A stretch of DNA of 39,150 nucleotides from an uncultured Candidatus Bathyarchaeia archaeon (GTDB lineage: Archaea > Thermoproteota > Bathyarchaeia > 40CM-2-53-6 > CAVXDP01), in assembly GCA_964549295.1 (NCBI GenBank), contig CAZJUU010000001.1, positions 1-39,150 of the forward strand. Reading direction: 5' to 3'. Within the stretch, counting starts at the first letter, position 1, and each line of letters starts with the position of its first letter. This document shows, piece after piece, positions 1 through 39,150 of this stretch. The notes below the pieces were generated by a model. It saw nothing but the letters and a program-made list of their open reading frames with translations. It did not search any database and was not told the DNA's origin. Both the position numbers and the translations under genes were made by a program.

Positions 1-227
1 CGGAAAAAAGGGGTTTTGGTATGAATTCGTGCATATGCATGGATATCCCCCGGGATACCACTCCTATGTTCTATGGTCCAATTGAGATTCGAAGAATCGT
101 TCTGGAATCTAACGCCAATTCCTGTTGAGCTTCTGTGACTTGACCATCATCAATTTGTAGTCGTCGTTTCAGTCTACCGCGTCTGAACTTCCTTTTCAGG
201 TTCTCCGTTTGGATTCGCAAGGCATAG

Positions 228-1514
228 ATGCACAATCGTTTCTATGATAGTCAGATACCTTCCAGATTGTGTTGCGGAGTGAGCGCGTTGAAGCGTGATA
301 TTGGTCTGTGGAGCGCAACCGCCATTGGAGTAGGAGCAATTATCGGAGCGGGAATTTTTGTTGTAACTGGTGTTGCGGCAGGTGCTGCTGGACCAGCGAT
401 AATTGTTTCGATGATCATCACTGGAATAGTAGCGGCGTTTACTGCTCTGAGTTTCTCTGAGCTTAGCGCGGTTCTTCCACGGGAGGGTGGTGCCTACATA
501 TTTGCACGCGAACTTATATCTCCATATGTGGGGTTTATTGCTGGTTGGATGTGGATCTTCTCCAACATCTTTACCGGCGCTGCTGTCTCCCTCGGATTCG
601 CCCACTACTTTGGAGCTGTGTCCCCACAGCTGCCAACAAAATTCGTTGCAGTTGCAATATCTCTGGTTTTCATATCGCTCAACTACATAGGAGTTCGACA
701 TTCGGCCACGCTAAACAACGTACTTGTCTCGGTGAAAATTGCGATACTCATATTCTTCGTGGCACTCGGTGTCGGATATCTGAATATCAGCCACTTCACT
801 CCTTTTGCGCCAAACGGTTTCTCTGGTGTGCTTGAAGGGTCCTCTCTCATCTTCTTTGCTTATGCTGGATTCGCTCGGATTGCCATAATGGCAGAGGAGG
901 TGAAAGACCCCCGTCATACCATCCCACGATCATTGGTTCTCTCACTAGGAATATCGATGGTCATCTACCTCCTCGTCAGTTTTGTCGGCATAGGTTTGGT
1001 TGGCTACGTTGGTCTTTCCAGAACCGGGTCACCATTGGCCGAAGCGATTCACGTAACAGGAAGCCATTATGCAGTGCTTCTAGTCTCTTTGGGTGCATTG
1101 GTGGCAACAGCAAGCGTCTTGTTGACAACAATCTTGGGAGTTTCGCGTGTCACATTTGCCATGGCGAGGGAGAACGATCTGCCTGGTCTTCTGAGCAAGA
1201 TACACTCCAAGTACAAGACTCCGTATGTTGCGATATGGATTTCTGGAACATTGATGATTGTAGCCGCAGTTTTTGCCGATCTGAATCAAGTGATTGCAGT
1301 CAGCAATTTTGCTTCGTTGTTGTACTACTCCATTGCTAACGTGGCTGCGTTGCGACTGGATAGAAAGGTTCGACGTTACCACACTCTTGTACCAGCGGTC
1401 GGATTGCTCTCATGTCTCAGCCTTCTTGTTTTTCTCAAGCTCGATGCATGGCTAGTTGGTGTGATTGGCTTGGGACTCGGTACAGTATACTACAGAAGAA
1501 TCCACAGACACTAG
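228..1514 (+). CDS. APC-superfamily amino acid permease (multi-pass transporter)
   Basis: 428-aa very hydrophobic ORF. The N-terminal LKRDIGLW..TAIGVGAIIGAGIFV signature is typical of amino-acid/polyamine/organocation permeases. Overlapping ORFs 174..701(-), 487..690, 545..835, 711..917(-) and 1080..1382(-) look like frame shadows. The start could also be an internal GTG near 279. Confidence 0.8.
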   Translation: MHNRFYDSQIPSRLCCGVSALKRDIGLWSATAIGVGAIIGAGIFVVTGVAAGAAGPAIIVSMIITGIVAAFTALSFSELSAVLPREGGAYIFARELISPYVGFIAGWMWIFSNIFTGAAVSLGFAHYFGAVSPQLPTKFVAVAISLVFISLNYIGVRHSATLNNVLVSVKIAILIFFVALGVGYLNISHFTPFAPNGFSGVLEGSSLIFFAYAGFARIAIMAEEVKDPRHTIPRSLVLSLGISMVIYLLVSFVGIGLVGYVGLSRTGSPLAEAIHVTGSHYAVLLVSLGALVATASVLLTTILGVSRVTFAMARENDLPGLLSKIHSKYKTPYVAIWISGTLMIVAAVFADLNQVIAVSNFASLLYYSIANVAALRLDRKVRRYHTLVPAVGLLSCLSLLVFLKLDAWLVGVIGLGLGTVYYRRIHRH

Positions 1515-1555
1515 GGGCCTTGGGATACAATTCACGCTCAGCTCCACTTTCTCAA

Positions 1556-1602
1556 TCAGACTCGAATCTCCAGGGAGATTCGATTTCTGAGTATCAATTT
1601 TT
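1556..1602 (+). terminator. Hairpin followed by T5 between convergent genes (candidate terminator)
   Basis: tcgaatctcc (1562-1571) pairs with ggagattcga (1574-1583). The stem is extended by tcaga (1556-1560) pairing with tctga (1586-1590). A T5 run lies at 1598-1602. The element sits 42 nt after the permease stop. Confidence 0.35.
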
Positions 1603-1699
1603 GGAACGAGACCACGCGTTCCATTCGCCAGCATTGGCACTCAATTTTCAGAGCACACTGGAGTGCAAAACACTCTTGATCTCCTAATTTCGTCACAGG

Positions 1700-2128
1700 C
1701 TAGGATCTAACCACGAATCTTCGCCTAGTTAGCAGAAAGAACAGGAACATTGCCACAATTGCCATCGCAAACGCGACCACAATCATGAGGGATGATTGTG
1801 GTCCTGCTCCAACCGCTATTGGGAACGGTCCGATAAAGATGACTAGGCCACTGCTGCCTCCAGTTGAGGAAACTGAGGCAAGGGTCATCAGCAGCACTCC
1901 AACAACTATCATGATGAAGGAAGTCAGAAAGATGGTTAATTCCATTGGCCAACCCCTTATGATGTTTCTCGGCAGATCCATAGTCTCGATAGTGGGCAGG
2001 TGCTGTGAACAGTTCCTGCACAGCCAAACATGCGGATTGAAGCAGTTCGAGCATACTGCTTTTCCACATTTCGTACAAACGTAGATTGCAGTAGACCGAC
2101 TGCACTGCTCGCAAAATCTTTGGGACAT
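1700..2128 (-). CDS. Small membrane protein, DUF131/TIGR00304-like, with N-terminal 4xCxxC zinc finger
   Basis: 142 aa with an ATG start. The N-terminus reads CEQC-x8-CTKC-x4-CSNC-x3-H-x3-CRNC. TM helices follow, carrying GLVIFIGPFPIAVG, the same motif as in the adjacent paralog. Confidence 0.55.
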   Translation of the reverse strand: MSQRFCEQCSRSTAIYVCTKCGKAVCSNCFNPHVWLCRNCSQHLPTIETMDLPRNIIRGWPMELTIFLTSFIMIVVGVLLMTLASVSSTGGSSGLVIFIGPFPIAVGAGPQSSLMIVVAFAMAIVAMFLFFLLTRRRFVVRS

Positions 2129-2139
2129 GTGAACGTACC

Positions 2140-2472
2140 CTACCCTCTCGTGAAAGATCCAAACAACATAAACGCCAGAACGACTCCAATCAACACTATT
2201 GACAGTAGTACCAATGTCTTCACAGATTCTTTGTCAGTTCCAAATATGATTGGAAACGGTCCGATCATGACTATTCCTCCACCTCTCACATTCGATCCAG
2301 ATCTCCCTCGGCGAACCATAAGCATAAGAACGGACACAACTGCCAACGTGAATCCTCCCAGCACCAGCAAGAGTCCAACATCGAACAGGATCCTACTGCT
2401 CATACAGAGTCTACGCCTTTCTCCGTCATTAAATTCTTCAGAACGTTCTATGTAGGTTTTTCTTGTGGACAA
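2140..2472 (-). CDS. Small membrane protein, DUF131/TIGR00304-like (tandem paralog, no zinc finger)
   Basis: 110 aa with hydrophobic segments flanking GGIVMIGPFPIIFGTD. It lies 11 nt upstream of the paralog at 1700..2128 on the same strand. Confidence 0.55.
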   Translation of the reverse strand: MSTRKTYIERSEEFNDGERRRLCMSSRILFDVGLLLVLGGFTLAVVSVLMLMVRRGRSGSNVRGGGIVMIGPFPIIFGTDKESVKTLVLLSIVLIGVVLAFMLFGSFTRG

Positions 2473-2572
2473 TGCAACAGGACTAATACTGATTGATTCG
2501 AAATTCTTGTGTCAGGAGATTAATTGGAGTTGTTGGTTTCCAGTGATGAACAGAGATTTTGTTAGGGTAGGG

Positions 2573-2580
2573 TTTATATA
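2573..2580 (+). promoter_or_regulatory. TATA-box-like element upstream of rpoD operon
   Basis: TTTATATA lies 50 nt upstream of the ATG at 2630, in a 157-nt non-coding gap. Confidence 0.45.
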
Positions 2581-2629
2581 AGTTCAGGAGTCTGTTGCAT
2601 CACCAACTTTCCGAAGGTTGCACTCATTC

Positions 2630-3448
2630 ATGGATGTGAAGGTTCTAGAGGAAAATGAAGCCTCAATCAGGTTCATGCTAAGCGATGTCACTCCCGCTTT
2701 TGCAAATGCCATTAGGAGGATCATAATCTCAGAAATTCCGACAATGGCAATAGATGACGTAATGATAGTAGAGAACACGTCCGTTATGTATGATGAAATC
2801 TTGGCTCACAGGCTCGGATTGATTCCTCTAACAACAGATCTGGACACCTACGTCCTTCCAGAGCAATGTGACTGCAAAAGTGAACTGGGGTGCAGCAAAT
2901 GCAGAGCATCTTTAACACTTGAGGTAGAAAGCCAAGATGAAACAATCATCGTATATTCTAGTGAGCTAAAGCCTCAAGATCCAAACGTGAAACCTGTCAG
3001 CGACAAGGTTCCAATAGTCAAATTGGCTCCCAAACAGAAGATCCGACTGGAAGCCTACGCAAAACTAGGCCGCGGCCTAGAACACGCAAAGTGGCAACCA
3101 GTATCAGCATGCGCTTACAAGTATCTCCCTCACGTGACAGTCGACCCGAAAAGAGCCGTTGAAGCCGTTGAATGTGCAAAATGGTGCCCCAAAAACGTCT
3201 TCGCATTTGAAGGAAACAGGGCAGTCGTAAAGAACGAAATGAACTGCACCTTATGTATGGAATGCGTCAGACATTGCGAGAAGAAATCCCCAGTCAAAGT
3301 CGAAGGGGATGATAGCATCTTCATATTCTACGTTGAACCCACGGGATCAATGCCAATAGAGACTCTCGTGAATCAGGCATCGAAAGTATTGGCGGACAAA
3401 GCCGAAGAACTGAATACAAAACTAGCCACAAGGGAAGAGAACGCATGA
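2630..3448 (+). CDS. rpoD: DNA-directed RNA polymerase subunit D (Rpo3)
   Basis: MDVKVLEENE..IRFMLSDVTPAFANAIRRIIISEIPTMAIDDV is the classic alpha/RBP3-like N-terminus. A Cys-rich ferredoxin-like insert is present (CAKWCP..CTLCMECVRHC). The ORF track starts at TTG 2618, but the ATG at 2630 is more likely. Confidence 0.9.
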   Translation: MDVKVLEENEASIRFMLSDVTPAFANAIRRIIISEIPTMAIDDVMIVENTSVMYDEILAHRLGLIPLTTDLDTYVLPEQCDCKSELGCSKCRASLTLEVESQDETIIVYSSELKPQDPNVKPVSDKVPIVKLAPKQKIRLEAYAKLGRGLEHAKWQPVSACAYKYLPHVTVDPKRAVEAVECAKWCPKNVFAFEGNRAVVKNEMNCTLCMECVRHCEKKSPVKVEGDDSIFIFYVEPTGSMPIETLVNQASKVLADKAEELNTKLATREENA

Positions 3449-3804
3449 AATCACAATCCGCAAATCCTCAACTAACCGCGCTTATCTCAAAACTGAGAAA
3501 GAAATCGCGAGAGACAAAGACACCTTTGTACAGACGTTTAGCACAAGATCTTTCCAGATCGAAGAGGTCGCGAAAGGCTGTAAACCTAAGCAGGATTGCA
3601 AGACACACTAGTGATGGAAGTGTGGTTGCAGTTGCAGGAAAGGTACTTTCAGCCGGAAGATTGGGTCACAAGGTCACTGTAGCCGCGCTCAGGTTTTCGG
3701 ATCAAGCAAAAGAGAAGATCGAGAAGGCTGGTGGGAAGTGCATTTCCTTGGTTGATTTGGCTGAAGCGAATCCCAAAGGCGCAAAGATTGTCTTGTTGAG
3801 ATGA
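3445..3804 (+). CDS. rpl18e: 50S ribosomal protein L18e
   Basis: 119 aa. NPQLTALISKLRK..PLYRRLAQDL..AVNLSRI..VVAVAGKVLSAGRL matches the L18e/L15 family. The ATG overlaps the rpoD stop as ATGA. Confidence 0.85.
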   Translation: MKSQSANPQLTALISKLRKKSRETKTPLYRRLAQDLSRSKRSRKAVNLSRIARHTSDGSVVAVAGKVLSAGRLGHKVTVAALRFSDQAKEKIEKAGGKCISLVDLAEANPKGAKIVLLR

Positions 3805-3811
3805 GGATAGA

Positions 3812-4255
3812 ATGGCTTCTCAAACTCAATTTATTGACGCCACAGATCAAATCCTAGGCAGACTCGCAACCTACGTTGCAAAGAGCGTTCTAAACGGCAA
3901 GGAGACAGTGGTGCTTAACGTGGAGAAGGCGGTTATCTCTGGAAGAAGAAAGATGATTGTGGACAGGGCGAAACTTCGGCTCAAGACCCGAACATTAGGG
4001 GCTCAGAGAAAAGGGCCAGTACACTTTCGGAGACCCGACACGTTGGCCAAACGGGTAATCCGTGGAATGCTTCCCTGGAAGAAATCAAGTGGAAAAGCAG
4101 CGTTCAAAAGGGTCAGGGTATACATGGGAGTTCCCGAAGAATTCAAGGACAAACCAGTTATGAAGGTTCCAGGAGCTGAGGCCTCAAAACTGAGTTGTCC
4201 ATACATTACTTTGGAAGAACTATCAAAGGAGATTGGGGTGGCAGTATCAAGTTGA
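3812..4255 (+). CDS. rpl13: 50S ribosomal protein L13
   Basis: [37 protein letters not shown] is the conserved L13 N-terminus. A GAGGA lies just upstream of the ATG. Confidence 0.9.
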
Positions 4256-4662
4256 GCGAACGAAAACGTGTTCTCCTCGTTACAGGAAAAAGAAAGACCG
4301 CTGTTGCTAGGGCTGTCGTTCGTCCAGGAACCGGAAGGGTGACTGTAAACAAGTTTCCCGTTGAGCTTGTCCAGCCCGAGGTAGCTCGATCAAAAATCAT
4401 GGAGCCCCTAGTTGTTGCTGGAGAGAGGAGAAAAGGCGTAGACATAAGTGTCGTTGTGAATGGTGGTGGATACATGGGGCAGGCTGAGGCAGCCCGTATA
4501 GCAATAGCCAGAGCTCTAGCTGAATGGACAAAGAGCAGCGAACTTAGAAGGGTATTCACAGGTTTTGACAGAACCATGCTTGCTGGCGATCCGAGACGCT
4601 CAGAATCGAAGAAGTTTGGTGGGCCTGGGGCCAGAAGACGGAAACAGAAATCCTACAGGTGA
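4252..4662 (+). CDS. rps9: 30S ribosomal protein S9
   Basis: [23 protein letters not shown] and the C-terminal [16 protein letters not shown] are S9 hallmarks. The chosen start is the in-frame TTG at 4252, which overlaps the L13 stop as TTGA and is preceded by GGGGTG. The ORF-track start at 4195 would overlap L13 by 61 nt. Confidence 0.9.
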
Positions 4663-4678
4663 TTTGGAGAGCACTAAT

Positions 4679-4903
4679 TTGATAATACCTGTTCGTTGTT
4701 TCAGTTGTGGAAGCCTTGTAGGAGACAAATGGGAAGAGTTCGCTCGAAGAGTGAAAGAGGGAGAAGAACCCAAACGCGTCCTCGACGACATTGGAATGAA
4801 GAGGTTCTGTTGCAGAAGAATGCTGATCTCTAACGTAGAGGTTATTGACGAGTTTCTAAAATACGCTGAAATTTCGTCAAAGAGAAGATCGCAGACCCTG
4901 TAA
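4679..4903 (+). CDS. rpoN: DNA-directed RNA polymerase subunit N (Rpo10)
   Basis: (L/M)[20 protein letters not shown]...KRFCCRRML is the Rpo10/RPB10 zinc-bundle signature. A TTG start at 4679 is preceded by GGAGAG. The upstream part of ORF 4565..4903 overlaps S9. Confidence 0.85.
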
Positions 4904-4906
4904 GAA

Positions 4907-5584
4907 TTGCAGATGATCTACATGAGCAAAGACGAAAAGGAAATGATGCCGAAGACCGAGGATCTCCTCCTTCCGTTAGAGGATCTACTAGCAGCAGGTC
5001 TTCACATCGGAACCAGAATCAAGACCGGCGATATGAAAGAATACATTTACCGCGTGCGGCCAGATGGACTATTCATCCTGAACATTGGAAAGACGGATGA
5101 GAAGATTAGACTAGCAGCAAAATTCATTGCGAGATTCGACCCCTCACGTGTACTTGTTGTGTCTTCAAGACTCTATGGAAAAGCGCCAATAGAGAAGTTC
5201 TGCGAAAAGACAAGAACCGTCCCAAGCGTCGGAAGATTTCTACCTGGTTTCATTTCAAATCCTCTTCAACCGAAACATGGAGAGCCTCAACTGGTAATTG
5301 TTACAGATCCACGCGCAGACTGGCAGGCAATCAAGGAAGCCTCATCATCTGGAATTCCAGTAATAGCTTTCTGCGACACCGACAATACATTCTCAGGAGT
5401 GGATCTCGCCATTCCAATAAACAACAAGGGTAGACGCGCATTGGCGATGGCCTACTGGCTTCTCGCAAGACAAGTCCTACGTGAAAGAGGAGAACTTGCT
5501 CCAGACGCTCAATTTCCATTAACAGTGGACGATTTTGAAACGAAACTCGCAACTATATCTCCAAAGATGGGCGGTGAGGATTGA
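4907..5584 (+). CDS. rps2: 30S ribosomal protein S2
   Basis: LLAAGLHIGTR..YIYRVRPDGLFILNIGKTDEKIRLAA and VTDPRAD..AIKEA..GIPVIAFCDTDN are S2/SA family motifs. The start is ambiguous (TTG 4907, ATG 4913 or ATG 4922). Confidence 0.9.
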   Translation: MQMIYMSKDEKEMMPKTEDLLLPLEDLLAAGLHIGTRIKTGDMKEYIYRVRPDGLFILNIGKTDEKIRLAAKFIARFDPSRVLVVSSRLYGKAPIEKFCEKTRTVPSVGRFLPGFISNPLQPKHGEPQLVIVTDPRADWQAIKEASSSGIPVIAFCDTDNTFSGVDLAIPINNKGRRALAMAYWLLARQVLRERGELAPDAQFPLTVDDFETKLATISPKMGGED

Positions 5585-6429
5585 AAGTTAGAAGTCCCTG
5601 CCAAGCCGGAGCCTTCTATGCCGGAACAAAGTCATCACTAACCAAGCAGATTGAAAACTGTTTTCTACACAAACTGGGCCCTGGAAAACTCCCTGCGCCA
5701 AACAAGAAAGGCAAGAGGAGCATAGTAGCTCTCGTCTGCCCGCACGCTGGATACATGTACTCTGGACCGGTTGCTGCAAACTCCTACTTCGCACTGGCAA
5801 AGGACGGAATCCCAGAAACATGCGTTATCATGGGCCCAAACCATACGGGAATGGGAAGCGGCGTCTCAATCATGGTAGAAGGCGCATGGGAAACCCCGCT
5901 GGGAACATCTTCGATCGACGCTGAAACTGCCAAGAAGATTCAGGAACAAAGCAAGATAATCGACGTCGATGAGTCAGCACATAGACTTGAACATTCCATA
6001 GAGGTTCAACTTCCCTTTCTTCAATACACATACGGTACAAACCTCAAGTTCGTTCCAATATGCATGATGATGCAAGATCTGACAACGAGCTGCGAAGTCG
6101 GTGAAGCCATCTCAAACGCCATATCCGGTTCAAATGCAATCATAATAGCTTCATCAGACATGACCCACTATGAAAACCAAGCAGCCGCATCGAAGAAAGA
6201 TATGTCAGTGATAGAACAAATCCTGGGCCTCGATGAGGAATCTCTTCAGAGGATCGTGGAATCCCAAAACGTCACGATGTGCGGATATGGCCCAGTCACC
6301 GCGGCAATAAAAGCTGCAAATCTACTTGGAGCCAGAGACGCAACGCTACTTTCCTACAAGACCAGTGGAGACATTACAGGAGATACAAGCGCAGTAGTCG
6401 GATACGCCTCAATATCGATAACCAAGTAG
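5581..6429 (+). CDS. MEMO1 family protein (AmmeMemoRadiSam system protein B-like)
   Basis: The sequence has AGAFYAG near the N-terminus, CPHAGYMYSGPVAANSY, and SSDMTHYE. The TTG start overlaps the S2 stop as TTGA. Confidence 0.8.
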   Translation: MKVRSPCQAGAFYAGTKSSLTKQIENCFLHKLGPGKLPAPNKKGKRSIVALVCPHAGYMYSGPVAANSYFALAKDGIPETCVIMGPNHTGMGSGVSIMVEGAWETPLGTSSIDAETAKKIQEQSKIIDVDESAHRLEHSIEVQLPFLQYTYGTNLKFVPICMMMQDLTTSCEVGEAISNAISGSNAIIIASSDMTHYENQAAASKKDMSVIEQILGLDEESLQRIVESQNVTMCGYGPVTAAIKAANLLGARDATLLSYKTSGDITGDTSAVVGYASISITK

Positions 6430-7448
6430 TGCTTAACAAGCGAATACGGGAAGGCGTTTGTCAACTGAGAGCGGTAGCTACAGCACCGGCCAAGGTCATC
6501 CTGACCGGAGAACATTTCGTGGTCATAGGTAAACCAGCCATCGCGATGGCTGTAAACCTCTACTCAAAAGTAAAGATATCGAAAAGAAACGATTCAACGA
6601 TTCGCATAGCATCAAGTTCACTGAAGGCTTCGGGAACCTTCCACTCTGGAGTATACGTCCCGGAAACCGGAACAGCAGACGCTGGAAAAGCCCTTCAGCC
6701 TATCAATTCAATCGCTTCACACTTGATTGAAAAAGCCGAATTGAAGAATCAAGGCTTAGACATAGAAATAGATTCCAGCATTCCTCTGGCAGCAGGCCTC
6801 GGATCATCCGCTTCAGTTTCAGTCTCCACTATAGCAAGTCTGTCTAAACTCCTCGAATTGAAATCAAGCCGAGAAGAGATAAGAGAACTCGCATTCATTC
6901 CAGAAGGAATTGTCCATGGCAAACCTTCTGGAATAGATCAGACCACAGCAACATATGGCGGCGTAGTGAAGTTTCAACGCGACAAGGGATTCGAGTATGT
7001 GAATGCAAAACGTGACATACCAATTGTCATAGGGAATACGGGCATCGCCAGATCTACCGGAGAACAAGTCATGAAGGTGCGGATAATGTCTCAAGAACAT
7101 CCTCAAGAATTCAACGTTATCGCGACCCAAGCAGGTGAGATTTCAGTTCAAGCAAAAGAAGCCATAGAAAAAGGGGACCTATTGCATCTTGGTAAGCTCA
7201 TGAATGAGAACCATGATTTGCTGAGGAGGGTAGGAGTCTCAAACACGAAGCTCGAGACGCTTATCTCGTCTGCGAAAGCAAGTGGAGCTCTTGGGGCCAA
7301 ACTCACTGGTGCAGGCGGAGGCGGCTGTATGATCGCTCTTGTGGACCAAAACGAGGAAGAAAAAGTGGCAGAAGAAATAGCCAAGTCGGGCGGACAACCT
7401 TTCACTGTCAAGACGGATAGGGAAGGCGTCAAAGCCTGGCTTGAGTAA
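6429..7448 (+). CDS. mvk: Mevalonate kinase (GHMP kinase)
   Basis: APAKVILTGEHFVVIGKPAIAMAV is an MVK-type N-terminus. PLAAGLGSSASVSVS is GHMP motif II and KLTGAGGGGCMIAL is motif III. The GTG at 6429 shares one base with the MEMO stop (TAGTG). The track's 6279 start would overlap the MEMO gene by 150 nt. Confidence 0.85.
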   Translation: MLNKRIREGVCQLRAVATAPAKVILTGEHFVVIGKPAIAMAVNLYSKVKISKRNDSTIRIASSSLKASGTFHSGVYVPETGTADAGKALQPINSIASHLIEKAELKNQGLDIEIDSSIPLAAGLGSSASVSVSTIASLSKLLELKSSREEIRELAFIPEGIVHGKPSGIDQTTATYGGVVKFQRDKGFEYVNAKRDIPIVIGNTGIARSTGEQVMKVRIMSQEHPQEFNVIATQAGEISVQAKEAIEKGDLLHLGKLMNENHDLLRRVGVSNTKLETLISSAKASGALGAKLTGAGGGGCMIALVDQNEEEKVAEEIAKSGGQPFTVKTDREGVKAWLE

Positions 7449-7491
7449 GACGGCAATGACAGTCATTTTCCCTTTTCGGAATTGATTCGAT

Positions 7492-8592
7492 ATGAGAACA
7501 AAGATCGAAGCGAGAAAGCTAGGGCACATCAGAATTAGTGCTAGGAAGAATGTGGAATCAGAAAGATCCACAGGATTCGAAAACGTCTACATAGTTCACA
7601 AAGCAGTACCAGAAATCGACAAGAATGATGTGGAAACATCAACGGCTATCTTCAGTCATCAGTTGATGGCGCCAATCATAATTGGTCCTATGACTGGTGG
7701 AACTCCTGAGGCTGGAAAAATCAATTCTGTTCTGGCTGAAACGGCGGAGAAGTTGGGTTTAGGAATTGGCGTCGGAAGCCAGAGAGCGGCGCTTGAGAAT
7801 ACAAGTCTCGCATACACCTACAATATAGTAAGGAAGAAGGCGCCTAACGCGTTTGTTCTAGCCAATGTTGGTTGCCCACAGCTTGTCAAAGGCAATGGCA
7901 TAGAGACTGCAAAGGCAGCCATAGAAATGATTGATGCTAACGGGCTCTACATCCATTTGAACCCACTACAAGAGTCTGTGCAACATGAAGGAGAGACTTG
8001 TTTCCAGACTGTTCTAGAAAAGATAGGTGAAGTTGTCAGGGTTGTCAAAGTTCCTGTGATAGTGAAAGAGACTGGGGCGGGGATATCATCGGATGTTGCT
8101 AAGAAACTAGTGGAGATCGGCGTGAGCGGGATCGATGTCTCAGGAGCCGGCGGAACAAGCTGGGCTGGAGTCGAATACTATAGAGCCAAGCAAATCTCCG
8201 ACAGACTGCATGCTAGGCTGGGAGAGACCTTCTGGAACTGGGGAATATCGACAGCAGCTAGCCTCGTCGAGGTTGTTGCGTCAACAACGACTACAGTTAT
8301 TGCCTCAGGAGGAATTCGAAGTGGACTCGACATCGCCAAATCAATAGCGCTCGGAGCGTCTGTCAGCAGCCTTGCATTACCTCTAGTTCGTCCAGCGCTT
8401 AAGGGATCAAGAGAAGTCGAAAACCTACTCAGAACGATCATCGAGGAGTTGAAGACTGCTATGTTCCTAGCGGGAGCAAAGAACATCGCAGATCTGAAAA
8501 AAGTGCCGGTTGTGGTAACAGGTTCGACGCGGGAATGGCTGTCAGAGAGAGGTTTCGACACGGGCGCGTATGCAAAACGATCCTCGTTCTAG
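7492..8592 (+). CDS. fni: Isopentenyl-diphosphate delta-isomerase, type 2 (FMN-dependent)
   Basis: RKLGHIRIS.., PIIIGPMTGG, VGSQR, VKETGAGIS, DVSGAGGTSWA and ASGGIRSGLDIAKSIALGA match a TIM-barrel type-2 IDI. Confidence 0.9.
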   Translation: MRTKIEARKLGHIRISARKNVESERSTGFENVYIVHKAVPEIDKNDVETSTAIFSHQLMAPIIIGPMTGGTPEAGKINSVLAETAEKLGLGIGVGSQRAALENTSLAYTYNIVRKKAPNAFVLANVGCPQLVKGNGIETAKAAIEMIDANGLYIHLNPLQESVQHEGETCFQTVLEKIGEVVRVVKVPVIVKETGAGISSDVAKKLVEIGVSGIDVSGAGGTSWAGVEYYRAKQISDRLHARLGETFWNWGISTAASLVEVVASTTTTVIASGGIRSGLDIAKSIALGASVSSLALPLVRPALKGSREVENLLRTIIEELKTAMFLAGAKNIADLKKVPVVVTGSTREWLSERGFDTGAYAKRSSF

Positions 8593-8717
8593 CTTCACAG
8601 AGCAAATTCTGATGAACACGAATTCAACTTGAAGAACAATCTTAATCAACTATTCTCTTTGAAGAAGTAGGCCCATCTGTCAATTCGTTGTGAATTCGGA
8701 ATGGAGGATGATTTGAC

Positions 8718-9989
8718 ATGACAACAAGAACGTCAGATATTTCAGGCTTCTACAAACTGAGTCCAAGTGAGAGACTGAATGTTGTGAAGGAATTTGCGGG
8801 GCTAAGTGATGACGAGACAAAAATCCTCGGATCAACGGGAGCACTGCCAATGGATCAAGCAAACCGCATGATTGAGAACGTCGTCGGCGTGATGCCGGTC
8901 ACCCTTGGAATAGCTGTGAACTTTCTGATCAACGGCAAGGACTACTTGGTCCCTATGGCAATTGAAGAACCCTCAGTCGTGGCCGCCGCTAGTAACTCTG
9001 CAAAAATCGCGAGAGTAAAAGGCGGTTTTACAACGAGTAGCACAGGCCCAGTGATGATTGGACAAATACAGCTTGTAGGAGTCAAGGATCCGCATGGAGC
9101 ACGCATGGCGATCTACGCTGCCAGAGAGGAGATCCTGAAAAAGTCGAATGATCAGGATCCAGTCTTGGTTTCCAACGGAGGAGGCGCAAAAGACCTGAAT
9201 GTCAAGGTACTAGATACTCATGTTGGGCCCATGGTGATAACGGAGCTCCACGTCGACTGTCGAGACGCTATGGGAGCAAACGCCGTTAACACAATGACAG
9301 AAGCTGTAGCTCCAATCATCGAAAGAATAACCGGTGGAAGAGTATATCTCAGAATCATCTCTAACTTAGCTACAAAACGCTTGATGCGAGCAAGGGCAAT
9401 ATTCGACAAGGAAGCTCTTGGAGGCGAAGACGTCGTCGATGGAGTTGTTACTGCCTATGCCTTTGCTGCCACCGACCCATACCGTTGTGCCACTCACAAC
9501 AAAGGAATAATGAATGGAGTGACAGCGGTGGTTCTAGCAACTGGGAACGACACTAGAGCTGTGGAATCAGGTGCCCACGCCTATGCCGCAATAACCGGAT
9601 GCTACAAACCGCTCTCGACATGGGAGAAGAATAGTGACGGAGACTTGGTCGGATGCATAGAACTTCCCGTCGCGGTCGGACTCATAGGTGGTGCAACGGC
9701 AGTTCATCCCGTTGCGAAAGTGACGAAGAAGATTCTGGGAGTGAAGACAGCCACAGAGCTTGGTGAAGTCATAGCCGCCGTTGGCTTGGCACAGAACTTG
9801 GCTGCGCTGAAGGCTCTTGCTACGGAAGGGATACAACGGGGACACATGAAACTCCATGCAAGAAATGTTGCGGCAATGGTAGGGGCGACTGGAGACTTGG
9901 TCGATAAAGTGGCGGAAGTTATGGTCAAAGAAAAGAAAGTCAGAATGGACAGGGCGAAGGAGATTCTGGATCAACTGGTGAAGAAATAG
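8718..9989 (+). CDS. hmgA: HMG-CoA reductase, class II-type
   Basis: [75 protein letters not shown] and [13 protein letters not shown] match the class II (Pseudomonas mevalonii-type) pattern, not the class I TTEGxLVAS pattern. A GGAGGA lies before the ATG. Confidence 0.9.
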
Positions 9990-9996
9990 AATTCGG

Positions 9997-10341
9997 TCAT
10001 GGTTGCCAAGATGGAAGACTTGCCACGAATTCTGTTCTTCTTATTTTTGGAACCAACTCTTTCTCAAGCCAGTCTGAGACCCTGTCGTAAGTCTTCCTGT
10101 AACATTTCTTGCTGGCATGCTTAACTAAGCCTAATTTCTCCATTCTCTGAAGGTACCTCCATTTCATACTTCGGGATATCCTGTCGCCCAAAACGCGGTC
10201 AATATCCCACTTCTTGAAAACTCTGGGAAGGCGAGCGAACGTTTCAATAATCTCCTCGGGCATGGAGCTCAAAGCATTCTTGGAAAGCTTCCTTCGACCC
10301 CTTGCGCCCAAGAGCGCTATGCCTTCTCTCGCTCTTTTCAT
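9997..10341 (-). CDS. Small basic protein with winged-helix-like C-terminal half (hypothetical)
   Basis: 114 aa, Arg/Lys-rich. YLQRMEKLGLVKHASKKCYRKT resembles a recognition helix plus wing. It has its own TATA-like element 36 nt upstream. Confidence 0.4.
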   Translation of the reverse strand: MKRAREGIALLGARGRRKLSKNALSSMPEEIIETFARLPRVFKKWDIDRVLGDRISRSMKWRYLQRMEKLGLVKHASKKCYRKTYDRVSDWLEKELVPKIRRTEFVASLPSWQP

Positions 10342-10376
10342 ACTGTATCACCGACAGTAGGGTGAGCTGCTCTGAG

Positions 10377-10385
10377 AATATATAG
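10377..10385 (-). promoter_or_regulatory. TATA-box-like element for the 114-aa gene
   Basis: The minus strand reads CTATATATT. The element lies 36 nt upstream of the ATG at 10341, inside the 67-nt gap after the UbiA-family gene stop. Confidence 0.4.
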
Positions 10386-10408
10386 GCTTCTATGCTGGTT
10401 TAAAGCGC

Positions 10409-11266
10409 CTAGATTCCAACACTCGGACCATATGAGCCGACTAGAAAAGCCAAAAGTCCAAGGGCCATCCAGATCAGAATTCTATTCTTGACAACCTTAG
10501 CGTTGTCAGCTGAAAAGTTCTTGAGAAATGAAAGAACGGAACTAGCGAAACCAAGGTCAGATATGAAAACCGCGGGAAGATAATATGCTGAAACTAGTTT
10601 GAAGATTTGTGGAAGAATGCTAAGACCAATCGCTGCTATGAATAAGGCCGATGCTGCGAATGAAGCGGTTCTCGGTCCAAACAAGACTGCCAGGGTCCTA
10701 ACGTTATGTTCCCTATCACCTTCGACATCAGCCACCCCTTTCACTACCTCCCTTCCAAGATTCGACAAGAAGGCTATCGACGCAAATATCCACAATAGAG
10801 GCTTCATGTTCTCAACAGCGTACCCTCCAAAGATGAAGGGAAGCGAGACACAGCTGCTTACGATAACGTTGCCGAAAAAGCCGGTTCTCTTTCCTATTGT
10901 GTTGTAATAGACCATAAACACGAGAGAGACTGCTGCAATTAAGAGCGCCGGAAGATTCACCAGAGCCGATATCAAGATTCCGGTTGCTGAAAAGAGGAAC
11001 GTGCATAGTAGAGCTGTTGCAGCAGAAACAGCGCCTGATGGAATCGGTCTTTTCGGATTGTTGATTGAATCAATAGATCGATCATAGTAATCGTTCAAGG
11101 CCATTGTTGCAGCTGTCAGGAGAAATGCCACAGGAAATCCAAGTAGGGCGCGAAATGAGGGCCATAATCCTGAGAGTGCAATCAACTCACCAACCAGTAC
11201 CGCACAGCCCATCATGATGCAGTTAACAGGTCGAATCAACTGCAGGATTCCAGCGGGTCGAGCCAT
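10409..11266 (-). CDS. UbiA-family prenyltransferase, probably digeranylgeranylglyceryl phosphate synthase
   Basis: 285 aa and polytopic. It carries the two Asp-rich motifs NDYYDRSID and KGVADVEGDREHNVRTLAV. It is divergent from the geranylgeranyl reductase gene. Confidence 0.75.
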   Translation of the reverse strand: MARPAGILQLIRPVNCIMMGCAVLVGELIALSGLWPSFRALLGFPVAFLLTAATMALNDYYDRSIDSINNPKRPIPSGAVSAATALLCTFLFSATGILISALVNLPALLIAAVSLVFMVYYNTIGKRTGFFGNVIVSSCVSLPFIFGGYAVENMKPLLWIFASIAFLSNLGREVVKGVADVEGDREHNVRTLAVLFGPRTASFAASALFIAAIGLSILPQIFKLVSAYYLPAVFISDLGFASSVLSFLKNFSADNAKVVKNRILIWMALGLLAFLVGSYGPSVGI

Positions 11267-11420
11267 TCATTTCACTAGGCCATTCAATTAGACTACTTTC
11301 TTGATGGACGTACATTCTGCGACGTATCTTTCATGAAACGACTTGTCCATTGTCAAGTGACTCATTTATGTTTTGGTTCAATTGAGCGGGTCGGGATTGT
11401 TTCAGGAGAATGCATGCAAC

Positions 11421-11431
11421 TTTAAATTGAG
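11421..11431 (+). promoter_or_regulatory. TATA-box-like element TTTAAATTGAG upstream of geranylgeranyl reductase
   Basis: It lies 62 nt upstream of the ATG at 11483. The identical 11-mer recurs at 23069 upstream of infB. Confidence 0.45.
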
Positions 11432-11482
11432 ATGTGTGAAACTGGAAGAGTGTCTTAGACTCGACTCAAGTGGGTTGTTCAG

Positions 11483-12658
11483 ATGCAGAACCCTGATGTG
11501 ATAGTTATTGGTGCTGGACCGGCGGGTCTTCTCGCAGCTCGAGAAGCTGCTGAGAAAGGCGTAGGAGTCCTAGTTCTAGAACGGGAAAGAGCATTGGGGA
11601 AGAAGGTTTGCGCCGAAGCAATCTCTGACAAAGGCCTCAGAGCGTGTGAGTTGAATTCTAAAGAATTCGTTGTAAACGAGATTTTCGGCGCTAGAGTCTA
11701 TGCTCCCGATGAAAGTAAGAATGTTGAGGTCTCCGGTGAACTGATGGGCGAAGAGGGTGGACACATTCTTGACAGGAGGAAGTATCTTGAGAGCCTTGCA
11801 GAAGCTGCTACAAAGGGAGGGGCTGAAATAAGGTTTGGCGCCTGTGTTGTTGATGTTCAGCGTGATGGAGGTTTCATCAAGACCATTGCAAAAGATAACG
11901 GCGGAACCCAGACTTTGTTGTCGAGGATCGCCCTAGGATGCGACGGTTTCAGTTCAGTGGTTGCAAGGAAGTTCTTTGACACGAGTAAGATGGAATTCAT
12001 ATCGTGCATTCAGTACAAACTTGAGGGTTGCAGAATTGACAATGAGCATGAGCTACATTTCTACTTGGGGAATGAGGTCGCACCACGGGGTTATCTATGG
12101 GTATTTCCCAAGGGCAAAGGTCTCGCTAATGTCGGAGTTGGTGTGAGAGGGAAACCGGCCAAGCTCTATCTAGACAAGTTCCTACAGAAACATCCTGAGA
12201 TCTTTGCGGATTCCAAGATTCTGAATGTTGGAGGAGCACCAGTTGTTGTAAGCGGTCAACTTGATAAAGTCGTCAGCGACAATGTGATGATATGTGGTGA
12301 AGCCGCCGGTCACGTAATTCCTCTGACTGGAGCTGGAATCCACACAAGCGCCGTGGCAGGTCGGATTGCGGGCAGAGTGGCGGCGGAAGCTGTATTAGAA
12401 CAGAATTTTACTCAAAGAAGACTTTCAGAGTACATAATTGAATTCAACAAGATATGGGCTGACAGGATAATGAAGAGTCTCAAGGCCCTAAGAGTGATAG
12501 AACGACTTTCCGATAGTGAGCTGAACATCATGGCAGAGGTCCTTAAGGGAGAGGACATATTGGATATCGCAAACGGAGTGAACTTGGAAAGAGCCGCGAA
12601 GGCATTATTGAAACACCCTGTCCTCGCGATAAAAGTCGCAAGGGCTCTGATGACATGA
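11483..12658 (+). CDS. Geranylgeranyl reductase family flavoprotein (digeranylgeranylglycerophospholipid reductase-like)
   Basis: The sequence has the FAD dinucleotide fold VIVIGAGPAGLLAAREAAEKG, and also GCDGFSSVVARK, YLWVFPKG and CGEAAGHVIPLTGAGI. Confidence 0.85.
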   Translation: MQNPDVIVIGAGPAGLLAAREAAEKGVGVLVLERERALGKKVCAEAISDKGLRACELNSKEFVVNEIFGARVYAPDESKNVEVSGELMGEEGGHILDRRKYLESLAEAATKGGAEIRFGACVVDVQRDGGFIKTIAKDNGGTQTLLSRIALGCDGFSSVVARKFFDTSKMEFISCIQYKLEGCRIDNEHELHFYLGNEVAPRGYLWVFPKGKGLANVGVGVRGKPAKLYLDKFLQKHPEIFADSKILNVGGAPVVVSGQLDKVVSDNVMICGEAAGHVIPLTGAGIHTSAVAGRIAGRVAAEAVLEQNFTQRRLSEYIIEFNKIWADRIMKSLKALRVIERLSDSELNIMAEVLKGEDILDIANGVNLERAAKALLKHPVLAIKVARALMT

Positions 12659-12728
12659 ACGGGTCGTATTTCATGTGAATCTAGCTGCTAGACAGATTCC
12701 CAAAATGATTTCCTCGGCGATACACTAG

Positions 12729-14549
12729 ATGAGCTACAAGGACTATCTTCGAGTCAAAGCTACAACTCCATACTACAATTTTGTCCGCAAATTCGCCTTT
12801 CCCACTTTGTCAGAAATTCTCTTCGCATTATTGACAGTTGACGTCGTAGGATGCGCACTAGCATTTTATTCCCACTTAGCTTCGTCGGCCAGCGTTGTGG
12901 AAGGCGTCAAGGTCGGTATGCTTGTATTTGCGCTTCCGTCAATTGTAGCTGTATCAACAATTCATGTTCTTGCATTGAGAAGCGACCCGCTTTTCAATCT
13001 CCGTCGATGCTTTGCGTTGTCACTATTCTCATCTTGGATTTGGATTGGACTAATGATTGTAGGAACATTTGCTGGCAAGGTCTTTCATAGTTTCACATTT
13101 CCAAGCGATCCATTCTACCTTGGAATATTTCTTGTTGCTCCATTCCGGGCAATTTCATTGTTCTCAATGTCATCGACGAGCACAATTTCCAAATCATTCT
13201 CAGTAGCATTGGAACCTCTTCTCTGCGTCACTTCGGCATCCATTGTTCTCCAACTCTCTACGGTTGAGAGTGTTCTCGCATTCTTGGTGAGCATGGCCAT
13301 CAGTTTCACATATGTTGGGATGACTATTTCGTACCTTGAGAAACAAGGTCTCAAGAAGATTGGGACTTCTCCCCTCGACATGTTTAGAGGGTTCTTGCTA
13401 GATTGGCTTGATAGAAGATGTGACCTTCTCGAAAGGCAACTCGAAAAGATCAGTTCAGAGCAGAGCTTGAAGACCACGCTGCTGGGTTTCAGACAAAAGG
13501 GCAGCCGTTGCGCTGAGAGCATCATGGTAGTATCAAACTTTCATCCAGGGCCATTCCTAAACGTGGGAAGCAGCGCCCTCCCTCAGTTAATTCAAGAAGC
13601 TTTAGGAAAGGACAAGAACGCCATCGTAGGGGTTCCTCATGGAATATCAGGTCATGAGATGAACTTGGTGTCTCAGGAAGAGAATCGAAAGGTTATCAGA
13701 GAAATCACGCATCTGTCGGAATTCTCTAGCTTTCAATCGAATGCTACCCGACTCGTTAGAGTGAACTCTGGAAACGCCACGGCAAGTTGTCAGGTATTTG
13801 GAGAGTGCGCCCTTGTAACTATAACTCTCTCTCCAAAGGATATGGAAGATATTCCTCTCAAACTGGGGATTGAACTGGCATCATCAGGAAGAAGATTCTT
13901 CAAGCGTGTAGCACTCGTTGACGCTCACAATTCAATCAAGCATGCGAAGGTTCTGGATGAAAAGGACGAGAGAGACATAGTCAAGTCAGCAAGTCAAGCT
14001 CTTGAGATGGCGGATAGGGAACCATCATTTCCGTTCAAAGTCGGGGTTGCCAGAATCGATTTGAACGAGTTTACTCCGGCACAGGGAATCGGACCAGGAG
14101 GTCTCGTCGCCATCGTCGTGAATGTTGCAGGTCAATTGTCAGGTTATCTAATAATCGACGGAAACAACATGAAGGCCGGCTTGAGAGAGAAGCTTCTCAA
14201 TGTCGTAAAAGAGCTCGGGATAGAATCTGGCGAGATCATGACAACTGATACGCACGTAGTGAACGGAATCGTGTCGGCCAAGCTGGGGTACCATCCGGTT
14301 GGCGACGCAATTGACGAAAGTATTCTAATGGAAAAGGTGACCGCCGTATTTTCCAAAGCAAAAGAGAACTTGCAGGACAGTGAAACATCATCTGTTTCAT
14401 TAGAGACCCAAGTCAAGACTTTAGGACTGAGCCTTTTCAAGAATATGACGGAATTTATCTATCGTGCCAGCAAACTCGTAGCCTTATCAACAATTCCAAC
14501 TGTACTTATCTCTGTGATAGCCTTCGTGATAATCACAATTAGACTGTAG
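12729..14549 (+). CDS. Large polytopic membrane protein with soluble His/Asp-motif domain (possibly DUF2070 family)
   Basis: 606 aa. About 6 N-terminal TM helices (aa 25-200) precede a roughly 370-aa soluble region with FHPGPF, PHGISGHEMN, DAHN, IDGNN and TTDTH. A C-terminal TM anchor follows. The family assignment is from memory of the architecture only. Confidence 0.45.
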   Translation: MSYKDYLRVKATTPYYNFVRKFAFPTLSEILFALLTVDVVGCALAFYSHLASSASVVEGVKVGMLVFALPSIVAVSTIHVLALRSDPLFNLRRCFALSLFSSWIWIGLMIVGTFAGKVFHSFTFPSDPFYLGIFLVAPFRAISLFSMSSTSTISKSFSVALEPLLCVTSASIVLQLSTVESVLAFLVSMAISFTYVGMTISYLEKQGLKKIGTSPLDMFRGFLLDWLDRRCDLLERQLEKISSEQSLKTTLLGFRQKGSRCAESIMVVSNFHPGPFLNVGSSALPQLIQEALGKDKNAIVGVPHGISGHEMNLVSQEENRKVIREITHLSEFSSFQSNATRLVRVNSGNATASCQVFGECALVTITLSPKDMEDIPLKLGIELASSGRRFFKRVALVDAHNSIKHAKVLDEKDERDIVKSASQALEMADREPSFPFKVGVARIDLNEFTPAQGIGPGGLVAIVVNVAGQLSGYLIIDGNNMKAGLREKLLNVVKELGIESGEIMTTDTHVVNGIVSAKLGYHPVGDAIDESILMEKVTAVFSKAKENLQDSETSSVSLETQVKTLGLSLFKNMTEFIYRASKLVALSTIPTVLISVIAFVIITIRL

Positions 14550-14589
14550 GCTGTCCAAGAGAGACTGAGAATACGAAAGGCCGATAGTA

Positions 14590-16341
14590 ATGACTGGATC
14601 TGAACTTGATGATGTTGAGACATTGGCTAGGAAGCTAGCGCTTCTCAACGCTGCAAGACACTCCGGAAAAGCTCAAATCGGTCCAGTTGTAGGGGGCATC
14701 CTTACTGAAAGACCCGATCTAAGGTCTTCCGCGAAAGATGTCACGAGTCTTGTCACAGGCATTGTGAACGAGGTAAACTCGATCCCATATGACAGACAGA
14801 TCGATGAGATCCAGAAGAAATGGCCTGAACTCTTGAAAGTGGACAAAGCGAAGGAGGAGAAGACGCTTCCGCCTCTTCCAAAAGCTGAGAATTTCACAAC
14901 CATCGTAACGAGGTTTTCACCCAACCCAGACTGCGTCCTTCACCTTGGTTCAGTTAGAGCCATAATTCTATCCCACGATTACGCTCGAATGTACAAAGGA
15001 AAGTTCATCCTAAGGTTTGAGGATACGGATCCTCGACTGAAGAAATCTTCTCTTCAATTCTACGAAATGATTCGTGAAGACTTACGCTGGCTGGATTGCC
15101 AATGGGATGAAGAATACATCCAGAGCGACAGAATTCCAATCTACTACGAGCTTGCCAAGAGACTCATTGAGATGGGAGGTGCCTACGCATGCACCTGCAA
15201 CAAAGAGCTCTTTATCTCAAGGATCTCGGCCGGAACGCCCTGCCCATGTCGAGATCTTTCCATTTCCGATCAGATGGTCAGATGGGAGAAGATGATCGAA
15301 TGCGGGTATGGCGAAGGAGAAGCAGTGGTCAGGATGAAGACCGACCTGAAGCATCCGAACCCAGCGGTCATCGACTGGCCTGCGCTTCGGCTGATCGATC
15401 CTGAAAAGAATCCTCACCCACGGGTGGGAGCAAAGTATTGTGTTTGGCCGTTGTACAACTTTGCTGCAGGTATTGATGATCACCTGCTTGGAATTACACA
15501 TATAATTCGTGGGAAAGAACACTTCACAAACACGGTCCGTCAGAAGTACATGTATGACTATCTTGAATGGAGCTATCCCGAAGCCATACACTATGGCAGA
15601 CTCAAGGTAACTGGGGCGGAACTTAGCAAATCGAAGATTCTGAAGAGCCTTTCTGAATGTCAAGTGAATGGGTTTGACGATCCCAGACTGGCGACTTTGA
15701 TGGCTCTCAGAAGAAGAGGTATAACGCCTGAATGCCTAAGAAAAGTGGTCGTGGATATTGGACCTAGACCTGTGGATGCAACGCTTAGTTGGGATAACAT
15801 ATACGCCTACAACAGGAAGATCGTCGATCCGGTGTCGAATCGATACTTCTACGTTGAAGATCCGATTCCGCTAGATGTTACGGGCGTCAACCGCGAATAT
15901 GTATCAACTCCATCTCTGCATCCAAGCCATCCGGAGAGAGGAACCAGGAAAATCGACGTCAAACCTGAAGATGGTTTGGCAAGACTTGTCGTGTCAGGAT
16001 CTGATCAGAAGTTACTCGGGGAAGGCAAGGTTGTCAGATTGATGGAGCTTTTCAATATAGAGATCTTGAAGACTGGGCCGTCACTATGTGAAGCCAAGTT
16101 TCACAGCGAAACCCATGAAGAGTCAAGGAAATTCAACGCTCCCCTTGTTCACTGGCTTCCCAGGGACGGATCATTAGAAGCCAGTGTCGTGATGCCAACA
16201 GCAGAAATCTCGAAGGGGCTTGGTGAGCCAATGTTGTTGAACGAGCCAATAGGAAAGGTTATTCAGTTGACGAGATTCGGATTCGCAAGGGTTGACGAAG
16301 TCTCCGATGGCCGTGTCAGACTGTATTTTGCTCATGAATGA
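14590..16341 (+). CDS. gltX: Glutamyl-tRNA synthetase (archaeal/eukaryotic type)
   Basis: FSPNPDCVLHLGSVRA is a HIGH-type motif and LSKSK is KMSKS-type. ILRFEDTDP and WPLYNFAAGIDDHLLGITHIIRGKEH are also present. Confidence 0.9.
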   Translation: MTGSELDDVETLARKLALLNAARHSGKAQIGPVVGGILTERPDLRSSAKDVTSLVTGIVNEVNSIPYDRQIDEIQKKWPELLKVDKAKEEKTLPPLPKAENFTTIVTRFSPNPDCVLHLGSVRAIILSHDYARMYKGKFILRFEDTDPRLKKSSLQFYEMIREDLRWLDCQWDEEYIQSDRIPIYYELAKRLIEMGGAYACTCNKELFISRISAGTPCPCRDLSISDQMVRWEKMIECGYGEGEAVVRMKTDLKHPNPAVIDWPALRLIDPEKNPHPRVGAKYCVWPLYNFAAGIDDHLLGITHIIRGKEHFTNTVRQKYMYDYLEWSYPEAIHYGRLKVTGAELSKSKILKSLSECQVNGFDDPRLATLMALRRRGITPECLRKVVVDIGPRPVDATLSWDNIYAYNRKIVDPVSNRYFYVEDPIPLDVTGVNREYVSTPSLHPSHPERGTRKIDVKPEDGLARLVVSGSDQKLLGEGKVVRLMELFNIEILKTGPSLCEAKFHSETHEESRKFNAPLVHWLPRDGSLEASVVMPTAEISKGLGEPMLLNEPIGKVIQLTRFGFARVDEVSDGRVRLYFAHE

Positions 16342-16354
16342 TTGGTTGATGAAT

Positions 16355-18238
16355 CTAGGAACTGGCGGGCAATGCATTTCTTATTTCTTCTTCCGCATTG
16401 TCAGCCTTGATGAATATGGGAACGTTCTCCATGCCTGTGGCTATGTAACTGGAAAGCAACCATTCACCGGGTGCAAACTCAAGTGTCTTCTCAAGGATGC
16501 TTTGGTCTATTGTGAACGTTTCGCTGACCAAATTCCGATCATACGGTCTCGGGAGGGTTCCCACGAAATACGTGTGAAGCTGCTGAAGCGCATTTGTGTT
16601 CAGGTAAGCTATTCTCTGTGTGGCCAAACATCCGCCTAGGCCGTATTTTCTTCCCTGTCTCAGAAGAACCTCAACCCTTTCGGAACAGTCTCTGTCTATG
16701 CCTCTGGCGTCGCCTAGCGCGGGGGCAAATTCTTGTGCTTCATCGAATACGAATAGGACAAGTGGTTCTACTCTGAACTTTTTCTTTCTCTTTCTGAGGA
16801 ATTCGTTGCTGAGGTCAACCGCCAGCTCCTTTATTATGAATTGATCGGCGATTGACAGGCACATCAGTTGGACAGGCCCTTCAACGAGTTCAATTATCTT
16901 CTCAGTTGTAAGACTTCTTCTCCGTCTCTCATCTGTCTCCCTTGCTCTTTGAATCACTTCAATCAGTGATGAGCGTGTAGTGGCCCAGCCGTACACGTTG
17001 CTTTTCTCACTGACTTTGAATTTCTCAACAGCTTCCTTCCCTTTCTGATCAATATAGCCGACGAACTCTTCATCAATTGGTTGACCGTCATCTAGCCCCT
17101 TCATCCTTTGATAGTCGAAAACGGCTTGGCGTATGCTTTCCAAGGCATCTTTGTATGTGGCTTTTCCAGTGATCTCTCCAGCCTGTTCATTGATTTCAGA
17201 GATGAATTGGGCGTATGTAGGAATCTTGAATCTCGGCCTGGTGTAGTTGAATATCTTGTTTTGGCTGCATATGGTGTCGAATACGTGTTCAATCTTCTCG
17301 TCCACGTGGAAATCTCTAGGTTTCACCACGGACATGAGTAGCTGCTCAGAAGTCTGGACAGGTGCCTCCAGCACTATTCTTGAATCCACGTTTGGATCCG
17401 CGAAGACATCCATGAGGAGGAATGGATACTCGCAAGATATGTCGAATATTATGATCTTCGTGTTTCTTCCGTGATAGATGAGTCTCCTGACGATGTTTGA
17501 GACAAGGTTCGATTTTCCTCCACCTGTGAAACTGAATATTCCAAAATGATACCTGACGAGGTTTTCAAAGTCTACAAATATCGGTATCCTCTCGAGGCTG
17601 CCCTCAAACATCTTTATTGTGCCAAGTCTCGGGCTTTCTCGAGCTTGGGGTTTCGACTCAAGCTTCTTTGTTGTGGTCGCCAACTTTTGCAGTACTCGCC
17701 TGTTGTACATTCGGTTGATCATGTCCTTGTTCAGAAGGTATGCGTTCTCCGCCACTATTGGATATGAGAATCCGCGGATATACTCAGGTTCTCTGCCGGG
17801 TCTCATTACTAGGTCGTAGTTGATTGGTATAGCGCTGATCTGAATCATCATGGTTGACTTATCGTTGGAGTCCCAATCCGAGACTGATTGTTGGATTATC
17901 TCAAACTGCATGGGGTAGTAACTCTGGTCAGAGAGGCCTCTGAGGCCATAATGTTCAGGGTGGATTCGAGAGATCTCTGTTAGGGTGTATCTTTCTCCAC
18001 TGCCCTGTGTAGACTTGAAATTCCTTGTTGCTAGAAGCATTCCTTCTTCTACGAGCCTCATGAGGTCCTTGTGATACTCAACCTTGATTTGGCAGGTATA
18101 GCGTGCGGATGCACCTAAGGTCTTGCCGGTATATGTTCCCTCAAGATTTCTGGTTGGAATAACAGCTGCGAGTCTGGCCTTGAATCGGCTGTCAAAATCT
18201 ACAAAATACCTACGCTGATCTTCTTCTAGTGTACTCAT
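16355..18238 (-). CDS. HerA-like FtsK/HerA-superfamily ATPase (DUF87-type)
   Basis: 627 aa. Walker A is GIFSFTGGGKSN (nt 17510..17533) and Walker B is LVLFVFDEAQEFAP (16727..16762). The HerA-type block RQGRKYGLGGCLATQR..LQQLHTYFVGTL is present. The roughly 235-aa N-terminal region lies where the HAS barrel sits in HerA. The ATG is preceded by AGGAGGG and lies 29 nt inside the upstream gene. Confidence 0.8.
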   Translation of the reverse strand: MSTLEEDQRRYFVDFDSRFKARLAAVIPTRNLEGTYTGKTLGASARYTCQIKVEYHKDLMRLVEEGMLLATRNFKSTQGSGERYTLTEISRIHPEHYGLRGLSDQSYYPMQFEIIQQSVSDWDSNDKSTMMIQISAIPINYDLVMRPGREPEYIRGFSYPIVAENAYLLNKDMINRMYNRRVLQKLATTTKKLESKPQARESPRLGTIKMFEGSLERIPIFVDFENLVRYHFGIFSFTGGGKSNLVSNIVRRLIYHGRNTKIIIFDISCEYPFLLMDVFADPNVDSRIVLEAPVQTSEQLLMSVVKPRDFHVDEKIEHVFDTICSQNKIFNYTRPRFKIPTYAQFISEINEQAGEITGKATYKDALESIRQAVFDYQRMKGLDDGQPIDEEFVGYIDQKGKEAVEKFKVSEKSNVYGWATTRSSLIEVIQRARETDERRRRSLTTEKIIELVEGPVQLMCLSIADQFIIKELAVDLSNEFLRKRKKKFRVEPLVLFVFDEAQEFAPALGDARGIDRDCSERVEVLLRQGRKYGLGGCLATQRIAYLNTNALQQLHTYFVGTLPRPYDRNLVSETFTIDQSILEKTLEFAPGEWLLSSYIATGMENVPIFIKADNAEEEIRNALPASS

Positions 18239-20093
18239 ACCGTGCCCTCCTTTCTCGGAATGTGTCCATATAAAATGTGAACTTTCTAAGGTTCCTGCTA
18301 TTCAAGATCCAGTCTTGAGTAGCATCTACAATCCTCTTGAACTCTCTGAAACTCCATTTCGCTGCATTGTCTGCGATGAAGAGTGGTTTGTTGTGACCGA
18401 ACATCTCCGGGATGCTTCGGTCACACATGGAATTAAGAATCGTCATAACCAAGTTCTGGATGGGGTTCTCGACATCTCTACGCTTGTACATCAGGACGGT
18501 CACTGGTTCTTCAGTTGATCCATATTCGTGTCTAAACTGAATGCTCGTCTCTTCCCTCAAATCATAATCTGGGTAGACCAGTCTATCAATCAGCAAGACG
18601 TTGCTTCTCAGTTTCGGATCGAAATCACTCTGGGAAAGCTGAATATAGGACTTTAGAAACAGTCTCTCCATCTGAACTATTCGATTTGCTGTGGCGCCAC
18701 TGACAAACATTGGTTTCACAGTCTCTTCAAGATATGGCACTATGGTCTTGAAGGCTGAATCATATTCTATCAGCGCCCAAGGAACAGTAATCACCTCGTG
18801 ATTAGAGACGGAGACCGATTGGAGAAACATTCTGTCAGTGCTAGGTGCCTCTCGCACCCTATCCAAATTGACATCGAAATCTAGAACGTTGTTCATTGTG
18901 CATACGGTAAGAACCTGTCTCATGAAGTCTCTGGCGGACGTGTCCTTTGTCAATCCAATCAATAGGACTCTTTGCTTCCAAGACTCCTCTATTATCATGT
19001 ACAAGCAGAACAATGTGAGAAATGCTAGATCCACAGTCGTAAGCCACGCTCTTCCAGTCTTCTTCTTCAGCAGCATAGGGTTTCCAGTATCTTCCGCGCC
19101 TTGACCGAGAAACAATCGATCTCCAATCTTAACCACGAGTTTCTTCAAGCAATTCCATGTGCCCACGTATCTCTCGTTAAGCATGTAGCCGCCACTTGTT
19201 CTTTCTATAACATCAGCTCTAACGCCTGAATCCAGTAGTGCACCAACTCTGCTTTTTCGTTTAGGGTCGTCTATGTGAAGTCTCGAACAGATCTGTTCGA
19301 GACTCAACTCTCCATGTATTTCAAGAAGATACATGAGACGATGTCTTAGGTAGTCACCTCGAGACGGTGGAAGATCGAGGACTGAGTTTGCCACTCTTCC
19401 TCTTCCAAAGGCCAGGTGGTAGCGATCTATCTGGACTCCATCCAGATCAAACCCCAGAAGACCACTGTTCTTTTCAACTCCTCCAAACTTGGCTGTGTCT
19501 GAGAGTAGAGCTGAATGTTCTCCTGAGAGAGTTCTGTCCATGAGAAGCACGTGTACTTTCTCATCTGTAATCATTCGATACGCAAGATAGAACTCTGAAA
19601 ACGCCATGATCCAATCAGCTATCTTCGAGTTATCAAAAACAGCTTGATCATCATGTGACTTCGCCAAGGCAGGAGACTTGTCTATGTCAGGGATATCGCT
19701 CACGTGTAGAGGTATGCAACTCGATATTCCTTTGCCATACTCAATGATCCTGTCTGAATACTCTACGATTGGTCCACTAGATTTTCTGAATTTGATGGTT
19801 CCAAGCGAGGCGCAGGATCCTCCGAAGAAAATGACTAACTCCTGCAATTGACGTGCATATTCAGTTCCATCGACGGCTGCGAATCTTATGGTGTCTGACC
19901 CAAACAGTTCCTTTGCGGTTTCATATGCTTTTGAGCCGGAAAAATTTGACGCGATGAAGTTATGGAGAAACTTATGATATATGTCCTTAACTGACTCAAA
20001 ACGTCTGTAGTAGTCAGTCACCCTCTCTTCAGCACCGCTTCTGAGAAGGTCACCAGTTCTTCGAATTTGAGAACTCAAATATGATGGTTCCAA
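18210..20093 (-). CDS. NurA-like nuclease (RNase H-like fold) with winged-helix-like insertion
   Basis: 627 aa. The motif order matches NurA: FAAVDGT (D75), AFSEF (E167), VLLMDRTL (D186, in place of the usual DGSL), IGLTKDTS (K383) and KPLFIADNAAK (D575). The insertion at aa 247-308 reads YLRHRLMYLLEIHGELSLEQICSRLHI..RVGALLDSGVRADVIERTSGGYMLNERY. The only in-frame start before these motifs is TTG 20093, or TTG/GTG a few codons downstream. Confidence 0.6.
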   Translation of the reverse strand: MEPSYLSSQIRRTGDLLRSGAEERVTDYYRRFESVKDIYHKFLHNFIASNFSGSKAYETAKELFGSDTIRFAAVDGTEYARQLQELVIFFGGSCASLGTIKFRKSSGPIVEYSDRIIEYGKGISSCIPLHVSDIPDIDKSPALAKSHDDQAVFDNSKIADWIMAFSEFYLAYRMITDEKVHVLLMDRTLSGEHSALLSDTAKFGGVEKNSGLLGFDLDGVQIDRYHLAFGRGRVANSVLDLPPSRGDYLRHRLMYLLEIHGELSLEQICSRLHIDDPKRKSRVGALLDSGVRADVIERTSGGYMLNERYVGTWNCLKKLVVKIGDRLFLGQGAEDTGNPMLLKKKTGRAWLTTVDLAFLTLFCLYMIIEESWKQRVLLIGLTKDTSARDFMRQVLTVCTMNNVLDFDVNLDRVREAPSTDRMFLQSVSVSNHEVITVPWALIEYDSAFKTIVPYLEETVKPMFVSGATANRIVQMERLFLKSYIQLSQSDFDPKLRSNVLLIDRLVYPDYDLREETSIQFRHEYGSTEEPVTVLMYKRRDVENPIQNLVMTILNSMCDRSIPEMFGHNKPLFIADNAAKWSFREFKRIVDATQDWILNSRNLRKFTFYMDTFRERRARYEYTRRRSA

Positions 20094-20136
20094 TGTGAAG
20101 ACATCCTTCTGAACATGGAATCAAATCTACAATGTG

Positions 20137-20154
20137 TTTTCTGCCTGCAGAAAA
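20137..20154 (-). promoter_or_regulatory. 8-2-8 palindrome over the predicted transcription start of the NurA/HerA-like operon (candidate operator)
   Basis: On the plus strand, ttttctgc-ct-gcagaaaa forms perfect 8-bp arms. It lies 44-61 nt upstream of TTG 20093 and about 20-30 nt downstream of the TATA-like element. Confidence 0.3.
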
Positions 20155-20169
20155 AGTCAGTGGATAACT

Positions 20170-20183
20170 CTATTTAACTTATA
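20170..20183 (-). promoter_or_regulatory. TATA-like element(s) for the NurA/HerA-like operon
   Basis: The minus strand reads TATAAGTTAAATAG, in the 136-nt gap between the 120-aa ORF and the NurA-like start. Confidence 0.35.
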
Positions 20184-20229
20184 GACGTGGTCGAAAGTGA
20201 AAGGAATAGTCTTACGCGACCTTGAATTG

Positions 20230-20592
20230 TTATTGAGAGCTCAGTTGCAGAAATTCCTTCAGCTCCTTCAGTGTGAGAAATGCCGCGTCGAAAGCTTTGC
20301 CGCCTTTTCTTGTGAGCCAAATCTTTCTCAATTTCGTTCTCTTGATTCCCGCAATGAATTCATCAATGCTCAGACTTTCTGGGTGAGGGTGGTTGCTTTC
20401 AACGTGTATATGATGAAGCAGTTGTTGTTTCGAACTCTTCGCCGCTACCTCTTGTGGAAGCTTGAAGTAGGCTATGTGTCCATGTCCAAGCTTGTAGACT
20501 CCGTAAACGGACTTGTCACGCATCCAGAATAGGATCAATGTGAATGGGTGAATCTTGTTGATGATTCCGGCGATCTCGGATTCTTCAATCAT
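20230..20592 (-). CDS. Hypothetical 120-aa protein (no recognisable family)
   Basis: It has an ATG start and protein-like composition and codon choice (AAG, GAA and ATC rich). The overlapping plus-strand ORF 20197..20532 is Leu/Arg/Ser-rich, as expected of an antisense shadow. On the minus strand GATATAAG (plus coordinates 20646-20653) lies about 54 nt upstream. Confidence 0.4.
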   Translation of the reverse strand: MIEESEIAGIINKIHPFTLILFWMRDKSVYGVYKLGHGHIAYFKLPQEVAAKSSKQQLLHHIHVESNHPHPESLSIDEFIAGIKRTKLRKIWLTRKGGKAFDAAFLTLKELKEFLQLSSQ

Positions 20593-20675
20593 CGCGTATC
20601 TAGATCCAATGTCTTAGGGATCAATTGTAGGAATGACTGTGAATTCTTATATCCATTTGGGGCCGCATAGATTCC

Positions 20676-20700
20676 AAAGAGATCTGATAGGATCTTTTTT
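20676..20700 (+). other. Hairpin whose 3' arm runs into a T6 tract, in the divergent intergenic region
   Basis: aaagagatc (20676-20684) pairs with gatcttttt (20691-20699), with one G-U pair on plus-sense RNA and a 6-nt loop. T6 occupies 20695-20700. No upstream plus-strand gene is evident. Confidence 0.25.
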
Positions 20701-20779
20701 CGGATTTGTGTCATAGAAACATTCATAAAATAGACTCTGAACGTGTAGAGCATCTGCAAGGCCAATGAGGGTGAAACAA

Positions 20780-21169
20780 ATGCCGAAGGCTTTCTTCGTT
20801 AAATTCGAAGTTCCTAAAGATGTAGTTGACAAAGCTCTTCAGGTTCTACAGGTGTCAAGAGACTCTGGAAAGATAAGGAAAGGAACTAATGAGTCAACGA
20901 AAGCTATCGAGAGAGGAATCGCGAAGTTAGTTCTCATAGCTGAAGATGTGGAACCACCACAGGTTGTAGCTCATCTTCCAATACTCTGCGAAGAGAGGAA
21001 GATACCTTACCTCTACGTTCCAGGCAAGCTTGAGCTAGGGAAATCAGCTGGACTTGATGTTGGTTGCGCAGCTATTTCTATAGTCGACGCTGGTGAAGCC
21101 TCAAGTTCCTTGAAGGAACTGACGGAGTCAGCTGAGAACCTGAGGAAGAGCGGCGGATCTAAGGCATGA
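20780..21169 (+). CDS. rpl7ae: 50S ribosomal protein L7Ae
   Basis: [65 protein letters not shown] is the kink-turn-binding L7Ae family. The ATG at 20780 is preceded by GAGGGTGA. The track start at 20765 is 5 codons upstream. Confidence 0.9.
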
Positions 21170-21390
21170 GTAGTTCCAAGGCGAAGGTTGAAGAGGTTCT
21201 AACTCCAGCCGAAGTGACGCAGGTCATTGGAAGAACCAGCGTAACGGGCGAGGTCATTCAGGTCAGAGTAAGAATTCTTGAAGGTAAGGACAAGGGAAGA
21301 ATCATAACCAGAAACATCAGAGGACCGGTCAAGCTTGGAGACATTCTGATGTTGAGGGAAACGGAAAGAGAAGCCAAGAAGATCAAATAG
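21166..21390 (+). CDS. rps28e: 30S ribosomal protein S28e
   Basis: [57 protein letters not shown] matches S28e. There is an ATGA overlap with the L7Ae stop. Confidence 0.9.
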
Positions 21391-21408
21391 TCTTAAGAGC
21401 TGACGCAC

Positions 21409-21603
21409 ATGCCAAAGACGTACAAATGCTCATTCTGTGGAAAAGGCTATCCGCCCGCCCGGGGCGTTATGTACGTCAAAAACGATGGCACAATAATGTA
21501 CTTCTGCTCGTCCAAGTGTCGAAAGAGTATGCTCAACCTAGGAAGAGACTCGAGGAAACTGAAGTGGACGATCTACTACGGCAAGAAAGAACGCGGCAAG
21601 TAG
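21409..21603 (+). CDS. rpl24e: 50S ribosomal protein L24e
   Basis: YKCSFCGKGYPPARGVMYVKNDGTIMYFCSSKCRKS is the L24e zinc-ribbon. Confidence 0.9.
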   Translation: MPKTYKCSFCGKGYPPARGVMYVKNDGTIMYFCSSKCRKSMLNLGRDSRKLKWTIYYGKKERGK

Positions 21604-21627
21604 CAAACTCATTTTGAGGCTTGAGAA

Positions 21628-22095
21628 ATGCTGGAGAAAACCTTCACTTTCTTCAAACCAGAAACGGTCATGAGGGGATTTGCCGGAGATGTTCTATCCA
21701 GATTCGAAAGGAAAGGTTTCGTCATCGCGGCCATGAAACTGTTGTGGGTAACGGAGAAGCAGGCTCAGGAACTATATGCAATGCACAAAGGAAAACCCTT
21801 TTTCAACAAGCTTGTTGAACACATAACCTCAGGTCCAATTGTTGCACTCGTTGTTGAGGGCCCCAACGCAGTGAACGTAGTCCGAAAAATGGTCGGCTCT
21901 ACCAACCCCGCAGAGGCTGAGGCTGGAACAATTAGAGGCGACTACTCTCTGGAAACGACATGCAATAGCATACACGCATCCGACAGCCCAGAGAACGCCG
22001 AGAGAGAAATGAAGATCTTCTTCAAGGAAGAGGAGATACTGTCCTACGTTAAGCCAACCGAGAAGCAGTTTCTCTTCATGGAAACGTGGAAATAG
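21628..22095 (+). CDS. ndk: Nucleoside diphosphate kinase
   Basis: EKTFTFFKPETVMRGFAGDVLSRFERKGF, TSGPIVALVVEG, GSTNPAEAEAGTIRGDY and NSIHASDS (catalytic His) are present. Confidence 0.9.
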   Translation: MLEKTFTFFKPETVMRGFAGDVLSRFERKGFVIAAMKLLWVTEKQAQELYAMHKGKPFFNKLVEHITSGPIVALVVEGPNAVNVVRKMVGSTNPAEAEAGTIRGDYSLETTCNSIHASDSPENAEREMKIFFKEEEILSYVKPTEKQFLFMETWK

Positions 22096-22163
22096 ACATA
22101 CTCCGAACCTAGGCAACCTTGCGCCGTTCCTAGAGAGGCAGAGGAACTAGTTGCAATACCCCC

Positions 22164-22180
22164 ACCCCCCGTAGGGGGGT
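22164..22180 (+). other. C6/G6 hairpin downstream of ndk
   Basis: ACCCCCC-GTA-GGGGGGT forms a 7-bp stem with a 3-nt loop, preceded by a further C5 run. It lies 69 nt after the ndk stop. Confidence 0.3.
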
Positions 22181-22194
22181 CGCACTGTCAAGAA

Positions 22195-22237
22195 GCTTCA
22201 TCTCAAACATGTTTGTTCAGGTGGTGGGAGATGAAGC
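22195..22237 (+). other. 10-bp inverted repeat enclosing a 10-nt perfect palindrome
   Basis: gcttcatctc (22195-22204) pairs with gagatgaagc (22228-22237). The loop begins with the self-complementary aaacatgttt (22205-22214). Confidence 0.3.
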
Positions 22238-22250
22238 CTTCACAGATGAT

Positions 22251-22258
22251 ATTAAATT
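22251..22258 (+). promoter_or_regulatory. TATA-box-like element upstream of the Lrp-TRASH gene
   Basis: ATTAAATT(GG) lies 35-41 nt before the TTG 22293 and GTG 22299 candidate starts. It is related to the TTTAAATTGAG elements at 11421 and 23069. Confidence 0.4.
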
Positions 22259-22292
22259 GGATGCAAATGTATCTATTCGCAGGTAGTGTGGG

Positions 22293-22928
22293 TTGTCGGT
22301 GAAGCTCGATGCGACTGATGCGGGTATTCTAAGAGCCCTCATGGAAGACGGCCGAAGATCCCTGCGCGAGATTGCTAGGATCGTTTCAGTTAGCACACCG
22401 ACCGTTGAGAGCCGACTGAGACGGCTTTTCGACATGGGTGTCATAAAGAAGATATCGCCAATTCTGGACCCAGACAAGATCGAGCATGGAGTGTTCGTTC
22501 TCATCAACCTGAAAGTCGACACATCGAAGATTGATGAGATAAGTTCGCGCCTTGCTGAAATGGAAGAAGTCAGATGCGTCTTCATGGTCACAGGTGAGAG
22601 CAACCTCACGATTCGAGTCGTTACTGACAGTATGAAATCTCTCCAAGAGTTTCTTACAAAAAAGATAGCTGGACTTCAAGACGTGGAACTCATTTCATCA
22701 AACGTGATTACCAGGATCGTTAAGGAAGAACAAGGCGTAGTAGTGCGTCCAAGCTTGGGGATCCGCCTACGTTGCGACTATTGTAATGGAAAGATCGAAG
22801 GTGAACCACAAAGGCTTCGAGTGGGAGAAAGAGACCGATACTTCTGCTGCAAGGTCTGTCTCGAATCCTACAAGGAGAAGTATGGCTCGAAGATCGAAGC
22901 TCTTTCCAAGGAATCGACCAAGACCTGA
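22293..22928 (+). CDS. Lrp/AsnC-family transcriptional regulator with C-terminal TRASH-type metal-binding domain
   Basis: The N-terminal HTH is LDATDAGILRALMEDGRRSLREIARIVSVSTPTVESRLRRL. A RAM-like middle domain follows. The C-terminus reads CDYCNGKI..x..YFCCKVCLESYKEKY (CxxC..CxxxC). The start may be the GTG at 22299. Confidence 0.8.
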   Translation: MSVKLDATDAGILRALMEDGRRSLREIARIVSVSTPTVESRLRRLFDMGVIKKISPILDPDKIEHGVFVLINLKVDTSKIDEISSRLAEMEEVRCVFMVTGESNLTIRVVTDSMKSLQEFLTKKIAGLQDVELISSNVITRIVKEEQGVVVRPSLGIRLRCDYCNGKIEGEPQRLRVGERDRYFCCKVCLESYKEKYGSKIEALSKESTKT

Positions 22929-23068
22929 AACAGTAACTCAGATTATTTTCCTCATCAATGAACAACAAAACGTTTCGTGGTTCAATTTCTCTTCTTCTAT
23001 AGAGAACGCCTTCACTTCCATAGTTGTCATAGTGGTCCCAATGATTTATTGATGATCGTCTTGAAACG

Positions 23069-23079
23069 TTTAAATTGAG
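23069..23079 (+). promoter_or_regulatory. TATA-box-like element TTTAAATTGAG upstream of infB
   Basis: It lies 52 nt upstream of TTG 23121, and GGTGG lies 10-14 nt before the start. Confidence 0.45.
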
Positions 23080-23120
23080 TCACATTATTAGACGATGCCG
23101 TTACCTAGGTGGAATAGTTC

Positions 23121-24887
23121 TTGCCGCTACGTCATCCCATAGTTGCGGTCCTCGGTCATGTCGATCATGGCAAGACGACCTTGCTTGACAGGATAAGGGG
23201 GACCTCTGTAGCGGCGAGAGAGCCAGGCGCGATTACTCAGTGGATTGGCGCAAGTATGCTTCCCGCAGAGACATTGGAACGTCGTTGCGGGGAATTACTG
23301 AAGCAATTGAAATTCAAGATTGTTGTTCCTGGGATACTTTTCGTTGACACCCCCGGGCATGAGACCTTTTCCAATCTTAGAAGACGTGGGGGATCAGCTG
23401 CCGATATTGCGGTCTTGGTTGTGGATGTGCTTAAGGGTGTTGAGCCGCAGACAGTTGAATCGATAAACATTCTGAAGGCTAGACGCACGCCCTTTGTTGT
23501 TGCGGCTAACAAGATTGACATGATAAAAGGATGGAGATCTGTTGAAGGTAGAACTTTCGCTGAGGCTTTGGCCAAACAAGCACCTGAAATCCAGACCAAC
23601 CTAGATGAATACGTGTATAGAATATTGGGGTCGCTTTCGAGACTGGGATTCAATTCTGAAAGATTTGACAGAGTCAGAGACTTTCGAACCAATGTGGCAA
23701 TAGTTCCAACAAGTGCAAAGACTGGCGAAGGTGTATCTGAACTACTTTCCACACTCGTAGGCTTGACTCAGACATTTATGAAAGAGGATCTCACGACTAC
23801 AGCTGGGCCTGCAAAGGGAACCGTTCTTGAAGTGAAGGAGGAGCCGGGTCTAGGTGTCACCGTTAATGCCATCATCTATGATGGGATACTCAAAGTTGGA
23901 GAGAGAATCGTTCTCGGCGGACGACAAGACGTAATAGAGACGTATGTGAGGGCAATTCTCCTCCCCAAACCCTTGGACGAGATTAGAGATCCAAGGGACA
24001 AATTCTCTAATGTTGAGGAAATAGCGGCTGCGGCTGGAATAAAGATCGCTGCACCAAACCTCGACGAAGCATTAGCGGGGTCTCCAATCTTCGCCATTCA
24101 GGAAGGCGAAAGCTCAGGAAGGTTCGCTTCCCAGATAAGAGATGAAGTTCAGAAGCTTAGGATAAAGACCGACAGAATGGGTGTGGTCCTTAAGGCAGAT
24201 ACATTGGGATCACTGGAAGCAATTACAACATCACTTGAGGTCTTGGGAATTCCAATAAGGTTGGCTGACGTCGGTGATGTGTCAAGAAGAGAAGTGGTTG
24301 AAGCAGAGACTGTGTTAAGAAAAGATCGCCTGCTCGGAGTCGTATTAGCCTTCAATGTAAAGACTCTTCCAGACGCAACGGAAGAGGCGACAAGAGAAAA
24401 GGTTCCGATCTTTCAAGCGAACATAATATACCATATGCTTGAAGATTTCACAAGGTGGAGAGATAAGGAAAAGACAGCGGGAATCAAAGCTGAACTAGAC
24501 CTTCTAGTCAGACCGGGAAGGGTAAGAATACTGCCAGGATGCATTTTCAGAAGAAGTAAACCCGCAATCGTAGGCGTCGAAGTAATGGCTGGCCGGATAA
24601 GGCGAAAGTATCCACTTGTCTTGGAAGGCGGACGAACCATTGGTGAGATAGACAGAATTCAGGATAAAGGAAAGGAAATCGAAGAAGCGTTGACTGGAAA
24701 CCAAGTGGCCATTTCAATAGAAGAAGCTGTGGTTGGAAGACATATCAAGGAAGGCGACGTCCTTACCGTTTCGGTTCCAGAAGACCATGCAAGGAAACTT
24801 CTAGCCAACTTCAGAAGTGAGCTCTCGACCGAAGAGGTTGCCTTCCTCGAAGAACTACTGAAAGAAAAGACCGTGATTGGAATCTGA
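23121..24887 (+). CDS. infB: Translation initiation factor aIF5B (IF-2 homolog)
   Basis: LRHPIVAVLGHVDHGKTTLLD (G1), FVDTPGHE (G3) and AANKID (G4) are present, with a beta-barrel domain II and C-terminal domains. TTG is the first possible start after an in-frame TAG. Confidence 0.9.
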   Translation: MPLRHPIVAVLGHVDHGKTTLLDRIRGTSVAAREPGAITQWIGASMLPAETLERRCGELLKQLKFKIVVPGILFVDTPGHETFSNLRRRGGSAADIAVLVVDVLKGVEPQTVESINILKARRTPFVVAANKIDMIKGWRSVEGRTFAEALAKQAPEIQTNLDEYVYRILGSLSRLGFNSERFDRVRDFRTNVAIVPTSAKTGEGVSELLSTLVGLTQTFMKEDLTTTAGPAKGTVLEVKEEPGLGVTVNAIIYDGILKVGERIVLGGRQDVIETYVRAILLPKPLDEIRDPRDKFSNVEEIAAAAGIKIAAPNLDEALAGSPIFAIQEGESSGRFASQIRDEVQKLRIKTDRMGVVLKADTLGSLEAITTSLEVLGIPIRLADVGDVSRREVVEAETVLRKDRLLGVVLAFNVKTLPDATEEATREKVPIFQANIIYHMLEDFTRWRDKEKTAGIKAELDLLVRPGRVRILPGCIFRRSKPAIVGVEVMAGRIRRKYPLVLEGGRTIGEIDRIQDKGKEIEEALTGNQVAISIEEAVVGRHIKEGDVLTVSVPEDHARKLLANFRSELSTEEVAFLEELLKEKTVIGI

Positions 24888-25025
24888 ACCCTGACCGGCG
24901 AGAGGACATCGAACAACGTAATTTATAAGTGGACCCATTCTGTATACACGCCTACTTTCAGTGACATAGTCGAACTTTGAATCGAACGCCTCTGAAAGAC
25001 AATTCGAAAATGCTGAAGGATCAAG

Positions 25026-25445
25026 TTGAAAGTACTGGTATCAGATCCCAAGGGTGGCAAGGTAACCACCGTAGAACTTGAGGGAGTGAAGGCGCGACCT
25101 TTGGTTGGAAGAGCGCTAGGTGACGAGGTTGACGGATCCCTCTTTGGAATGGCTGGGAAGAAACTCAAGATCACAGGTGGAAGCGACAAGGATGGAATTC
25201 CACTGGTGCCCAACATTCATGGAGGTGCCAAGAAGTATGTTCTACTATCTGAAGGAGTCGGTTTCAAGTCCACAAGCAAAGGTGAAAGGCGCAGAAAACT
25301 TGTGAGGGGTCGGATGATAACAGAAGAAACCTATCAATTGAATCTGGTTATTTCTGAACCGCAGACTCCTGAACCACTGAAAGAGCTTGGTGCAGAAAGC
25401 GCAGAGACAGGAGGAAAGGATAGTGGAGATAAGAGTACTCAATGA
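25026..25445 (+). CDS. rps6e: 30S ribosomal protein S6e
   Basis: KVLVSDPKGGKVTTVELEG..LVGRALGDEVDGSLFGMAGKKLKITGGSDKDGIPL..RRRKLVRG matches S6e. The start is TTG. Confidence 0.85.
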   Translation: MKVLVSDPKGGKVTTVELEGVKARPLVGRALGDEVDGSLFGMAGKKLKITGGSDKDGIPLVPNIHGGAKKYVLLSEGVGFKSTSKGERRRKLVRGRMITEETYQLNLVISEPQTPEPLKELGAESAETGGKDSGDKSTQ

Positions 25446-25962
25446 ATACTACAACCCAGTCATGAAACGGAAGCAAATAAGGGTCGAAATCTCCCATGCG
25501 TCTGCCGGAACACCAGAGAGATTCTCAACCAGAAAAGCTTTGGCGGAAAAGTTCAACGCAAAGCTAGAAAGCCTCTACGTAGTCGACATGATCACCGGAA
25601 CCGGAACCCAAGGAACGATCTGCAACATCGAACTATATGATAATCAAGGCGCGGCCGCGCAAATAGTCCCCGCTCACATCAAGGTCAGGAACCTCTCAGC
25701 GGATGAAAGGAAGAAGTTTAGGAAAACGAAGAAGGAAGAGGCAAAACCCGCTGCGGAAAAGAAGGCTGAGGCACCTGCGAAGCCTGAAAAGCCAGAGAAG
25801 AAAGAAGAGAAACCTGCAGAGAAAAAAGTCGAAGTGAAGCCTGTAGAGAAACCGGCGGCGAAAAAAGCAGAGGAAAAGCCCCCCGAGAAGAAGGCAGAGA
25901 AGAAGGCGGAGAAAAAGGAAGCCAAGAAAGAAGCCCCAAAGCCAGCTGAAGCCAAGAAGTGA
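25423..25962 (+). CDS. rps24e: 30S ribosomal protein S24e with long K/E/P/A-rich C-terminal extension
   Basis: (V/M)EIRVLNEYYNPVMKRKQIRVEISHASAGTPERFSTRKALAEKF..ICNIELYDN aligns with the canonical S24e N-terminus. The GTG at 25423 is preceded by GAGGAAAGGA. The track start (TTG 25387) would add 12 residues overlapping S6e. Confidence 0.8.
   Translation: MEIRVLNEYYNPVMKRKQIRVEISHASAGTPERFSTRKALAEKFNAKLESLYVVDMITGTGTQGTICNIELYDNQGAAAQIVPAHIKVRNLSADERKKFRKTKKEEAKPAAEKKAEAPAKPEKPEKKEEKPAEKKVEVKPVEKPAAKKAEEKPPEKKAEKKAEKKEAKKEAPKPAEAKK
25705..25959 (+). repeat. Purine-rich low-complexity coding tract (S24e tail)
   Basis: Reiterated gaagaag, aagaaggc and gagaaa units encode (A/E)KK, KPE and KPA repeats. 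The tract generates spurious antisense ORFs 25674..25955(-) and 25718..25969(-). Confidence 0.7.
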
Positions 25963-25967
25963 ACGCC

Positions 25968-26174
25968 ATGAGTGAAGAAAAGCCTAAAGAGAAAAAGAAG
26001 AAACGCCCTGGATTAGGGACATTATATAACTACAATTACGAGAAGGGATCCATAACTCTGAAGAACAGGAAATGCCCAAGGTGCGGCGCGATTATGGCTC
26101 ACCACAAAGGAGCAAACCCAAGACTAACATGTGGATCATGCAGTTACACAGATTTCATCAAAGAAGAGAAGTGA
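25968..26174 (+). CDS. rps27ae: 30S ribosomal protein S27ae
   Basis: LKNRKCPRCGAIMAHHKGANPRLTCGSCSYT is the S27ae zinc ribbon. A Lys-rich N-terminal extension is present (MSEEKPKEKKKKRPG). The ATG at 25968 lies just inside the GTG 25959 track start. Confidence 0.8.
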   Translation: MSEEKPKEKKKKRPGLGTLYNYNYEKGSITLKNRKCPRCGAIMAHHKGANPRLTCGSCSYTDFIKEEK

Positions 26175-26726
26175 CTACTCAGACTTACGCATTGACTTGA
26201 GCATTGAATCGACTTCTCGTCTTAGTTTCCCGTCGACCGATACAAGTACTACTCCAACTTTCGGTTGTCCGTACACCACGAAAGAACTCATAGGAGCTTG
26301 AGCGATCGCAGCTAGTGTTAACAGATCCTCCTCCCCATCCACTACTACTACAGAGTCGCCGGCATCAATGGCCTCGCCCACGGCATGCCAACTGGACATG
26401 TCAATTGTCCCAGGCTTGTTCGCCGTGAAGAAGATCCTGCCCGAAGTTTCCAACTTGGTCGGAGGAAGTCTTCGTCTCATCTCGACATTGTCGAAGATGC
26501 GGACATCACTCTGAAGCCTATGCTGAGAGAAAAGCCTTGAAACAGCGTCTCCAACACATATGACTCTCCTTGGTCTATCCTTCTTGATCTGTCGACGAAG
26601 AGTCCTAACTATAGTCTCTGAAGATCCTGTGATCAGTCTACCTAAGGGGTGCTTCAACTTTCTTCGAAGTGCTGACGTGAGTAGAAGCTCGGGCAACGGA
26701 TCACATCTGTGAAATCTCTTTTCCAC
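26175..26726 (-). CDS. DUF359-family protein (archaeal GTP-dependent dephospho-CoA kinase-like)
   Basis: RVICVGDAVS and VVVVDGEEDLLTLAAI match DUF359 hallmarks. Its stop codon directly abuts the S27ae stop with a 0-nt gap. Confidence 0.7.
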   Translation of the reverse strand: MEKRFHRCDPLPELLLTSALRRKLKHPLGRLITGSSETIVRTLRRQIKKDRPRRVICVGDAVSRLFSQHRLQSDVRIFDNVEMRRRLPPTKLETSGRIFFTANKPGTIDMSSWHAVGEAIDAGDSVVVVDGEEDLLTLAAIAQAPMSSFVVYGQPKVGVVLVSVDGKLRREVDSMLKSMRKSE

Positions 26727-26779
26727 AATCAGACGTATCTCTATTCCGAGAATATGGAGTTGCTTTGATTGAATTGACT

Positions 26780-26965
26780 CTACCTTACACGTATCGCGTA
26801 TTTGCCGGGTGTTTTGATAATCATCTTCTTCGCGATTTCCGAGTTGCTAGGATCTATGATTACAACTACACCCGTCCAATCGTCACTTAGATTTGTTGAT
26901 TTACAATTGGGACATACTGGGCCAGCGCTGATCATCCGACAGTTCTTGCAGGCCTTATCTCCCAA
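26780..26965 (-). CDS. spt4: Transcription elongation factor Spt4 (RpoE'')
   Basis: ACKNCRMISAGPVCPNCKSTNLSDDWTGVVVIIDP is the Spt4 zinc ribbon plus NGN-binding segment. Confidence 0.85.
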   Translation of the reverse strand: MGDKACKNCRMISAGPVCPNCKSTNLSDDWTGVVVIIDPSNSEIAKKMIIKTPGKYAIRVR

Positions 26966-26967
26966 AC

Positions 26968-27537
26968 CTATTTCTCTCCTTTACCACCGTGGATCTTTGC
27001 CACATCTTCCTTTATCCAATCCAACTTGCCGAGGAATGGCTGTCTCATCGTTACGCCAATCTTGCCTCCAGCTCCACCCTTTGGAAAGCTAACTGCAATT
27101 ATCCTAACTCTCACCACATCTCCTTTTCCAACGCTTCTCTGCGATTCCTTTCCCATGAGAACGCCATGTTTCTCATCATATGCGATGAAGTCATCCATTA
27201 CCTGTGAGACATGAAGAAGTGCATCTTCAGGTCCTATTCTGACAAATGCTCCGAAGTCTGTAACCTCGACGATCTCTCCCTCGACTACTTCATGCATCTC
27301 CGGGTAGAATGTTAGAAGTTTGAACGTAGCCTTGTGATATGTTGAACCGTCTCCTGGAAGTATCTTTCCAACAGCATCCACATTGACGTCTACCACAAGT
27401 ATCACATATCCCAGTTCTTCATCGACAACGTTCTCGTATTTCATTTTAATCTGTTCATGAGCGACTTTGTCGATTGGGTTTCCAAATTTTTCCGGAGGAA
27501 TCCTGACCACATCTTCAACTGACAGTAACCTAAACAT
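26968..27537 (-). CDS. rpoE: DNA-directed RNA polymerase subunit E' (Rpo7)
   Basis: The N-terminal domain (VRIPPEKFG..) is followed by the S1 fold VEGEIVEVTDFGAFVRIGPEDALLHVSQV. Confidence 0.9.
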   Translation of the reverse strand: MFRLLSVEDVVRIPPEKFGNPIDKVAHEQIKMKYENVVDEELGYVILVVDVNVDAVGKILPGDGSTYHKATFKLLTFYPEMHEVVEGEIVEVTDFGAFVRIGPEDALLHVSQVMDDFIAYDEKHGVLMGKESQRSVGKGDVVRVRIIAVSFPKGGAGGKIGVTMRQPFLGKLDWIKEDVAKIHGGKGEK

Positions 27538-27644
27538 TGCTTCTGCACTCCAAGACTCGGAAGATGATATAATCTAGTATTAATCTACAGGCGTGCACCT
27601 ACGCTTCCTTAAATACCTTTTCTGAAGTCGCTATCAAAAGCCAG

Positions 27645-28061
27645 TCACAGCATTGAAGGCCAGTACTGTGGTGTTTCCGGTTCGCAGTACAGCCGGTTAC
27701 CTCTGAGACTCAGCACTGGGAGTTTCAGAGTGCGAAGCCTCATCCTTAGACGCGAGTCCGCAGTCGCCACTATTGCTCTCAATTCTTTTGACGCTTTGAT
27801 CAATGCCTCATCGGCACTGGTTCCTGACGTCGGTCCGAGGTCTATCAGTCTGCATTTTCGAGTGATTTCAAGAGCGCGAGAAGCATGATTCCCAATCGTG
27901 GTTTGGTTCGTAGCAAGCTTCTGAAGTTCGTTCTGAACCTGTCTCAGAATAATGAACTCGACTTTGGTTTGAAGTAGTTCCTCGGTTTCACTCATGATGT
28001 CGAAAGGCTGTTTCAATGAAGTGAGCAATATGCTTGTGTCGAGGAGAACTCTAATTGCCAA
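27645..28061 (-). CDS. PIN-domain protein (Fcf1/Utp24-like, commonly linked to aIF2-gamma/rpoE)
   Basis: VLLDTSILL (first acidic residue), FIILRQVQNEL and AIVATADSRLRMRLRTLKLPVLSLRG are present. Confidence 0.75.
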   Translation of the reverse strand: MAIRVLLDTSILLTSLKQPFDIMSETEELLQTKVEFIILRQVQNELQKLATNQTTIGNHASRALEITRKCRLIDLGPTSGTSADEALIKASKELRAIVATADSRLRMRLRTLKLPVLSLRGNRLYCEPETPQYWPSML

Positions 28062-28116
28062 TTTCTATAGACTCGATTGATTGAATGACCTGAGCGTAAC
28101 GGAGACGATTCTCGTT

Positions 28117-29358
28117 CTATTTCATCTTTCCAAATCCTATTAGTCTCCATCCTTCGCCAATTCTTCTGCTTATGGCAACTTTGGAGCCAAGTTCCACGCA
28201 GACAGGGTTCTTGAGGTTCACGTCTATTGCTTGCTCTCTTGCTGATGTGACAATGCCGGAGGTGACAGTTGTGAAGACGTTCAGAACGAGTGCTTCATTG
28301 GTCTTTATCTTGTCCACTGCGACCTGCGACTCTGTTCCAACAGCTCGCTCCAGCAATTGCACCTCAAGAGTCAACTTGTCCAATGGTTGGGGAAGAGTCC
28401 CCATTCTTCCCACAATACTTCCTACGAGCCCATCGCTTTTGGTCAGGGCAGGATCAAGGGATGTTCCAATTCCTACAAGTCCTCCTGGTCTCACCTCTTC
28501 CACGGAGCTTCCTCCAATGTAGAGGCTTCGAACACTTGTGGAAAGAGGTTCGAAATGCACCCGGCCTCCTTTCTCAATCCTTAAACCAGGCCTTATCTCG
28601 ATTTCGTCACCCACCATGAACACGCCTTGCGTTACGGATCCCCCTATAACTCCGCCTACAAGATCGTCAACCTCCGTGCCTGGTTTGTTCACATCGAAGG
28701 AGCGCACCACATACATTTTTGGTGAAGCCACCGGATCACTCTTAGGTGTTGGGAAGACCTTGTCTATGGCTTCTAAAAGCGCATCGATGTTGATCTTGTG
28801 CTGAGCTGAGATTGGTATTATGGGTGCATTCTCAGCAATTGTACCCTTTACAAAGCTTTTTATCTCATTGTAATTCTCTAGGGCTCGCTCTTTGGTGACG
28901 AGGTCTATCTTGTTCTGAACAATTATCAGGTTTCTAATTCCAGCGATCTCTGCAGCGATCAAATGTTCACGATCTTGCGCCTGAGGGCATTTTGCGTCTG
29001 CGGCTATTATGAAAAGCGCTCCGTCCATGAGAGCTGCGCCAGACAGCATGGTCACCATGAGACTGTGATGGCCTGGACAATCGACGAAACTCACTAGTCT
29101 CTCAAGCTTGGTCTCAGCATTACAGACGCTACATTTCTTCTGAGTCGTATAGCAGATTGGGGGACTGCAATTTGGACATCTGTAGAACGCCGCGTCCGCG
29201 TATCCCACACGAATCGTAATGCCGCGTCTCAACTCTTCAGAATGCTTTCCAGTCCATACGCCAGTCAACGCTTGGACTATCGTACTCTTTCCATTATCCA
29301 CGTGGCCGAGGGTCCCAATGTTCACTTCTGGTTGCAGCTTCGTGCGATCTTCAACCAT
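28117..29358 (-). CDS. eif2g: Translation initiation factor aIF2 gamma subunit
   Basis: NIGTLGHVDNGKST (G1), the zinc knuckle CPNCS..C..CSVC, VDCPGHH (G3) and QNKIDL (G4) are present, followed by EF-Tu-like domains II and III. Confidence 0.9.
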   Translation of the reverse strand: MVEDRTKLQPEVNIGTLGHVDNGKSTIVQALTGVWTGKHSEELRRGITIRVGYADAAFYRCPNCSPPICYTTQKKCSVCNAETKLERLVSFVDCPGHHSLMVTMLSGAALMDGALFIIAADAKCPQAQDREHLIAAEIAGIRNLIIVQNKIDLVTKERALENYNEIKSFVKGTIAENAPIIPISAQHKINIDALLEAIDKVFPTPKSDPVASPKMYVVRSFDVNKPGTEVDDLVGGVIGGSVTQGVFMVGDEIEIRPGLRIEKGGRVHFEPLSTSVRSLYIGGSSVEEVRPGGLVGIGTSLDPALTKSDGLVGSIVGRMGTLPQPLDKLTLEVQLLERAVGTESQVAVDKIKTNEALVLNVFTTVTSGIVTSAREQAIDVNLKNPVCVELGSKVAISRRIGEGWRLIGFGKMK

Positions 29359-29576
29359 TCTATTCTTGACCAGCTATTCCTTATTAGGCGAGACAGATTG
29401 CCTGATCGCGTAGATAAGAATACCGTGGCAGGTCGAGAGACGCATGATCTGCCACATTTTACAACGATTTTGGTGATTGGCTTCAGAGGGATCTCAAGTC
29501 TATTCGAAGTAGAGATCTGGCTCGTTTACAATGTTCACGAACAGGTTTAAACGGTGGGTTCTTTCGATGATTAGCT

Positions 29577-30800
29577 GTGCGGTTGAAGAGAATGGGTTTC
29601 GGCATTCATAGAGCGGCTCGAAGTAGAGTCGCGATAGGAGTTCTTCTCATTTTGACATTGGCGGGGTTTGTTGCGTCGCAGGCTGTTTCGTTTGGTGCCA
29701 AGGCGGAATCGTACTATCCGTATGGCGGAGGACTAGTTGCTGGCTTTGTGCTGGGTTTCAGCGTATATGATGAATTGATTCCAATATCTTGGGCGATTGT
29801 AACCGCGACAATAGAGTCGTATGTCATTGGACAAACCTCTTCTCTTGGAGGAGGATATTTTGAGTTGTTGCTTCCTGTGGGATTCTACAATCTAACCGTG
29901 GAGGAATATGGCTTCATTTCAAAGACCATGCAGATATTTGTCTCTTCAGGTTCCTCTACGACTCTTCAGTTTATCCTCGAACAAGGACAGAGAACGTATA
30001 CCTACCCTGTGACGATCAGCGTTGCCGGATTCGCATCCGACTACTATTCAAGTCTGAAGGTCGATGGGAAGTACGAAGGAGTAATACTTGGAAGCAACTC
30101 AAGAACGTTGGTCTTCAGGCTTGGTAGTGTTCATCTGATAGAAGTCGATTCATATGTGAATGGCTCTGACGGGGTGAGATACTTTTCTGAGAGCACAAAC
30201 CGAACTGTGAATGACGTGGATTCAATAGTGTTTAGCTACAGACCTCAGTACCATCTTCGTACTGAAGAACGGGTAATGAGCATTTCATCAGTTGAAGGCT
30301 GGTATGAGGCAGGTGCGCGCGTGGAGAGCCCATCTGCAACTGAACAGGTGGACGATGTGACTGGAGTAAGACACGTTTTCAAGAATTGGGTTGTTGATGG
30401 AGTTGGCGTTGTGGGAAACCCCATTTCGATTATTATGAACAAGCCTCATACCTTGTCAGTCAGCTACCAAACACAGTACTACGTTGACGTTAGGTCGGAC
30501 TACGGAAACCCAACAGGATCAGGTTGGTACGATGCAGATTCATCGGTGGCTATATCCGTGACAACGCCACAAGGGTTTGGCGTCGAGAAAGTCTTTGATC
30601 ATTGGGAAGGAGACCAATCCTCAAAATCTTCAACTACGTCGATATTGGTTGACTCACCGAAAACGTTGACGGCGAAATGGCGTGATGATCATATCCAGCT
30701 CTATCTTGCAATTGCAGCCATAGCCAGTATGTTGGTCATCATCATGCTACTTGCAAGATCTAGGAAAAGAACAGAGACCAAATCAAAACAAAGTCTTTGA
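29577..30800 (+). CDS. Membrane-anchored extracellular protein with CarboxypepD_reg-like domain and repeated beta-domains
   Basis: An N-terminal hydrophobic signal/anchor (VAIGVLLILTLAGFVA) is followed by GGYFELLLPVGFYNLTVEEYGF..TLQFIL. Two or three repeats of the pattern GWY(E/D)A..V...F..W.GD....I.(M/V)..P.TL...(Y/W) follow. The C-terminus is a TM helix plus RSRKR. The ATG at 29592 is a likely alternative start. Confidence 0.5.
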   Translation: MRLKRMGFGIHRAARSRVAIGVLLILTLAGFVASQAVSFGAKAESYYPYGGGLVAGFVLGFSVYDELIPISWAIVTATIESYVIGQTSSLGGGYFELLLPVGFYNLTVEEYGFISKTMQIFVSSGSSTTLQFILEQGQRTYTYPVTISVAGFASDYYSSLKVDGKYEGVILGSNSRTLVFRLGSVHLIEVDSYVNGSDGVRYFSESTNRTVNDVDSIVFSYRPQYHLRTEERVMSISSVEGWYEAGARVESPSATEQVDDVTGVRHVFKNWVVDGVGVVGNPISIIMNKPHTLSVSYQTQYYVDVRSDYGNPTGSGWYDADSSVAISVTTPQGFGVEKVFDHWEGDQSSKSSTTSILVDSPKTLTAKWRDDHIQLYLAIAAIASMLVIIMLLARSRKRTETKSKQSL

Positions 30801-30815
30801 CATGCAATCTCTCTT

Positions 30816-31832
30816 GTGAGACTAGAACAAGCCTTGTCAGACCCTATTCTTTGCCTTGGAATCGAAGCCACCGCCCATACTTTTGGCGCCAGTATCGTCA
30901 CAAGTGAAGGTGAGATACTATCAGATGTGAAGGATACATATGTTCCAGCGGTTGGAAAGGGAATACATCCAAGAGAAGCAGCACAACATCACTCCCAAGT
31001 CTGTGCTGACGTTGTTCAGAAAGCGTTTAGAGCTGCGAAAAGACGCCCACATGAGATCGATGCAGTAGCCGTTTCGTTAGGACCTGGTCTAGGCCCAGCT
31101 TTGAGAACTGGTGCTACCGTCGCTAGAGGAATAGCAGCGTTCTTGGACAAACCACTAATTCCTATTCATCATGCAATAGGCCATATCGAGATAGCTGCGC
31201 TTACGACTAGGATGGAGGATCCACTTGTTCTCCTTGTTTCTGGAGGTCATACTGCAATAGCTGCATGCGCGAAAGGGAAGTGGAGAATCTTCGGTGAAAC
31301 AGAAGACATTACTATTGGAAACCTTTTCGATATGTTCTCGAGAGCAGCGAAGCTCCCGTCTCCGGGGGGAGTCAGCGTAGAGAGACTTGCGCAGAAAAGT
31401 TCAAACTACATCGACCTACCTTACACGGTGAAGGGGAATGATGTCTCCTACTCTGGGCTTCTAACGGCATCGAGGAAGAAACTTGATGACGGCGTTCCGG
31501 TGGAAGACATATGCTTCTCGCTTCAGGAGGTGTCCTTTTCAATGTTGACCGAAGCGACTGAGAGAAGTTTGGCTCATACAGAGAAGAAAGAACTTCTCTT
31601 GACAGGTGGAGTTGCAGCAAATATGCGTCTTCAAAACATGATGAAGATCATCGCTGAAGAACACAACGCACGATTCAGTGTTGTGGACTCAAAATACAGT
31701 GGAGACTGTGGTGCTCAGATCGCCTGGACAGGGATTTTGGCTCACAAGTCTGGAGTCCAAGTGGAAGTGGAAACGAGCTTTGTTAAACCGCGATGGCGAC
31801 TGGACACGGTTTCGGTTCCGTGGAGGCCTTGA
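30816..31832 (+). CDS. kae1: tRNA N6-adenosine threonylcarbamoyltransferase Kae1 (KEOPS catalytic subunit)
   Basis: ILCLGIEATAHTFGASIV, HH..V, PIHHAIGHIE, LLVSGGHT and LTGGVAANMRLQ are present. The start is GTG 30816 or TTG 30834. Confidence 0.9.
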   Translation: MRLEQALSDPILCLGIEATAHTFGASIVTSEGEILSDVKDTYVPAVGKGIHPREAAQHHSQVCADVVQKAFRAAKRRPHEIDAVAVSLGPGLGPALRTGATVARGIAAFLDKPLIPIHHAIGHIEIAALTTRMEDPLVLLVSGGHTAIAACAKGKWRIFGETEDITIGNLFDMFSRAAKLPSPGGVSVERLAQKSSNYIDLPYTVKGNDVSYSGLLTASRKKLDDGVPVEDICFSLQEVSFSMLTEATERSLAHTEKKELLLTGGVAANMRLQNMMKIIAEEHNARFSVVDSKYSGDCGAQIAWTGILAHKSGVQVEVETSFVKPRWRLDTVSVPWRP

Positions 31833-31839
31833 TCCAGAC

Positions 31840-32475
31840 ATGCCCCTTATCAGGAAAGGAGCAGAAGCCAACCTCTACCTCGAAGACTGGCATGACTACA
31901 AAGTCATAGTGAAAAGACGTGTCTGCAAAACATACAGACTTAGGGCACTGGATACAAAGCTTAGAAGCTTTAGAACCATCCATGAATCCCAAATAATGCA
32001 TGAAGCGAAACGTTCCGGCGTTCCGACCCCGATAATATACTTGGTCGATCCCAAAGAATACACGATAGTCATGGAGTTTGTTTCTGGAAGGAGACTGAAG
32101 GAAGCAATTGAAGAGACATCAAACGAAGGCCGTCGTGACATATGCCAACTAGCTGGATGCCAAATTGCGATGCTTCATCACAACAACATCATACACGGCG
32201 ACCTAACCACCTCAAACATGATTCTTACGGACGAACAGAAAATCTTCTTCATAGATTTCGGCCTCAGTTACTATTCAATCGAAGTTGAAGATCGTGGAGT
32301 TGACCTGCACCTCATGAAGAGAGCGCTCAATAGCACCCATTACCTTCATGGAGAGAAATGTTTCGGCCATGTGATTCAGGGATACAAAGAACTTGCTGGA
32401 ACCAAGCGGACACATGAAGTTGTCGAAAAGGTTCGTGAAATTGAACGGCGAGGCAGATACTATGCCGAGCGCTAG
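31840..32475 (+). CDS. bud32: Bud32/PRPK atypical kinase (KEOPS subunit)
   Basis: LIRKGAEANLY, VIVKRR..K.YR, IIHGDLTTSNMIL, FIDFGLS and the C-terminal EIERRGRY are present. The ATG lies 7 nt after the Kae1 stop, in a different frame. The track's upstream extension to 31678 overlaps kae1. Confidence 0.85.
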   Translation: MPLIRKGAEANLYLEDWHDYKVIVKRRVCKTYRLRALDTKLRSFRTIHESQIMHEAKRSGVPTPIIYLVDPKEYTIVMEFVSGRRLKEAIEETSNEGRRDICQLAGCQIAMLHHNNIIHGDLTTSNMILTDEQKIFFIDFGLSYYSIEVEDRGVDLHLMKRALNSTHYLHGEKCFGHVIQGYKELAGTKRTHEVVEKVREIERRGRYYAER

Positions 32476-32541
32476 AGAGAAAAGGAAATCCAATCTAGCT
32501 GGACACAATGCTGACTTGCCTAACCTCATTATGTCTTCGAG

Positions 32542-33126
32542 ATGGTATACAGTTTGAAGATCTGTTTTGCGACCACAAACAAGCACAAACTCGAAGAAGC
32601 AAGGAGAATCCTTGCTGGATATGGTATTGATCTGGAGATGGTGCCAGAGAAGAAACGCGAGATTCAATCTGAGAAGCTAGAAGAGATCGCTGAAGTAGCG
32701 GCGCTGGAAATAGCAGAATCTCTGGGGATTCGGGTGGTCACCGAAGACTCGGGGTTATTCATTCAGGCTCTTAACAACTTCCCAGGCCCGTATTCAGCAT
32801 ACACTCACGACACGATAGGTTGCGAGGGCATCTTGGATCTCATGAGGAACAAGACCAATAGAAGGGCGAAGTTTAAGGCTGTGGTAGCGTACTGCGAATC
32901 GACCCAGATGCCGAGATCCTTTATCGGAATCGTTGAGGGAAACATCGCCCCAAAGGCTAGGGGAATACAGGGATTTGGTTTTGACCCAATATTTGTTCCA
33001 ACAGAAGGTGATGGGAGAACATTCGCTCAAATGACGCAACAAGAGAAGAATCAATACTCACATAGAGCTCGAGCCTTCAGAAACTTCGGAGAATGGTTTC
33101 AGGAATATCAAAGAAGCCTTAAATAA
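32542..33126 (+). CDS. Non-canonical purine NTP pyrophosphatase (HAM1/RdgB family)
   Basis: ICFATTNKHKLEEA, TEDSGLFIQALNNFPGPYSA, GFGFDPIF and SHRARA are present. Confidence 0.85.
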   Translation: MVYSLKICFATTNKHKLEEARRILAGYGIDLEMVPEKKREIQSEKLEEIAEVAALEIAESLGIRVVTEDSGLFIQALNNFPGPYSAYTHDTIGCEGILDLMRNKTNRRAKFKAVVAYCESTQMPRSFIGIVEGNIAPKARGIQGFGFDPIFVPTEGDGRTFAQMTQQEKNQYSHRARAFRNFGEWFQEYQRSLK

Positions 33127-33187
33127 CGCACCTCGTTCTGATTAGAAGTCCACCCAAATATGATCAACTCATGCTTGGTGCAAATGT

Positions 33188-33637
33188 TTGGCAAGACTCT
33201 ATGCTAGCAAACGTGGTCGATCGGGATCTACCAGACCTATTAGCAAGAAGACCCCTTCATGGTGCAAGTATCAGCCTGAAGAGATAGAGGCGCTGGTCAC
33301 AAAACTTGCTAAGGAAGATAACAAGCCAAGCATGATCGGAATGATTCTGAGAGATCGATACGGCGTTCCACTCGTTAGGCCTCTACTTGAAAAGAAGATC
33401 ACTGGAGTTCTAGACTCTTCTGGATACAAACTGAAGATCCCCGAAGATCTTGAGGCTCTAATCAAAAAGGCTGAAGCGATGAAGAAACATCATGATAGGA
33501 ATAAGAAAGACTACTCGACCAAACGTGCACTCAACCTTATTGAGTCCAAAGTGCATAGACTGTCGAAATACTACAGGTCCAAAGGTCTTCTGCCGTCAGA
33601 TTGGAATTATAAGTCGGTTGTAGCATCTGTCAAGTAG
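33188..33637 (+). CDS. rps15: 30S ribosomal protein S15 (S13e)
   Basis: KRGRSGSTRP..P.W..Y..EEIEALV.KLAKE...PS.IG.ILRD.YG.P and DL..LIKKA..MKKH are present. The start is TTG. Confidence 0.9.
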   Translation: MARLYASKRGRSGSTRPISKKTPSWCKYQPEEIEALVTKLAKEDNKPSMIGMILRDRYGVPLVRPLLEKKITGVLDSSGYKLKIPEDLEALIKKAEAMKKHHDRNKKDYSTKRALNLIESKVHRLSKYYRSKGLLPSDWNYKSVVASVK

Positions 33638-33639
33638 AC

Positions 33640-35082
33640 ATGTCAGAACCTGCCTACCGACCATTCCTCTCAAAAATCCGAGAAGCTCGAGACTTCATTC
33701 TAGACGAGACGAAGAAGAACTCCAGACTTCTCATTCTAACCCACTTTGATGCAGATGGACTAGCTGCGGGTGGAATTATCGGAAAAACACTTATGCGAAT
33801 TGGTTCAACCTTTCAAATGAGAACAGTCAAACAACTTGACGAAGAGACTATATCAGAAGCACTGACGGTGGAGCCGGACGCCGTAATATTCTCTGAAACT
33901 GGGAGCGGGTACCTAGACACTATAGGGAAAGCTCTGAAGAAGCAGAAAGGTCTCGTCCTAGACCATCACAAGCCTCTGGGACAAACCCCGTCAAATATAG
34001 TCCACATAAACCCGCATGAGTACGGGATAGATGGTGCAAGAGACCTAAGCGGTTCAGGGGTAGTCTACCTCGCAGCAAAAACGATCGATGAATCGAATGT
34101 GGACTTGTCGTCACTCGCTGTTGTCGGCGCCCTAGGGGACATGCAGGACAAGAATGAGAAACGGACACTTCGTGGAGTGAATCAAATCATAGTTGACGAC
34201 GCCGTGAAGAATGGGTTGATGAGAACCGATACTGATCTCATACTCTACGGAAGAGAAACGCGACCAATACATAAGGCTCTGGCCTTCACAACCAATCCTT
34301 TCCTTCCCGGATTATCAGGCGAAGAGGACAAGTGTCTTGCACTGTTGTCTTCCGCCGGTATTCCTCTGGAAAATGAGGGTAAATGGAGAAGTGTCGCTGA
34401 TCTTTCGTTAGAGGAGAAGCAGAACCTTCTGACCAAGATAATTCAACACATTGCCTCCTTGGGATTCCCAGGAAATGTTGCCTTGAACTTGATTGGTACA
34501 AGTTACACGCTAATTCATGAGCAGAAGTCAACTCAGCTTCGAGACGCGAGGGAATTCTCATCTCTTCTAAACGCCTGTGGGCGAATGCGCAAACCAGGCA
34601 TAGCGCTCCAAATTTGCCTAGGAGAAAGAGGAGCTATTCTGGATGAAGTTCAACAATTGGTGCTGGAGTATCGACAGACATTGGCAAAGTATGTTGATTG
34701 GTTGACTCAGGCGCGTGAGAAAATAGTTGAGTTGAAGACTGTGTACGTCGTTCACGGCGAAGGCATAGTAGATGACAATATGACTGGTGCAATATCATCA
34801 ATGGTCTCGTCCGCAGGGATTCTGGGAACCGACAAAGCTCTGATAGTGCTCGCAAGAACCTCCCGCGGTAAGATCAGGGTCTCAGCAAGAGCCCCGAGAG
34901 TGCTCATTGAGAAGAACGTGAACTTGGATCTCGCGTTGCGAGAATCCGCTCAGAAAGCGTCAGGCATAGGAGGAGGTCACGATGTGGCGGCGGGAGCCCA
35001 GGTACCTGAAGACAAGCTTGAGGGCTTCCTGAGAGACGTTGACGAAACAATCTTGAATCAGATGAGTCTGAGCAAGAGTTGA
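33640..35082 (+). CDS. DHH-superfamily RecJ/GAN-like protein
   Basis: LILTHFDADGLAAGGI (DHH motifs I and II), LVLDHH (motif III) and GIGGGHDVAAGA (DHHA1 GGGH) are present. It immediately follows rps15, as in many archaea. Confidence 0.8.
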   Translation: MSEPAYRPFLSKIREARDFILDETKKNSRLLILTHFDADGLAAGGIIGKTLMRIGSTFQMRTVKQLDEETISEALTVEPDAVIFSETGSGYLDTIGKALKKQKGLVLDHHKPLGQTPSNIVHINPHEYGIDGARDLSGSGVVYLAAKTIDESNVDLSSLAVVGALGDMQDKNEKRTLRGVNQIIVDDAVKNGLMRTDTDLILYGRETRPIHKALAFTTNPFLPGLSGEEDKCLALLSSAGIPLENEGKWRSVADLSLEEKQNLLTKIIQHIASLGFPGNVALNLIGTSYTLIHEQKSTQLRDAREFSSLLNACGRMRKPGIALQICLGERGAILDEVQQLVLEYRQTLAKYVDWLTQAREKIVELKTVYVVHGEGIVDDNMTGAISSMVSSAGILGTDKALIVLARTSRGKIRVSARAPRVLIEKNVNLDLALRESAQKASGIGGGHDVAAGAQVPEDKLEGFLRDVDETILNQMSLSKS

Positions 35083-35330
35083 AAGCTGTTATCAAGTTAA
35101 TTGTCGAGAACGTTAGAAAGGCTCGGTCACTGTTTCGTGCGACGATTCCCGACAATGTCTCTACACCCAAGTACCTTCACATGAGATCTCTCATTAGAGG
35201 TAGACAGATCATCTTCACTGTTGAAACCTCAAGATTGGACACTCTCGTGTCAACTGTTGACGACCTGTTATCATGCATCCAAGGCGCAGAAAAGTCCATG
35301 ATTGCCATAAAGAGGTCTGACACAACATAG
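35079..35330 (+). CDS. pcc1: KEOPS subunit Pcc1-like protein
   Basis: 83 aa. The pattern of alternating strands, ...A..LFRATIPD..., and ETSRLDTLVSTVDDLLSCIQGAEK resembles Pcc1 (compare KATD..ALRGTVNSYLRWI). The TTG start overlaps the RecJ-like stop as TTGA. Confidence 0.55.
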   Translation: MKAVIKLIVENVRKARSLFRATIPDNVSTPKYLHMRSLIRGRQIIFTVETSRLDTLVSTVDDLLSCIQGAEKSMIAIKRSDTT

Positions 35331-35358
35331 GCGAACATGATCCAAGGCAGTTGATGAA

Positions 35359-36645
35359 CTATTTCGTCCGTGGACTAATGCATGTGATGCCTGCATACGG
35401 AACCAGCGCTTCAGGCACCGTAACTGACCCATCTTCAGTCTGATAATTCTCAAGTATCGCTACGATTGTCCTTTCAACCGCCATGGCTGTACTGTTCAAT
35501 GTGTGAACAAATCTAGGCTTGTCGTTTGGGTTTTTCCGGCATCTGATATTAAGCCTTCTAGCTTGGTAGTCGGTACAATTACTACATGAAACCAATTCTC
35601 GGAATTTGCCTTGGCCTGGCAGCCAAACTTCAAGATCATACTTCTTGGCAGCTGTGACACCCAGTTCTCCCGAACAGACGTTAACAATTCTGTAGTGTAG
35701 ATCTAGTTTCTTGTAGATTTTTTCAACAGTGTCGATCATCTTCTCATGTTCGATCCAAGAGTCCTCAGGCCGTGTATACTTGAACATCTCCACCTTCTCA
35801 AACTGGTGAACTCTGAATATTCCTTTTGTGTCTCTACCATGGGCCCCTGCTTCAGTTCTGAAACATGTTGAGAATCCAGCATAGTAGAGTGGCAGAGATG
35901 ATTCATCTAGAATCTCTTCCATATGCATCGCTGCCAGTGGAATCTCAGATGTTCCAACGAGGCAAGCGTCCTCACCCTTAATCCAGTAGATGTCCTCCTC
36001 CCCTAGGGGAAGGAAGCCTGCACCAAACATTGCTCTCTCTTTGACGAGAACTGGTGGAATTACAAGAGTGAATCCCTCTTCTCTGAGAACGTCCAGGACC
36101 ATTCGGATCAGAGCAAATTCTAGAGTGACTGCTTCATTCTTCAGGTAGTAGAACCTCGCTCCTGAAACTTTTGCCGCTCTTTCAATGTCAATGAGATTCA
36201 GACGAAGTCCAATATCTATGTGGTCGCTCAGTTTGAAACCGAACCGAGGCTTATCCTTCCAAGCCCTGACTGGAACGTTGTCATTCTCGTCTCTGCCAGG
36301 TGGCACTGATTCATGCATCAGGTTTGGAAATCTGTGTAGAATCCAGTTGACTTTTTCTTCATTGGTAATCATTTGCGTTTCTAGTTCTTTGATTCTTCCG
36401 GGGATCGCCTTTGCTTCTGCGAGTTTGGCAGAAGCGTCTTCACCACGTCTCCGGAGTGCAGCTATTTCATCAGTGACAAGGTTTCTTGAGTGTCTGAGCT
36501 TGTCAATTTCAACTGTCAATTCTCTTCTTTTACAATCCTGTTCGAGAATCTGATCGACCCAGCCGACTTTTTCTTGAACTCCTCTTTTGATAAGGTCATT
36601 CTTCACAAGTTCCGGGTTCTCTCTGAGAATCCTTATGTCAAGCAT
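35359..36645 (-). CDS. serS: Seryl-tRNA synthetase
   Basis: MLDIRILRENPELVKNDL begins an N-terminal coiled-coil arm. Class II motifs are present: FRTEAG..GRDTKGIFRVHQFEKVE and TLNSTAMAVERTIVAILENYQ. Confidence 0.9.
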   Translation of the reverse strand: MLDIRILRENPELVKNDLIKRGVQEKVGWVDQILEQDCKRRELTVEIDKLRHSRNLVTDEIAALRRRGEDASAKLAEAKAIPGRIKELETQMITNEEKVNWILHRFPNLMHESVPPGRDENDNVPVRAWKDKPRFGFKLSDHIDIGLRLNLIDIERAAKVSGARFYYLKNEAVTLEFALIRMVLDVLREEGFTLVIPPVLVKERAMFGAGFLPLGEEDIYWIKGEDACLVGTSEIPLAAMHMEEILDESSLPLYYAGFSTCFRTEAGAHGRDTKGIFRVHQFEKVEMFKYTRPEDSWIEHEKMIDTVEKIYKKLDLHYRIVNVCSGELGVTAAKKYDLEVWLPGQGKFRELVSCSNCTDYQARRLNIRCRKNPNDKPRFVHTLNSTAMAVERTIVAILENYQTEDGSVTVPEALVPYAGITCISPRTK

Positions 36646-36803
36646 TCAGCCGACTTCCAGTTTCGTTCAGCAGTGAAACAGATTCGACAACGCTTCCTGC
36701 CTCACGCCTGTTATTCGTTTCTTTGCTTCTTTGCTTTGTCTTAAATACTATGATACTCGACGAATTCCATGGGCCCAAGCTTATAATGTGTTTGTGATGA
36801 TTA

Positions 36804-37424
36804 GTGGATGCCATGGCGGATTTTGCGGGTTGGCTTCTTGGTCTGATGAGGGCCGTTGGGAATCCATACGTTGGAGTCTTTCTAATTAGTCTCGTTGGCA
36901 ACCTTGCGGTTTTCTTTCCTATTCCGTACCTGTTGGTAGTATTCACGATAGCAATTGAGCTGGCGAGTATCAACATCTTCTTGCTTACTTTTTTTGGTGC
37001 ACTTGGAGCTACTATTGGAAAGTTTGTGAGCTATGGAATCGGGTTTGGAGGTAGACTTACTCTGGGGGAGAAATACAAGCGAAGGTTTGACGCTCTTCGG
37101 AAGGCATTGGGAGGCAGTCCATTCGTAGTGGTGCTTGCATTTGCTGCGACACCTCTGCCCGATGACCTGATTTTCATTCCTTTGGGTATGATTCGATACA
37201 GTCCGCTCAAAACCTTCATAGCTTGCTTGTTGGGGAAATTTGTTCTAACGTTCGTTGTCATATGGTCTGCGAGATTTTCAAGGCGGACTATCGCGTGGCT
37301 TTTTGGACCAGAAAATCCTATGATATGGATTGTCTCGGTTATTGTCGTGGTTGTGTTGACTGTAATTATGATAATGATCGATTGGGAAAAAATCATCACG
37401 AAGAGAACGATGGAAAAGATCTGA
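36804..37424 (+). CDS. DedA/VTT-domain (SNARE-associated) membrane protein
   Basis: 206 aa and polytopic. GNPYVGVFLISLVGNLAVFFPIPY.. and ..ATPLPDDLIFIPLGM are typical of YqaA/DedA-like proteins. The ATG at 36813 is a likely alternative start, about 25-30 nt after CTTATAAT. Confidence 0.6.
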   Translation: MDAMADFAGWLLGLMRAVGNPYVGVFLISLVGNLAVFFPIPYLLVVFTIAIELASINIFLLTFFGALGATIGKFVSYGIGFGGRLTLGEKYKRRFDALRKALGGSPFVVVLAFAATPLPDDLIFIPLGMIRYSPLKTFIACLLGKFVLTFVVIWSARFSRRTIAWLFGPENPMIWIVSVIVVVVLTVIMIMIDWEKIITKRTMEKI

Positions 37425-37534
37425 AGCGTCAACTTCAGTGAATTCTAAGCGATGGACAGTCTGTCAGCAAGCAACAGATATAAGAGACATAAATGTCTGT
37501 CAATGCCGTCGTTTGGTGAGAACCGAACAGTCAA

Positions 37535-38209
37535 GTGTGGATGACACGAATGTCAAAAGCAACCAAGAAAGTGCGGGACAAATGGCGGGCTAAGAACTGG
37601 TATTCCATATACACGCCATCATATTTTGGTGAGTTGAACGTGGCAAACGTTCCGGCCACTGACTCTTCCAATATTATGGGTAGAGTAATCGAAAACACTC
37701 TGTACGATGTTACTGGAGATTTCTCTCATCAGTCGACTAAACTGCACTTTCTTGTCGTGAGTCTGAAAGGCGAGAAAGCTGATACGATACTCAAGGGGCA
37801 CGAGTACTCTGCTGACTATCTCAGGAGTTTGGTTAGAAGGGGAAGTAGCAGAATCGATGGCATTTTCAATGCAACTTCAAAAGACGGTTACACGACCCGT
37901 GTCTCCGTTGTTGCCTTTGCTCGAGGCAGGGTGAAAGCTTCTCAGGAACATTTGATGAGAGACCTTATGGGAAAGATCGTAGAGGAGAAGGCTAAGAGCC
38001 TCAACTACGACCAACTGTCACATGAGATGGTTCTTGGAAAGATCGGCTCAGATATCTATAACATGGCGAAGAAGATAGTGCCTCTGAGACACGTTGGAGT
38101 GAGAAAATCTAGACTTCTTGTATTGCCTCCAGGAGTCATGGTCAAGCCCGGTGAGAAGAAGGAATCGTCGAAAAGGGAAGAACGGGTAACCGTAGAGCAA
38201 GAATCCTGA
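37535..38209 (+). CDS. rps3ae: 30S ribosomal protein S3Ae (S1e)
   Basis: KKVRDKWRAKNWYSIYTPSYFG, ...GRVIENTLYDVTGDFS and LRSLVRRGSSRIDG are present. The start is GTG 37535 or ATG 37550. Confidence 0.9.
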   Translation: MWMTRMSKATKKVRDKWRAKNWYSIYTPSYFGELNVANVPATDSSNIMGRVIENTLYDVTGDFSHQSTKLHFLVVSLKGEKADTILKGHEYSADYLRSLVRRGSSRIDGIFNATSKDGYTTRVSVVAFARGRVKASQEHLMRDLMGKIVEEKAKSLNYDQLSHEMVLGKIGSDIYNMAKKIVPLRHVGVRKSRLLVLPPGVMVKPGEKKESSKREERVTVEQES

Positions 38210-38283
38210 TTCTCTCTGTCTTGCGGTTACGTATCTGGCTTGCCTTCACAGCCAAGGTTTGATATCTTCGAGGATGCATTAGA

Positions 38284-38303
38284 TCCTCTCAACATTGAGA
38301 GGA
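38284..38303 (+). other. Perfect 9-bp inverted repeat in the rps3ae / phosphohexomutase intergenic region
   Basis: The sequence is tcctctcaa-ca-ttgagagga. It overlaps one of two GAGAGG direct repeats. The second GAGAGGG lies 5 nt before TTG 38322. Confidence 0.3.
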
Positions 38304-38321
38304 ATCTCTGAGAGGGCAGAA

Positions 38322-39150
38322 TTGTCGGGACTTTTCGGAACATCTGGAGTACGAGGGATCGTGAATCTGGAACTGACTCCAGAACTTGCTTTCAAAGTTG
38401 GACTTGCTGTTTCAACGTTGAAACGTGGAAAGAAAGTCGCAGTGGCACGTGACACGAGGCCTTCAGGTGTAATGCTTCTTTCAGCTCTGGTGTCAGGAGT
38501 GATCGCTGGGGGTTCAGATGCAATTGATTTGGGCATCTTACCTACGCCAGTTCTTGCTTATCTGACGCGAGCACTTCAATTTGATGTTGGTGCAATTATC
38601 ACGGCAAGCCACAATCCTCCTGAGTACAATGGAATAAAACTCTTTGATGGCAACGGTCTCGCCTACGGTCCACTTCAACGGTCCGCCGTCGAGAACGCCA
38701 TTAAATCAGCCAGGTTCACCATGGTTCCTTGGAACCACGTAGGCGCATTAGACTCAGTCAACGAGACAAGTCGCTACGTAGAAATGATTTGTAGAGAGGT
38801 TCATCTGAACAAGAAGTGGAATCTCGTTGTGGATCCAGGATGCGGGGCAGCGTATTCTCTGGCAGTCCACCTGCTTAAGATGCTTGGGTGCAAGGCTGTC
38901 TCGATCAACTCCCAACCTGATGGATTTTTTCCAGGAAGAAACCCTGAACCCTCCTCTGAATCTTTGAAGCCTCTATCGGCACTTGTTGCGCAATGTGGAG
39001 CCGACCTTGGAATCGCATATGATGGTGACGCAGATCGTGTTGCGTTCGTGGATGAGCGGGGGGACTTCATGTCGTTTGATCGTTCGCTAGCCGCCATGGC
39101 TGGATATTATCTGAAACAGAACTTAGGCGGCATCGTAGTGGCGCCTATCG
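38322..39150 (+). CDS. Phosphoglucomutase/phosphomannomutase/phosphoglucosamine mutase family protein (3'-truncated by window end)
   Basis: (M)SGLFGTSGVRGIVN, VARDTRPSG and the active-site loop AIITASHNPPEYNGIKL are present, followed by GVAYDGDADR-type IAYDGDADRV. This frame is not in the ORF track because it runs off the window. The antisense ORFs 38279..38536(-) and 38801..39097(-) are shadows. The start is TTG 38322 or TTG 38295. Confidence 0.85.
   Translation, partial: MSGLFGTSGVRGIVNLELTPELAFKVGLAVSTLKRGKKVAVARDTRPSGVMLLSALVSGVIAGGSDAIDLGILPTPVLAYLTRALQFDVGAIITASHNPPEYNGIKLFDGNGLAYGPLQRSAVENAIKSARFTMVPWNHVGALDSVNETSRYVEMICREVHLNKKWNLVVDPGCGAAYSLAVHLLKMLGCKAVSINSQPDGFFPGRNPEPSSESLKPLSALVAQCGADLGIAYDGDADRVAFVDERGDFMSFDRSLAAMAGYYLKQNLGGIVVAPI

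Follow-up and report, generated by a model that had tools for sequence, protein, structure and literature searches.

A long-subfamily HerA-NurA pair of the Bathyarchaeia, probably a vertically inherited operon for processing DNA ends

The window, that is, the whole stretch of 39,150 nucleotides analyzed here, contains two overlapping minus-strand genes that each encode a protein of 627 amino acids. The proximal gene (18210..20093, TTG start) encodes a NurA nuclease of a long form, into which a winged helix is inserted, and the distal gene (16355..18238, ATG start) encodes a hexameric translocase ATPase of the FtsK/HerA family. The TTG start is consistent with the N termini of homologues. The overlap is 29 nt (18210..18238), and a GGAGG sequence located 8 nt before the herA ATG, within the 3′ end of nurA, is indicative of translational coupling. 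A TATA-like box, TATAAGTTAAATA (20171..20183, minus strand), lies 77 nt upstream of the nurA TTG and, from a reading of the sequence, is plausible as the pair's own promoter. The herA stop is 13 nt from the convergent gltX gene; the other flanking genes encode L7Ae, NDK, Lrp, aIF5B, S6e and S24e, and an ORF of 120 amino acids between nurA and the L7Ae gene is kept in the two closest relatives only. It was found that the longest ORF of the 39 kb is 627 amino acids, that every larger ORF scanned is a housekeeping gene, that neither mre11 nor rad50 is present in the window, and that the GC content of the pair does not depart from that of its flanks. The initial annotation had described this same layout, with the 29-nt overlap, the position between gltX and an r-protein cluster and no mre11 or rad50 in the 39 kb, and all of the HerA and NurA motifs that it quoted were found at their exact positions.

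The distal product is HerA. It matched the DUF87 model PF01935 (4e-15; 56.9 bits, with the cutoff at 23.2) and the PADLOC HerA models (up to 7e-41), its sequence matches in the PDB were HerA proteins from both defense and repair complexes, and the top 30 Foldseek matches of its predicted structure, a model of only moderate confidence (pLDDT 67.8), were all HerA. The Walker A motif GIFSFTGGGKSN (residues 233-244, 17507..17542, minus strand) includes K242 (17513-17515) and is invariant in 24 orthologues. The Walker B motif LVLFVFDEAQEFAP (residues 493-506, 16721..16762, minus strand), with D499/E500 at 16739-16744, is also invariant and lines up with the corresponding region of the 8wiv HerA. 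The RQGRKYGLGGCLATQR block (residues 527-542, 16613..16660, minus strand), in the sensor/arginine-finger region, is likewise invariant and aligns with GRKYGIG of solved HerA. The N-terminal extension of about 235 residues proposed earlier was overstated, being mostly a normal region: in solved HerAs the P-loop is already preceded by about 165-185 residues, which leaves a surplus of about 48-70 residues in the window protein.

The proximal product is NurA, an assignment that rests on fold, motifs and relatives because the window protein by itself matches no Pfam, NCBIfam or PADLOC NurA model. The AlphaFold model (pLDDT 81.7, pTM 0.86) yielded ten top Foldseek matches that were all NurA, with E values from 2e-9 to 2e-6, the next match being above 0.01. 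PF09376 was matched by 18/26 and 19/40 relatives (best 2.8e-11), one member of the family is already named NurA by NCBI, and a broad family profile found P. furiosus NurA (3tai) with an E value of 0.0036 and three collinear catalytic motif matches. Those missing direct matches, together with PDB sequence searches that returned nothing for the single sequence or a narrow family profile, would fit a protein that is not NurA and resembles it in its motifs by chance. Such a coincidence is scarcely credible given that NurA structures alone were retrieved at E values of 2e-6 or below and that the relatives, the broad profile and the NCBI name point the same way. The earlier assignment of both products therefore stands, with the fold comparisons in agreement for the two proteins and the profile searches matching HerA directly and NurA through its relatives.

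The NurA motifs are AAVDGT (residues 72-77), FSEF (165-168), LLMDRTL (183-189), GLTKDTS (380-386) and PLFIADNAAK (570-579), all encoded on the minus strand. By alignment, Asp75 of AAVDGT (19869..19871) is the first catalytic carboxylate; it did not vary in 40 sequences with identities down to 20%, and it pairs with D51 of P. furiosus NurA (D71 in the chain of the tagged construct). In T. kodakarensis NurA, the D49A mutant is inactive (PMC12977600). Glu167 (FSEFYLAY, 19593..19595), invariant in the 40-sequence alignment, is the presumed catalytic Glu. The alignment with P. furiosus NurA covers the YLAY segment immediately after this residue, and although Glu167 itself is unaligned, it is probably equivalent to E105 of that protein. 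The catalytic Asp186 (LLMDRTLSG, 19536..19538) is invariant and aligns with D126 in ILMDGTLTG of P. furiosus NurA. Asp575 (PLFIAD, 18369..18371), at the fourth catalytic position, is at least 90% conserved and aligns with H411 (PLQLAH), so that the active site of long NurA would be D-E-D-D, with Asp where P. furiosus NurA has His. In the GLTKDTS motif (18936..18956), G380, K383 and D384 are invariant in both family alignments, which suggests that this motif also has a functional role.

As the initial annotation had noted, the NurA protein is enlarged, at 627 amino acids compared to about 330-450 in solved proteins, and it belongs to a subfamily of about 600-640 amino acids. The surplus is chiefly a winged helix-turn-helix inserted at residues ~248-305 (19179..19352, minus strand). 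This region gave HTH_24, AsnC-type or MarR matches in 8/26 relatives, profile matches to Lrp-type, MarR and Z-alpha winged helices, and Foldseek matches to the DNA-binding domains of MarR and CggR; in the AlphaFold model, its elements run in the order helix-helix-helix-strand-strand.

Relatives of the pair were counted in at least 234 species-representative genomes; of the 80 listed with taxon labels, nearly all are Bathyarchaeia. The herA gene is directly downstream of nurA in about 74/80 Bathyarchaeia loci, the overlap (about -23 to -29 nt) is kept in about 65/81 related loci, and the pairwise distances of NurA and HerA are correlated with r = 0.97. At two loci, L023 (on a complete chromosome) and L048, nurA is found with no herA within 10 kb. 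This coupling bears on whether HerA might mainly pump DNA in the manner of FtsK, for chromosome segregation, chromosome resolution or DNA transfer, in which case NurA would be an accessory nuclease for trimming. HerA does fall within the FtsK-HerA superfamily, and FtsK is absent from archaea (PMC12977600, discussion); there is also a weak NCBIfam match to the DNA-translocating ATPase CedD (5e-8). However, membrane or division genes are not linked to the pair, the solved structural neighbors are all HerA-effector complexes, and strict coupling to a nuclease with an intact active site points to DNA degradation, which makes a role as a pump very improbable.

The surroundings of the pair in Bathyarchaeia are metabolic or housekeeping genes. 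Among the 150 nearest neighbors from 45 loci, the recurrent families were 2-oxoacid:ferredoxin oxidoreductase subunits, GNAT acetyltransferases and transporters, and any one defense model matched at most 2-3 ORFs. The closest relatives show complete synteny, and the pair is 81-84% identical to theirs, inside the 65-95% range of the flanking core genes. The Bathyarchaeia-type pair was not found in 2.9 million viral contigs, nor the NurA in sequenced plasmids. The pair is thus not mobile and is conserved across Bathyarchaeia like a housekeeping gene, and its presence there is not patchy. The initial annotation had named a single herA/nurA conserved throughout the lineage as the ordinary explanation, and as far as conservation goes, the spread observed here largely agrees with that. 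Linkage to mre11/rad50 was never seen at Bathyarchaeia loci. Because such linkage is typical of thermophiles only (PMC7776575), its absence is expected outside thermophiles, and not unusual as had been thought.

A different picture was obtained for distant long-NurA/HerA pairs (22-28% identity, full-length matches), which are located in defense or mobile islands. Locus L085 contains SIR2-ORC/CDC6-like, HNH and Dam methyltransferase genes; L088 contains a type I R-M system, AAA_15/21, UvrD-PDDEXK, ParE and an integrase; and L089 contains a tyrosine integrase. Among 143 distant-branch neighbors, we found DpdA in 19 (+3), DUF6884 in 18 and ThsA/SIR2 in 4, in addition to methyltransferases, restriction enzymes, Vsr, GajB and DRT, and a DUF6884 and/or TGT-like gene abuts the pair in about 34/53 distant loci. 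The hosts of this branch are varied (26 to 68% GC). QueC and YhhQ-type genes were also seen near distant-branch pairs. Because the distant members lie in such islands beside DpdA/DUF6884, the long-NurA family overall is used in conflict systems. The window pair could accordingly be primarily a chromosomal module for defense or DNA surveillance, a HerA-driven nuclease directed against incoming DNA that is linear or unmodified. It would have become fixed class-wide in Bathyarchaeia, and its relatives elsewhere would provide the restriction activity in systems linked to DpdA/DUF6884. The top PADLOC match of the window HerA, the CRISPR type III 'coevolved' HerA model (7e-41), is in line with this, as is the proposal that T. 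kodakarensis HerA-NurA, which degrades both strands, has an antiviral role and is doubtful as a resection enzyme (PMC12977600).

We regard this possibility as worth keeping in mind but rather unlikely. Defense genes usually show a patchy distribution and rapid turnover, whereas the Bathyarchaeia pair is widely conserved in stable synteny with core-gene-like divergence, lies outside defense islands, is missing from viral contigs and has no DpdA/DUF6884 partner. The initial annotation had left the choice between a diverged resection machine and a stand-alone module for defense or surveillance; the wide conservation, housekeeping context and core-like divergence favor a herA/nurA native to the lineage rather than a patchy, stand-alone defense module.

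The pair is therefore most likely a DNA-end-processing machine belonging to the Bathyarchaeia lineage itself. We think it probable that it is a distinct, long-subfamily HerA-NurA, a vertically inherited core operon of Bathyarchaeia that most likely serves in chromosomal DNA-end processing. By analogy with solved complexes, hexameric HerA would load onto a double-stranded DNA end and, using ATP, drive the duplex into a NurA dimer, in which two RNase H-like active sites (D75, E167, D186, D575) would degrade the strands. The winged helix is probably an added DNA contact, or a gating or regulatory contact. Encoded away from any mre11/rad50, the machine would act in recombinational repair of double-strand breaks or forks, and it may have a second, RecBCD-like use in breaking down foreign linear DNA. 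A stand-alone nurA-herA operon serves recombination in D. radiodurans (PMC12977600). Observations that weigh against this reading are the degradation of both strands in T. kodakarensis, the distant members in islands, and loci L023 and L048 with no nearby herA. Bathyarchaeia would thus have a repair-type HerA-NurA pair, yet its distant relatives are in anti-virus gene islands.

In comparison to the archaeal HerA-NurA of S. solfataricus, P. furiosus and T. kodakarensis (PDB 2ygk, 3tai, 9x1l-9x1p), the HerA and NurA RNase H-like folds are shared, the catalytic D, E and D are collinear with those of P. furiosus NurA, and the adjacent, co-evolving genes imply that hexameric HerA and dimeric NurA go together here too. 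The window pair differs in its longer NurA with a winged helix between catalytic segments, the Asp in place of His, the longer region ahead of the HerA P-loop, the lack of mre11/rad50 linkage, and a low sequence similarity, such that Pfam NurA is missed and the match to the NCBIfam HerA equivalog reaches 44.6 bits where the cutoff is 970. The bacterial pairs of Deinococcus radiodurans and Thermus thermophilus (PDB 7wrw, 7f6d) are likewise two-gene operons without mre11/rad50 linkage (PMC12977600), with a matching HerA fold and lineage-specific extra regions in NurA. The Deinococcus extension is N-terminal, unlike the winged-helix insert, and the profile search places the Bathyarchaeia pair in another family, the long-NurA clade. 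The window HerA is structurally as close to the HerA of SIR2-HerA/Nezha and DUF4297-HerA (PDB 8j4u, 8xau, 8ziq) as to repair-type HerAs, and the two-gene logic of HerA plus an effector nuclease is shared with these anti-phage pairs; however, the effector is NurA instead of SIR2 or DUF4297, and the Bathyarchaeia clade is outside defense islands and not patchy. In relation to the Dpd 7-deazaguanine restriction-modification system (DpdA/B/C plus DpdD-K), DpdA-like and DUF6884 (YaaA-like) genes directly flank distant members, whereas in the window, and likewise in 84 Bathyarchaeia loci, the pair has no DpdA, TGT-like or DUF6884 gene beside it. HerA/NurA is not among the components described for the classical Dpd cluster (PMC10164549).

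RecBCD/AddAB also combine an ATP-driven motor with a nuclease acting from double-stranded DNA ends, but the protein families are unrelated and the kinship is one of functional analogy, not membership. We know of no Chi-like control in HerA-NurA. By the same analogy, a dual use in recombinational repair and in destroying foreign linear DNA would be possible for the Bathyarchaeia pair.

The two genes of the pair lie on the minus strand of the window, the herA-like gene at 16355..18238 with an ATG start and the nurA-like gene at 18210..20093 with a TTG start. Each ORF was read as 627 aa, which is the maximum ORF length in the window, and the two share 29 nt. A GGAGG sequence is located 8 nt ahead of the herA ATG, within the 3′ end of nurA, a putative TATA-like box lies 77 nt 5′ of the nurA TTG, and the GC content of the pair is that of its flanks. 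The overlap, as well as every motif quoted in the initial annotation, was found at defined positions in the two ORFs: AAVDGT (residues 72–77), FSEF (165–168), LLMDRTL (183–189), GLTKDTS (380–386) and PLFIADNAAK (570–579) in the NurA-like protein, and the Walker A motif (233–244), the Walker B motif (493–506) and the RQGRKYG block (527–542) in the HerA-like protein.

The rest of the 39 kb was found in an ORF scan to consist of housekeeping genes. Before the pair are genes for an amino-acid permease, RpoD, L18e, L13 and S2, then mevalonate-pathway genes, UbiA, a geranylgeranyl reductase, DUF2070 and GluRS; after the pair are L7Ae, NDK, Lrp, aIF5B, S6e, S24e, RpoE and aIF2-gamma, followed by Kae1/Bud32, a DHH-family (DHH-CID + DHHA1) protein and SerRS. 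This annotation, with GluRS and the r-proteins among its entries, agrees with the housekeeping context described initially, and ORF and motif scans of the 39-kb window yielded no Rad50- or Mre11-like ORF, as had been claimed. No cas genes were present among the window ORFs scanned, and scanning the whole window for tRNAs and Rfam families gave no matches. The gene for the DHH-family protein (33640–35082, plus strand), the domain combination of which is that of the archaeal RecJ/GAN nucleases, and the overlapping Kae1 and Bud32-like ORFs (30816–32475, plus strand) are on the same contig but unlinked to the pair, and are further DNA- and tRNA-maintenance genes. A 120-aa ORF (20230–20592, minus strand) between nurA and L7Ae matched no Pfam family; it is present at the equal position, with 66–67% identity, in the two closest relatives (loci L005 and L006) and not elsewhere in the class, and it was rejected as a third component because it is kept in these two relatives only.

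The identity of the proximal protein was evaluated by profile, fold and motif comparisons. Searched alone, the window protein did not match the Pfam NurA model PF09376 at E ≤ 1, no NurA was found for it in NCBIfam, PADLOC or the PDB, and a narrow family profile run against the PDB matched winged-helix proteins only. The protein belongs to a large family of ~630-aa relatives, and PF09376 was matched by 18 of 26 close relatives (best 1.2e-7) and by 19 of 40 broader ones (best 2.8e-11). An AlphaFold model of the window protein (pLDDT 81.7, pTM 0.86) recovered the NurA fold, in agreement with the initial assignment: the ten best PDB matches in Foldseek were all NurA, at E values of 2e-9 to 2e-6, with subsequent matches at E > 0.01, and they included 9x1m_G (2e-9), 3taz, 3tal, 3tai and 2ygk (2e-6, TM 0.68 on the target). 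Furthermore, the 40-member family profile reached Pyrococcus furiosus NurA at E 0.0036 in three collinear segments, in which AIDGT, LLDRSLSG and PLFLAD of the family align with AVDGS (D51), ILMDGTLTG (D126) and PLQLAH (H411); residues D75, D186 and D575 of the window protein correspond to D51, D126 and H411. The residues D75, E167, D186, G380, K383 and D384 do not vary among 40 NurA sequences, down to 20% identity, and D575 is kept in at least 90% of them; this fourth catalytic position of the long NurA is Asp, not His. By the PF09376 matches of its relatives, the fold, the collinear motifs and the invariant residues, the proximal protein is a NurA, which goes against the possibility raised initially that profile or structure comparison would not place it there.

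A winged helix-turn-helix is located at NurA residues ~248–305 and accounts for much of the extra length of this protein relative to solved NurA. It is indicated by HTH_24, AsnC or MarR matches in NurA relatives, by matches of this region to Lrp, MarR and Z-alpha domains in profile searches, and by MarR- and CggR-type domains in a fold search. No report of a winged-helix NurA was found in the literature.

The distal protein is a HerA. It matched the Pfam DUF87 model (PF01935) at 56.9 bits (cutoff 23.2; E 4e-15), and many PADLOC HerA models matched it; solved HerAs of defence and repair complexes in the PDB gave weak sequence matches. The Walker A motif, the Walker B motif and the RQGRKYG block are invariant among HerA orthologues. 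The predicted structure was moderately confident (pLDDT 67.8), and its Foldseek top 30 were HerA subunits throughout, including those of DUF4297-HerA, SIR2-HerA and TdpAB and the HerAs of Thermococcus kodakarensis and Deinococcus radiodurans. Thus, the initial HerA assignment was upheld by profile and by overall fold, and of the profile searches suggested for the two proteins, that for HerA was positive, whereas that for Pfam NurA succeeded with the relatives and not with the window protein. The N-terminal extension of about 235 aa initially ascribed to HerA was overstated, since in solved HerAs aligned to the window protein the P-loop occurs just 48–70 residues earlier; in the model, residues 1–230, where the N-terminal HAS barrel would lie, are beta-rich at low confidence (pLDDT 28–80). 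Window HerA reached neither the NCBIfam equivalogs for double-strand-break-repair HerA (NF040819, 44.6 bits vs 970; NF040937, 25.2 vs 800) nor those for anti-phage HerA (HerA_antiphage_2, 40.1 bits vs 850; HerA_antiphage, 32.4 vs 800). Because these scores are far under every NCBIfam equivalog cutoff, window HerA is divergent and falls in no characterised subgroup.

The distribution of the pair was determined in a set with a single genome for each GTDB species, and relatives were found in at least 234 of these species genomes. The 80 best of the 234 relatives are nearly all labelled Bathyarchaeia and are 45–82% identical. About 74 of 80 loci have herA directly 3′ of nurA, and in about 65 of 81 the nurA stop and the herA start overlap by about −23 to −29 nt; the pairwise distances of NurA and HerA are correlated with r = 0.97. 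Compared with its two closest relatives, the window shows complete synteny from DUF2070 to aIF5B, and the identity of the pair, 81–84%, falls inside the 65–95% span of the flanking core genes. No relatives of the Bathyarchaeia-type NurA or HerA were found on 2.9 million viral contigs, and window NurA had no match on plasmids. With conserved distribution, coupling and synteny, a core-like rate and no viral or plasmid relatives, the pair shows the behaviour expected of a core operon passed on by vertical inheritance; the possibility raised initially that it is universal in its lineage is thereby borne out, as far as the species genomes covered here can show.

The annotated contexts of the pair vary among lineages, yet are housekeeping. 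A survey of 45 Bathyarchaeia loci (alignment A4) covered the 150 ORFs closest to the pair; the recurrent Pfam families there were 2-oxoacid:ferredoxin oxidoreductase subunits (10–17 ORFs), GNAT acetyltransferases (7) and transporters, and each PADLOC family matched at most 3 ORFs. Two of these ORFs matched Cas1 (best E 2e-81), which is thus near the pair in just 2 of the 45 loci, and two matched AbiEi (best E 1e-76). In a large Bathyarchaeia subclade, two genes for 2-oxoacid:ferredoxin oxidoreductase subunits recur in convergent orientation just 3′ of herA (for example L027:13871-16102, L035:13748-15958 and L047:13753-15975). Two loci, L023 (CP070791.1, a complete chromosome) and L048, contain a full-length nurA with no herA within 10 kb downstream, and in L041, L042 and L049 the two genes are 1–2 kb apart. 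A Bathyarchaeia-type pair (~47–61% identity) was also observed at L057 (DASPWZ010000017.1), P0394 and L075 (JAFNJA010000081.1), where the contigs bear the names 'Candidatus Dormiibacterota bacterium' and 'Candidatus Brockarchaeota'; the probable cause is mis-binning or mislabelling, and not gene transfer.

A motif scan of 1.52 Mb of family loci revealed no Rad50-like ORF, the Rad50 motif matches being ABC-transporter P-loops, and the corresponding Mre11-like scan gave one small generic phosphoesterase only. We found no inventory of Bathyarchaeia mre11, rad50, herA and nurA in the literature. Linkage of herA/nurA to mre11/rad50 is characteristic of thermophiles (PMC7776575), and in D. radiodurans a nurA-herA pair is used on its own (PMC12977600). 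Therefore, although the pair indeed lacks mre11/rad50 linkage, its orphan state is not unusual, contrary to what had been thought initially.

The most economical reading of these results, and one that we consider reasonably probable, is that the window pair is the Bathyarchaeia HerA-NurA translocase-nuclease with a winged-helix DNA contact. In such a complex the HerA hexamer would push duplex DNA into the NurA dimer, as in solved complexes, the winged helix would provide an added DNA contact in NurA, and the pair would serve chromosomal DNA-end processing in Bathyarchaeia.

An exhaustive profile search with NurA retrieved 505 clusters at E ≤ 1e-3, many of them full-length proteins of ~600 aa that are just 22–28% identical to window NurA, and no short canonical NurA was present among the best 150. 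These matches therefore indicate a distinct long-NurA family, in which the Bathyarchaeia proteins form one clade. Its named members include those of Thermoplasmataceae, of Culexarchaeia, one of which already carries NurA as its NCBI name, and of a Fimbriimonadales bacterium. In locus L090 (2421-11815) of Ca. Culexarchaeum yellowstonense, a long nurA and herA are divergent with an acylphosphatase gene between them, and a gene for a 767-aa metallophosphoesterase lies ~3 kb beyond herA and ~5 kb from nurA; the NCBI name of one protein of the L090 cluster is 'DNA double-strand break repair nuclease NurA'.

The contexts of this distant branch are sharply unlike those in Bathyarchaeia. Locus L085 contains many tiny ORFs and HNH, SIR2-ORC/CDC6-like, DUF6884 and Dam methyltransferase genes; in L088 (10001-12694), HerA follows an 897-aa NurA with ~300 extra N-terminal residues. 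To one side of this L088 pair is a type I R-M system accompanied by an AAA_15/21 ATPase, and to the other are a UvrD-PDDEXK protein of 1056 aa, a ParE toxin and an rve integrase. A tyrosine integrase is present in L089. In a sample of 80 further distant-branch loci from metagenomes, which range from 26 to 68% GC, herA adjoins nurA in 67 of 71. Among the 143 nearest neighbours were DpdA (19, +3; best 8e-122), DUF6884 (18) and TGT (8), together with ThsA/SIR2, methyltransferases, restriction enzymes, Vsr, GajB, DRT, QueC and a YhhQ-type transporter. Evaluated by tblastn, a DUF6884 and/or TGT-like gene abuts the pair in about 34 of the 53 distant-branch loci with enough flank, and in none of 84 Bathyarchaeia loci or the window; a weak distal DpdA/DUF6884-type match in L012 was the sole one among the 84. 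The resulting compact module has a DUF6884 (YaaA-like) and/or DpdA/TGT-like gene directly after herA or before nurA (L085:10001-14954, L091:10001-15284, L095, L098, L101, L106, L111, L114, L118, L124, L127, L133, L134, L139, L163 and others) and is often within defence islands. Possibly, this NurA-HerA-DUF6884/DpdA module is a restriction system not described so far, with a link to 7-deazaguanine modification; no paper on a DpdA-HerA/NurA association was found. The distant member P0164 had no matches on plasmids or phages.

The behaviour of the distant branch in defence islands with DpdA and DUF6884 supports the main rival explanation, that the Bathyarchaeia pair itself is a dedicated defence or surveillance module. 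It has also been proposed that the T. kodakarensis HerA-NurA may be antiviral (PMC12977600), but the core-gene behaviour of the Bathyarchaeia clade argues against such a module, which we regard as unlikely. Repair and defence may be compatible roles, as they are for RecBCD. A broader interpretation, which we offer as doubtful, is that long winged-helix NurA and HerA constitute an undescribed DNA-surveillance nuclease family, which outside Bathyarchaeia would be the restriction arm of a compact, 7-deazaguanine-linked NurA-HerA-DUF6884/DpdA defence system passing between bacteria and archaea, and which in Bathyarchaeia would have become fixed across the class as a constitutive, partner-less, RecBCD-like guardian against foreign or broken DNA rather than an Mre11/Rad50-assisted resection factor.

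Taken together, these results show that the HerA-NurA pair is real and that it belongs to a distinct long winged-helix subfamily that is apparently undescribed. It is disputed whether archaeal HerA-NurA serves the cell in end resection or in foreign-DNA degradation (PMC12977600). One homologous family offers a natural contrast between a core-operon clade, in a very abundant and barely cultivated archaeal class, and a sister branch in defence islands with DNA-modification genes, and this contrast makes the question of repair versus immunity testable by comparative genomics and biochemistry, with the winged-helix insert and the D-E-D-D active site as identified features to probe. The annotation of homologues is also improved; of those listed with a source name, most go under 'hypothetical protein' or 'ATP-binding protein'. 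As a lead, the DpdA/DUF6884-linked three-gene branch of other organisms has the greater novelty.

In comparison with known systems, the mre11/rad50 linkage of the thermophile mre11-rad50-herA-nurA operon was not found at the window or family loci. The effector of the SIR2-HerA and DUF4297-HerA anti-phage pairs is SIR2 or DUF4297, whereas the partner in the window pair is NurA, and the His of P. furiosus NurA at the fourth catalytic position is Asp in long NurA. The HerA and NurA associated with type III CRISPR, clusters 57/58 of Shah et al. 2018, reportedly adjoin type III cas cassettes. The best PADLOC match of window HerA (7e-41) was to the CRISPR type III 'coevolved' model derived from such a cluster, but a type III CRISPR-coevolved reading of the window locus was rejected because there are no cas genes nearby among the window ORFs scanned. 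The defence-island or patchy trait of HerA-based anti-phage systems, and the adjacent DpdA and/or DUF6884/YaaA-like gene of Dpd-type modification/restriction, are not shared by the Bathyarchaeia clade, whereas both are shown by the distant branch.
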